Part shown: in pieces, positions 1 to 64,000 of the stretch
How the letters are laid out: the number at the start of each line of letters is the position of its first letter
How positions within the stretch are numbered: the first letter of the stretch is position 1
Origin: Adineta vaga
Taxonomy: Eukaryota > Animalia > Rotifera
Direction of reading: 5' to 3'
Assembly (NCBI GenBank): GCA_021613535.1
Contig: CP075495.1
Span: 12,586,001-12,650,000 of the forward strand
DNA: 64,000 nucleotides
Program-made: the position numbers and the translations under genes
Notes under the pieces: generated by a model
The model's input: only the letters and a program-made list of their open reading frames with translations
What the model was told of the DNA's origin: nothing
Database searches by the model: none

Positions 1-1171
1 CTAATGTGGGACATAGATTTAAACAAATTAACCAATATGGATCGGGTTCATCGATATATTCAATTCTAAACAATTGATATCGACCGCCAAACCAGAGAAC
101 TGTTTCTTCATCTCTTATTCGTCCATATGGAATTGTTTCACGTATAGTTGAATCAATATTGATTTCAAATACAACTTTATGTTTATTCTCGTCAATAGTA
201 TGAATAGAATTTAATGTTGTCTGTCGATTTGTATATGTGAATAATGATTCCGTTATGATAATAGTTTGACCAATACGATGTTTCATAGCATCGAATTCAT
301 CTGCAGTTAAGTATTGACCATGATAAGTAGTAAATTTCGTTTGATCTTTATTAATTTTTTCTTGTTCTACTATTAATTGTTTATGAAAGTGTCGTATGAA
401 CCAACGAAGTTTCCATAATTTCATTAAATCATTAGAATTGATATCTAGAAATACTAAATCTGATCGATACCATTCTTGAATTGTTTGATCGGGATTAAAA
501 TAGAGTTGTGGCATTTCTGCATGATCTGATTCGTTATTATTCTGATGTGTTTCACAATAATCAGTAAAATCTTCAATACCATCATCTGAACTTTGAAATA
601 GAAGATTTACTGCAAGATAATCAAATATATTATAATCATCAGTAAAGCGTTCTCGTCGATATGGTTTTAGTTTTGGAGATTCTGGTAACGATGGTTGATC
701 ATCTTGTTGCTGCTGCTGCTGCTGCTCTTCTAGTTCTTGTTGCTGTTGTTCAAAAGTATCTTGCATATCGAACTGCATACATTGAACAATTTTATTGATT
801 TCTGAAAAGACACATCGAACTTTATCACATGTTTGTGCCCATCGGCCATGTTTTACTGTATCGAAACAAAAAATATAGATATATTTGATTTGTATCAATG
901 GCTGTAAACGATCACGTACAAGCATTTGACCATATTTTCCAGAAGTAAGAATCGATAAACAAGGTGTTTTAATATCCATCGATTCGATTAAATCAAGACA
1001 AGCGTCTGGATTCGTAAATATAAAAACATTGTCAAACAATGAAAGAAATACTTCTTTAACTTCATCTTCTTCTTCAGCAGTATCATCCAGCCAAATAAGA
1101 ATTTGTCCATGATTCTTAGTAGTTTGTGATGCATCAGTAATATCTCCGCGTGATCCAACAGATACTGCCAT
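1..1171 (-). CDS. ADP-ribosyltransferase (ARTC-fold)-like protein with N-terminal receiver-like domain; partial, runs off the window start
   Basis: Open frame from ATG 1171 to the window edge, absent from the ORF track because it has no stop. Translation includes ILIWLDD..ILTSGKYGQ..IYIFC..HGRWA..KVRCVF, a poly-Q stretch, then EWYRS..KLRWFIRHFHKQL..TTYHGQYLTADEF..GQTIIITESLFTYTNRQ..VVFEINID..IPYGRIRDEETVLWFGGRYQL..YWLICLNL. This matches the layout of the expanded bdelloid ART/TPR family as I recall it. Confidence 0.75.
   Translation of the reverse strand, partial: MAVSVGSRGDITDASQTTKNHGQILIWLDDTAEEEDEVKEVFLSLFDNVFIFTNPDACLDLIESMDIKTPCLSILTSGKYGQMLVRDRLQPLIQIKYIYIFCFDTVKHGRWAQTCDKVRCVFSEINKIVQCMQFDMQDTFEQQQQELEEQQQQQQQDDQPSLPESPKLKPYRRERFTDDYNIFDYLAVNLLFQSSDDGIEDFTDYCETHQNNNESDHAEMPQLYFNPDQTIQEWYRSDLVFLDINSNDLMKLWKLRWFIRHFHKQLIVEQEKINKDQTKFTTYHGQYLTADEFDAMKHRIGQTIIITESLFTYTNRQTTLNSIHTIDENKHKVVFEINIDSTIRETIPYGRIRDEETVLWFGGRYQLFRIEYIDEPDPYWLICLNLCPTL
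704..752 (-). repeat. CAG/CAA-rich tract encoding poly-Gln in the ART-like gene
   Basis: (ctg)n/(ttg)n run on the + strand around 704-752. Confidence 0.7.
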
Positions 1172-3075
1172 GTAATCTTTCAAATTTTCTCCAACTTAGA
1201 ACAAAATAAAACGTGGTAGTTATGTTTTTTTTGTTCTGTTCTTTACACTCAGTATCTACATTTACTGGAGTAGCGCAATGTTATTTGTCAATTGAGTCTT
1301 TTTTCTTCCTTTTCTTTCGGCCTTGTTGGAAAAAATATAAGTAGGTATAAAAATCTCCTACTAAGACTTTTAAAAAGTAAACACAAATAGTTTTGTTAAA
1401 TTTAAATAATATGGGAATTTTATTTTGAAAGAAAAAAAGATTTGATCAATCTATTGTTTGTGTTTTCTTGTTTGATTTCTTCTCTGCCAGTAAGACATTG
1501 TAATTATAGAACTCAGTTAATGAATAGTGTGTACTTATTCGATTTTTTATGATTATTAAACTTTGATTAAAAAAAAAGAACACGTCTGTAGTTCGAAAAA
1601 GATGGAATGCAGATTGATGGCACAAAAGAAGAAATATTTTGAAATATTGATTTATTCATCTATCCTATGATCATAGTAATAGAGAATGTACATATACCGT
1701 ATGTTTATTTTAACACGATGTAATAACTTATGTATATAGCAATTCATTGCATTTTATAATATCTATCACATCATTTTCTTAGTTAAAGAAATTGTGATTG
1801 AAAATTCTATATAGCATCGTTGATACTATCAATCCAATAGTATATATCTATATATCGAGTATATACGATTTCGTGATGATTAATATTCATTGAGAATTGG
1901 AATTCATTGATGTATGTGAATACATACGAATATGAGCACCAAAGAATAATACCGTCTAGAATTTAATGTCCGATAAGAAAAAAACAAAACACTTCACTCT
2001 TCACACTTCATTACAATGTATATTTTTGTTGATCTTTCTTACTATATCGAATATATTTTCACAACTCAATTAAGTTGTACATTCTTACGAGTTAGTTAAA
2101 TCTGACCAAATGCATGTTGAAGTGATAGTATACAATTTACTATGTTAACAATAGTCAACCGGTAGAATCATTCTATTTACTTTAAATATATATACATATG
2201 TCACTAATTGTATATGTTTAAGTTTACATAGGTATTGTTAACGGGAAATTGTAGAATAATATTGATATAACGCCCATTGTATGTTTGTAAAATAGTTTAA
2301 CACTATTATTAGTTTTACATGAATGAGCTTCAATGACAATCAATTCTATTCTAAGTAGAGTCAAACGATATAATAACTAAGACGTAGAATGAACAAATAC
2401 AATTTTATTGTCGATATACTACGGCAATTATACTTAACTGTTATCACTTCATTCTACACTTGTCTACGAAACTCTTGAGCAGATATAACCAATTACAATG
2501 TTGATAATGAACATCCTTAAGACTTTATTAATTCATATGTTAAATATGGGAACAATCAGTCATAAAATCTGTCTTCTTTTTATCTTCGTAATACTGACAC
2601 TCAATCACATAGAAATGGCTTCATCTTTCATACTGAATCAATTCTAAATGAAAGTCTACTGAAGCTTTCGATTCATTCGTAAAATTAAAATCATATGTCA
2701 TATACATCTTTTGTTTGCTCGAGGTATACTCGACCAGACGATACAGAATTGTTTCTTTTCGATCAAATTTTTATTTTATTTAATCGCTTATCCTTCAATA
2801 CATATATACCTTCGGTCATATGCATTCTTCCATTAAACGGTGAACTCTTGACCAATCTTTTTGTTTCTTCTCTCTCTCTATTTTTTTTGCATCTCTCATT
2901 CTCATGCGTATATAGAATATGTCCTTTAGTTATAATACACACCGACTCAATCGATTTCTTTTCATTGTTTTGCCATCATTGATCTTTATATAAGCATTTA
3001 CATCGATTATTATTCATCACTCTCTCTGTTTCTTTCATATCGTTCTTGGAAATTTAGCAACATAACAAAAAAGAA

Positions 3076-4637
3076 ATGTACCGAATAAGTTTATACAATC
3101 TTCTGATTTTATTCATTTTTTTACAAATTTTCTCAAAAATCCAATCTAACTCTTCAACAACAATTTCATCAATAGTGAATAATGAAACAATACCATTATT
3201 ATGTAGTTATTGTGAAACAAAGGCATGTCGTTGTTCTTCAACATATAATACTTTGAATTGTTCATCATATCTATTAAATTTAACATTTGCTTCAAATTGT
3301 GTAGAAAATCAAATTTGGAATCTCGTTGATTTTTCTTCACGTAATTTCGAATCATTCGATTCGACTCAACTTCTATCATTACGTATGTATCGTCTGTTAT
3401 TAAAATCAAATTTCATAATTAAAATATATGATCACGCATTTGATTCAATCGCTGATTCACTCATTGAACTTGATTTACAAATGAATCAAATATCAAATAT
3501 TTCATCAAAATGGTTCAATTCTAAATTTCATCGATTACAAATATTAAATCTTGCTTTAAATCAATTAGAAACATTTGACGATTTTGATCATATTCATTTA
3601 CCAGCTCTACGAGAATTAAATTTATCTGGAAATCAAATTGAATTCTTTCCAAAGCAAATTCATCAATGGATATCATTAACAAAACTTGATTTATCATTTA
3701 ATAAACTTTCTAGTATACCAAGATTTGCACTATTTGGTCTTCAAAATTTAAAATGGTTATCATTGGCATCGAATAGAAATTTAACTTGTAAATATTAATC
3801 AACAGAATATATCTCATTCGAATGTTTAATTTATATTTAGGTATTGTACAAGATTCATTTAAACATTTGAGATTATTAAATTATCTCGATTTATCAAGTA
3901 CAAATTTATTTACTGTTGATGGTTGTATTTTTCTTCAATTGATCAGTTTAAAAATATTGAAAATCGAACGTGTAACTATGAACTGTTCATCGTGTTGGTT
4001 ACCTATTGCAAGAAAGAATTCAATTCAATCGATTGGACAATGTCTTGATAATAGTACAATACATAATCTCAGTTCATTAACTGATCAACAACTCGATTCA
4101 TCATGTTCAAAATCATCTATTGATTGTTCTACAGACTCTTGTGAACCAGGTTCATTCAATATTGATTCAAAATCTCTTTCTTCAATGAGACAATTATCAA
4201 CTTTAGCTAAAAATTCTAATGCATCAAAAAATCGTACAATTGAAATTGTCCTTGCGATTATATTCAGTATAATTGCTTTGTTGATTATTATATTTATTGT
4301 TATTTTAGTCTATCGATGGAAGCAAGGTAAAAAATTATTATGTTGCAATTTATTCCCAGCATCATCCACAATGTTTGGAGTAGTACGACGCAATCGTCAT
4401 CAACATCAAAAACAAATTATAAATAACAATCCAACAATTATCGAATCCGTAGTTACACATGGAGCAAATATGGATGTTTCACCTTCATATGAATTAAGTT
4501 CGAATAATAAGCGAAAACTTTATAATCCGATGTTTACCGATACGCCATCAAACGACATGAATTCTCCACAATCATCAACAATTTTTTTGAATGAGAATCG
4601 CTTCCAAAAGAATCAATTACTTTCAGAAAATCTCTAA
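3076..4637 (+). CDS. Leucine-rich-repeat single-pass transmembrane protein (2 exons; intron 3788-3840)
   Basis: Signal peptide, Cys-rich LRRNT, multiple LxxLxLxxNxL repeats, Cys-rich LRRCT, TM helix (IVLAIIFSIIALLIIIFIVILV) and a cytoplasmic tail with LYNPMF. A GT..AG intron joins the 240 aa and 271 aa ORFs in frame. Confidence 0.85.
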
Positions 4638-4992
4638 CAAATTCGTATGTTTATGTGTGGAAGATGTATCGGATAGGTGAACGTGTATGTGTGTGTGTGA
4701 TTATAGAAGTTTAATAAATATACCTTGTATTGTTTTTCACTTACAGCAAAATGTATTTGAATGTATTTAAAAGAAAATAAAAGCGAAGAAAAGTAAAATG
4801 CAGACGGTTTAATTTTCAGAATAAAAACACTTTTGATTACAAGAAAACATTGAGAAAAAAAGAAGAGGTAAGTTGAGAAGTTGTTTTCATTTTGAAATCG
4901 AAAACAAAAAGACCATTTTATTACAATTATATTGGACGGTATAAATTTGCATTTTAGTTTTGTTTTCAATAAGGTTAAAGTTACAAACAAAT

Positions 4993-5538
4993 ATGAGTAC
5001 TCAACCTAATATGAATACTGATCATTGGAGTAAAATGCGTATGAATGTAAGCGATAGAATATTGTCTTTATGGTAATTTATTCTTTCATGTACATCAAAC
5101 AAATAGGTAATAAAAAGTGCGATTAATACAGAACAACGTGGACGGGTTCTCGTTTGGGAAAAACATCAACAAACAGCTGCACAACATGAATTGGAAGCTG
5201 CTATTCGTGGGACTCGTAGTCTACCACAATTTCGAGTTGGACGTGTCCATAATTTTCAAGATATTCTCAGAACTGAACTGAATGGTTATCTTCCTGGTTC
5301 TGCATATCTTCATCGACGAGCTGATCAATCTCGATTACCTTCGTTTGGACATCCGAAAAAACTTATCCATCGTAAGTAAAAAACGACTGATTATATTTGA
5401 TCTGTTTTCTCTTTATTTTCAGTTCGTCATCCATTATTGACTGGTTCTCGATATACTTTAATGACATTACCAACTGATCCTCGAAGTGATCAAACACGAA
5501 GTCGTGTGCCAGTTTTACAGTGTCGTGGAAAAATTTAA
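4993..5538 (+). CDS. Small basic protein of unknown function (3 exons), possibly a ciliary/microtubule-inner protein
   Basis: ATG 4993; introns gtaagc..aaatag (5047-5106) and gtaagt..ttcag (5372-5422) splice in frame to TAA at 5536-5538. Confidence 0.65.
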
Positions 5539-5666
5539 TTTCTTTTTTATTATATACCTATTCTTACACATACATCAAATAAACACGACAAAAAAAAAGT
5601 ATCTAAGAAATTCGTCATATACGTTTTTGTAAACAGTAATAAAAAAACATGAACTTTTCATTTCGA

Positions 5667-7027
5667 TTAATATAAGAAATCATCTAAGTTTTTTGATGGT
5701 TGTAAACCATTTGCTAATGAATAACGAATATTCCAACGAAGTGCTGAACGTTTTTTTGCTGTTGGTACAACATAATTATTCACACGTGGAGCAGATTTTC
5801 TCTGAGAAAAAAAACGAAAATATTTTCGATTAAGATAAGATCAGATCATAGAACTTACTTTAGCAGGAACATCTTTTTGTAAAAGTTGATCTCGAATAGC
5901 CCATCGTAAACTTTGATGAGATTTTTCTCCTGGTGCACGTTGCATTGCCCATTGTTGTTGATAATATGAATGAAGGTGAACTGTATCTATTCGATTATTT
6001 GAAAAACTCCGAGAACGACGAAGAGATGCTGTTGATGCTGTCGATGGACGAATAACTAATTATAGGAATAACAAAAAAATAATCAAATATTTTATACGTT
6101 TATTAAACATACATGATTTAACAGGAAGAACCGATGCTGTCGAACGAGTCTATTTCAAAGAAGAGAATAAATAAGAAAATTATAGTTAAATCTCTTACAT
6201 CATCACTGTAAGTCGAATGATTATCAATATCTGAGGCAGATTCAATTCGTCGACGAACTTGTTTCTGTTGATTGGGAAGATCATGTACATAACTAACATC
6301 ACGTGAATCAAGTACAGAACCTGTTTCTAAATAATGAAAACACATGATTATAATGATTCTAACATTTCTTTGTCTCCTTCATCCAACCTGATCTTGATTC
6401 ATCACATACAGTTGCTCTACCATTATAGTGTCTAAATAAAACTATTAAAAGTAAACTTCTCTTTTAATAAAATTATCTATTTACCGTAAAACTTTTCGTT
6501 TAATAATTCTTTGTGATGATGTATCACTTCGATTATCATCATCGTTCATTCGTGGATGATAACTTGATATACTTTAGAAGAATATTCAAAAAATTTAAAT
6601 AGAATAAAAATAAAATTACACTAACGTTGGTGTATTCGTTTCATCGAGACTTTCATCATCATCGTCATCTGGTTCATTTCGATTAAAATCATTATCTGAC
6701 GAACTTGGTTGATGCATCTAAATATTTAACTTTTCATTATAGTAAAAAAACACATGAGAATTGACTTTATTTACAGTAAAATCAACATTTGATTGTTGTT
6801 GAACGATTGATCGTTTACTTTCACGTGAATCTAATTAATTAAAGAAAATAAATGTTAGCGATATGGTCATAGGAGTTAAACTAAGTTCTACTTTGATTTT
6901 GATCATTTTGAGCAAGATCTTCAAGATCATTTTGAAATTTTAAAAGAGTTTGTTTTGATAAACTGTTATAACCTAACCGAGCAAGTTCAAGACGAATTTG
7001 TTCTAACGAAAAAGTACTTGTCGCCAT
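5667..7027 (-). CDS. HYLS1: Hydrolethalus syndrome protein 1 (centriole/basal body protein), multi-exon
   Basis: N-terminus [23 protein letters not shown]; C-terminal HYLS1 box [51 protein letters not shown]. Confidence 0.88.
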
Positions 7028-7108
7028 TAAAATTGAATTAAACCGATTCAAAGAAAAAGAAATTCAAATTCAAATTCCAATGATAGAACGAGGCGACTAT
7101 TCACACTC

Positions 7109-7122
7109 GTTTCCATCGTAAC
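7109..7122. promoter_or_regulatory. RFX X-box-like element upstream of HYLS1
   Basis: GTTTCC-AT-CGTAAC, one mismatch from GTHNYY-AT-RRNAAC, about 80 bp upstream of the ATG of a ciliary gene. Confidence 0.55.
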
Positions 7123-8106
7123 ATGCATTGCACTGACTATTCTCGACCAGTCAAAATTGAACCGATAGATTTGATGCGACCTCTTTAAGTCAGAACATAT
7201 TTTTTGACGAAAAAACAACATACACGGTTCAAACTGTACTATTTGGTGAAATCATAGCTATTCCTTTAATTTCACTAACACTGGATTAACATTTTAAACG
7301 GTATACTGTATTATTTTCTCATCTACTTCAAATCTAGATATTTGTGTCAAACATATTTTCAATTTTAATGAATATAATGAAAATTAGGCAAAAAGTATTA
7401 ATATTGGTATCAGTATCATTGACAATGAAAAGTGTAATCGGAAGAATGAAAATAAGAATAAGATCATATACATATGTACCAGTAACACAACGTTACAGAC
7501 AAGAAAAGAAAAAACTAGTCAGTTATCAGTCCGACTCGACATGATTAAGTTTTCTAAAACAACATCAAAGAAGCCTTCTGATCTTTAGTGGCGTATTTAT
7601 GCTATATAACATACTATTGCGTGCAGTATATTTTGGAAACCGTAGAATCCAGGATCCGTTTTTCCTCCTTGAAAATTTGAAGAAGTCGATTTTTTGTTCT
7701 TTACGGTGTGTGAGCTAATAAACGATCGAATGGTGTCACGGTTTGGTTCGTTTGGAAACTGATTCATATGTAAGCGAGGAGTTTCAATTTATATTATTTC
7801 TGAGAGAGATATTCGTTCGTTTCTTTGCTTGATTGTTATGAAAGAGAGTTGAAATATATAATGTATGGACTATCGACTTACCTTGTACATATAGACATCT
7901 ATCGGATTTTTTTGCGTCCATTTTATTTTATCCGACTGGTTATACTTTATTGGAACATTACTGAGCAACGAAGTAAAGTAAACTACTTGGAACGGTTTTA
8001 AAATGTTTTGTTTGCAATTGCAATCAATAAACTCTGTCTTTTTTCTTTTGGTTTCTAATATGAATATTTTATATTCTAGATTTAGTTCTATAATCAAAAT
8101 CAAATC

Positions 8107-9605
8107 ATGCCATCGGAATATGAACGTAAATTAATTGAAATGCAATCTCATATTCGTGAAAATAATGCCTATCTCGATGATTATATGAAAGATTTGAATT
8201 CTTGGACAGATGAAATAAAGAAAAAAGAAGAAAATTTAAAGACAAAAACAACAAATAGTTCAATCTCAACAGCTAAAGATCTTCCACCAGTACGAAATTT
8301 TATTGAACCAGCAAAACCAAAAAAGAAATCGAAAAAGAAAAGTGATAGTAAACAAGTACAAAATACTACATCTTCATCCATTCATGCATATGATTATCGT
8401 GCTTGGGATAAATATGATGTCGATGCTGAATGTGAACGAATTGATAAAAAAGACGAAGATGAAAATGAAGATGAAAATGGTGGTGATGATGATGATGATG
8501 AAGCAAATGATGAAGATGAAGAATGGCAAGAAGAAGTTTTAAAAAAGAAAGCTGAATATTATAAAGAATGTGGTAATTATCAATTTAAACAAAAATCTTA
8601 CGCTGAAGCAATTGAATTTTATACGAAAGCTATTGAATGTAATCCAATATCTCCGGTCTATTTTGCAAATCGTGCTCAATGTCAGTTATTTGAACAACGT
8701 TATGGTGCTTGTGAAGCAGATTGTACATTAGCCATACAAAATGATAAAAATTATTTAAAAGCTTATTATCGACGATCATTAGCACGTATTGAACTTGGAA
8801 AAATTGATCAAGCAAAAGAAGATTTAGAATATGTTCTATCACGTGAACCGGCAAATGTTGATGCAAAAACGAAATTAAATGAAATCATTAAAAATGACGA
8901 AATTAAACGATTAGGAAGAGTCTATCCATTACACAATAAACCTTTGGATCAACGATCAACAAAACCTTTGAAAAGAATTGAAATACAAGAAATTGACACA
9001 TCAATTATTACTCCAAGTGAAACAACAAAGAAGAAGAATATTGTCATCGAAGAAATAGAAACAACAGAAGTGAGCTGATTTTCTTTTTTTCATGTAATTT
9101 TATTCATTCAATTGTTTAGATGCCAACGTTTTCCGAACCAGTTCCAATACTACCCGTGCCAACACCAGCACCACCATCCCATCCTTCGTCAACTTCACAA
9201 TCTGAAAAGCTTCCACCAAAATTAATTATTATTCCAACATCCATCCCAACTACAGGTTATCAATTTAAACGTGATTGGTCTAATTTAAATAATCAACTTG
9301 AACAACAATCAATCTATTTCAATAATATACCACCTACATCCTATAAAACAATATTTTCTACTGGAATTGATTCTTCTGTTTTCTCACGAATTTTACTTTT
9401 CTGGTCGAATAAAACAGATATTGATGAATATTTAATCAATTCTATGTATGAACTTCGTCAAACACCACGATTTAATACACAACTAAGTTTTCTTGGTAGT
9501 GAAGATAAACAATTATTACAAACAACTTTAGACAGATTACAAACAAATTCTCTATTTTCAATGGAAAAAATCCAAAAAATATTACATGATTATAAAACTG
9601 ATTGA
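8107..9605 (+). CDS. RPAP3: RNA polymerase II-associated protein 3 / R2TP co-chaperone (TPR domain plus RPAP3_C); 2 exons, intron 9070-9119
   Basis: N-terminus MQSHIRENN..DYMKDLNSW, YDYRAWDKYDVD, three TPRs (KECGNYQFK..NRAQC..KAYYRR) and C-terminal PTTGYQFKRDW..TPRFNTQLSFL. Confidence 0.9.
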
Positions 9606-11259
9606 GAACAAAGTTAACCATTGTTTACTGTGTTTTTTTTCTTTCTTTCTTTCTAATAAATGAACCTAAATAAAGTTCAATATTTGTTGCATGAGAAAAA
9701 GTCATTTCATTTAGCAACTTTATCATCAGACAAAAAACACTTTAACTTCTAATTGATGATTAGAGCAATTATAGCGAATAATATACTTTGGAGAAAAAAA
9801 GAAAACAATCTTTTTACTCAAAAAGGAATTATACACTCAAAAATGATATAATTTCATGAATTTATATATATATATAACCATTCCAATAGTACCCTTTCAT
9901 GTTTGTTCAACATTGTGTGAATAAGCATCTTAATTACTTGATCGATCTTATCAGCAATGATAGACGTAGACGAGGAATTTTATCAACCATCTGTTTTTGT
10001 ATGACAAACAATGCTTGATTATGTCAGTAATCAACCTTTTTTCTGCATGAGTTATGCACAATTCATTAAGACAATGGTGTTTAATTTATTTGAAGTACTA
10101 GTATATTTCGATGTATTAAAATAAATTAGAAACAAATTCACATATGACATTCTATCTTTAAGGTTTTTTTAATGTTTTTTGTTCTAAATATAAATCTTCG
10201 TTTTCTAAATGTTTTCCAAGCAGTTTACTATTAATCACTTCATTGCCTGTGAGCTGTTTTATTCATTTGTTCGCCTACGTCTTATTCACATCCTTTGGAA
10301 AGAAAGGATGCAATGAACAGCCTTATTGTCGCCCACATTTGTCCTCGAAATGCTTGTAGAATAACAAGAGCAATAGAAAATGACAAAGGCGAAAGAAAAG
10401 AGAAAAAATCGAGAAGATGCAGAGGCGTTCTATGTTATTCTCTAGTTTTATGGGAACTACTCATTTCCATTTTTTTTCTTTATCCATCAAATATATACGC
10501 AATTGAATGCTGATGACAGTCCTGTCTATTTTTTCTGACGATGAACATTGCGTGAGCGTATTGACGGTCGATAAGACCGGAAGAGAACGAGAAGGCGAAA
10601 CAACAATCTTTCTCTTCTCTTCTTCTTCTTTTTCTATAACTTGTTTTTCAACAAAACGGAAACGAAGAAGAAGAAGAAGAAGAAAACTATAGTTCTTTTT
10701 TTTTATTGACGCACCTACATGCAAAGACGTACAAAGCTCGATGTATGCTATTCATCATAATTCTCGCCTGATGTGAAATCAGAAGAAAAAAACCGATTAC
10801 TAAACAGCAAAAACGGAAAAAAAACGTAACTGATGTGTATACTTCAAAAGAATGATTTTTGTAATATAAACGGAAAAAAATGATCTATTAAGTTCTTTCT
10901 ATTTTGCAATTAGCTTTTTCACAGACGTTGAACATATGGTTGTCAGAGAAAAGAAACGTATATAATATTTCTTTTACAATATCACAGTAGATAATAATGA
11001 GAGGAGAGAAAGAAAAGAATTCATTCTTTTCCAACATAGTTTTATATAATGTCACTACAGAACTATAATTACTGGGCAAAAAAAGAGAATCTTTCTCGCT
11101 CGCTCATTTTTTTTTTCTTGCTATATTTTCTCTCTCTCTTTTTTTTCCGGGCAACAAGAAGAACGCATGGTTGACATCAAAATAATAATAAAACCAACAA
11201 TAACAAACACTACTACCACTCTTTCTACTCATGCCCACACGTTGTGGTAGTGAGTGAAC

Positions 11260-14200
11260 ATGACCCAATCGTCCTTTCCTTTTTTATTCTCCTCATCTTT
11301 TTCTTGCCATCGTTTGGTCACTTTAATTACAATTTTATTATTAAATCCTTTGCCCATTATTTATGGTGCACCAACAAAAAAATCTGACAATGATTTAACA
11401 ACTAACGTTCAACGTCACAAACGACAAATCTTTTCTAGTGATGGTGATGATGATGGCTTCAATAGTTTTGAAACAAATGAATATCCTCTAGTAGCTGAAT
11501 CTGAAATTATCTTCGAAGGATTGATAGGTTTGTATCATCTCACATTAAATATAAAGGGAATAGAAGAAAAAAAAATAACATTGATGTTTTTTTTTCGATT
11601 AATTAGGTTGCAAATACGATTCAAGTGTATGTAATAAGAATGAAGCTTGTTTTGACGGTAAGTTAACACAAATGAAATTGAAAACTACCATTATGAGAAG
11701 AAGCTAATCAGTTCTTGTTTTCTTTTTCCTCAATAGATCATAATCCAATATGTAGGATTATGATTTCTGAGAGTTTCTATTAGAAAAAAAAACTCAAGAT
11801 CAGATGATCTTTTTTCTCTCTTTCCGTTCTATGTTTGATAAGAGAATGTTTTTTCCCTCATACTTTTATTAATCAAGATTTCCGGAAAGTAACTCAAATA
11901 TCAAATTTAAAATAAAAATTCGATGAACTATTTTTCAATCTCTATTTTTCTGTTGCGTAGATGGTTTGTTTGGACAATGTTGGGATGGTGAAGGTTCGAC
12001 ACGTTCTGCATTTGCACTAAAATCTGATGTCGATGATCTTACGGATGATAAATTAATTGCATTGGAAAATACATTGGACTTTTTAAATCGTTACTATCTG
12101 AATTGGCGAGATTATATGACACAATGTATTCTATCACATATCTTAGCTGATACACATCAAATCAATCAAAATCGTTTGGAAATGTTTTATAATGACTGTT
12201 TAAATAAAGATGAACAACTAGATGAATTAGCAGCTATTCAAGAAGACAACATGCAACGTCGTCAATTGGATATATTCGATGAAAATTTAAGTAATACCAA
12301 AATCTTTTTATGTATTCAATACATTTGAACACATGATTTTTCTCTTCGATATCTAGATTTGTATTATAAAGATCCATACAGTCCATCGGTTAAATCGAAT
12401 AAGATTGTTGTTAATTTGGAAAATTCCCATGGAATTCCATTGTATATGGAATATGCACAATCGGATGACTTAGATATTGACCAATCACGTATACCACCTA
12501 TCGTTGCAGCACTTGCTCAAGCCGAAGAAGCAGAAAGAGAATTCGAACAATTAAATAAAATTGCTGTGGAATATGCGAATAACAATGTTGAAGATGATAC
12601 TTTCATACCATTGAGCGAACAATTACAATTAATCGAAGAAGAATCATCGATGAGTAAAATTCAATGATTTCATTGTGAAAAGAATAATATTCATGAGAAA
12701 ATTTTTAATTTTTTAGATGAACCAACAAAAATATCTGTACATATAAGTGAAGGTCATCCAGGTTTAATTGAAACCTTACAAACTAATAATAATAAACAAT
12801 TAGTACCAATGTTCATCGAACAGACTATGGGTATTAGTCTACTATTTACATTTTTTTTACTAGTTTTAAAATAAATATGACTTTAATTTTAGGAGAACGT
12901 AATGTGACAAATAACGATAAAATATTAAATAGTACAGATGTCGATCGTTATTTTGCAGTTGAAACAGCACAAGGTTATATTGTTATCAATCGAAAGTATT
13001 ATAATATTCATAAATCTTTCTTTTCCACTATTTAATCGTTTGTTTCCTATATCATTCTAGTTTCAAAGATCAAATCGAAGGAGCTCGTTTACTATCACAT
13101 ATAGCAACAATGAATTCTTGGCCACCTGCTATTTTCACTCAACTTAAGTAAGTTAAAAACTTTGCTCAATAGAATAAATTCTCATGAGTTTTGTTTGCTA
13201 ATCATTCAGTGCTGATCGTCGAACTTTAACATTTCACGTAGCCGATAATGCTTATCGAATCAATGCAAGCAATGTTGCTAATGCAGCATGTAAGTATATC
13301 CTTTATACTATTTCCATGATAATAAAGAAAAAGATTAAGAGAAACATTCTTCTCAACTATAAATAAGTAGATACGTCTTTGGAACAGTCTTGTTGATTTC
13401 ATCTTTGAACTGTTAATAATAGTCTACAATATCAAAAATTGCTTTCCGCCTCTAGCGGAAAGAGCATACTGATGTATTCATTTTGTCGGCATCGGTATGC
13501 CATTCTAATTAATAATCTTGTTTTTTTCTTCGATAAGAAAAAAACAGACTTGTTTAAAGATGAAAGTTTCTTCTTTATTTTTATCTGCTTAAAAGATTAA
13601 ACTGTATACGGGCATGTTAAACTTATTTATTGAAAATATCATTGATGGTTAGAAACACATGCTTTGCTAACTCATCTAATGTTTCGTTCATTTTTGTTTC
13701 CATTCAACGTGATAGATCGACAGAGTGCTATCTTTTCTCGTTGACAATTTCCATATTTACATCAATTCTCAAGAGATATTTTTAAAGTTTTATGAGAGAA
13801 AAAATATGATATTAACCAAACTAATCCGTCAATTTTAAAATTATGATAAAAATAGAAATACGAAGAATTTATTTTTCCAATTTTAGTGAGCAATCAAAAA
13901 AATATCGAAAATCAATTGGGCATTCGTATTGTCGATTCTGGCATTGGCAACCCTCGACGAGTAAGGAAAATAGAGAAATAAATAAGAAAATATGCAAATG
14001 TAAAACTAGATACTACGACGAATAATAAAAGAGTGCATCAAGCACGTTAGTTTTGTCGATAAAGATCAACATTGATGAAGCAATAGAGATATACGCACGA
14101 ACATCTAGAGACTAACAAAAAAAAGAAATATTATCTGACTATTGTCTAGGATGTTGATGTTGCTTCTACTACTAGTGATTGCAATTAGACAATGCCTTTA

Positions 14201-17200
14201 GGCTTTAAGTTGATACTTGACTCTTCTTTTCTATATGTATAAGCAATCAAGATCTATCATGCATACTAAATTTTTTATCACAATGAATAGAAATCTTTTC
14301 AATATATCTGACAACATCATCTAAAACTAATGTTCAATAATTCAGTATACTATGAGACAGCCTTTCTTTTTAATATTTATTGTATTCTTTAAATGCGGAA
14401 AAAATTGAGTGTAAGAAGGGGAAAAAAAGGAAAGAATCATATATGTATATATATAAATATATCTTTCTCTGTCTGTCTGTCTTCTTTTCTTTCATCTAAT
14501 AATAAAAGATAGAATATTATATTCTTCTTCTTCTTCTCCTTCATTCTTTTCATTGTTCAACGGGTTCTTTTTTTTTTATCATGCTCTAAAAAAAATTGCT
14601 TATCATTAGGTAATGTTAAATATTACACTAATACTATGCTTCCTGTTTGCTTTTATTCATTCCGGCAAGTTAATAGAACAAATCTTTGACTTTCCACAGT
14701 ATTTTAGTCCATGTTCTTGGTCGTAGCCATCAACTGATTTCTGATATAGAAAATTAATCACTATTTCTTTATAATAAGTCAATAATTAAGAAATCGCTGA
14801 GAATACCTGCTTAATTATGGTTTATTTAAATGTGTGTGTATGTATTCACTATTTGACTTTTCTGTGAATGCTTGCATGAGCGAACGCGCTAACAAAGACT
14901 GTGAATCTATTAGATTCACACGCGAGTGCATACATAATTGATAATTCTTTTTTTGCTATCGTATTGTAACTATAATTTCAGCAGGTGACTTACTAACACA
15001 ATAACTTAGTTGAAAAAAGAAGAAGAAGAAGAAGAAAAATGCCGAATGAAAAAGTCTTTAATTCTAATTATATTTCATTTTGTCTTTTTTCTTTTTCTTT
15101 ACGCCACCATTGACCTAATTATGTGACACTTTAATGTGTTAAAATATATAGAATAAATAGCTCATAGTAGAATCTATTCAGAGAAATTTTAGATAAGAAT
15201 AAAAGAAAGAAGATAGGGAGACGTAAGTGAAAAAGGTTGAATTATTAAATATGATGAAAACGAGGCGTTCTTTGAAAGAAATTATTAATGAGCACATCTC
15301 GGCAAATCTCATCAGAGAAACATAGTCACTAGGAAAAAATAATTACTCATATAACATCATCATCATCATCATTGAAAAGAAAGAAGAAGAAAAAAAACTA
15401 ACTTGATCCTCTTTCTTTTTCTTTCTATTTAAAGGGCAGTCAATTATCAGTTGATCGACAAAATAATTCACGTTTAACAATCATTACATTGGTTATATGC
15501 ATTTCGGTACTTTTTACTATGGCTGCATTTGTTTTTCTTTATTTTATTAAACGTAATGATCGTATACGAAATAAATTGGCTGAAATAACGCACATCAAAG
15601 GTTTATCAACAAATTACTATCAAGTAAAACTCATTGATTGCTTTGTGAAAAAAAACAATGATTTTTTTATAGGATTTATGTCGACAGAGAATGCAATCAC
15701 AACCAACAGGTAGTAAATCACCTGAAATTCATAAAAATTATCAACCAGTACCATCAAGTACAGCACCAACAACAGTAACAGCTGGTAGTCATGTAAAACA
15801 TAATAGTGAAGGTTCATCAACACGCAGTTCAACATCATCATGGTACAAGAACATTTTCTTCTTCTAAAATATTTGATTTTTCATTTTTTTTAATTTATAG
15901 GAGTGAAGAACCAGCTGCACCAGTTAATATGGACATTATGACAGGCCATCTTATTTTAGTATGAATTTAGTTGTTTTTCTTTTCGAAATAGAATTTTTTT
16001 TCAATGATTATCTTATTTTAGTCATATATGGAAGATCATTTACGTAATCGACATCGTCTAGAAGCTGAATGGCAAGCATTATGTACTGATGAAACAAATG
16101 AAGAACGCGCATCATGTTCAATTGCACTTTCAGAAGCTAATGCCAATAAAAATCGTTATATTGATTGTATACCATGTAAGTACAAATAGTTGACATATGA
16201 TCTGTCAATGAAAATGATGATAAATGCATGTACTAGTTCGAGATTAGTTGACATTTATTTCACTTGCCATCAGATTTTCTCTAACTGTAGATATTTTATC
16301 GATGCCGCCTTTGGTGGGTCACATATGTTAAGTATAATTATCCTCAAGCATCCTTATTTTTTTCTATCTATATGCATAGATGTATAAGAGACGACAAGTT
16401 AGTGAAAAAATAGACTAAGAAGCAAAGACAGGTAGGCCGTTCATCTTTCTCTTTTCTCATTATGATTAAGTAGAACTAAGATTCGAAATTGGAGCACCAG
16501 AACTTCTACTTATTTCTTTCTTGCCATGCATGCATAAGATGAATTATTTTGTATATGCTCTCATACATCGTCTTAAATATTCAAATTGACATGTCATCAT
16601 TATCATTACCATCATCATCTTTTCTTTGTCAAAAAAAACATGCATCTCTCTATATTTATATTCATTCTATTTGAAACAGATGATCATACTCGTGTTCAGC
16701 TTACTAACAATGGAAATGATGATTATATCAATGCAAGTATTATTGTAAGTGAATTGATTTTTTTCCGGAAAGAGAATCTATTCATTTCTAATGGAATTTC
16801 GTTTTCTAATGATTAGACTGATTCGGATCCAAAATGCAAATACATCGCTACACAAGGTCCAATGCCAAATACAACAAATGCATTTTGGCAAATGGTTTGG
16901 GAACAAGGATCATGTGTTATCGTAGCATTAACTCGACCTAGTAAAAGCCTAAATCATTTGATTTTGATTTTAGTTCAAAAAATTCTTTGTTTTTATAGTT
17001 GAAAATGGTATTACAATGTGTCATCATTACTGGCCCGTTGAAGGTTCAGCACGATTTAATGATTTTGAAGTAAGAGAACAAACTTTTGAAATACAAAACA
17101 ATTTAAGATTATTTATGTCCATTTTTTTTCCTTCGAAAGGTCAATCTTGTTTCGGAACATATCTGGTCGGATGATTATTTAGTTCGAAGTTTTTATTTGA

Positions 17201-18115
17201 AAAATGTACAAACAATGGAAACGCGTACTGTAACACAATTTCACTTTTTAACATGGGGCGACTTGAACAATCCACCATCGGCTAAAGCACTATTAGATTT
17301 TCGACGGTATGTGTAATAATGATCAGCATGTGCTATTCTTATATATTTGATTAAAATTAATGAGCTAAAGGAGTAACTTGTCATTTCAAATGAACTAGAG
17401 ACATCACTAGAGATGAGTATGCATGCACGTGATCAAGTCACATTCATCCGTCTTTAAACAAAAAGAATATATATCTTCTTAGAAAGTATAGAAGATATAA
17501 AAGGAAGCCGGAGAAGTCATTTCCTTTCAAATGAATATACCAGTTAATGCACCGATAGTTCTTTTTGGGCAGCTTTTGATAATTATGCAATTTGTAATCA
17601 ATAATTGCATAGTCACAAAAGCGACCTGATGAGAATGATTAATTTTTACAATTAATAGAAAAAATTTCAAATGGATATGCAAATTTTCATCTTTCATTCT
17701 TTTTCAATTTGATCCGTTTTTTCTTTTATAGAAAAGTGAATAAATGCTTTCGAGGTCGATCATCACCAATTATTGTTCATTGCAAGTAAGTAATGTATTA
17801 ATTTTATATAGCATACGAATTACGTTTATGTAGTGATGGCGTTGGACGTACTGGAACTTTCATCCTTCTGGATATTGTCTTAAATCGTATTTGTAAAGGA
17901 GCACGAGAAATTAATATTGCAGCAACACTCGAACATATTCGTGACCAACGAGCAAAGATGGTGAAAACAAAAGTAGGTTAAAAATAAACATTTTATTGTT
18001 TGTTAATGAAACTGAGAAATTCGTGTCTATTATTTCTTTTTAGGATCAATTTGAATTTGTCTTCGTAGCTGTTGCAGAAGACGTCACCTATTTATTAAAA
18101 GCATTACCTCAATAA
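11260..18115 (+). CDS. PTPRN: Receptor-type tyrosine phosphatase-like N (IA-2/phogrin/ida-1), multi-exon
   Basis: Signal peptide, [65 protein letters not shown]-loop [12 protein letters not shown] and C-terminal LKALPQ. Confidence 0.93.
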
Positions 18116-18331
18116 AGTGACATATTCACATATGTCACATCACTTGAAGTTGATTCTTTCTATGTCAACACTGATTTCCTGATCTTTCTCTTGCGCTTCG
18201 TTCTTTTTTTTGTTGCTTTCGCGAAAGAAAAAAAAATTATCGATGATGATGATGCTGATGATGATTTATGAAAAATAAATACAAAAAAAGTCTACAAATA
18301 CTTCTTTTTCATTTATCTTCTATTGATTCAA

Positions 18332-20016
18332 TTAAAAACTACTATGTTTAATTACAACTTTGCCATTCGCAGAACCATTTTCGATGTGAGAAATTGCTTC
18401 CGGGATTTGTTCAAATAAAAATTGATGTTGATCAACTTTGACTTTTAACTAAAGACAGAATAATCATGATTAGCCTCAACTAGATTTTGACCGTTTTTTT
18501 TTCAATTCAATTCTTACTTTGCTGTTTTCAATAAGATTTTTTATTTGATTAAGAACATTTCCATCGGATCTATAAACTGCCCATCGATAATTAATACCAT
18601 TTGATAAACCCTATTGAATAACGATAGACATCAAATATTTTGTATGATTGAAAATTTCATCTTTTACATAGAATGTTTGTTGAGCTGCTTTGTATGCCGT
18701 ACGAGCAAAACCGGGTATTAAACCATATTCGTCTACATTACGAAAAATTGGTGAAACGATTGTAACAAATGTTCCACCTTTGTTTAACAAAGGACTCATC
18801 AATTCGAAACTATAATAACGTGGACCGACGGTATCAAAAATAATATCATATCTAAAAAAAGTTTTGAATTCCATGTAATTCTATGAAATGTAAACAACTT
18901 CTTTCAAAAATACTTTGGTTTTCGACTCAATTCAGAAAGCCAGTCTTTTTTATGGTAATCAACTGTATCATTTACACCAATTTGTCGAACATAATCAAAT
19001 GACTTTTCATTACATAGAGCAGTTGTTTCCATTCCAAGATCAGTCAATAACTAATAGAGGAAATTTTATGAGCATCATTCAATTTCACATCTAGTTATTT
19101 ACTTGAGTTGCAATATGACCAACACCTCCACTGGCACCAATCACTAATGCACTAAAATAAAAAACGAATGAAAACAAATCTTTAGAAAAGAATAAATCTA
19201 ATGAATGATCAAGTACCGTCTTCCAAAAGCATTCTGTTCATTGAAACCACTAAATTTTCGAATAGCATACCAACTCGTTAATGAAACAAGTGGATAGGCC
19301 GCTGCTTCTTCATCTGATATGTTTTTCGGTTTTAAGCATATCTATAATTCACTATGGAATTTCATCTGTTTATTTATTTCACTACTTTACTTCATCTTCG
19401 CCCGCAGAGCAATATTGAGCAAAACTACCTTGTCGTGTAACATTCAAAGCTCCATAAACCTTTCAATGAAATTAATATCACATCATTGAAATGAATGATT
19501 CTTACTTTATCACCAACATTAAATTTCGTTACTTTTGGTCCTTTACGAACGATTTCACCACAAAAATCACGGCCTAATGTAATAGGAAAATCTAACTTTT
19601 CCAATTGATTTCCTCCGAATTGTAAAATATTTTTCATCGATTGATACGTATTAATTAATTTACCACCATATCCTTCTACAATATATATATATATAATACA
19701 ATGTAATCAATCATCAGAATACCTAGTTTCTTTTTTGTTCCTTACCTCGTCTTCGGATATCTATAGGATTAACACTACTTGCTAAAACTTTGATAAGAAC
19801 ATCTTTTGGTGAATTTATTATAGGAATTTGTACACTATCTGATAAAGTAAATTGTTTATTATCGCCATAATAATATATAATCCATGCTTGCATACGACCT
19901 GATGTCGATGTAGTCGATGAAATGGGCTGTGTATAAGTTGGCTCACTGATTGTTTTTATTGCAGTGTAAACCGAACGTTTTAAAAATAGTAATGGAAAAG
20001 AATTTGATTTTATCAT
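18332..20016 (-). CDS. RTN4IP1: Reticulon-4-interacting protein 1 (mitochondrial NADPH oxidoreductase, MDR family), multi-exon
   Basis: MQAWIIYYYG..DVLIKVLASSVNPID, GYG, FPITLGRDFCG, AAAYPLVSLTSW, LVIGASGGVG, GKVVI; basic N-terminal targeting sequence. Confidence 0.9.
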
Positions 20017-20405
20017 CTAAAATATGTATGAGAAAGTATTGTTTCTCTATTATGTTATCTACTCAGTGCTACAAAATGATTTCTTAGATGTTTAAAGCAT
20101 AATTAACAAATGAGAATTAGTTTACAGAACATGATCTCTTCTATTCGTGGAGCTGTTTGTTGAGATGATAAGAAACTCTTATTTCATAGGATTTTTCAAA
20201 ATGTAAAGAAGAACTGTTGATTCTCAAATTCTATATGATAGTTTGTTCTTTTTTTATATACGATATTTTTGTTAGTTAATCTCTGGAAAGAATGAATCTG
20301 AATAAAAGTGGTATTTATTCAATATCAAATCAACAAACAACCAATAACAAGAAAAAAAAGAGGTAGATTAAAAAGCAAAGATACGTCTTTCACTCATCGT
20401 CATCA

Positions 20406-23400
20406 TCATTTTTGTCCTTTTTTCTGAGTAATTAATACAACACTCGGGGACGAAGAGGACGCTGCAGCTGTTGCTGTTCGAGGCCAAATTGGATTGGCTA
20501 TTTCAGGCACAACACGTTCAACCGTAATCAACATATCAAATTCTTGACCGGAATTATATAGACGATGTAATGCTTGTATAGCTAACTCTTCCGTCTAAAT
20601 AAGAAAAATAGATTCTATCAATTCGTATTTATTGCAAGTCATAAAAAGATGTAACTAACCTGAATTTTTTCTAAAGATTTATTACTAATTTGTCGAAGAG
20701 CTTCGTGTGCTCGTGCTTCTTGATCTTGAATATGTCTAAATGACATTATAGGTGGAACAGATGGTGACGTAGCCATTGACATGGATGAATAGCCAAATGA
20801 GGATGTAGATGGTGGAGATGTTGCTGATATTGACCAAGGATTACTGATGTCATGTTGAGGAGGCGATGGTTGAGTAATTGGAATCGAACGTGTTGGATTT
20901 GTAACCGATCTAAACGAAATCAGACAAGGTAATTGAGAAGATACATTTGATGTACAGTGGACATTTTTAATGAGGAAGTTGAAAGTGGAAGAAGATTGAA
21001 ATAAGAATATTTGAGGAAACATTCAAAACGTACGTTGTTCGTGTTATGTTTGATTTTGGTATATTTATTTCTTTTTCGATCGAAAAAGTTGATTTTAATG
21101 GTATTGGTAATGGAATAGTTGTTGTTATTTTCCAAGGAGTTTTTGATGATGATGATTCATCTTTTGCAAGTGTCAACGGTTTTATACTGCAATAAGAAGG
21201 AAACTCATTCAAATTTCCATATAAAAGATAACTTGATTACACTTACATTTGCTGAAGTGTTGTAGGTTTAACAGTAGGTTTATTATTAGTAATAATATCA
21301 TGATTTGCTGCTCTTTTAGCTGCAGCAAGTTTATCCGCTATGTAAAGAAAAAGATGTAATTGTATTATTTTATTTTGGATACGTTTCAAATTGTTATTCT
21401 ACCTTCTTGTTGAGTATAAACAGCACCTGGAATCATTGGTCTCGTTGGACTAACTAAAGCATTATTCGATGTTGCTAATGATTGTGTGTTCTAGAAAAAA
21501 TTAATCTTCTTTCTAAATATAAACTTTGAATCGTGAATTACTTTATTTCCTTTGGAAGTTTTCTTTGATGATACTGAAGTCCATTTTTCTTCGTGTTGTA
21601 TTGTTGGATGAACTGATGTTACAATAGGTGATACTGTTTGCATGGAAATCGGTGGTGATGCTTTGTTCACATTCTCCGATTCCGATGTGCGTAGTCTGAA
21701 ACAAAACAATTATTGATCGATTCAATCGGAAGAAATAATCTTAACATTACTTGTTTTGTTGTTTTCGTTTCTGTTGTGATTGTTGTTTTTTCATTACAAG
21801 ATTGATTGATTCATCAATATCAATCGATAAATTTTCAAAATCATCCATATCAATAAAAAGATCATCCAAACAAGGACAATCATTGTACGGTGTTATCATT
21901 CGATAACTCATACAATCAAGCTGAAATGAATAAGATTTTTATATTTAGATGAAATAAAACAATTCTAAATTAATCTTACTAAATTTCGATATGATTTTGT
22001 TATATCAACTAATAATTGATTGTCTAGATTATCAAGTAGACGTGCTTCAAGAAATGTCGCCATATTTCGACAGATGAATTGTTGAACAAATACTTTTAAT
22101 TGTTCCGCATTATACGTTTCAGAAAATTGCAAAAGTTCAACAGCATCACGAAATGTAACTACCAAAGAATATGAATGTTGTATTATACGATTCGTTAGAA
22201 ACCTATTTACCTAGATTTGCTATATGAAATTCACAGATTTGTTTCAATCGTTCAATTAATAATTGATCCGATAAAACCAGAATTTGACATAACTGTTCTA
22301 CCGTGACTAAATTAGAAATAAATTATTTATTGAAGAAAAAGAAAAGTATTATTTACATCGATTAACAATCGTATCTGTATATAAATAGTCAATAATAATT
22401 TCAAGTAAATCAGCTGGTATTGCCATTTTTAATTCTGAACTATTTTGACTCTAAATATTTCAATTTATCTTCGAAAACAATCATCAAACTAAACATTTCT
22501 TACTTCCATCCAATTTGCTAGAAACATACTACGAAAATAATCTAATCGACTTGTTAAAATACATTTATGACATGAAATATGTTTTCCATCTTCTGATACA
22601 ATTGTCACATCATGTAAATCTGGTCTGAAAGACGCGAAATCAATTCAATTATTAGGAAATAAATCTTTTTCTTTACAATGCTTCACGTGTATAATGATAA
22701 CGTTGTTTTATTTGACCAATGGATTCATCAAATGTATTCGTACTACTTCTTTGTCGAGTCTGTTTAATTGTTTCAAGTCTACGAAGAAAGAAAACAAAAT
22801 ACAACAAAGAAATCGTTGAAAGAAAGAAAGAAACAAACCAACCTTTTACGAAGATTATGTAATTGAAATAATTTCGCAAGTTCATTTAAATGTTCTAAAC
22901 CACTATTTAATTCCTCATCACTATTCTGTCCAGGTACGGATTCATTCGATGGCGAAATAACATCTTAAAATCCAATTGTAAACTAGAACAAAGATTTGAA
23001 ATAATGAAAACTCTACTTGTCTTCTTTTTCTTTTTCGATTTCATTCCCGATTGATTTGTTCCGGAATTTGTTGATGTTTGTTGTCGAACACGAGCAAAAT
23101 ATCGATGATCATCAATATCATCATCGAGACTTTTCATTCGAATTAAATAAGCTTGATATTCATTTTCATCACGTGTTTTTATTTTTTCAAAGAAACTTAA
23201 CCATGGACATTTATCCGTATAAATATATTCAAGAATTAATTGAAATAAATCTGGATCAATATGTTGATTGCTTTCACTTGTAATTATTAAATGATCAAGT
23301 TGTTTTTTATATATACGTTCACGAAAATAAGGACTACGCATGGAGAGAATATATTTATGAGCTGGATATGTTTGATTATTGTTTATTTCAAGTATGATAT

Positions 23401-25816
23401 CATGCATATGTTCGGCTTCGCTAAGTAATTCATGAAGATTTTGTTGAAAGATCGATTGTGGTTGACGTGGATATGCATTTAAACTAAAGAAAAGAGATAG
23501 AAGAGAAGAGAATGAAAGTAATTTCGATAAAGATAATTTACTGCGTTGTTGGATGATATTGAAGTGCAGCTAATGAGCGTCCAGTACGATCAGTTGCGAT
23601 TGCACGACATCGATGAAGAAGTGGAATAGGTGATGGAGTTAAATATTGATAAGCACGTTCATCATAAATAGAATTCGAAGATGAATCTATAGATTATAAA
23701 TTCCCAATATTAGTATAGAAACTTTTATAAGACTTTAATTTACCATGTTCGATTTTTTTATTTGTATTAGATAATTTATCCAAACTTGCAGTATAGACTT
23801 GTCCCATATTTGTGGAAAAAATAAGAGCATTTGTTCCTGCTACTATCTGTTCGATTGTTAATCGTTGTTTTGTTGACCATAAACATAATTTTGCTCGATT
23901 ATTAGTCGAATCACGTTCATGATAAAGATGTAACTATAGAGAGAAAAAATAAACTTTTTATAATCGAAATTTCTCAATACATTCATATATATTTACTTTA
24001 TTTGATTGTACATAAAATACTTTTAAATCATCATCAACATTTTCATCATCAAGAATCCCATTCGATTCAAGTTTTCCACCTACAACAGCAATTTGGGCAA
24101 CATGTGGAACACTACAATAGTCATTCAATAAACCATAAATTCGTTTTTTTTTGCTTTCCGTCTTACTGTTTTACAATTTTTCGATATTTATAATCATTTA
24201 ATACATAAATAGCATCTTTATTTGTATAACATACAATGGCATAATCACTACAAACAAGTTTTCGGACATGTTCAGTTATACTATTAAATTTTGTCACAAG
24301 TAATGGCTGTTGAATATATAAATCACTACTCTTGGGATGACCAAGATGTCCAGCATTAAGACCAAATGTAAATAATTGTTCATCATCAACAATTAATGCA
24401 ACATGAAAACGTCCACAAGCAATATGTGTTATTTTTCGATCTTTTATTTGACGAAATTGTACCTGAAATGAAAATATTAAATGAATAGTTTCATCAAAAT
24501 TCAATTTACTTTTGTTGGTACTAAAACTTTCGTTGCACCTGGATGTCCCAGTTGTTGATAATTGTTCAAACCACAACTCCATAAACATCCTCTGAAAATG
24601 AATAATACATCTAATTTCAAAACCGAATTCCCATCTAAGTTTTCGTTACTTTTCAGTGAGAAAATATGAACAATCACGTGTAACAACTATATCAATACAA
24701 CGATCTTGTTCAGTCTCTTTGATTGTTTCCATAGCCATTATTAATTTCGGAGACTATGAAAGAAACATCATAAAGATGAAATTCATTTTCTTGGTAACAA
24801 ACATCATTTCTTACTAAAACTGGCTCTTCATTATCATGTCCAAGACGACCACCAACACCAAAGCCACAAGAATAAACAGACCCATTATCAGATAAAAACA
24901 AGGTATGATATTTATCCATTTTAATCTAGCAAAATATTTTCAATATTTATACGATCTAAACGATTCTATCTTCATAGAAACCTTTTTTATACAGATTGCA
25001 TCACGACGAAATGTTTCGATTAATTCAGGTACTTTTTTTGCTGTTGACTATATATATATATAAGAATACAATAACATGAAATCTTTATACAATGTATGCT
25101 TATTTACTTGGCTATGTCCTAAATTTCCATTAGTATTTTCACCCATAGTATATACTTCATAACTTTCTTGAAATAGAATAAGCAACTTATAAAATCAATG
25201 AAAAAAGCACGAATCTACCGATATCTAATAATTCATGAGGTATTTCCACATGTGTATCTCGTATAACGTGATCGATATATGTTAAATGATCGTAATCTAA
25301 TAGATTTGTATTTGCACCGGCCTTTCAAAACAGAAAACAAGAATTCATGAACAAAAACAAATTCATCAAAAAACTATCTATACTTTAATAAGATTAATAG
25401 TATTATCAATTCTTCCATAGAATACACTGTAATGTAAGGCCTAAGAAACGAAATTTCTATTTTCAAATGTGTAACAAACGAATGTATTTACAGTGTAGCC
25501 TGATTCTAAATTTTTTGGATTGATATCAATCTTTTTTTGTTTTAATAGCCAGTCGATGATTGGCCATTTATCCGGTAAAGCCGAGCATATTTGTAATAGT
25601 GTTCGACCATATTTATCATGACCTATTTGCGAAAGATATGAATAATAAGAAACGAAAACAATTCAATTAACCTCTTGCGGAGTTTCCACATCGACATAAA
25701 TAATTGAGTATTATCTGTATGGGGATAGATTGTGATGCAACACGAATTAAATCGAGATAATGAGTCGTTGAACGGCATTTTGGTGTACAATCAATTTCAA
25801 TAGGAATAACGGGCAT
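20406..25816 (-). CDS. IBTK: Inhibitor of Bruton tyrosine kinase (ankyrin + RCC1 repeats + two BTB domains), multi-exon
   Basis: Start MPVIPIEIDCTPKCRSTTH, ankyrin NLESGYTALH, RCC1 repeats (SCGFGVGGRLGH, SCGLNNYQQLGH), BTB domains (YPAHKYIL, ISCHKCIL) and C-terminal SLEKIQTEELAI. Confidence 0.9.
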
Positions 25817-26186
25817 ACCTAGAACGAAGATTTCTAAATGTCAAGGACGAGAATAGAAATCTAGTAAAATTGCATACTATTAAAAACACATTCTGCAAAA
25901 CAGAAAAGCAAAGGTAATTATGTCAGATTTGTAAAAACTTTCGTAAAAGACTGGTATTGCTCGTTCAGTGGGTAGCTATTGCAAAGTCGAAAAATGACGA
26001 CGTCGTCTACACGTTAACTATGGTGGCGCCACAAGCATTTACTTTCTAATTCTACTTCAATACATAGAATTCAATTTAAAATAATTTATTTCATATTTTC
26101 TATTTTCGATATTCTTTTCATTATCTCAAATTTCGTCATCTTTTTCTACTGTTCAATTTAACAACCAATGAAAATTTTTACTCAAA

Positions 26187-26194
26187 TGACGTCA
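26187..26194. promoter_or_regulatory. Full palindromic cAMP response element (CRE)
   Basis: TGACGTCA about 300 bp upstream of the CREB-family ATG, inside the IBTK/CREB divergent intergenic region. Confidence 0.55.
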
Positions 26195-26489
26195 TACAAT
26201 GTTATATTATTAATAGTTATGTATATCTGCTCTGCTTTGCAAATGCGCTGATTACTCAATGGTTGAAATTTCATTTTTCCGTTGTTGTTTTTTGAAGAAA
26301 ACAAAAATCCGTAACCATCTATTCATCCCTAGAGAAAAAAAAGGAGAAACAACTAGTAGCATATATCTCTTTTAAATTCCTCATATACTCTGTTAACTTG
26401 ATTCGTTTTTCTTTGAAATAATCAATGGTTATTTAAAATAAATATTTTCTTTTTCAGTATGTTGATCATTTTGATTTCGTTTATTTTTA

Positions 26490-27665
26490 ATGGAAAATAA
26501 AACTTTTATACATATATCAGATCTTTCCTCAACAACAACTAATCATTCATCGAACAGTGAGATACCATTAACAGCAACTTCGAATTCATTTGTTCTTTCA
26601 CCTATAATCAACACAACAGTAACAACACCGACGTTACAAACTTTACAGGTGAGTTGAAACAAATCAAGGGAACAAAAAAGAAAAGAATATAAATGTGACA
26701 TGAACGACATTAGAAATCGTTTTTTAAGACCATACCTCAACATCAATCAACTAGAATTGATTCGGATAAGAACAAAAATAATACAAATAAAGGATCAAGT
26801 CGACTTGCTTCACAATCAACATTTCCGTATGTTATTTGAAAGATTATGAATACATTCTTTATTTCTATATTTTATAGTATTAAACAAGAACAGTTCGACG
26901 GTACATCTCTACGAGAACAATATTCAAACGCAAGAAATATACTAACATCCAATCAATTGGAAAAATCAAACCCTTTCCCATTGACAAGTATTTTTCTTCA
27001 AAAATAAAGAAAATCAAAATGATATTTATCCACTTTTGTTTTTATGTTATTAGTTGCATCTCTTCAACATAATCCGCGTGAATTACTCCACAGTCTATCA
27101 GCTATTTCAATGGCAAATATAAATGGTCATCTTGCATCAGGTCTAAATCCATCTCATTTACCAGAAAATGGTGGACCATACCTCTATTCAGGTATATATA
27201 ATGAACAACTTTCAAAACAATCTCTTGTTCTTCAAAAATAGGTTTGCCGAGTGATCTAGGCTCTAATTATAAATTATCTCGACCTTGCAATACTGACCTT
27301 CCATCTCCATCAAACTCATCGAATTCATCAAATCCTTCATCATCACATCATCAAGGAAGACGACATGATGAAGGTGCTGATCCAACACGTAAACGTGCTG
27401 TTCGTTTACAAAAAAATCGGTAAAAACAAATCCATTTCATTGATAATTACTTTCAAATTTTTCCGCATAATATTTCAGTGATGCCGCTCGTGAATGTCGT
27501 CGAAAGAAAAAAGAATATATCAAATGCCTTGAAGAACGTGTGACTGGACTTGAAACTCAAAATAAAGCCTTAATTGAAGAATTACGTCAATTAAAAGAAT
27601 TATATTGTCAACGTGAAGAAACAAATAATACTAATAATAAAACAACAACGACGAATACACGTTAG
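26490..27665 (+). CDS. CREB/ATF1/CREM-family bZIP transcription factor, short and without a recognisable KID; about 6 exons
   Basis: C-terminal bZIP RKRAVRLQKNRDAARECRRKKKEYIKCLEERVTGLETQNKALIEELRQLKELYC closely matches the CREB bZIP. Confidence 0.88.
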
Positions 27666-27808
27666 ACAAATCTTTGCAAACAATTAAGTTATTTCTTTGT
27701 ATAATTTACATATTATTTTGTTTTTTTGCTATATCTATATTCTCTACATTTATATTTGTTGTGTAAACAGTTTACTTCTTTGTAATCGTGTATTTTTTTT
27801 GTATACGT

Positions 27809-27834
27809 CTATTATTATTATTATTATTATTATT
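27809..27834. repeat. (ATT)n microsatellite in the CREB 3' region
   Basis: tattattattattattattattattt. Confidence 0.8.
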
Positions 27835-28315
27835 TAAGTTTTGTTTTGTTTTTAGTCTATGTGATTTTTCTTTTGTGTGTTTATCATTTTGTGACAGTAT
27901 AAAGATATTCAAAAATTAATAATAATAATAAAACACAGTGGATGTGTATTCTTTTAATTAATGGATTTTTCCTTTTTCTAGACATGTTTGTGGACGAAAA
28001 TTAACAATGTAAGTGGTACTTTAGTTAGCAAATTAATAAATAAAGTATTACAGAGAAGAGAAGATAGAAATGCTTGCAGCGGAAGTAACATTAATGCGTT
28101 TAATTCCTCTTTGAAAAGCTATAGAACAGTGTTCATTCATTAGAATACATACTATATTATATAATCAGATAGAAAAGAAGACATTTTGAAGGACAATTGT
28201 TTTTTTTTTGTTGTATGGTTCTTATCGATATCTATGGAGCATGGTGCAAATAGTTGCGAAATACTTACTATTTCATTTGATCTTTGTTTTCTTTGATTAG
28301 CACTTTATCTATGCG

Positions 28316-30902
28316 ATGGAACCAGCTCCTTCATCATCCAATATTTATCGTTCACATTCTGATCGTGATCTTCAATCAAATGAAAATCGTTTAACACGAT
28401 CTAATTTAAAAAGTTCTTCCTCAGCGTCGAATATTCCTCTTCAAATAGCAATAAATACAGTGATACCTTCCAATTCATCTGTACCTAATTCACCACTTCT
28501 ATTACCATGGGATCGTTTACAAAAATGGTTATATGGAATAGCTGTCGTTACATTCGATCTAGAGTTAGGACAATCAATTGAACTTCTAATACCAAATCAT
28601 TGTAAATTAACGGATAAAGAAAAATTAAATTTATCTTATCTATCATTTCCCGATGCTAATTCAACATTTCTTGGCGATACACAATATCATTTTCGTATAC
28701 GACATGAATCAACATTACCAAGTTATTATCAATATTACAATTCGATTGTTCCACCTGCCTTACAAGTCGATGCAAATTCCTTATTTGGTTATGTACATTT
28801 TCGTCAAATTCGTGATAAAACAGTGAAACGTGGTTATTTTCAAAAATCACTTGTACTTCTATCAAAACTCCCATTCATATCTTTATTTCTATCGATTGTG
28901 AGTGAACTTGGTCCAAATTATTTTCAATATGGTCTAACTAGTCTAGAAACATGCTGTCATTTAATGGATCATCAATGGCCTGAACCAGAACCAGGCAAAA
29001 CATTATTACTACCTCTACTAGGTAATGTTCTTCAAGTACGTATTCCAACCCATGGTGATAAACCATTCTCATCCTCAGATCTTGTTCAATTTCGTTCAAT
29101 TGTTACTGAAAATACAACGTCAAATAATAGTAATTCGATCAAATTTCCTATTGATGATGATTTAGACATAGACACATCATCTGCAAATAGTTCTCTAACT
29201 ACTAAATCTCAGGTAAGTTCACTTCTAATTCATATTTATTTATTTTCATTATAACTGTTTAACGTAGATTTCCACAACTACAGATCAACATACTTATACA
29301 TCGTTTGAATTTCTACAAAAACATGAACAACAATTACCTCGTTTAATTCCTTTTGTGCATGATGTGAATACATATCAATCATTATCATCAGTTTTAACAC
29401 ATATTCAACTTTTATGGGAATTGATTTTATTGAATGAACCAATTGCTATTCTGGGCACTTTTCCGACATATTGTTCACAAACTGTGCAAGCGCTTGGTAA
29501 ATTATGTTCCTAGTCTAATGTTAGAGAGAAAAAAAAATGCCAAGGAGAACCGAAAATACAATAAGAGTGTACATTAATAATAGAAGATTTGCATTCACAT
29601 TAAGATTGAACAGATATTCTGTGTCAAGAACGATAGGATAAAAAAATGACATCATTTTAGCAAATTTTATAAATGCTACTGTATTTCATCGAGAAAATGT
29701 TGTTAAGAAAATTTAGCCATTTTTGATAATAACAAATACATATATGAATCGTGACCAATGTCTTTCAATTTCTAGTCCATATGATCTGGCCATTAAGGTA
29801 TGCATCTGATTACCGTCCATTCTTTACTATTCATAACAGTGAATTTCAAGAGATTACATTTAATTCCTCGAAAAAACCTTCTAAAATATTCTCTTCATCT
29901 TCTCAAACTCCACCGATGCAACCATCGATTATTATTGGTGTAACAAATCCATTTTTTGCTAAACTTCTCAATCAATGGCCTCATATTATTCGTGTTAACG
30001 ATCATCAACAAGACCGATTAAAATCTCGACAGAATGAAAATTTTCTTTTCGTCGAACAGAATGAAACCAATCTTTCTCTACATGAACTTGAAGATTCAAC
30101 AACTGATTTATCATCATCACCTCAAACATTAACATCCATTTTAAAAAGATTTCCAACAAGTTCCAAACCATACAAACGTTCACGTTCAATTAATAACAAT
30201 TCTTCACATTTAACATTTGATATGAAACCTGGTCTTTATACAAAATATAAACCACATCTACAACGTGATAAAATCATTCTAAAAAAACTACAATCATCGA
30301 ATTCTCAACAACGTCCAGATACGGTTCAAAATGCTTTAATACGTCGTTTCTTTCTAGAATTAACACAAAGTTTTATTATACCATTGGAACGATATTTCGT
30401 TAGTCTTCTACCATTACGTAAATATTATCAACCTAATCGAAAACCACCGACAATTAAAAATTTTGATAATGAAGAATTTCTCAAAACACTTGATCAATAT
30501 GGTCCACAATTGACATCAGGATTAAAAGGTGATTGGAAAGATTTATATAAACATTTTATAACGACACCAAATTTTCGTTTGTGGTTATCCGATAGACAAC
30601 AAGAAGGAAATGCTAAAATCTTTTCTTTATACATTGAAACGATTGCTAATTGTCGTTTAGAAGAAGATTTGAAACTTTCAAAATTAACTGAAGTTGAATT
30701 AGTTGATTTATTATTAAAATTTCATGAATTAATCCAAAGATTAGAATCGAAAACAGATGATTTATTATTAACAATTGATCAAAGTAATAAAAATGATTAT
30801 AGACATAAATTACAAATGAAAATAAAAATAATAATTAATGAAAAATTATCTGAAGATATGAAATTATTGTTTAGTAAACAAGTTAAGCTTTCATCCTATT
30901 AA
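28316..30902 (+). CDS. DENND6: DENN domain-containing protein 6 (FAM116; Rab GEF); 3 exons
   Basis: VVTFDLELGQ, YLSFPDANS..GDTQYHFRIR, FRQIRDKTVKRGYFQKSLV, LLWELILLNEP, DYRPFFTIH, IIGVTNPFF, ELTQSFIIPLERY. Confidence 0.93.
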
Positions 30903-31227
30903 TTTACTCTTCAATTATTTGTTTATTTCTTTCCTTATCTACCAATCAAATCGGTGATCAGAATCTAGTTTGTTTTTTTTTCTTCACTTCATTTTGTTTT
31001 CATTCTTGATTTCTCTAATAACTGAATACTCACAACATATTTATTGTATACTCATATTTTGTATTCTTTTCTCTATTGTTCTATAACAGAAGAAAAGAAT
31101 TTTTGTTTGTACTTTTAAAAAAAGAATGCTCAATATTATATTTAGGAGAAGAAGAAAAAAAAGAGCAACAAGTCTTTTGGGAAATATAGATATCATTCTT
31201 ATTATTTGTTTGTTTATTAGATGTTCA

Positions 31228-31867
31228 ATGACGAGTTTAAATTTATGTCTTTATAAATCTATTCAACGTATTGCTTGTTTAAGCAAACGGTAAGAGATTG
31301 TCAAAGAAAAAAACGAATCAAATGAAAATAGTTTGAATTTCATTTATATGTATTGTTTAGTCAAACAATTCTAAACGTACGTTTCGTCTCGACAGCATTG
31401 CCTGAGAGTTGGTATAAACGTTTTCCACCAATTGACGAAAAAGATATCGAAGAAAAAGCGATTAAAGGTTCAGGACCCGGCGGTCAGGCAATAAATAAAA
31501 CACAAAATTGTTGTCAAATAAAGCACGTTCCCACAGGTAAGTTTATTATTGTCTTATATCTTCGTTATTAGATAATTAGAAAATGAAGAAATTCTTCTTT
31601 GTAGGTATTGTTGTTACATCTCAACAAACGCGTTTTTTGGAAAAGAATCGTTTATTAGCTCGTCGTCAATTGCAAGAGAAATTGGATGTTCATTATAACG
31701 GTGAACAAGGTCTTGTTGCTCAATATAAACGAGAAAGAAGTGAAAAACGAGAAGCACAACGTTTAGAAACAAAGAAAACGTTAGAAAAGAAGCGTGCTTT
31801 CAAATCTGAACAAGATACTTATTCCAATACAAATTATGATGATTCATCAGACCAATCAGTTAAATAA
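31228..31867 (+). CDS. MTRFR: Mitochondrial translation release factor in rescue (C12orf65), GGQ peptidyl-tRNA hydrolase; 3 exons
   Basis: Targeting peptide exon, then [59 protein letters not shown] and a basic C-terminal helix. Confidence 0.9.
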
Positions 31868-31874
31868 ACACATC

Positions 31875-33532
31875 ATGAATTATTCGACAAGAGAATGTCG
31901 AACACCAACGTGTGAAGAACTTAATTATGAGACGAGTCAAGTTAAATGTCCCCATCGTGAAAACAATACTTCCGGAGAAAAATGTCAGAAAATCTTTAAA
32001 AATATCATGGCACTCAATGTACATCTTCAAATGTACCATAAAGAAATAGGCATTCTTACAGTTAGTCAAAGATCTTATCGAACCATAATTTGTTTTATAA
32101 ATATGTTGAATTCTAGGCATTTAATAAATATATATCATACGTAGGTCGTTTTCATTGTCCGATTAAAAATTGTACATTCCATCGTTGTTATGGACAATGT
32201 AGTTTTCTTCCATGGTCATCATCATCATCATCATCATTCTCAAGTTTTAATGCCGTACGATTGGTTAGTGATATAATTGATCTTTTCGATGATGTAAATA
32301 ACTCAACAATTTTCTATTTGTCTATTCTAGCATTATTTACGACAACATGGTTTAAAAAAAGAACAATGTTCAAAATGTTCAAAATCATTTGGTCTTCATC
32401 AAGATTTCATCGCACATGAAAGAATGTTTGTAATAATTTTAAATTTGCAATTAATAAAGAAACGATAATTTTTTTCATTAGTTGTGGTATTCAATGTCCA
32501 TTTTCTTGTTCGAAGTGTCATGAACAATTTCATAATCGAACTAGTTTACGACGACATCAATTGAAATTCCATACAGATTCAAATAGAACTTCTCCTGTCA
32601 TAAAGTAGAAGACATTTCTTTTGTAGCTTCGAAATGGAATAAACGAATCTTCTTTCTATAATCATAGTTCTTCTTCTTTATTAAAACCGAAAGAATATCG
32701 AAAACGACTCAATCGTCGTCGTCCTCTTTCATCTGATCAAATTGAACTTTCTCGTCAAATTATTCCTTCAACTCCACATTCATCAGTCATTATTAATCCT
32801 CACGCTTTAGCCCTTCTTAAAACTTTCAAGTCTGATTCAACATCTCGTTCATCTACAATAGATTCATCTGTTACATTTGAATCCACTAATAATAAATCAA
32901 CTCAAACAACCAGTTATGTTTCTGTTGGAACAGAATGTTGTTCCTTTGCTTTATCACAATCAATATCAATGAAAGTAACTGAACAAAAATCCAGTCAAAC
33001 AATGAATCATAGTAGAATGTGTAAAAAACGAACAAGATATTCTCTGTCATCTTCAAATCATTCAAATACATCACAATGGAAAAATATTCATGTCATCGAT
33101 ATGGAAACACAAATAGCATCTCCATTACGTTCTGATATGTCTATTCAAACCATAAATATCGCTTCCGATTCATTAGATTTTTTACCTAAATCACCAGAAA
33201 ACCATCATAATGTTATCACTCAAACATTACCTATATCAATGACATCAACAGAAATGCAAACAATCAACGAAATATCCAACCAATGCAACAATTTAAATAA
33301 CTTTCCAGAACAAGAATCTGTTGGTACATCATGCTTTTTTGATGATTTCTTATTGAATGATTTAACATCCTCAGTATTCTCTGATTTGAATGTAATAGAT
33401 TTATTTGATTTTATTGATAATGGCACACAAACATATTCAACGCTAACTAATCATGAAACACAAACAGTAGCCGATTGGAATGACATAGTGATACCTGAAG
33501 ATGAATGTATTCAAACGATTATGAATACTTGA
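31875..33532 (+). CDS. ATMIN: ATM interactor / ASCIZ zinc-finger transcription factor; about 5 exons
   Basis: PTCEEL followed by four C2H2-type fingers (C..CQKIFKNIMALNVHLQMYH; FHCPIKNC..HYLRQH; CSKCSKSF..HERMC; CSKC..LRRHQLKFH) and a C-terminal array of LC8-binding TQT-like motifs (STQT, METQ, ITQT, GTQT, ETQT, CIQT). Confidence 0.85.
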
Positions 33533-33751
33533 CATATAGATTTTTTTTCTTCTATAAATAAAACGGTTTTTTTTCTCAGTATGTTTGATATGCATTGATC
33601 GCATTTAATCTGTGACTAATGCGAAGGTTCAGTCACATCAAATATGTGTTGTATCTCTTTTACTAGAATCTATAGAAGTATTTATTTACAATCTAATATC
33701 TATACACAGTAAAAAAACCACAGAGTGTAACAAATAGAGAACAACATTCGA

Positions 33752-34546
33752 TTATTTTCGAATAGTTGAATTCATTGAAGGTGTCCGATAAACTAATAAC
33801 ATTTTATGATGAGTTGTTTTAATTTGAGCTAAAATTCTTCTTGAACTTATGATTTTTGTTGTGAGAATTTGTTTCCAATTAATTGGTGAATTAATTTCTC
33901 GTGAATCAACAAAACCTGTTGGTTGATAATTCTCTGGTGTTACTGGTGAATTATATTGAATTTTAAGACAAAAACGATAATCAGCTCGATTTATAATTGG
34001 TTCAAGACGTTCATCAACAAATTGATTGATTTGCTCTAATGATTTTACAACTTGCTGTTGAATATCATCTGTCGATGTTGTACTTAAGAAACTTTCATTA
34101 TGATTTTTTAATCCTGCATTATTGTAAGCAAGATAATATTCGTACATTTCAAGAACGGAATCGTCTAATTTTGAAACAACAAGAAAAGTAGCTAGTTTTA
34201 AGTAACCATGATAGATAGCTTGAGATACACCTTGAATCTAAAAGAGAATGTTATGAAGAACGTTTGTTTTCATCAACAAATAGTTTAATACCCAAGTAAA
34301 TACTGTTGAATTGAAACGTTTCTGTTCCGTAGGCGATGTTGGTCGTGTAAATAAAGGAACATGTAATGAACCAAGTTTTTTGGATGAAAAATGGTCATTT
34401 GAAAAAATGTGTCGTTTAGCAGTTAAAGCCGAAAGAGTGACAGTAAAAAGACGATGAATAAATAAGGCAGAATCTGATTCTGTATTAATATCTGATGGAA
34501 ATAATTTGTTCCATTCACGAGAATCAATGTACGTTGTTAACGACAT
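33752..34546 (-). CDS. HORMAD: HORMA-domain protein, Hop1/HORMAD-like (2 exons; intron 34238-34291; 246 aa)
   Basis: WNKLFPSDINTESDSALFIHRLFTVTLSALTAKRHIF..TWIQGVSQAIYHGYLK..VLEMYEY..FCLKIQYNSPVTPENYQPTGF, matching HORMAD/Hop1 motifs (LFP..TE..S; TPxxYQPxGF). Confidence 0.8.
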
Positions 34547-35124
34547 GAAAAACAGCAGTTATTTTGTTCGTTCGTTCGTTCGAGTTAAAAGATGAAATTA
34601 GAATTAACGGTTACGAATTGGATATATATACATATAGATATTTGTTTCGTTCTTTTAATATCACGCATGTACATATTTACTGTTCGTTCAATTCAGATTT
34701 AACAAAATTACTTTTAAATATTTGTTTCCCAGAGGGCAGTAGAATCTCGTGAGACAGCATCACTCATTCTAATCATAGCGATCATTTCCGATTAATGTTT
34801 TACTTTAGCAATCAATACTTTTCCATCATTATATCGAAAAACTGCATATTTACGACAACAATCGATTAAATATCAGTATCTGATCCACTATCAATCGTTG
34901 AAGAAATTTGCCATCTATCATCCATATCCGGTATGATTCTCAATTTTAAGAAAATATTTTCTCGTCACAAATCATCATAATGATAGATAATAACCCAATG
35001 CTAATCTTGTCTTAACCTGTTTTATTCATTGACTCGATGAAAAGTTCTATTTTAATATAATCTTCAGTATATTTTATTGTAAAAAAATTCAAGAAATATA
35101 TCAATGAATTGAAAGAAACATCTT

Positions 35125-36206
35125 TCAGTTATTGTTCGAGTTCTTAACAAAATTATTGATATCTTCTTTGAGATATTGTAATACTTGTACAGCATTTTCT
35201 GATGGAAAATGATGATGTCCAGAAAACATTCTAACACGAAATAAATCTTCTGCTGTAGTTAATTCTATCCAACTAAATATGAAAATACAAAGATTTTTCT
35301 TGTCTCTAAAAGACGATGAATTACCTATGTAATAATGGCTCTCTATTAGTATCTTTGTCTCCACCATAAACAATAATTGGAATATTTAATTGAGTTTTTT
35401 CTATCAATTCATAACCAACCTAAATATATTTCATACAAAAGGAATTGTTTTAAGTAGTAATATACTTACTTGTCCGTCAGCTCTTAAGATTGGTAGTAAC
35501 ATTTCAATATATTCAGGATAATCATAAATATGTTTCGTACTAGGATCTATATGCAAACGGAATGAGATAAAGAAGAATATCTTTATTGATTACCAGCCAT
35601 ATTTCTCAAATCATTAGCAAGCTCCGTATCAGTCATTTCAGTAAAGCTTTTATAAGGAACTAAAAGAAGATATTTCTTTGCTAAGTTTACATATATGTAA
35701 AAATAAACCTTTGATATGAGGCGGTCCTCTAGCCATTTGAATCATTAATCGTATTAAATTTCCTTTATTGTTTGTCTCTATCATATGTTTAGCTAGTGCA
35801 AAACTAATTACACATCCAAGACTGAATAGAAAATTAGAAAAAAACTTTTATTTTGAAAACAAAAGCATACCTATGTCCAATAAAAACACATGGTTTATTT
35901 ATAAATGGTACTAATCCTTTGTCTAATTGTTTCAAATATTCTGCTATACTGGTGATTAAATTTTCATTGGATCGTGTTGCTCTTCCAGGATAAATAATTA
36001 AAGAAAATTCATATTCAGGAAATTGTCTGTCCCATTCACGAAAATAAGAACCTTAACATCAATCATATTCAACGATATGAATCATTGACTATATATACAA
36101 TACCTGGATTACCAGCCGATGGAAAAATAAAGACTTGATATTTAGCAAATGGACGTGGATGATAAGTTTTAAACCAAAGATGCTCGTTAGAAGAACTATT
36201 TGCCAT
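35125..36206 (-). CDS. Type II (stand-alone, GrsT-like) thioesterase, alpha/beta hydrolase; 7 coding exons
   Basis: LIFPSAG, YPGRATRSNE, nucleophile motif FIGHSLG, LLPILRAD, PIIVYGGDKD, WIELT..FRVRMFSGHHHF; Ser-Asp-His triad intact. Confidence 0.85.
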
Positions 36207-36757
36207 ATGAAAATCTCCTAGAACTAGAGAAACTACAATTGACTATCATTTTCATTAAATTAATCAACCATATACGTTAGAAAACAGAAATCTCACATAT
36301 GCTCAGAAACTATAAAGTACTTGACTATCGAAATAAGAGAAAGTATTTTGCATCCATGCGTAACATGATACTTCATACTAGAACCAATCACATTGATTAA
36401 ATAATCGTAAGAGATACGCTATGCAGATGTATTATTATATACAAATAATTGCTTTACGTGTGTGGTAAGAATCATTCTCGTGATTTTGTAAATCAATTGA
36501 ATAGATTGAATGTTTATTAATATTCTTTATAGTGTTTTACGTATCAGCTGAATTGAATTCTCTTGATTATTACACACAAAAAAGGAGTATGCTTTTTGCA
36601 GATAGCTCACGCAAACATACATACATCAAAGAGACATTCACACAGAAGAAGAGAAAAAGATTTATCAGTCGTATTAAGTATAGAAACTCCAAAAAAAAAT
36701 GTTCAACAAAATAGAAAATATACAAGTGTTTATGTATATGAAAAAATATATTTATCA

Positions 36758-39647
36758 TTATATTTGATAATTTAATGATGAGTGTGGATGATTATTATTC
36801 ATTAAAGATCGTTTTACTTCTAATTCACTATTATCTTTTTCAACTGCTGCTGAAACATCAAGTGTCGTTTTCGATAGTATTCGTGGTAAGACTTCTGGAC
36901 AATGTTCTTCATCATTAGCGATTCGTTTCATTTTCCATAGAAGATCATAAGCTATTTCATTGGTAACAACTGAATCTTGTTTATAGGATGGATGATTGGC
37001 TACAAAATGCCGCATCCATGTTGCATTGGTTAATAATGAACCTAAAAAAGACTTGAATATCACTAGAAATTCATTTTTCTCTTTACATACCTGCAGCACG
37101 TTTACTGATTAAATTTAAGTATTGATTAATAGTACATCGTGTATCAGCATCAACTTCAATGTTACTTAAATAATCTTGAACAATATTTAAAAGACCAACA
37201 AATTCATTCTAAAATTGAAATAATTGAATAAGTTTATTAAAACAAAGCATATTTACTGATCCATTGATAATTTCATCGATTGTCATAAGACGATGTTCAC
37301 ATTCATTTTCTTGAAATTTATTCTTTTGTACAGATGTTAAACATGGTGTATCAGGTGTTTCATCTGAGCAGAAAAATCATAGAAAAACAAAATGAAATTT
37401 TCAATGGAATTTTACGTGTTGAAAGAGACTTTCGAAAATGAAATTTTCGATGTCGAAGTGCATCACGTTGTTGAGCAAATTGCATATTTTGATCGACCTA
37501 TGTATAGACATATCATAAAAATCATCAAACATTATCATATTATTTTTCTTACCAGAGAAATTGGAATAAGTAAATTTAAATTATAAGTCATAATTGCACG
37601 AGTTAATAAAACAATAAAGGTAACGAATGCTGCATTTTCAAAATCAGTCATTTGTAACTAATAAAAATCAAGAATAAGCCTTTAATCAATGAGAAAAAAA
37701 CAACAACAAATTTTACTTCTGTTGGTCGAAATTCAACTCGCCATCCAATATTACTATTCACGGGTGGTGGTTTAAATCTCATAGATTGCCAATTAGTCGA
37801 ATTAATATTCTAAGAATCAATACATGTCTATATATATATCAATGACGAAAAAAGATTCTCTTCTTTACTTCAAAATGATCAGCATCTTTTGTGTCATCGA
37901 GATGAAGTTTTTCCTCGAATAAAATCACTGGATCACGTATAAATAAATGTGCAATATGTTGAGCTAAGACATGATCAATGCCTATTGGGAGAGACAAACG
38001 ATTCAATAAGTAAAAAAAGTATATACAAATTTACTAACCATTATCGATTAATTTTCGATAAACATTCATATCTTTTACAATTTCAATATCATTGTATTTT
38101 TCACTTTCCGGTGATATATAACAATCAACACTGGAATAACGAGATTTTGGTATACGAAATCGTTGATGTTTTAAGGGCTAGAAGAATGTTACAATCATGT
38201 CTTTACGAAAGAATTTGCTGAAAAGTGAATGATAGATTTACTTCAAATCCTCGTTCTTCTGCCGTTCGATCATCGGACATTGCACAGAGAACATTCCATC
38301 GACAATCAATTTCAGCTAAATATCCACGCCAAATGGGTGATGCAGCGCTCATTGCTAACTTAAACAAGAAAATCATGAAGATAACTATAGATATATAAAA
38401 TCATGCTTTATTTTTCCTACCATAATTGGAGTTAATGGAGTCAATTGATCATAAAGAAATCGTGCTTCATCAATTGATTGTGCTTGAAAAGTAACTTGTA
38501 AACAACAACAACCCATACCTAAACCCATTGCATCAAGATAAATATGGTCCTTCATTACTGCACTTTTATAAGCACCACCATCATCGCCATAATCAGAAAA
38601 ATCTTCAAGAAATGGACGAGGCGTTTTCGTATCAATAAAAACTATAATATTCAAACATATAAAAGTTCATCGTCAATTCTCTACATATATATATGTAAAT
38701 ATATATACTTGGAACATTAAGAGCAACTTTAGCATTACGTCGTCGATTAATATTATGTGTTAATGTTCTGATAATAGAAAACATTGATAGAATGATTTAA
38801 TCAATTAGATTTTTATTTAACATTATTACTTAAATCGTGGATGATCAGGAAATATTGCTTCGTCTGGAAAACAAAAAGAAGCAGTTACTGATTTACCCGG
38901 TGTTGGTTTATATGGAGGCCAAGTACAATCAGGACATCCATTTCTGAAATATGCAAATTTCGAAAATCAAACTCTTACTAGCAAGTTGTATACCGTGGAA
39001 AATTTGAAGTACTTAAAACATATTCATCTTTTCCAAGTAATCCTTGGCCTAGTTCTCGTCTAAAAAGATGATTACTAGTATTTATTTTTTTTTTTTTGAA
39101 TTCTTACCGTAAACGCATATTTGCTTCGACCATATTGAAATGTGCTGGTAAATGTCCATAAGGTTTACCGGGTGTTCCTTCAATCATATAATCCTATAAA
39201 AATGATTGAAACATGTCTTCAATTTTAATTAATCAAGAAAACTTACTGTATATTCTGGTCGCCAAAGCGATGTACAATTACTAGAAAGATAGATGATTAT
39301 TTATTATTTTTCTAGATATCTATCATCTAAAATTACTCTGAATTTTGATGTTCAGGTTCCATTAGGATAGGTAAAAGTTCATGTGCTTTAAGAACCAATT
39401 GTACTGTCTTTTTTTCATGATCAAATCGAACCATAATAAATTCTACCTAAAATATAATCAGATTATTTCATTTTGTTGTTCAGAAATCATTCCATACCTC
39501 ATCTCCCCATTTCAAACAATCATTTCGACGATCTTTAAGATTGTTATAAATATGTAAAAATTGTTCGACACCATGTTCGCGTATTGATTGCGTATATTTC
39601 TTAGTCTCTTCCCAAGTTAATGGACGTCCTTGTGTTAATAATCCCAT
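36758..39647 (-). CDS. GCLC: Glutamate-cysteine ligase catalytic subunit, multi-exon
   Basis: [83 protein letters not shown]. Confidence 0.96.
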
Positions 39648-39790
39648 TATTAAAAATGAATCGATTTAATTTGAGAAGAAAATATACATCTATATAGAAA
39701 ATAGAGTGCATGCATGTAATATTGCCTTTGATCTATTTGAAAAAAGGATAACAATAAGAAACTTTGTGGGTACAGATCGATCGACGATAG

Positions 39791-39820
39791 AGAAGAAGAA
39801 GAAGAAGAAGAAGAAGAAGA
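39791..39820. repeat. (AGA)n microsatellite in the GCLC/MELK divergent promoter
   Basis: agaagaagaa... about 10 units. Confidence 0.85.
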
Positions 39821-40504
39821 GAAAGAGACAAATCAAGATGACTTATGTTTTATTCATAGAAAATAAGTAAGGAACGAAAGATTATTTGTCGAAGAATTAT
39901 CAGACGAATGACGACGTTAAGAAAACAGAAAGATGAAATGAAATTTTCACGTTCAATAACAGTTTCTTCTATATAAGAATGTATTTATTTTAAGTGTTAT
40001 ATAATTCACAGTTTGAATGTTTGTCTAATTAGTCTTTTCATGACAATTACTGTTGATGATCTTCTGTTCAATCGGTTTTTCGATTTGCATGATTTAACTT
40101 TTTAGAAATACTAATAGAGATCAGTATATTTTAACAAAGACATTTCTATTTGTATGAAAAATCAATTCACACTTATTATATCTATTGTTATTAAACAAGA
40201 ATGAAAACAAATTGATTATCGTTCATTTTCTCAAACAATCGTAATGAAAATATTTCATAATCGAAAAGAATGTTAACAGATGTCGTCAAATGACGATCGT
40301 AATATATAATTGCTCGCATTTACTATTGGATCATATAGAAAAGATTGTGAAGAAAGAAAGAACAAGCAACTGTATTATATCCACCCACTCATTCATCGAG
40401 CTTGCTGCTGTTGTTGTCAGTATTAACAAAAAAACGAATTTTGTGTGTGTGTGTGTATACGTGTATATTATTTTTCCCTTCTGTTCATCGAGTTTTGTTA
40501 TTAA

Positions 40505-43415
<2,911 letters not shown>

Positions 43416-43725
43416 AAAAAACAATCACTATCAACAATATTTTTCTTACTGTTTTGTTTGAAGAATTCTTATGTGTTTTCTTCGCTGTATCTATTACTGC
43501 ATATAATTGAAATCTATATCTAGTCTCTATTTTTCTTCCTTCTCCCTCTCTGTCTGATATTAGGTCTTTCCACGCTTTATATGTGTAAAATTTATTCATG
43601 TATTTTTTTTTTCGTCTGTGTATTAAAAATCAAATCAATATTCTGTCCTACTATGACTACTTTCAATGACATAAACAATCAAACATATATCGATCTATTT
43701 TCTCTCTCTTCTTATTCTTATTTAG

Positions 43726-45534
43726 ATGGCAACACATTTATGTCGTGCTTTACCAGTATGCAGTCGTGTCGCGTTAAAAGGACGTCTTCGAATGTCCTTA
43801 CCAACTATTTCTAATTTGAATCAACATATGGTAAATGATATAGAATGAAATTCAACATTGAAAAATCTCTGATTGTAGATCGCTAGAATGAGTCATCACG
43901 ATATACCTGAACCAACTGGAGAAACACGTACAGAATCGGATACCTTTGGACCAATTAAAGTTTCAGCTTCATCTTATTATGGAGCACAAACAGCTCGTTC
44001 AATGTATCATTTCAATATTGGTATTCCAACTGGTACGAGAAACGATGAATTTTATCTAGGAAATCTACTTTAAATATTTAGATCGTATGCCATTACCATT
44101 AATTGAAGCTTTTGGTTTATTAAAAAAAGCCTGTGCAACAGTCAATAAACAATTCGGTCTCGATAAGAAAGTTTCCGATGCTATTGGTCAAGCATGTGAT
44201 GAAGTTATTGCTGGAAAATTAAATGATCATTTTCCTTTAAGTGTTTGGCAAACTGGATCAGGTACACAATCAAATATGAATGTAAATGAAGTTGTATCAA
44301 ATCGAGCTATACAAATTCTTGGTGGTACAATGGGAAGTAAAAAACCGGTTCATCCAAATGATCATGTTAATAAAAGTCAAAGTTCAAATGATACATTTCC
44401 AACAGGTAATACATTACATTAAAATGAAATGTTTTCAAAATATCTGTTTATGTTCTTAGCAATGCATATTGCTGCTGTATTGGAATTAAAACGTCGATTG
44501 CATCCAGCCTTAAAACATCTTTATGAAGCATTAAAAAAGAAATCAGATGATTTTGCATCAATTTATAAAATTGGTCGAACACATTTACAAGATGCTGTAC
44601 CGATGACACTTGGACAAGAATTTTCTGGTTATGCTCATCAAATAGCAATGAGTATTGAACGTGTAAAAACTAGTGAACCACGTTTATATGAATTAGCTAT
44701 TGGTGGAACAGCTGTTGGTACAGGTATTAATACACCGAAAGGTTTTGGTAAATTTGTTGCTGATGAATTGAAAAATCTAACAAACTTACCATTTGTTGAT
44801 GCACCTAATAAATTCGAAGCATTAGCAACACATGATACGATGGTTGAATTAAGTGGTGCACTCAATACATTAGCCGTTAGTTTAAGTAAAGAAAAATCTG
44901 GAAAATTTTCTTTCTTATTTTTTTTTAATAAATATTTTCTTTTTCTTTATGTTAGTGAAAATTGCCAATGATATTCGTTTGTTGGGTTCAGGACCTCGAT
45001 GTGGAATTGGTGAATTAGTACTACCAGAAAATGAACCCGGTAGTTCAATTATGCCCGGTAAAGTCAATCCAACACAATGTGAAGCTATGACAATGGTTGC
45101 TGCACAAGTCATGGGTAATAATGTCGCAGTTACTATTGGTGGTTCAAATGGACATTTTGAATTGAATGTATTCAAACCATTAATTATTAGAAATGTTCTT
45201 CATTCAATCAGAATTCTTTCGGATGTTTGCCATTCATTTACGGACCATTGTGTCGTTGGTATAGAGCCAAATACACCGGTATTAGATCGATATATGCGTG
45301 AATCATTGATGTTAGGTAAATCGAAAAAGAAAATAGTTGAATATATATTTATCTTTATATTTAAAATATGATTTAGTAACGGCACTTAATCCACATATTG
45401 GATATGATAAAGCTGCACAGATTGCTAAGAAAGCACACAAAGATGGTACAACATTACGTGAAGCTGCTTTAGCTTTAAAACATTTAACAGAAGAACAATT
45501 TCAAAAATGGGTTAATCCAAAAGACATGGTTTAA
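43726..45534 (+). CDS. FH: Fumarate hydratase class II with a mitochondrial targeting exon; 6 exons
   Basis: [45 protein letters not shown] and signature [15 protein letters not shown]; exon 43726-43830 encodes an Arg-rich presequence. Confidence 0.96.
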
Positions 45535-46087
45535 AAATGGAAAAAAAGAAATAAACAGTGCCCTTCATTCTATTCATCTGTCCCCTTAATAAACATATTT
45601 TAGTGTTGTATTCTACTTTAATTAAGAATTCATATCATTTGTTTTGAGAAAGAAATCTATTTTGCAAAAAAATTTGAATCCTTTTTAACTTCTATGTTGA
45701 GCATGTGAATGAACGAGATGAAAATTCGATCTAGAAAATTTGTATTATGCATAACGAAAAATGTCATTTGGGTTTCTTTGCGAAGAATTTCACTGCACAA
45801 CTATATCTTGAGTTTACGATCAATTCTTTTTAATAGTCAAAAATAGAAAAACAATCGACAAGGTATTGTAATTCATTTTGTGCTTTACTTGATAAGAAAG
45901 AAAAAAAACAAATAATCGTACAGATACTTTATCAGTAACATCATTTCGAAATAGTTATTTAACTATCGATAGAAGACACCTTAGATATTCTATTCTTTCT
46001 CGTTCTTTCTATTATTACAAACAAAAGATTACAACAAACATTTACATATATACATATACGCAATACTTCTATAGTACCCTTAACACT

Positions 46088-47396
<1,309 letters not shown>

Positions 47397-49187
47397 ACAA
47401 AAACTTTATTTGCATAGAAATAACAGACATTTCAAGTTTATTTTCATTCTTTAATCACAGTTAGATTTACAAGTTAAACAAAAGAATAATAAAAGCACAC
47501 ATTGAACTTTTTAAATTATTGGAGAGTCTCAGTTACCATTCTTTTGTATGCACATTACTGTAGATGGAATTAAAAGAAAGAATCTAATACAAAACTGTAC
47601 TTAAATTGAACATTACAAGATCAATACAGAGGATATGAAACAAAACTTGAGAATAGCAAATCGATTTCTATTTGGAATGAATATAGATTGATCTGTTTTT
47701 GACTGGGAGCTTCATGTTTGATGTATAAATTTCTTTTCTATAGATTCCTATTGACATATTCTTGGAAGGAATTTAAAAAGACAAAGCTGATATGTGAGCA
47801 ATTCTGTTGTTATATCTAGATGAGATAATAAAAAATGAGTACTGAATCAAGTTTTATTTTTATTGATGTCGTAAAAATACTTATTTTCGTTAATCGTACG
47901 AGTGATAAACACGACGAAATCTAAGTATATCGCTAGACTTTGCAATCTTCTGATAATTTCAACAGTTCTTTATGCAGGTAGAGAATTGGTTAGACTCGTT
48001 TTCAGCTGCACCACGACTAAATTTTCCAAACATATTTGTTTTCTAAAGTACCTATGTTGTTTATTAGTTAATGAAATATTTCTATTCTTCTAACAAAGTA
48101 CGCAATATCCCACTCTAAATAGAAGAGATTACAGTTTTCGATCATCTCTATGTCCAATAGTTCTTTTTATGCGTAAAGTATCTTTAGTCAGCTCTGGTTC
48201 TTCTATCTATCTCACTCTCTTAACTGCTTTTAATCTCTTCCGTCTTTCTACGACCTTTGTTTATTTTAATTTCTTAACTTTGCTCACTTCTTTTCATGTC
48301 TTTACTGTCGATCTAAGCTGCATGGCAACTACTCTTCTATCAACATGCTCAAGGCAAGAAAGAAATAAAGGAAGCTGTAGGCATTAATATACTATAGAGA
48401 TTAATGAAATTACCTAGATTAAAGCTGCTTGAAGTCTATAATGCAAGTATTACTATCGTATAATTAATCTTTTTTTTTGAGTAACTTCTTCCGATTATGA
48501 ATTGTGTGATGACGTATTTTGTCTTCACTCTAATTCTTAATCTCGTGAAAAATTTAAGAAAAATCAGTTAGCTACAATTGATGAATCCTTTTTTTCCAAG
48601 ATCCAGCACTTTGAAGTGAACTGCTACAATTAAATCATCATTACTATTATTAACTTAACAGTTTAATTTGAAATTTAATTGTTTTCAAAATGACACACCA
48701 AACGTATTTCACGAACTTACTTGTTTTGCGTATCATAGGAGTAACTCAACATCGATGCATTACTTATTTATTTATGTCCCGTTATCTACTCTCAATATTC
48801 AACAGCCAAGTCCATTGAATACACAGCATAGAGAGAAAAGACATCAAAGAAACAATTGATCAAGTCAGTATAGATAAATTTTTACATGTAAAATATTATC
48901 CTTTGTTTTTGTGATAAGCAAAACATCTCTATAATCAATGTGTATGTTTTAAACAAAGTGCTTGAAGTTTGCACTTCAAATTAAAGAATCATTTTCAAAT
49001 ATAAAGTTTTGAAGCATAAAGAAATAGTTTATTTATATCCAAGAAAAAGACATTACAAGCTTCGATATATTTTCAGTAATATATAACTATACATTGAATG
49101 AAAAATGAGTACATCATAAATAAAAATCAAGCACAAACAATTATCACAAAGAAAGAAATCACAGCGATGGTGATTTGTGTTTCATTG

Positions 49188-51362
49188 TCATTCATTTTCC
49201 TCATGATGTTCATCGAATCTTGGATGTAGTTGAGCATGTCGAGAATTGTTTGAACGATTGCCATCTCTTACTGTTGAGATATGTTGCAGAGGTTCAGGTT
49301 GTTCAAGAAATGGAAGTGTATCTGAACGAGTTCGTGATGGTTGTTCGGTAGATACTGTACTATGAGGTGTTCGGCGCTTAATCGCTGGCGGTGGTTGAGC
49401 TAATGGATTTGTTCTCGGTCGTGTTTCAATATTTGGTGTTGGCGGTTGTTGCGGTTGTATGTCAGATTGTGATGATGGTGGATCTGCTGGACCTTCCTTG
49501 GGTATTACTAAGTATTTATAGAGGGTTGTGGTTTTTGATTGTGGTCTTTCTGGGACTTCATCAGGAATAAATCGTTTTTCACAACATTTCTGATACAAAT
49601 CATGGATAAGTTTTGTCGATACAAAATCACTGCAACAATGAAATGAATTTATTATTTGTCAGATTACATCAAAATAATTTACCTCGCATTGGTTCCAATA
49701 ATACGTAAAATAAAATGCCCATCTGCTTCTAAATATTCGTCATTGAAGAAATCAAATATTGTTCGAACTCGGTTTTTGTCTTTGTAATACGCAGGTGGAA
49801 CAATAAACATTCGAGATTGATGATGAACTTTTCGACCATCCCATAATGTATGTACTTCATCACCTGTCTCAGCAATAGTTTCATCACGACTTTGTACTAG
49901 AAAAAGAGTTAATAAAGATGAAATTAAGAAAAATAATTTCTTGTTTATATATTTCATACGTTTCAAGAGGTAATCATTATCATTTTTACTCATATGATCA
50001 GCACATGGACTTTTGAATGGCCATTTTCGTATTAATTCATAGTCCATTACTTTTAAGCGTCCTTCAAGATAGACTATTCGTCGAAAAAAAAGTCGATATA
50101 TCCATATAAAAAGATCATACATCGTCAGAAAGATTACGAAAACAAACCAAAACCATAGAAATGTAAATATTTGCTTTAAAATAAAAATACAAATATCAAT
50201 GATTCTGTAAGACAAATTATGAATAAAACATTACTTGATTAAATAAATTTATTGGTAGGACACACATTACTGTATATGTATGTGCAATAGGTAAAGCATT
50301 TGCTTCACGAATTTGAAAATCACTATTTAGAGAGAAAAGAAAACACAATAAGAATGATTTTTGAAATAATAAGAAAATATCTTTGTTTTTACCATAATGT
50401 TACTTTCGGAAAATATTTACTAGTAAAATCCCAACCTTTTCCTTCATATAGAAGTTGCATGACTGTAATACCTAAGGACCAAAATGGTTGGCCTAGTAGC
50501 AAAGAGAGGAGCATCACTTGTGATACTGCATTAAGAACATAAAGAATTTTGATGAATAGAAATAGATTTCTTAAATAATCTCCCAAGTAACGACCTGATG
50601 ATGGAAAGAAGACTAGAAAACATTTTTTCCACCAGCGTGTTTCACGATTATTTGATTGACGACGTGGATCATCAACGTATTGATCAATAACTGAAATCAT
50701 AAATTTCACTAATCGATCACGTTGTTTTTCATCATTAGCTTTTTTATAATTCGTTGCTGCTTCAACAATATCTCGAATATCAATACCTAATTTATAAAAT
50801 GAAAAAGTAAGATATATAATTGTTCATCAGTAAGTCTATATATTCATTTTACCTGATCGTTGACATAAGATTCGCCAGAAAACATAAGGTATAAAGAAAA
50901 GAAAAGCTTGAAAAAGAAGTATAAATGGTATCCATTGATAATAACGTATAGACATGTCATGACGGATTTCCGCATTTTCAGGTATTTCACTTTGATCATC
51001 GACGTAATATGTATTACGAACCCAACAAACCTAGGAATTAACAGGAATACAATAGACTAAAATCTTAACGGAAAATATTTCTACATACATTATTAGTATA
51101 ATCTTCGTAATTTGATGTAAAATATGCAGGAACCTAAATAAAATCAAGGAATTACTTTAATTTCATTGTTATTGATTAATCATACCCAACATTGAATACG
51201 TTTCGAATTGAATTCACGATTAGATACAATAATTGCGAATGCAATAAGTATCGCACATGTATATCGATAACTAAGACGATCACCTGCTGAATCATCACTA
51301 CGAGATGTACCAAGAAATAAAGTAGAAAATTCGTTAGCAGCTTTTAATATCAATGCTGACAT
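49188..51362 (-). CDS. Innexin (invertebrate gap-junction protein), multi-exon
   Basis: DDSAGDRLSYRYT, IQCWVPAYFT, CWVRNTYY, YYQWIPFILLFQAFLFFIP, YFPKVTLCDF, CVLPINLFNQ, YLEADGHFILRII. Confidence 0.93.
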
Positions 51363-53358
51363 GATAATGGTCAATGATTAGATGCAATAATCAAATGTTT
51401 ACTTCAAACTTTTAGAAAAGATATATTTTGTTCTTATCTAAAATAATGAAAATGTAAACTGATACGAAATCAACCCTCGATTATAAGTGATCTATCCAAT
51501 AGAAAGAGAAAAAGATATGAAGAAGAAATTTCAATCAATCAGTTACTTATTTTTATACTGTTTAGATTTTCTCTGCATTTGTAAATATATACCAAGCAGA
51601 AACTGACATTTACACATTTCTGCAATTCATATCTTTACCTAATTACCATACAGTATACGTGAACAAACTAACTAATAGACCAAATCTTTCTCTTGACTAC
51701 TACTTTTTGTTCTTCCTGTATAATGACGATGATGATGAAATCTTGGTTAAAAATCAATTAAGTGTCGGTCAACTTCATTTCGGTTTTCGAACGTCTATAT
51801 ATAACAATAACACCTACCAAATGTATATATACAAGCAACACAGCTTGGCTCGTAGTTTTGTTACGAGTATGTCTATATAGACGTACGTATATATGCATTT
51901 ACTGACGGCAAATAACATCAAGAACGATGTAAAATATTAGTTATTATTGACATTCGTACATACCTCCGGACAGAAGGTCGAAGAAGAAACTAAAAATATT
52001 GTTATTTGTATAGAAAGTTAGAATAGATTCAGTCAAGTAGCTCTTTGTTAGGTAGTATGTTCACTTTGATCATCCTATAAGTAGAAGAAGAATGATTGCG
52101 GTTTTCCCTCAATGTCAAACTTTTTCTATTCCTTCTTTTCTCTTTTTCTTTTTTCTCTGACAATAGTTATGTATGCATATATATATTACTACAACTACTC
52201 AGCGTAGGGCGATACTTTTTTTCTGATAGGAAACTTGGAGCTGTGTGCGTGTGTACGATGCTTTTGGTTGTCTTTCTCTCAGTGATAGAACGCCCGAGAA
52301 AAAGAGAGAAAATGCATGCGAATAAAGAAAGAAACAGAAAGAAGAAAAAGAAAAGAAAACTCCCTACCCGCTTCGCACTTTTTGCCCTAGTACAATATTA
52401 AAAAAACGACAGAAAAGAGAAAAGAAAAAGAACTGTGAACGATAAAATGAAGAGAGCTACTCATTGAGTTTGCTTACGTAAAAATAGGACAACATCTCTA
52501 TCATTTTTCAAGTCAAAATGGTCTGTTTTGTTTCTTTCCCTTTAGAGACAAAGCATGTACATTTATGATCAAATCAAGGTTGAGAATAAAGATGTAGACG
52601 CCCATTGAAATGATTTATATACGAGAAACTGGTAAATATATGTAACAGCTGTTCTGACCAGTAAGGAATTGATGCGTAGCTTGATATGAAACATCTTACC
52701 AACACACCAGAGAATAAAAATAAAGAACATACAAAACTATTATTACATCAACTCAATGATGTGATGATTTTGATAAAAAAAAAGAAAAGAAATGAAAGTA
52801 GAACCCATTTACCATCTTTCTTTTTGATTTTCTTGTTAACATTGATAGGTTTTCTTACAAAGTTGATGATTAAAATATATCAACACTTCAATCTTGAAGC
52901 CTATGTATGAAATATACATAAATGTTTGCAACGAAGAAATTACTATTTAAAAATGAATAAATTAATCCTTTGAAAATTCTCTACTATATTTAATTTTGAA
53001 ATAGTAAAAATGAAAGTTTTTTTCTCTTCTAACGATAAATAAATTGTCTCAAACATGTTATATAATAATAAACACAGATTTAAAATAGTGTAACAAAGTG
53101 AGTATAGTACAATCGTGTTCTACTGTCTCACCATAGATGATGTACAATAAATTTGATCTATGTGAATAAGAATAAAAATACAATCATTGATCTAAAGCGA
53201 CCTCTAACCGATGAAACTAAGACTGTTTCTCAAGTTAAACCAATCACGTGATTCGTTGTTACAGAAACAGTGAAAGTTTTCTTTTCTTTCTTCTGCTGTT
53301 TGTGTACTTGCTGAAATATAACGAAAATCTTTTCCAAACATATTTTAACAATTTTGTA

Positions 53359-54237
53359 ATGGATGTTTCAACGGGTGTTGCTCCTCCTGCATCTGCACAA
53401 CCACAATTGAACACAACATTTACTGGTCAAAATACAATCTATGTAAACAATCTCAATGAACGTAAGTTCTTCAAAAGATTAATTTCCATCGATTTTTCTT
53501 TCTGTTAATTTATAGGTGTCAAAATTCCTGAATTAAAAAAATGTCTCTACGCAATCTTTTCGAAATTTGGTAAAATTATTGACATTGTTGCTTTGAAAAA
53601 TTTACGTATGCGTGGACAAGCATTTATTATATTTGATCAACCAGATAGTGCTGCACAAGCATTAACATCAATGCAATCATTTCCATTATATGATAAACCA
53701 TTACGAATACAATTTTCTAAATCAGATAGTGATTTAATTTCAAAACGTAAAAATACTTTTGTTGAACGACCAAAACGTCGTAATGATACAGATTCACCAT
53801 CGATATCGAAGAAAGAAAAACGTCGTCAACAATTAGCTGCTAAACAAGAACAACAACGTTTAATGAAAGCACAAATGGCAGCACAATTTCCCGGCTTACC
53901 AGCTGGTATGCCACCCATGATGCCTGGCATGCCATCGATGATGATTCCACCTCCACCGATGATAAATCGACCAGTTCTACATCCACCTATATTCGGTGGT
54001 GAAATGCCAAATAATATTCTATTTCTATCAAATATTCAAGATGCAAATGAAAGCATGTTAACAACATTATTCAAAGGTTATAGTGGTTTTCGTGAAGTTC
54101 GTCTCATTCCTGGTCGTGAAGGTATTGCCTTCGTTGAATTTGATCTCGAACATCAAGCAGCAATGGCCAAAGATGGTTTACAAGGTTTTAAAGTTACACC
54201 TGACAAAGCAATGATGATTACGTTTGCTAAAAAATAA
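53359..54237 (+). CDS. U1A/U2B''/SNF-family snRNP protein, copy 1 (2 exons; intron about 53462-53515)
   Basis: RRM1 TIYVNNLNE..LYAIFSKFGKIIDIVALKNLRMRGQAFIIF, Pro/Met-rich linker, RRM2 PNNILFLSN..FREVRLIPGREGIAFVEF..MMITFAKK. Confidence 0.92.
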
Positions 54238-54367
54238 CTTTTTTTTCCCATTTCGTTATTGTGTTTTCTCTTTCTTCTTCTTTCTTTCTTTTTTATTACT
54301 GTTATAAACACGAAACAAAAGGAAAATAAATGTACAACTCTGGTCATGTTTTGTTTTTTTGTTCTAG

Positions 54368-55398
54368 ATGTCGACTAATACAGATCAACCAATGGCAATG
54401 ACGACAATAACGAATACATCAGCATCGCTGTCAAACTCTATTCCACCAAATCATACACTTTATGTGAATAATTTAAATGGAAAAATTAAGAAACAACAAT
54501 TAAGAAAATCTCTTTATAATCTATTTGTTACTTATGGTCGTGTTGTTGCTGTTGTTGCTATAAAAGGTGTCAAAATGCGTGGTCAAGCATTTATCGTTTT
54601 TGATGATATACAAAATGCAACTAGTGCATTACGTTCATTACAAAGTGTTGTGTTCTATGATAAACCTATGCGTTTATCATATGCTAAACGTGATTCTGAT
54701 GCAATACGATATTCCAAAGAACAAATTGCTGAAAAGACAGCTGCATTAGCTGCAACAAGTCAACCCGAACCTAAACAACGTAAAGAGAAACCTCGTATAC
54801 CACCACCACCAACTCAACCACCACCAGAACGTGCTATTCACGAACAGCATATAGGTAAGATTAACAGCTTTCAAAACAAAATGATACTAGTGATCATAAA
54901 CACTTATTTCTTTGTTATCAATTTTTAGCAATGATGAATTCTGAAGAAGTTAATCGTGCTGCTAATGCTGTTGCTGCAGCAGAAGCTGAATTACAAGAAT
55001 TACCATTACGTGATCGTACACGTCGCATTCAATCGGTAATTGCTGCACAAACAACATTGATCGGTACAGCTGTTCCAATGATGACTGAAGTGCAATCAAA
55101 CTCAACACTTTTCATCACAAATATACCTAATGAAACAACTAAGGATGCATTAGAAATATTATTTCGTCAATTTTTAGGTTATCTTGATGTACGACTTGTT
55201 CCTGGACGTGAAGGTATTGCTTTTGTTGATTTTGATAATGAAGTAGGTGCTGCTTCTGCACGAGGTAAATTCTTTATTAATCAAATTTAATAATTCATTT
55301 TAATATGATTTTTTCTCTTGAAATTTTCTCTAGATGCTCTCAATGGTTTTAAAATCTCAGCAACAAATGCAATATCAGTTAGTTTCGCAAAGAAATAA
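54368..55398 (+). CDS. U1A/U2B''/SNF-family snRNP protein, copy 2 (divergent; 3 exons)
   Basis: RRM1 PPNHTLYVNNLNGKIKKQQLRKSLY..AVVAIKGVKMRGQAFIVF; RRM2 STLFITNIP..DVRLVPGREGIAFVDF..ISVSFAKK. Confidence 0.9.
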
Positions 55399-55651
55399 GA
55401 AAGAAATGAGATTTCCATTATGTTTTTTTTATACATGAAACTTTGATGAAGTCGAAGTGTATACTTCGTGTTTTGTTGTTGTGTTATTTTATAAAAATAA
55501 AAAAAGTAAGGTCGTCTTTTGAAAGAGCGCCTAAAACTGACATTGAACAGATACTGATACACAGATATAACTATCATAAATGTTTAGCTTTCTGTAAATA
55601 GTAAGATGATTTCTATTTTAGATTGTTTGATTTTCATTAATTTCGAATTCA

Positions 55652-56074
55652 ATGAATACATTAGAAAGTCAAAACGATCGGCAATCGGATGAATTAGCTG
55701 CTAAAGTCTCTCGACTTAAACATGTTTGTTATTAATAACTATTTCTCTTCTCTTGAAAATAATCTTTGTTCATTATGTTTTTTAAGATTGCATTTGATAT
55801 TGAAAATGAAACAAAAGAACATAATCGTTTTCTTGAAACAATGGTAAATGAAAAATCCAAGGATAGAAATAAATCATTCCTTTTTTATTTCTTTCAATTC
55901 TAGCGTTTCGATTTCAATACTGCACGTAGTTTTCTTGGTGGTAGTTCTCGTCATTTAGGCAATGTTATGTCTAGTGGACGAGGTGATCGTCGAGCAATGT
56001 GTTACATAGCAGGAGCTATAATTCTTGCGTTTTTGTTTCTCTATTATGTTGTGAGTTCATTTCGTACTAAGTAA
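55652..56074 (+). CDS. BET1L: BET1-like Golgi Qc-SNARE (GS15); 3 exons
   Basis: LESQNDRQSDELAAKVSRLKHIAFDIENETKEHNRFLETM..FLGGSSRHL..SGRGDRRAMCY plus a C-terminal TM helix; introns gtttgt..aag and gtaaat..tag. Confidence 0.85.
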
Positions 56075-56243
56075 TATAAAATTTTTAATCTGTATATATA
56101 CAAATAAACATCTGTTATCAGAGATGAATTTAGCGAAGATCGAGTATTCATCTTTCGTTTGATTTTCTCCTTTTATTCTGTTTTTTTTTGGTGTTCAAAT
56201 AAGAAACAAAGTTATCTATATATGTTATACGTGGGTTCTAGAT

Positions 56244-58529
56244 ATGAATCTTTTGCGTCGTCCTTTACCTCCTCGTCTTCGTCCATTATTACTCAGTGAC
56301 ATATCAAATGGACGAGCTGAATCTTTATCACCACTTTCATCAGCATCTACTTCAACAAATAATTCACCTCGATCATCTCGACCATCGAGTCATACACGTT
56401 CACCACGTTATCTACCACCATTGAACGAAGAAGATAGTCGTCATATAAATCTCACTATACGATCTCAACAAGAACAATCGTCCAATGATAATCAATTGAC
56501 TGTATCAACAAAAGCTCACAAAAAACCTGAGAAGGAAGATAGTGCTGATGATGATAGTGAAGATGAAAGAGAGAAAAAAACAAGAAGATTATTAACACCA
56601 CTTAAACCACGTGTATATTCACAATTCAGTGGAATACATCGTTCAGCTACTTCGACAAAAGCACGATCACTTCTTCGAACACCAAAATATAAAGGACCAC
56701 CTGGTTTACCAGCTAGACGAACACGTACTTTCTGTGATGTTAAAACTCATTATACAAATATTACCGATGATAATGCTTATAATGTCGATAATCGATTTAC
56801 TTTTAATGATTTTATTCTTAATTCATCGAGATTAAATGGTCATTCATATGAAGAAACAGTAGTAGAAAAAGCGTTTCTATCGAAATATACTTATAAACAA
56901 ATCTGTGAAATGATTGCTGAACGTGTTTGGGCAGAAAGACGAGAAGGTGGACAAGTAAGTTCGAATAAATACAAATGAATTTCAAAATAATCTCTTATAC
57001 TATTAAAGATTCATGTACAAACATTAGTACCTGATATAGAACCATTTCAAAATCGAATACCAATGCATCAAATTATAGCTGAAATGGCTTTAGTTCTTCG
57101 ACAACATATGTCACACATATTCGGTAATTTATGATTTGACAAATCATATTGAACTCTTTTTCTCATCCTAGGTTCTCAATTGAAAATGAATATCCGAACA
57201 TTACCAAGTTGGCGACAGAAAGAAGGTGCACATACAGAAATTCTTCTTTATGAAAAAGAAAATAACAAAAAATCATCAGAAATTCTACAAGAAACCGATG
57301 GTAAAGTAAACTCGATTGACTATTCGACTAATGTATTTTCATTATCTTAGAATCATTCGATTATCGACGTGATACGGGTGCTCAAATAGCGATTCTAGAT
57401 AGTTTAATTAAAAATGGAACACATTTAGATTTACGTGCTTTTACATTGGAATATTTACCTGATATCTCATTGATGTATACTACATTAGTTGCTATTGATC
57501 TATCATACAATTGTTTTCAAGTAAGATAATAGATAAAGATGAAATGAATTCAAAATATTTATCGTACTTTTTGTTGTTGTTGTGTTCTTAAGACTGTTCC
57601 AGAAGAATTATTCGAATGTGTAAAACTTGAACATCTCTATTTACGTCATAATCCAATTTCATCAATCTCATCAGGAATGAAGAATTTGAAAACGCTCGTT
57701 TTTCTTGACATGTCATTCTGTCAATTAAATGGTATTCTAACTGAAAAGTATGTAAAGAAATCGAAAAAAAAGATACAAATCAATCTTTTATATTACTTTC
57801 ATTAGTTTATTTGGATTAATTAATCTTCGACATTTGGATATATCATATAATCTTATCAAAACTATTCCAAGTGGTATATCGAATTTAAAGTAAAGATTTT
57901 CTTTTCTTCACTAAGATTATTTTCAATTTTTATTTCTCACAGAAATCTTCGACAATTGCTTTGTGATGGAAATGAAATCACTCATTGTCCATCAAGTATA
58001 ATTTCAATGACTAATCTTCGATTGATTACTGCAAAAAATACATGGCTTTTACCTCCATTAGCTGACCATGAAAATTCAACAAAACCTCAAGTAATATTTG
58101 ATTCATATCAATTCTATACTCATTTCTATCATTCTAGAAATTGCTTGAATTAGTCACTCATCGTTACAGTCAATTTTATTGGAAAGATTTATACCATAAA
58201 ATTCCTGAATCATCAAAGATATTACTTGCCAAGTAAGTCACATCTATTCTCTGACGAAAACAAATCGAACTATTATTGTTTTGAATATGTTTAGTGCACA
58301 ATTATGTGATTCTTGTTCGAGCTTACGTATAGGCAATGGTATTCGTAAAATTATTATATGTGAAAATTTCGTTGGTATTAAATCATTACCAATACTTTTT
58401 GTCAGTTGTACACCAGAATGTATACAAAGATTTCTCTCTGATAAACTTCCAAGTACTACAATTCCGTCCAAAGATACTTATATTATTAATGATCAATTTA
58501 TTTCTCACCTCAAAACACGTCATATGTGA
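56244..58529 (+). CDS. Intracellular leucine-rich-repeat protein, LRRC63-like, multi-exon
   Basis: Low-complexity N-terminus, AILDSLIKNGTHLDLRAFYI, LRRs (IDLSYNCF, LYLRHNPI, LDMSFCQL, LDISYNLI) and C-terminal CDSC..G.G..FVGIKSLPILFVSCTPEC. Confidence 0.75.
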
Positions 58530-58653
58530 TAAAACATATTTTGTTTTTTAAACTATTTTACACTACTAATATTAACAGTTTATATATACATATAAATATA
58601 ATCTCACGAATGATCTTTTCTTTTTCTAGATATATAGATATAAAAGAACAACA

Positions 58654-59078
58654 ATGAAATTAATTACACATAATATGTTGACATCAAATATTCTCAAAGG
58701 TGTTTCAAAAGGTTTTCCATTGAAAATACAAAATGCCAAAGTTGAAAATGTTTCCGTTGATTACAATAAAGATTTTATTAGTCGAATTCTTCAACGCATT
58801 GAATATGATGCACTTCGAGCAGCTATTAAAGATGTATGTTTAACTTTTCCAATGTAAATTATCAGATTTTCTTTTTTCAGTTGGGTTTGAATGAATCATT
58901 ACCTGAATCAATGACAGACAGTATGCAAGATGATGAAGAATTTTTGAAAACAATGCATCGTATTCTACTTGAATATGAAATTGAAGAAGGTGAACTCATC
59001 TGTCCGGAAACTGGTAGATCATTTCCAATCTCTAAAGGTATACCAAATATGTTATTACAAGAAACTGAAATATCATAA
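58654..59078 (+). CDS. TRMT112: Multifunctional methyltransferase subunit TRM112 (2 exons; intron 58834-58880)
   Basis: MKLITHNMLTS..GFPLKI..FLKTMHRILLEYEIEEGELICPETGRSFPISKGIPNMLL. Confidence 0.96.
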
Positions 59079-59242
59079 TCAATGATTTCGTTGTAATCAT
59101 TATTTGTTATTGTTGATCAAATAAAAAAAAAGAAAAAAGAAATCAAAAAAGAAAATGAATGTTGTTGTTTCGTGTATTGCTTTATCTAAACTGAAACGTT
59201 TTACAAAGAGCATTGTATATTGTAGACTAAATTCTCTAAGAT

Positions 59243-60337
59243 ATGAATGATCATTCGTTACCTTGTAAATCGAAAACATCCTTGTCACAAGAATCAGTAA
59301 CGAAAAATGTCAATCAAATCTGTCAGTTATATTCATTTGAAATGATACCTGAATATCTTCAATCAAATCCTTATATACGAACAGGTTATCGATATGGTTT
59401 AACATTCAAAGGCTGTTTAGTCAGGTAATAATGTGTGTAAATAATTCATATAATCTATCTATGTATGATTTCGATGAAATAGTTTATTGTATGTGAATAA
59501 TGAATCGGTGAATGTTTGGTCACATTTAATTGGTGCTGGTCTTTTTATTTATTTTTTCTTTTGTGATATTTATAAAGGCAAAATTTTTCCTTCGATAACA
59601 ACAACAACTGATTATTATTTTCTATTATTTTATACATTTACAGTCATAGTAAATCTTTACTTCTCAAAAGATGTTATTTTATTTAAGATCTCTTCTTTTC
59701 TCTTCTATCATAGACATGTATGTTATGTTCAGTAGTATTTCATCTCTTCAATTGTATTTCATCACGAGCATTTGCTGATTTTCTCAAATTAGATTACTGT
59801 GGTATCGGCTTTGGTATTCTCGGTTCTTATTTATGTGGTCTTCATTTAACATTTCATTGTTATCATAATTGGAGAATACGATATGAAACATTGATTATTG
59901 GTATCATATTTATTGCGGTAATTTATTATATTCATGGAGTTAAACGATATATAACACGAAATATTCATGTCACTTTATTTGTAACTATCTCATTATTTGG
60001 TATTATACCAAGTTTACATTGGTATTATCTTGAAGGTGGCTGGTCAAATCCATTTGTACAACATTTCTTTCCAAAAATACTTATTCTCTATGGAATATTA
60101 ACTATTGGTGTTCTGGCTTATTTGACAAAATTTCCCGAGAGATTGTTTCCCGGTAGGATCATTATAGCCTCAATACAGACACTTGATATGTTGTTTTTAG
60201 GTTGTTTTGATATTTTATTTGCAAGTCATCAGATCTGGCATTTTGCATCATTAGCAGCATTTATATGGTGGTATAAAAATGGTATTGAATTAATGCACTA
60301 TCGTCTGATAAATCCCTGTGGTGCTCAATCAAAATAG
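59243..60337 (+). CDS. PAQR3: Progestin and adipoQ receptor family member 3; about 4 exons
   Basis: IPEYLQSNPYIRTGYR, NESVNVWSHLIG, CSVVFHLFNC, KLDYCGI, KFPERLFPG, SHQIWH. Confidence 0.9.
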
Positions 60338-61208
60338 ATCAAACGTTTTTAAACCTGTTTTTCTTTAGTTAGAATGAACGTTGAACGTATCCTTCCACGA
60401 ATAGTTTTATTAGATTTACTTACATGTTTTTTTTGTGATAAGTATATTGTGTAATGTACTGATCTATTTTTTTTCACATACTTTTGAGAATAAAAATAAA
60501 CGTATTTAGTCTGTTTTAACTAACAAAGGAGAATCGATATATCGAAGTGTTGTAATATCACTTTCCTATATTTGATCTTTTAAGATTTGAAATGATCGAA
60601 TCTATGATTCTGTTCGATATGATTGAAGTTTTATCATATGAAACAATAAATTTTAATGAACATGGTTAATCTTTTCAACTATTACAAATTACAGGTAAGA
60701 TAATTATTGTTCGATCGCATGAGTTTGATATTTTTACTTTAATGTTTGATAAGTTTGAAAGTATAAGCTATGATGTTCTGATATAAGATTGATGCATAAG
60801 TCAAAATTGTAACATATCGTTTTCATTTAAATAGTTCTTGTTGTTCTTTGGTAACATAGAGAAAATACACGTATATTTCATTCAATATTATAGTCTCTGC
60901 GTGATTAAAATAGTCACAAGTTATCATCGATGAACAAAAACAATCGTAACTTTCTTTACTATAGCATTAAATTGTAAGAAAAATAGCAGCGCAAAACTTA
61001 TATACTATAGATTCTTAATAGTAATAAGGTACTGAAAAAGCATTTTTATTATTTAAAAACATCGATTTTTGTATAGGTTCACGATAAGATCAGAAGGCTA
61101 AAGTACACGCATGACACAGAGATGATATGACATAAGTACGAGATCGAGAATATGTAATGGATATATATATATACCAGTAAGTCATCCAGAACGGACGTAA
61201 GTATATGA

Positions 61209-61216
61209 TGACGTCA
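61209..61216. promoter_or_regulatory. CRE palindrome upstream of ABCB1 (AP-1 TGAGTCA also at 61694-61700 and 62423-62429)
   Basis: Exact TGACGTCA and TGAGTCA matches in the 2 kb upstream of the transporter ATG. Confidence 0.35.
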
Positions 61217-62525
61217 TTGTATGAAAAAAACAATAGTGGTCATATCTCTACCTGAACTACTGTATGTACTAATAGACTATTCGGCGCAGCCTATACGATA
61301 ATCAAACATTCAACTTATCAAACAAAGATAATGACACGGTGTACACCATGGAAGTCAAAATACGACGTGAAAAAAAGTAAGACTTCTTTATTTTTTTCTG
61401 TAGATCCATACTTCTAAGAAAATATTTTCATAGATTTAAAATACATCAAGAAAAAATTAAATTAAATTTAAAAAGAAGCCATTGATGAGTTTTTTTTTAT
61501 TTCATCATATTATGCAGAAACTAGTTTAATTTATTCACATAGAAATGAGTAAGGACAATAAGATATAAAAGTTCTAATTCAAGGTGTATGGCAACTAAAG
61601 ATGTAAGGACAGAAAAAATGTCGAGCGTTCTGTCACCGTTACTACAAGTTGGGCGGCAGCTTTTTTTTTTCTCTTGATAATTTATTCTATTAGTGAGTCA
61701 TTTGAAGCATAAGACGAGTTAATTACGGACGGTAATTTTATAGATAAGCTTTGTATGATTAACTAAATCTTTTTGTGAAAGATTGGTCAGACTTGGAAGA
61801 AAAGAATTCTTTTTGAAAAGTAAAAAATGTATAATTACTACTACTAATAAGCATATAATGACTTTCATCTGTTCTAATTTACTGAAATAGTTAAGCGCTA
61901 CACATAGAACTTCTCTAAGTTCTTTTAATTAGTATGTAACGAGAACAGTTCACATGAAATTTCTGTTTTCATGTTATAAAAACGAATAAGTTTCATTATC
62001 ATTATTTGCTTTATGACTTTTATCAACGACAACAAGGGCATTATAGAACAACAATAGTATATGTTGTCTTTATGGTATTTTTATCGATTTATTTTCTCCT
62101 TTCTGTGTTTTGTTGAATGTAAAAAAAAGATCGAGTTTTTCTGTTCTAAATTGTTAAACTGCCACGTATGAAAAGAACTATTTTCTTACTGACAAATGAC
62201 ATTTATTTTTATCAAGAATGATGAAATAACATGAAGGAAAAGAGAACACAATGATGAAAGAAATCCAGATATGACGATGCACTTCAGGATGTACGATAAA
62301 TAGTCCTTTGCATTACCTTTTTTGGTGACGAAGAACGAGAAAAGAAGAATTTCATAATCATTGTTCTCATCACATTTATAAAAGATCAGCAGCATTACAT
62401 ACACCGAAGAAAAGAAGAAATATGAGTCATAGTTGAGAGAAAAACATTTTTTTAGTTTTTTAATAGTTTCACTGCATTTGCACTCGTAACCGGTTTGTTT
62501 TGTTTGTGATATAGATCATTCAAAA

Positions 62526-64000
62526 ATGGATGGTAATTCAAACGATTTAAATCATCGGCAAGTATATCCACTCGATGAAATTAAGAATGCTAATGGCGCT
62601 CATCAAACTCCAAATACATCGTCATCCAAGTATGACTTATTCTTCTAAAAAAAGGCACACTAGTTTGTCTTATTAAACTATTTTAGTATCAAAATGAAAG
62701 ATATTTTCGAGAAAAAAGATGAGAGTGAAAAGAAGAATAAAGAACCTACACAAGTCGTCGGATTTTTAAGTCTTGTATGTTATATTTATATTCTTTTTGA
62801 AGAAAATTCAACAAATGTTACATATAGTTTCGATTTGCCAATGGAAACGATTATTTATACATGATAGTTGGTACTTTTGCCGGTATAGAAATCATTTTTA
62901 TACTAATATTTCTGTGCTTAATGAATATTTTTTTGATTATTTAGCACTAGCTCATGGGGCTGCATTTCCATTAAGTATATAATTGAGTAGAACAATAGAA
63001 CATACTTAAGAAATAATGTATTTAGTGTTATTGGTTTTTGGAAATGTCACAGATGTATTTACCGGTCGAACATTCGACTTATGTTCATTCAATTTCACAA
63101 TTTTTCAAGGTCGTTGTCCACCTGGTGTAGAATTAAATACAGAGAATTTTTTTACTGAATATGTGTATGTTTGTATTTTGTTTCTATTGAAAATTAATTT
63201 AATTTCTTCTTATAGCAAATGTAATCTGACTGGTTTAGATTTCCCTTTGCCCAATGTAGATTTTCTTGGAACGATTCGTCAACAATCATTATGGCTGACT
63301 AGTAAGTCACAATGTAGAGAAAGAGGAATACATCAAATATGAAAAGATTCATGGATAGATTTACAGTTGTCTTCTAACAGCTCATGTTTTATTATTCTTG
63401 AATAAGTTCAAGTTTCAAAAGTTTTGCATATAGGAAGACTGAAGCAGAATATGATTCTAAGAAAAATGAGATTATTTTCATACAAATGAATTCAAAAATC
63501 TAAATACATTGAAATCGAACATATCATCTCTTCCATTCTGATTTAAGCAAAAAAATCGATTGCATGTTATTTATTTAGTTATGGGATGTGGAACAATAGT
63601 GGTGGGATATTTTCAAGTTGCTTTCTGGTCTATTGCTTGTGAACGACAAACACGTCGTATTCGTGAAACACTGTTTCGATCAATACTTCATAAAGAAATT
63701 GCTTATTTTGATACCTATAAAACAGGTGAACTGAGTACAAGATTATCTGATGATGTTAACAAAGTTCATGATGGTATTGGAGACAAAGTCGGTTCAGCAT
63801 TACAATTTTTTGCTGGTTTTATTGCTGGTCTTGCTCTTGGGTAGATTTTTACAATATATATATACATATAGAGTTGTCTTTCAAGTCTGATCTTTTTTGT
63901 TTCTATTTAGATTGATCAAAGGATGGAAATTAACATTAGTGATACTTTCTGTTAGTCCATTGCTATTTTTCAGCGCAATGATCATTACAAAAGTATAGTC
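62526..64000 (+). CDS. ABCB1: ABC transporter subfamily B full transporter (P-glycoprotein/MDR1-like); 5' part, runs off the window end
   Basis: VGFLSLFRFA..MIVGTFAALAHGAAFP..LVFGNVTD, QVAFWSIACERQTRRIRETLFRSILHKEIAYFD..GELSTRLSDDVNKVHDGIGDK, GWKLTLVILSVSP. Confidence 0.92.

Follow-up and report, generated by a model that had tools for sequence, protein, structure and literature searches.

In Adineta vaga, the genes for a mitochondrial release-factor-like protein (MTRFR) and an ASCIZ/ATMIN-like protein (ATMIN) most likely overlap on the plus strand of the window, the whole 64,000-nucleotide stretch of DNA analysed, and appear to form one transcription unit whose mature product would be a dicistronic mRNA. 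The reading that we favour on balance is a conserved mRNA of this kind, on which ribosomes get to ATMIN by leaky scanning or, having translated a short upstream open reading frame (uORF), by reinitiation. Such an mRNA would carry, in order, one spliced leader (SL) joined at AG 31219-20, an 11-codon uORF, MTRFR and ATMIN, with six introns removed and a single poly(A) site near 33565-33579.

Gene identities and the probable MTRFR-ATMIN overlap

The MTRFR coding sequence (31228-31867, plus strand; 166 codons) consists of the exons 31228-31289, 31361-31536, and 31605-31867, and the GT..AG joints of its introns (31290-31360 and 31537-31604) are present in three RNA runs, in the form of Logan contigs. 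Domain searches used single exons, and the full-length proteins P0001, P0044, and P0052 took the place of joined models. Exon 2 contains the GGQ motif as GSGPGGQ and matches the Pfam family PF00472 (RF-1; E 6e-9, 36.3 bits, cut-off 35), and the full-length orthologues P0044 and P0052 match RF-1 at 79-80 bits. RF-1 is the sole domain matched in this short protein (about 166 amino acids), which has a K/R-rich tail as a basic C-terminal extension and none of the codon-recognition domains of class I release factors. By these features MTRFR is a C12orf65-type mitochondrial release-factor-like rescue factor; by inspection its N-terminus looks like a presequence, and mitochondrial localisation, with rescue activity on the mitoribosomal large subunit, is predicted.

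The ATMIN/ASCIZ-like coding sequence (31836-33532, plus strand) has a first exon that begins at 31836, 31839, or 31875 and ends at 32060. Its later exons (32117-32263, 32331-32425, 32482-32604, and 32668-33532, the last ending in the stop TGA) are joined in RNA contigs. The NCBI model (P0001) starts at 31836 and has 484 amino acids; the NCBI and Atlas models differ on the ATMIN start. An N-terminal cluster of four ASCIZ-type C2H2/C2HC zinc fingers is expected in ATMIN/ASCIZ, and the zinc finger matches are PF24759 (C2HC_ASCIZ) at 18.8 bits, below the cut-off of 25, and PF22995 at 24.2, below 27. In the ESM Atlas, feature scores reach 0.95-0.97 to clusters with ASCIZ finger families or named "ATM interactor," with structural TM-scores of just 0.35. 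P0001 has nine xQT/xQI motifs at residues 275-478, which is the C-terminal half, four of them strict TQT, and their positions are kept across five bdelloid homologues; the disordered C-terminal region thus holds many TQT-type candidate motifs for LC8/DYNLL binding. Judged by sequence, the gene downstream of MTRFR is ASCIZ/ATMIN-like, and both gene identities proposed in the preliminary description hold, that of MTRFR through its RF-1/GGQ match.

MTRFR closes with GTT AAA TAA, the stop codon being 31865-67, and the 7-nt spacer ACACATC (31868-31874, plus strand) leads to ATG 31875, the third in-frame ATG of ATMIN, in a different frame. The spacer has no AG. Going upstream, the ATMIN frame stays free of stop codons as far as 31794 and includes ATGs at 31836 and 31839; direct reading agrees with the preliminary description in each of these respects. 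The 7-nt distance reported there applies to ATG 31875 but not to the conserved upstream ATG. Within the overlap zone (31836-31867, plus strand), AUGs 31836 and 31839 lie in the last 10 MTRFR codons, in the other frame, and both have A at -3 and A at +4. The overlapping ATG is the sole in-frame ATMIN start in A. steineri (L003:3830), A. ricciae (L004:3839), and a fourth, Adineta-like contig (L025), and the N-termini of all five ATMIN copies compared begin "MI." ATG 31875 is common to the ohnologue on chromosome 5 and missing in A. steineri, A. ricciae, and L006, and the A. vaga look-up found no record in public contigs of an ATMIN product starting there. ATMIN probably starts at the overlapping in-frame AUG, 31839 or 31836 beside it. 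The most likely history suggested by these comparisons is a conserved, ancestral ATMIN start inside the MTRFR tail. Because the upstream ATG would be this conserved start, the two ORFs most likely overlap, by 23-32 nt, rather than being 7 nt apart.

The adjacency itself is not an assembly artefact, a possibility that the preliminary description had raised. A contig from a DNA run (X9) spans 31495-31997 with no joints, and the order DENN-MTRFR-ATMIN-HORMA is also found in the A. steineri and A. ricciae assemblies.

Assembled RNA and the processing of the pair

The RNA evidence consists of assembled Logan contigs from three studies (X1, X6, and X10, with X6 denoting organism B). The X10 contig, 1991 nt long, is fully spliced from 31219 to 33579 and begins with an SL remnant, while contigs from X1 (31219-32061) and X6 (31744-31952) also run across the junction. 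Contig 3' ends at 33565 (X1) and 33579 (X10) define a shared poly(A) region (33557-33579, plus strand) with AATAAA at 33557-62. At the 5' end, a T-rich tract followed by AG 31219-20 (31201-31220, plus strand) is the SL trans-splice acceptor and the sole 5' end seen for the unit; T makes up a fraction of 0.75 of the 20 nt preceding the AG. Directly before 31219 the X10 contig has the loose letters CTTACCAAG, which together with AG 31219-20 are the last 11 nt of the rotifer SL. The X1 contig has four extra letters at the acceptor position, and an X6 contig starts exactly at 31221. The genome has at least 59 SL-gene copies when the 23-mer is searched with up to two mismatches, and the exact 25-mer of SL plus GT gave no matches.

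A 5' leader, removed introns, one 3' end, and both ORFs are therefore found together in assemblies, as distinct from single molecules, and the same contigs give the provisional result that neither an SL of ATMIN's own nor a poly(A) end of MTRFR's own is seen. The preliminary description had proposed one mRNA with both ORFs: spliced, SL-headed contigs crossing the junction in three studies support this, but assemblies may chain neighbours. Two transcripts overlapping by at least 31 nt would be chained into one Logan contig, and chaining of neighbouring genes is seen in L008 and L005, with L008 linking DENN, MTRFR, and an antisense gene. The boundary with the upstream gene provides an internal control. 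The last exon of a DENN-domain gene (29751-30902, plus strand) lies 318 nt upstream of the SL acceptor, and at the DENN/MTRFR boundary contigs do end, with the SL visible. There is no A. vaga RNA coverage at 30812-31218, and the RNA contig of L008, another bdelloid, runs from DENN via the spacer into spliced MTRFR; the DENN gene may precede the unit in an SL-resolved operon of the conventional kind. That the contigs across MTRFR and ATMIN represent single molecules is probable.

The main rival is a gapless SL operon of the C. elegans SL1 or Ciona/Oikopleura type, in which a primary transcript spanning the two genes would be processed to one product or the other, never both. The ATMIN mRNA would arise by SL trans-splicing at an AG of MTRFR exon 3 upstream of 31836, such as 31813-14, the MTRFR mRNA would be polyadenylated just past its stop, inside ATMIN exon 1, and the dicistronic RNA would be an intermediate or by-product. 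SL trans-splicing is active at the locus itself, CAAG 31811-14 is kept in A. steineri, A. ricciae, and the chromosome 5 copy, and an AATAAA shares bases with the MTRFR stop of A. vaga and of A. steineri. The conservation of CAAG is uninformative because it lies in conserved MTRFR codons. The AATAAA at 31863-68, to which the preliminary description had drawn attention, is present but unremarkable among ten other AATAAA/ATTAAA hexamers at 31221-33620, several of which sit in exons that RNA contigs cross uninterrupted. It was dismissed as a poly(A) signal of any significance: such hexamers are common in this AT-rich DNA, and A. ricciae has neither AATAAA nor ATTAAA near its MTRFR stop, so that MTRFR in that species needs a downstream 3' end. 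In the 20 nt ahead of each AG inside MTRFR exon 3 the T fraction is 0.05-0.40, compared with 0.45-0.75 at acceptors that are in use. Acceptors further downstream, at 31849-50 or 31858-59, would delete the sole ATMIN start in A. steineri and A. ricciae; on this ground trans-splicing at AG 31858-59 or at CAG 31848-50, the latter raised in the preliminary description, is disfavoured and was rejected as the general mechanism.

The separate products of a gapless operon do not appear among the contigs inspected. Neither a separate SL-ATMIN contig nor a short, polyadenylated MTRFR contig is present among the contigs on the stretch from X1, which has two, and from X6, which has three (the third X10 contig lay outside this set), and no SL loose end or contig end falls at 31605-31900 in the three RNA runs, which contigs could show only for forms that are not minor, although the SL at 31220 is visible in the same runs. 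This absence is weak evidence, as the assembler probably strips short ends, for instance a poly(A) tail or the 23 nt of an SL joined at an internal acceptor, an inference of ours on the method. Contig depth is 8.96 for MTRFR with ATMIN exon 1 and 8.9 for the rest of ATMIN in X1, and the X6 contigs have depths of 3.4, 2.5, and 2.6; per-contig depth is a coarse measure, unsuited to ranking, and in a gapless operon the equal depth of MTRFR and ATMIN would have to be a coincidence. Taken together, we consider the gapless operon rather unlikely.

Alternatively, ATMIN could be transcribed from a promoter within intron 2 or exon 3 of MTRFR and have a capped start there, with independent, overlapping transcripts merged in the contigs. 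Transcript starts are invisible in contigs, and Logan contigs can chain even convergent neighbours, as in L008. However, extra ATMIN-only RNA should lift the depth of ATMIN, which is equal to or lower than that of MTRFR. In several bdelloids, copies that lack MTRFR have kept an SL-acceptor-like site rather than gaining a new start, and in L006, the one species with RNA for such a copy, ATMIN mRNA is SL trans-spliced rather than begun at a cap site of its own. This explanation is very unlikely. In the dicistronic reading the ORFs overlap, so that no processing site can fit between the cistrons.

Start codon contexts and the proposed translation of both frames

The uORF (31221-31256, plus strand) opens with an AUG that directly follows the SL and runs across the MTRFR AUG in another frame; its ATG at 31221, ahead of the MTRFR ATG at 31228, was correctly described before. 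It is kept at equal length in A. steineri, A. ricciae, and L025. Among copies without a downstream ATMIN, the uORF is missing in R. sordida, L007, and L008 and present in L010 and L024. It is thus found in four of four bicistronic A-type loci and in two of five loci without ATMIN, although these loci are not phylogenetically independent, and the correlation was set aside as support, being suggestive but not significant.

The MTRFR AUG has a weak context, with U at -3. The same is true of every AUG from after the uORF AUG to the ATMIN AUG, at four homologous sites in three species, the sole exception being the second in-frame MTRFR Met of A. steineri. In A. vaga the only AUGs between the MTRFR AUG and 31836 are weak ones at 31245 and 31686. 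Depletion of ATGs between the two starts was considered as a signature of leaky scanning and rejected: in A. vaga, two are observed against 5.4 expected (fraction 0.05), which is marginal, and there is no significant depletion in the other two species.

Translation of the two ORFs from one RNA would fit their AUG contexts, and each ORF is intact and conserved. Ribosomes that scan past the uORF AUG and then accept the weak AUG 31228 would produce MTRFR. ATMIN would be read by ribosomes that miss 31228, either by leaky scanning or by translating the uORF and resuming scanning beyond it; these would meet the weak AUGs 31245 and 31686 and then, 26-29 nt ahead of the end of MTRFR, 31836/31839 in a strong context; 31875 would serve as a fallback. 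This translation route is proposed tentatively and could well be wrong. Under standard models, leaky scanning past four AUGs, or reinitiation about 580 nt after the uORF, is inefficient, and under the exon-junction model the MTRFR stop, which lies upstream of four exon junctions, would invite nonsense-mediated decay.

Termination-coupled reinitiation on a dicistronic mRNA would instead have ribosomes move from the stop 31865-67 back by 26-29 nt or forward by 8 nt to 31875. The distance from stop to start is short in all Adineta copies (overlap of 23-32 nt), A. vaga has the additional AUG 8 nt past the MTRFR stop, and where MTRFR is missing, the ATMIN AUG often coincides with or adjoins the end of a short uORF (AUGA in L006 and L012, UAAUG in L015). 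The AUGA overlaps are an automatic consequence of a start reading ATG-AT, and the MTRFR tail is poorly conserved in sequence (A. steineri, A. ricciae). Reinitiation after a 166-codon ORF normally requires a dedicated cis element, and none was identified. We regard coupling as improbable; of the two mechanisms named in the preliminary description, reinitiation and leaky scanning, the AUG contexts favour leaky scanning.

Other bdelloid copies and known systems

The MTRFR-ATMIN pair is ancient within bdelloids and was followed by reciprocal loss after genome duplication. The A. vaga copy on chromosome 5 (G000:C5:7127050-7130283) has lost MTRFR and retains the acceptor, a relic of exon 1, and the donor. 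In the MTRFR-less copies L012-L016, an SL-acceptor-like site of the same form ("tttcttAG|ATG" and variants) lies 30-130 nt before the ATMIN AUG, and RNA from L006 places the SL 28 nt ahead of that AUG. In metagenome contigs a pattern scan did not find the junction and a profile-based scan turned up MTRFR-less copies only; for other Adineta species, no RNA contigs that cover A-type loci came to light. That the dicistronic mRNA is older than the Adineta/Rotaria split, and that the uORF behind the SL divides ribosomes between MTRFR, a mitochondrial ribosome-rescue factor, and ATMIN, a nuclear LC8/dynein regulator, is a further proposal that we consider unlikely as it stands. If true, the uORF would fix or regulate the MTRFR:ATMIN ratio, for example under stress that alters reinitiation efficiency, and an SL trans-splicing animal would here leave two cistrons joined on purpose.

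True dicistronic mRNAs are rare in animals and unexpected in a phylum with SL machinery that normally separates polycistrons. The pair offers a compact system for studying how one scanning ribosome is shared between two ORFs, with natural "deletion mutants" in the MTRFR-less copies that keep an SL-acceptor-like site and the ATMIN-less copies that sometimes lose the uORF. For annotation, a gene finder that does not allow overlaps will lose one gene of the pair or place its start wrongly. No A. vaga MTRFR protein came up in the homologue search, which may simply reflect the set of proteins searched.

Several known systems resemble the pair in part. In viruses, termination-reinitiation occurs at the RSV M2-1/M2-2 overlap, the calicivirus TURBS, and the influenza B UAAUG. 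As at these sites, a few tens of nucleotides at most separate the MTRFR stop from the ATMIN start, and the overlap is about as long as in RSV M2; unlike them, no TURBS-like element was identified and the AUG contexts point to scanning. SL-resolved operons of the C. elegans SL2 type likewise contain unrelated housekeeping genes on the same strand, with a shared promoter and SL trans-splicing at the unit. Those operons have spacers of 100-250 nt with a poly(A) site and an acceptor and yield monocistronic mRNAs, whereas MTRFR and ATMIN overlap, with neither an acceptor nor a poly(A) end visible in between, and stay together in the assembled RNA. Gapless operons (PMC1488885) occur in C. elegans (SL1-type) and, with no intercistronic region, in Ciona and Oikopleura, and the MTRFR-ATMIN pair is similarly almost without a spacer in an SL trans-splicing animal. 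Their downstream mRNA receives a separate SL, at an acceptor that coincides with the upstream 3' end or closely follows it, while here the conserved ATMIN AUG precedes the MTRFR stop and no SL-ATMIN form was found.

Human MOCS2A and MOCS2B are produced from a dicistronic mRNA read by leaky scanning, with ORFs overlapping in different frames. In green algae, polycistronic mRNAs with adjacent or overlapping ORFs are also read by leaky scanning (PMC7896298). The MTRFR-ATMIN unit differs from both: a trans-spliced leader supplies its cap structure, in an animal able to separate cistrons, MTRFR is preceded by an overlapping uORF, and translation of ATMIN is predicted. It shares with them what would be one mature mRNA, both capped and polyadenylated, with two unrelated, conserved ORFs, a weak upstream AUG, and few intervening AUGs.

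Overlapping reading frames of MTRFR and ATMIN

On the plus strand of A. vaga chromosome 2 (window G000:C2:12586001-12650000), MTRFR occupies three exons (31228-31289, 31361-31536 and 31605-31867) comprising 166 codons; its product contains the motif GSGPGGQ and matches Pfam RF-1. Its TAA stop (31865-67) lies within an AATAAA hexamer (31863-68) and is followed by ACACATC and then by ATG 31875 in a different frame, while an 11-codon upstream ORF (uORF) beginning at ATG 31221 overlaps the MTRFR ATG at 31228. Direct reading bears out all sequence facts of the preliminary description, namely the stop, spacer, frames, ATGs, AATAAA and uORF. In profile and database searches, exons were queried singly and full-length database proteins stood in for joined exon models. 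The homologue search matches included 166-aa Rotaria orthologues of MTRFR but no 100%-identical protein from A. vaga; public annotation of this species may lack the gene, perhaps owing to its overlap with the ATMIN model, or the protein's record may have been inaccessible.

The downstream plus-strand gene, with five exons and a TGA at 33530-32, is ASCIZ/ATMIN-like. The product is identical to NCBI A. vaga protein I4U23_009681; its matches to the ASCIZ finger families in a Pfam search are below threshold, its ESM Atlas feature scores to ASCIZ or "ATM interactor" clusters are 0.95-0.97, and nine conserved xQT motifs occupy its C-terminal half. A (CAT)n run in exon 2 (32207-32247), encoding a serine run (SSSSSSS) whose length varies among species, was left out of the read and contig comparison as a repeat.

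In the 5' direction the ATMIN frame stays open as far as 31794 and includes ATGs at 31836 and 31839; translation begins at 31836 in the NCBI model and at 31875 in the ESM Atlas record. ATG 31875 is common only to the two A. vaga ohnologues. In A. steineri, MTRFR ends at 3859-61 and the ATMIN ATG at 3830, the sole in-frame ATG 5' of the conserved first finger, gives a 32-nt overlap; the corresponding ATG in A. ricciae (3839) gives a 23-nt overlap, as in a fourth Adineta-like contig (L025). The homologous ATG is also the ATMIN start in the A. vaga chromosome 5 ohnologue and in a copy from another genus (L006), and "MI" opens the N-termini of all five copies compared. Because of these comparative data, the ancestral state is taken to be two overlapping ORFs and not a 7-nt gap. 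The spacing of 7 nt first reported holds for ATG 31875 but not for the ancestral start; in A. steineri, A. ricciae and L025 the overlapping ATG is the sole in-frame start.

RNA contigs across the junction

The RNA evidence consists of Logan contigs, which are assemblies and not single molecules. In contigs from three studies (runs X1, X10 and X6, the last carrying the label of a different organism) the GT..AG introns are removed, apart from ATMIN intron 1 (32061-32116) in X1. That intron is spliced in X10 and X6 and kept in an X1 contig colinear with the genome over 32067-32206, which reflects either retention of the intron or an alternative isoform. A single 1991-nt X10 contig spans 31219-33579, and the loose letters preceding it, CTTACCAAG, together with AG 31219-20, are the 3' end of the rotifer spliced leader (SL), GGCTTATTACAACTTACCAAGAG (PMC3795323). 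The junction is also crossed by X1 contig 31219-32061 and X6 contig 31744-31952. No separate SL-ATMIN or short MTRFR contig was found in X1 (2/2 contigs), X6 (3/3) or X10 (2 of 3 seen). Contig depths are 8.96 and 8.9 in X1 and 3.4, 2.5 and 2.6 in X6; a single RNA species should give equal depths, which with two species would be a coincidence. The upstream boundary serves as an internal control, with RNA coverage absent over 30812-31218 and the SL visible at 31220.

Run X9 is DNA-like, with introns and spacers covered and no joints. Over 30600-33750 it has about 35 single-base differences from the window and four indels, mostly fixed within a contig, with the junction intact, suggesting either the other haplotype or another lineage of A. 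vaga.

The Logan assembler probably trims short tips, and Logan contigs can chain genes: in another bdelloid, L008 joins a DENN gene, MTRFR and an antisense gene, and L005 chains ATMIN with a PNKP-like gene. The earlier proposal of one mRNA for both genes is backed by spliced, junction-spanning contigs. A dicistronic MTRFR-ATMIN mRNA probably exists, and the full statement on the dicistronic unit is somewhat favored.

The A. vaga genome (six contigs, 100.8 Mb) carries at least 59 SL copies, most of them arranged in divergent pairs with a spacing of about 155 nt (for example, chromosome 1, G000:C1:2551160-2551336), with clusters on chromosome 5 (9.88-9.93 and 10.91-10.93 Mb) and chromosome 2 (8.68-8.69 Mb); some are variant leaders with one or two changes.

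Possible routes of translation

The first AUG of the mature RNA (31221) lies directly behind the leader, with an SL-derived G at -3. The AUGs at 31228 (MTRFR), 31245 and 31686 have U at -3, a pattern shared by four homologous sites from three species except for the second in-frame MTRFR methionine of A. steineri. In the context of the ATMIN AUGs, both -3 and +4 are A. Ribosomes might reach ATMIN by leaky scanning past the weak-context upstream AUGs; alternatively, the uORF could be translated and scanning resume beyond the MTRFR AUG. The context pattern suits either route, and ATG depletion is marginal only. Termination-coupled reinitiation is a less likely possibility. The AGs within MTRFR exon 3 are preceded by weaker T tracts than the acceptors in use, and AATAAA hexamers occur often in the exons, where the RNA contigs read through them. 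With four exon junctions downstream of the MTRFR stop, the mRNA would be sensitive to nonsense-mediated decay if the exon-junction model applies in bdelloids.

Evolution of the pair and comparison with known systems

The order DENN-MTRFR-ATMIN-HORMA (HORMA on the minus strand) is kept in three Adineta assemblies. In Rotaria sordida and two further contigs (L007, L023) an intact MTRFR directly adjoins the degenerate remains of ATMIN exon 1, so the overlap arrangement is older than the Adineta/Rotaria split. The chromosome 5 ohnologue retains ATMIN, an SL-acceptor-like cttAG|ATG, and an exon-1 relic with its donor; it has an MTRFR tail relic with stops (ND*LSDKSI*) and no MTRFR ORF. Copies L012-L016 have lost the MTRFR body and carry a similarly formed SL-acceptor-like site 30-130 nt before the ATMIN AUG, and in RNA of L006 and L018 the SL is 28 nt ahead of that AUG. 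Where MTRFR was lost, ATMIN appears to have retained the unit's promoter and leader site, consistent with a single 5' end for both genes. Copies that lack MTRFR have a short uORF whose end overlaps or adjoins the ATMIN AUG, as AUGA in L006 (18-41) and L012 (about 2190-2225) and UAAUG in L015 (about 900-1000); these contacts may simply result from an ATG-AT start or may reflect reinitiation control of ATMIN.

An RNA contig from another bdelloid (L008:243-3171, Logan SRR5248432) holds a complete DENN-domain ORF, a 227-nt spacer and spliced MTRFR; the A. vaga spacer (within 29751-31220) is 318 nt and is without RNA coverage. This suggests co-transcription of DENN with MTRFR in a conventional SL operon that precedes the dicistron. 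RNA contig L005:208-3016 carries an MTRFR-less ATMIN paralogue with a PNK3P/AAA_33 (PNKP-like) ORF 85 nt past its stop, preceded by ttgtgcttAG|ATG, a candidate operon junction. The literature searched yielded no account of operons or dicistronic mRNAs in rotifers. By the test that defines an SL-resolved operon, the MTRFR-ATMIN unit is, provisionally, not one; in its working it resembles dicistronic mRNAs already described in eukaryotes whose ORFs overlap.

What the first reader, a model, noticed from the sequence alone, without database searches (positions are those of the whole stretch)
53359..60337. Six-gene operon-like cluster (U1A/U2B'' x2, BET1L, LRRC63-like, TRMT112, PAQR3) with trans-splice-type junctions
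Seen: six co-directional genes with stop-to-ATG gaps of 130, 253, 169, 124 and 164 nt. Four of the five gaps contain AATAAA (54325, 55496, 56103, 59120). Each has a T-rich stretch and an acceptor-like AG at or just before the next start: gttctag|ATG (54367), tattttag| (55621), ttctag|atATG (56241), ttttctag| (58629), ctaag|atATG (59240). In the first gap the poly(A) signal is only about 37 nt from the acceptor, leaving no room for a promoter. Only the first gene has a long upstream region. Known: bdelloid rotifers use spliced-leader trans-splicing, and in nematodes and tunicates this architecture marks polycistronic operons of housekeeping genes. Inference: a rotifer operon resolved by coupled 3'-end formation and SL addition; I am not aware of such operons being well characterised in this group.
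Basis: partly seen in the sequence, partly recalled or inferred. Interest (0 to 1): 0.85.

Follow-up and report, generated by a model that had tools for sequence, protein, structure and literature searches.

The report
Spliced-leader operon candidate in Adineta vaga
Six unrelated housekeeping genes of the bdelloid rotifer Adineta vaga lie head to tail only 124-253 bases apart. RNA from close relatives shows the first two are made as one transcript and separated by polyadenylation plus spliced-leader addition, an operon of a kind not yet described in rotifers.

Summary
Six co-directional genes lie at 53359-60337: U1A-like, U2B''-like, a small BET1-like SNARE, an LRR protein, Trm112 and PAQR3-like. 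The gaps are exactly 130, 253, 169, 124 and 164 nt.

The window is Adineta vaga, whose genome carries 42 spliced-leader (SL) RNA gene copies. All RNA evidence comes from contigs of three related bdelloids, and it covers junction 1 only:
- Three intron-less contigs run through genes 1 and 2 and the gap between them.
- Two gene-1 mRNA contigs end 12-14 nt after AATAAA, about 23 nt before the acceptor.
- One gene-2 cDNA has the last 10 nt of the SL joined directly to the ATG. Its sister contig has the genomic outron there.

Junctions 2-5 rest on comparison alone:
- Every acceptor is conserved in Adineta steineri and Rotaria.
- The gaps hold invariant blocks of 17-32 nt; the introns hold none.
- An ancient duplicate on another chromosome keeps BET1-Trm112-PAQR with gaps of about 92 and 83 nt.

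The fifth acceptor is more likely at 59225 than at 59240.

Verdict: a probable SL-resolved operon, good for genes 1-2 and inferred for genes 3-6. This scan noted a similar candidate elsewhere in the same genome.

The parts
53237..53297 (+). Candidate promoter and 5' UTR start of gene 1. A CCAAT box at 53240-53244 lies within a block conserved with Rotaria.
   Evidence: alignment. Gene-1 RNA contigs of a relative start at positions matching about 53278-53295 and carry no SL.
53359..54237 (+). Gene 1, U1A/U2B''-family snRNP protein (274 aa in relatives), with one intron at 53462-53515.
   Evidence: Pfam RRM_1. Spliced cDNA contigs lack exactly this intron.
54325..54367 (+). Junction 1. AATAAA lies at 54325-54330. 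The inferred cleavage site is about 54342-54343. A 21-nt invariant GU/U-rich block lies at 54336-54356. The acceptor AG at 54366-54367 abuts the ATG.
   Evidence: Gene-1 mRNA contigs L031 and L032 end 12-14 nt after the hexamer. The block is invariant in three genomes. The SL tail sits on the ATG in L025, against the genomic outron in L028.
54368..55398 (+). Gene 2, U2B''-like snRNP protein (about 294 aa), with introns at 54855-54928 and 55265-55333.
   Evidence: Pfam RRM_1 twice. JGI names a relative U2 snRNP B''. The introns are absent from cDNA contigs.
55474..55621 (+). Junction 2. A 17-nt invariant block lies at 55474-55490, AATAAA at 55496-55501, a 32-nt invariant block at 55517-55548, and the conserved acceptor AG at 55620-55621, 30 nt before the ATG.
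   Evidence: The 32-nt block is unique in the genome. Spliced gene-2 RNA contigs of relatives run through it, L015 for about 95 nt past AATAAA.
55652..56074 (+). Gene 3, a 99-aa tail-anchored BET1-like Qc-SNARE (weak assignment), with two introns.
   Evidence: A 99-aa gene is called at this position in A. steineri and Rotaria. The SNARE match is weak.
56103..56241 (+). Junction 3. AATAAA lies at 56103-56108. The conserved acceptor AG at 56240-56241 is 2 nt before the ATG.
   Evidence: The run 56239-56254 is invariant in three genomes. No RNA evidence.
56244..58529 (+). Gene 4, a leucine-rich-repeat protein (about 620 aa, eight introns). It is absent from the duplicate cluster on C5 and from contig L019.
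   Evidence: Pfam LRR. Orthologues of 619-621 aa. Single copy in the genome.
58600..58629 (+). Junction 4. A conserved branch-point-like motif lies at 58600-58607, followed by a T tract and the acceptor AG at 58628-58629, 24 nt before the ATG. There is no AATAAA, only TATAAA-like variants just upstream.
   Evidence: The same motif plus acceptor occurs in A. steineri, Rotaria and L019. No RNA evidence. A TATA-type promoter reading is not excluded.
58654..59078 (+). Gene 5, Trm112 methyltransferase activator subunit (125 aa), with one intron at 58834-58880.
   Evidence: Pfam Trm112p. Source names.
59120..59240 (+). Junction 5. AATAAA lies at 59120-59125. The conserved acceptor AG is at 59224-59225, 17 nt before the ATG.
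   Evidence: The gap length varies: 164 nt here, 458 in A. steineri and 243 in Rotaria. No RNA evidence.
59243..60337 (+). Gene 6, PAQR3-like seven-pass membrane protein (307 aa; A. vaga I4U23_009694), with three introns. Terminal AATAAA copies lie at 60489 and 60495.
   Evidence: Pfam HlyIII. P0164 and orthologue names.

Best explanation
The cluster is most likely a spliced-leader-type operon.

Proposed mechanism:
1. Transcription starts at one promoter near 53240-53295 and runs through several, probably all six, genes.
2. Each upstream cistron is cleaved and polyadenylated shortly after its poly(A) signal.
3. The next cistron receives the 23-nt bdelloid SL at a polypyrimidine-AG acceptor 0-30 nt before its ATG. 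This supplies the cap.

Shown, in relatives and for junction 1 only: co-transcription of genes 1 and 2, a gene-1 3' end about 23 nt before the acceptor, and SL addition exactly at the AG that abuts the gene-2 ATG.

Inferred: that A. vaga does the same, and that junctions 2-5 work the same way. Supplementary internal promoters are possible.

The genome shows one SL exon type, not a dedicated downstream leader. In leader use the system therefore resembles tunicate, flatworm and chaetognath operons. Its 100-130 nt spacing from poly(A) signal to acceptor at junctions 2, 3 and 5 is closer to the C. elegans spacing, as I recall it.
For: SL machinery. The genome has 42 SL RNA gene copies, against 0 for the reversed control. 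The exon is followed directly by a GT donor.

Dicistronic RNA. L013 and L027 (two JGI samples) and L030 (a Logan run) carry the gene-1 and gene-2 coding sequence with all three introns removed and gap 1 retained.

Gene-1 3' ends. The monocistronic gene-1 contigs L031 and L032 end 12-14 nt after AATAAA.

SL junction. L025 reads TTACCAAGAG directly on the ATG. L028, from the same species, reads the genomic T-rich outron ending in TAG, and the two are identical downstream. That 10-mer occurs nowhere else in the non-SL loci or in the window.

First gene. Gene-1 contigs have an 82-95 nt 5' UTR without SL, downstream of a conserved CCAAT block.

Read-through past gene 2. Spliced gene-2 RNAs continue past the gene-2 AATAAA.

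Conservation. All acceptors are conserved between Adinetidae and Philodinidae. Three-way identity is 54% in the gaps against 40% in the introns. Invariant runs of 17-32 nt occur only in the gaps.

Ancient duplicate. The cluster on chromosome C5 keeps BET1-like, Trm112 and PAQR in the same order, with gaps of about 92 and 83 nt and T-rich AG acceptors.

Boundaries. The cluster is flanked by an opposite-strand innexin gene upstream and about 2.4 kb of spacer downstream.
Against:
- No SL junction or spanning RNA was found for genes 3-6.
- The SL evidence is a single contig holding only 10 SL bases, fused to a fold-back artefact. Six of the ten bases are shared with the artefact arm.
- Dicistronic contigs could be read-through by-products.
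- Synteny extends to the flanking genes (fumarase, PhyH-like, innexin, ABC transporter), so conserved order is not specific to the cluster.
- Gap 2 (253 nt, with a 32-nt invariant block), gap 4 (a conserved TATAAA-like stretch) and gap 5 (164-458 nt across species) could hold promoters.
- In the C5 duplicate, BET1-like is the first gene, so that gene can be expressed without the snRNP genes upstream.
- AATAAA enrichment is modest.
Confidence: 0.55

Rival explanations
1. Partial or hybrid operon. Genes 1 and 2 (perhaps 3) are co-transcribed and resolved by SL trans-splicing. Some downstream genes, most likely BET1-like, Trm112 or PAQR, are driven mainly by their own promoters in gaps 2, 4 or 5 and are trans-spliced as ordinary outron-bearing transcripts.
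For: - All RNA evidence concerns junction 1.
- Gap 2 is the longest and holds a unique 32-nt invariant block.
- Gap 4 has a conserved TATAAA-like stretch about 35 nt before the acceptor.
- Gap 5 tolerates a roughly 300-nt insertion in A. steineri.
- In the C5 duplicate, BET1-like heads the cluster with over 1 kb of non-coding DNA upstream.
Against: - Spliced gene-2 RNAs of relatives read well into gap 2.
- Gaps 3 and 4 are short.
- The C5 duplicate has even shorter gaps of about 92 and 83 nt, which leave little room for promoters.
- No promoter-like motif is shared with the gene-1 upstream block.
Confidence: 0.3
2. No functional operon. This is simply a compact stretch of independently transcribed genes. 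The dicistronic RNAs are low-level read-through joined by assemblers, and SL addition only trims each gene's own short outron.
For: Bdelloid micro-synteny is conserved beyond the cluster. AATAAA and AG motifs are frequent in AT-rich DNA. More than half of bdelloid transcripts are trans-spliced in any case (PMC1925144, citing Pouchkina-Stantcheva and Tunnacliffe 2005).
Against: - Only about 23 nt separate the gene-1 3' end from the gene-2 acceptor, which abuts the ATG. A gene-2 promoter would have to lie inside gene 1.
- Dicistronic spliced contigs recur in two JGI samples and an independent Logan run.
- The gaps are more conserved than the introns.
- The duplicate cluster has stayed tight since the ancient genome duplication.
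Confidence: 0.1
3. The AGs are acceptors of cis-spliced 5'-UTR introns whose first exons lie upstream. One candidate donor is the 5'-splice-site-like sequence at 55506, which could pair with the AG at 55621.
For: A GTAAG-type donor at 55506 lies 116 nt before the junction-2 acceptor. An AAG|GT core is conserved there in relatives.
Against: RNA contigs of three relatives are collinear with the genome through that donor. At junction 1 the sequence joined to the acceptor is the SL tail, not an upstream exon. The other gaps have no comparable donor.
Confidence: 0.03

Closest known systems
Caenorhabditis elegans SL2-type operons
   Same: Closely spaced same-strand housekeeping genes. The upstream gene forms its 3' end shortly before a trans-splice acceptor. 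A U-rich stretch lies between the two sites. The distance from poly(A) signal to acceptor is about 100-130 nt at junctions 2, 3 and 5, close to the roughly 100-nt worm spacing as I recall it.
   Different: No dedicated downstream leader was found: all 42 copies matching the published SL exon within one mismatch are identical. More divergent leaders were not searched for. Junction 1 is much tighter, about 23 nt from cleavage site to acceptor. The phylum is different, and the origin is presumably independent.
Tunicate (Ciona, Oikopleura) and flatworm operons with a single SL
   Same: One SL serves both ordinary trans-spliced genes and downstream operon genes. Intercistronic distances are very short, as at junction 1.
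   Different: As I recall, Ciona operons typically have almost no intercistronic region. Here junctions 2, 3 and 5 keep 100-130 nt between signal and acceptor.
Chaetognath operons (PMC12460157)
   Same: Chaetognaths are gnathiferan relatives of rotifers. Their operons are defined as same-strand genes less than 250 bp apart with SL addition, have no operon-specific leader, and are enriched in housekeeping functions.
   Different: That paper validates operons genome-wide with RNA data. For rotifers, the literature I could search reports none (PMC7986045; 'ND' in PMC2481426).
Other operon candidate noted by this scan in the same genome (s1-489498)
   Same: Five unrelated genes lie 74-140 nt apart. 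The follow-up reported SL joined to at least two downstream genes.
   Different: It is a different locus with different genes, and I did not re-test it. It is a lead, not independent support.

Membership tests
SL-resolved eukaryotic operon | Two or more same-strand genes separated by very short intergenic distances | tested here: met
   The gaps are 130, 253, 169, 124 and 164 nt. Flanking spacers are far longer, about 2.4 kb downstream.
SL-resolved eukaryotic operon | Co-transcription as a polycistronic precursor | tested here: inconclusive
   Met for genes 1-2 in a related Adineta species: three intron-less dicistronic contigs from two JGI samples and one Logan run. Not tested in A. vaga, and not seen for genes 3-6. 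The only hint there is gene-2 RNA running about 95 nt into gap 2.
SL-resolved eukaryotic operon | The downstream gene receives the spliced leader at an acceptor just upstream of its ATG | tested here: inconclusive
   Met for gene 2 in one relative. L025 has the last 10 SL bases on the ATG, and L028 has the genomic outron. This is one contig with an artefactual 5' part. Nothing was found for genes 3-6 (searches gave 0 hits).
SL-resolved eukaryotic operon | 3'-end formation of the upstream gene close to the trans-splice site | tested here: met
   Gene-1 mRNA contigs end 12-14 nt after AATAAA, which corresponds to about 23 nt before the acceptor (mapping). This is in relatives and is inferred from contig ends, not from poly(A) tails.
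SL-resolved eukaryotic operon | SL RNA genes present in the genome | tested here: met
   42 copies, 0 in the reversed control, with the exon followed by a GT donor.
SL-resolved eukaryotic operon | No independent promoters for the downstream genes | not testable with these tools
   This needs cap-selective TSS data or promoter deletion.
C. elegans SL2-type operon specifically | A specialised second leader used for downstream genes | tested here: not met
   A search with the published SL exon at up to one mismatch found a single exon sequence in all 42 copies. More divergent leaders were not searched for.

The most novel reading that the evidence does not exclude
Bdelloid rotifers have true SL-resolved operons that are older than their ancient genome duplication and are kept intact across families.

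In this one, the two snRNP genes at the head carry locus-specific invariant elements around their poly(A) signals (54336-54356, 55474-55490 and 55517-55548). These could set the balance between polyadenylation and read-through into the downstream cistrons. Feedback by the encoded U1A/U2B'' proteins is possible, by analogy with the vertebrate U1A polyadenylation-inhibition element.
Probability: 0.12. Interest if true: 0.8.

Novelty: new member of a known kind. Interest (0 to 1): 0.62.

Why it matters
SL trans-splicing has been known in bdelloids since 2005. In the papers I could search, operons in rotifers are listed as not determined (PMC2481426) or not reported (PMC7986045).

A documented rotifer operon would add a phylum to the short list with polycistronic nuclear transcription. 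It would allow comparison with chaetognaths, the other gnathiferans known to have operons. It would also bear on two open ideas: that operons follow whenever SL trans-splicing evolves, and that they help recovery from arrested states, which is relevant to desiccation-tolerant bdelloids.

There is a practical side too. Gene predictors already fuse neighbours in these clusters: fumarase with U1A in A. steineri, and BET1-like with PAQR in Rotaria sordida. Recognising operons would improve annotation.

Tried and rejected
Reads.
- Local scripts did include that stretch in an alignment and in motif counts. One printed conserved run, 59110-59126, overlaps it.

Lookups and scans that gave nothing.
- A. 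vaga records are withheld from the look-up of encoding contigs.
- An SL (14 nt) plus gene-2 start pattern in metagenome contigs gave 0 hits. It was too long to catch L025, which holds only 10 SL bases.
- A cDNA-specific exon 1/exon 2 junction pattern for the BET1-like gene gave 0 hits.
- The SL in viral contigs gave 0 hits.
- Rfam on 52600-59112 gave nothing significant.

Contigs that did not help.
- The Trm112 and PAQR protein searches returned almost only genomic exon ORFs and no usable cDNA contigs.
- L026 is a chimera with a ribosomal protein cDNA.
- L019 and L022 are genomic.

Structure of the gap-2 conserved blocks.
- The single-sequence fold is no better than shuffles (z = -0.39).
- The alignment fold has no covariation in the stem that would enclose the poly(A) signal.
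- A third species breaks two of its pairs on my reading.
- I therefore make no claim of RNA structure.

Ideas rejected.
- A C/D snoRNA reading of the gene-2 3' UTR fails, because the box C match is not conserved.
- Synteny as operon-specific evidence fails, because the flanks are syntenic too.

Method note. Exons were always searched separately by reference.
Full report
**What is there**

The stretch 53359-60337 carries six genes on the + strand with short introns of 47-74 nt. Pfam confirms two RRM-type snRNP proteins, an LRR protein, Trm112 and a HlyIII/PAQR protein. Names that public sources give to orthologues agree: U2 snRNP B'', TRM112 and PAQR family member 3.

Gene 3 encodes a 99-aa tail-anchored protein with only a weak SNARE-motif match. 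'BET1-like' is therefore plausible but not firm. 'LRRC63-like' was not tested.

The stop-to-ATG gaps are 130, 253, 169, 124 and 164 nt. AATAAA starts at 54325, 55496, 56103 and 59120. AGs preceded by T-rich sequence end at 54367, 55621, 56241, 58629 and 59240.

AATAAA in four of five gaps is only modestly unusual, with 90 of 5000 shuffles reaching it.

All exons were searched separately by reference. I built no joined protein.

**Organism and leader**

The window is G000:C2:12586001-12650000 of a 100.8-Mb, six-contig assembly. Gene 6 matches Adineta vaga protein I4U23_009694.

The published rotifer SL exon (PMC3795323, Table 1) occurs 42 times in the genome with one mismatch at its first base. 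The reversed control gives none. In the gene the exon is followed directly by a GT donor. The trans-splicing machinery is therefore present.

**RNA evidence and its limits**

A. vaga records are also withheld from the contig look-up. All RNA evidence therefore comes from three related bdelloid species and covers junction 1:

- **Dicistronic RNA.** Contigs L013 and L027 (two JGI samples) and L030 (a Logan run) belong to a species about 84% identical in coding DNA. They carry gene 1 and gene 2 with all three introns removed and the intergenic gap retained. Block boundaries fall exactly at 53462/53516, 54854/54929 and 55264/55334. These are spliced dicistronic RNAs.
- **Gene-1 3' ends.** The monocistronic gene-1 contigs L031 and L032 end 12-14 nt after AATAAA. 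In the window this corresponds to about 54342-54343, some 23 nt before the acceptor.
- **SL junction.** In a second species, cDNA contig L025 reads the last ten bases of the SL directly on the gene-2 ATG. Sister contig L028 reads the genomic T-rich outron ending in TAG at the same place. The two are identical downstream.
- **First gene.** Gene-1 contigs carry an 82-95 nt 5' UTR without SL. It begins just downstream of a CCAAT-containing block conserved with Rotaria, as expected for the promoter-proximal gene.
- **Read-through past gene 2.** Spliced gene-2 RNAs continue past the gene-2 AATAAA, one of them for about 95 nt.

The first 80 bases of L025 are an inverted copy of its own coding region, a typical cDNA fold-back artefact. 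Six of the ten SL bases are shared with that arm, so this evidence is good but thin. The ten-base SL tail occurs nowhere else in the non-SL loci or in the window.

**Comparative evidence for junctions 2-5**

The same six genes occur in the same order and orientation in Adineta steineri and Rotaria sp. Silwood1, which belong to different families. This alone is weak. The flanking genes (fumarase, a PhyH-like gene, innexin, ABC transporter) are also syntenic with Rotaria.

The fine structure is more telling:

- In a three-way alignment the gaps are 54% identical, against 40% for the introns.
- The gaps contain invariant runs of 17-32 nt at 54336-54356, 55474-55490, 55517-55548 and 56239-56254, plus one around the gene-5 poly(A) signal.
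- No intron contains a run of 14 nt or more.
- Rotaria lacks the AG at 59240. All three genomes share the AG ending at 59225.

An ancient duplicate of part of the cluster survives on chromosome C5. It runs BET1-like, Trm112, PAQR in the same order, with gaps of only about 92 and 83 nt, each with a T-rich AG acceptor before the ATG. It has no LRR gene and no snRNP genes. A metagenomic rotifer contig, L019, shows the same LRR-less arrangement. Tight linkage has thus survived in both copies.

**Interpretation**

Junction 1 meets the usual operational criteria for an SL-type operon:

- a very short gap;
- polycistronic spliced RNA;
- an upstream 3' end just before the acceptor;
- SL on the downstream gene.

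With about 23 nt between the cleavage site and an acceptor that abuts the ATG, a separate gene-2 promoter would have to lie inside gene 1.

For junctions 2-5 the model is inferred. Internal promoters remain possible, for three reasons:

- Gap 2 has a unique 32-nt invariant block.
- Gap 4 has a conserved TATAAA-like stretch.
- Gap 5 varies from 164 to 458 nt between species.

In the C5 copy, BET1-like is the first gene, so it can be expressed without the snRNP genes upstream.

My estimates are about 0.55 that all six genes form one polycistronic unit, 0.3 for a partial or hybrid operon, and 0.1 for no functional operon.

**Comparison with known systems**

The system works like the known SL-resolved operons. 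It uses one leader type, as tunicates, flatworms and chaetognaths do, rather than a dedicated SL2. The 100-130 nt from poly(A) signal to acceptor at junctions 2, 3 and 5 recalls C. elegans, while junction 1 is much tighter.

In the literature I could search:

- Operons in rotifers are 'ND' (PMC2481426).
- Operons in rotifers are 'not reported' (PMC7986045).
- A 2025 paper lists rotifers loosely among lineages with trans-splicing and operonic transcription, without data (PMC12460157).

The original 2005 SL paper is not held.

This scan has already noted another operon candidate in the same genome (s1-489498). I did not re-test it.

**Verdict**

This is a new member of a known kind: an SL operon in a phylum where none is characterised. 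The decisive test is to map A. vaga SL-bearing and long RNA reads onto the five acceptors, which I could not do.

Noticed in passing
window 55474-55548: Two invariant blocks (17 nt and 32 nt) flank the gene-2 AATAAA. Both are unique in the genome. The downstream block begins with a 5'-splice-site-like AAG|GT and contains CAUUGAAC, one base off the U1A/U2B'' loop motif AUUGCAC (motif recalled from memory). The two blocks can pair so as to enclose the poly(A) signal, but without covariation and with z = -0.39. Their function is unknown.
   Followed up: partly
L029 (G000:C5:7079000-7088999), minus strand, about 3880-5980: An ancient duplicate mini-cluster: BET1-like, Trm112 and PAQR with gaps of about 92 and 83 nt. 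It has no LRR gene and no U1A/U2B'' genes, and more than 1 kb of non-coding DNA lies upstream of BET1-like.
   Followed up: partly
L019 (ENA metagenome contig), 1-1425: A genomic contig of another rotifer shows a U2B''-like last exon, then BET1-like, then Trm112 only about 65 nt after the BET1 stop. There is no LRR gene. The LRR gene was therefore either inserted into one duplicate or lost from the other.
   Followed up: no
G000, 42 sites listed (e.g. L001-L012): SL RNA genes often sit in head-to-head pairs about 154 nt apart and in local arrays, notably on C5 near 9.88-9.93 Mb and 10.91-10.93 Mb. The genomic first base is T where the published exon has G.
   Followed up: no
L017 7812-9888; protein P0175: Public gene models fuse neighbours around this cluster: fumarase with U1A in A. 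steineri, and the BET1-like N-terminus with PAQR in Rotaria sordida. These are probably annotation artefacts of the very short gaps.
   Followed up: partly
L025 1-86: Bases 1-80 of this cDNA contig are the reverse complement of its own 363-444, joined to the SL tail at a 6-nt microhomology. This looks like a cDNA fold-back artefact.
   Followed up: yes
window 31200-32060: A first-stage note (s1-508338) reports two genes whose stop and start are only 7 nt apart. This may be another co-transcribed pair in the same window.
   Followed up: no
   Followed up: no
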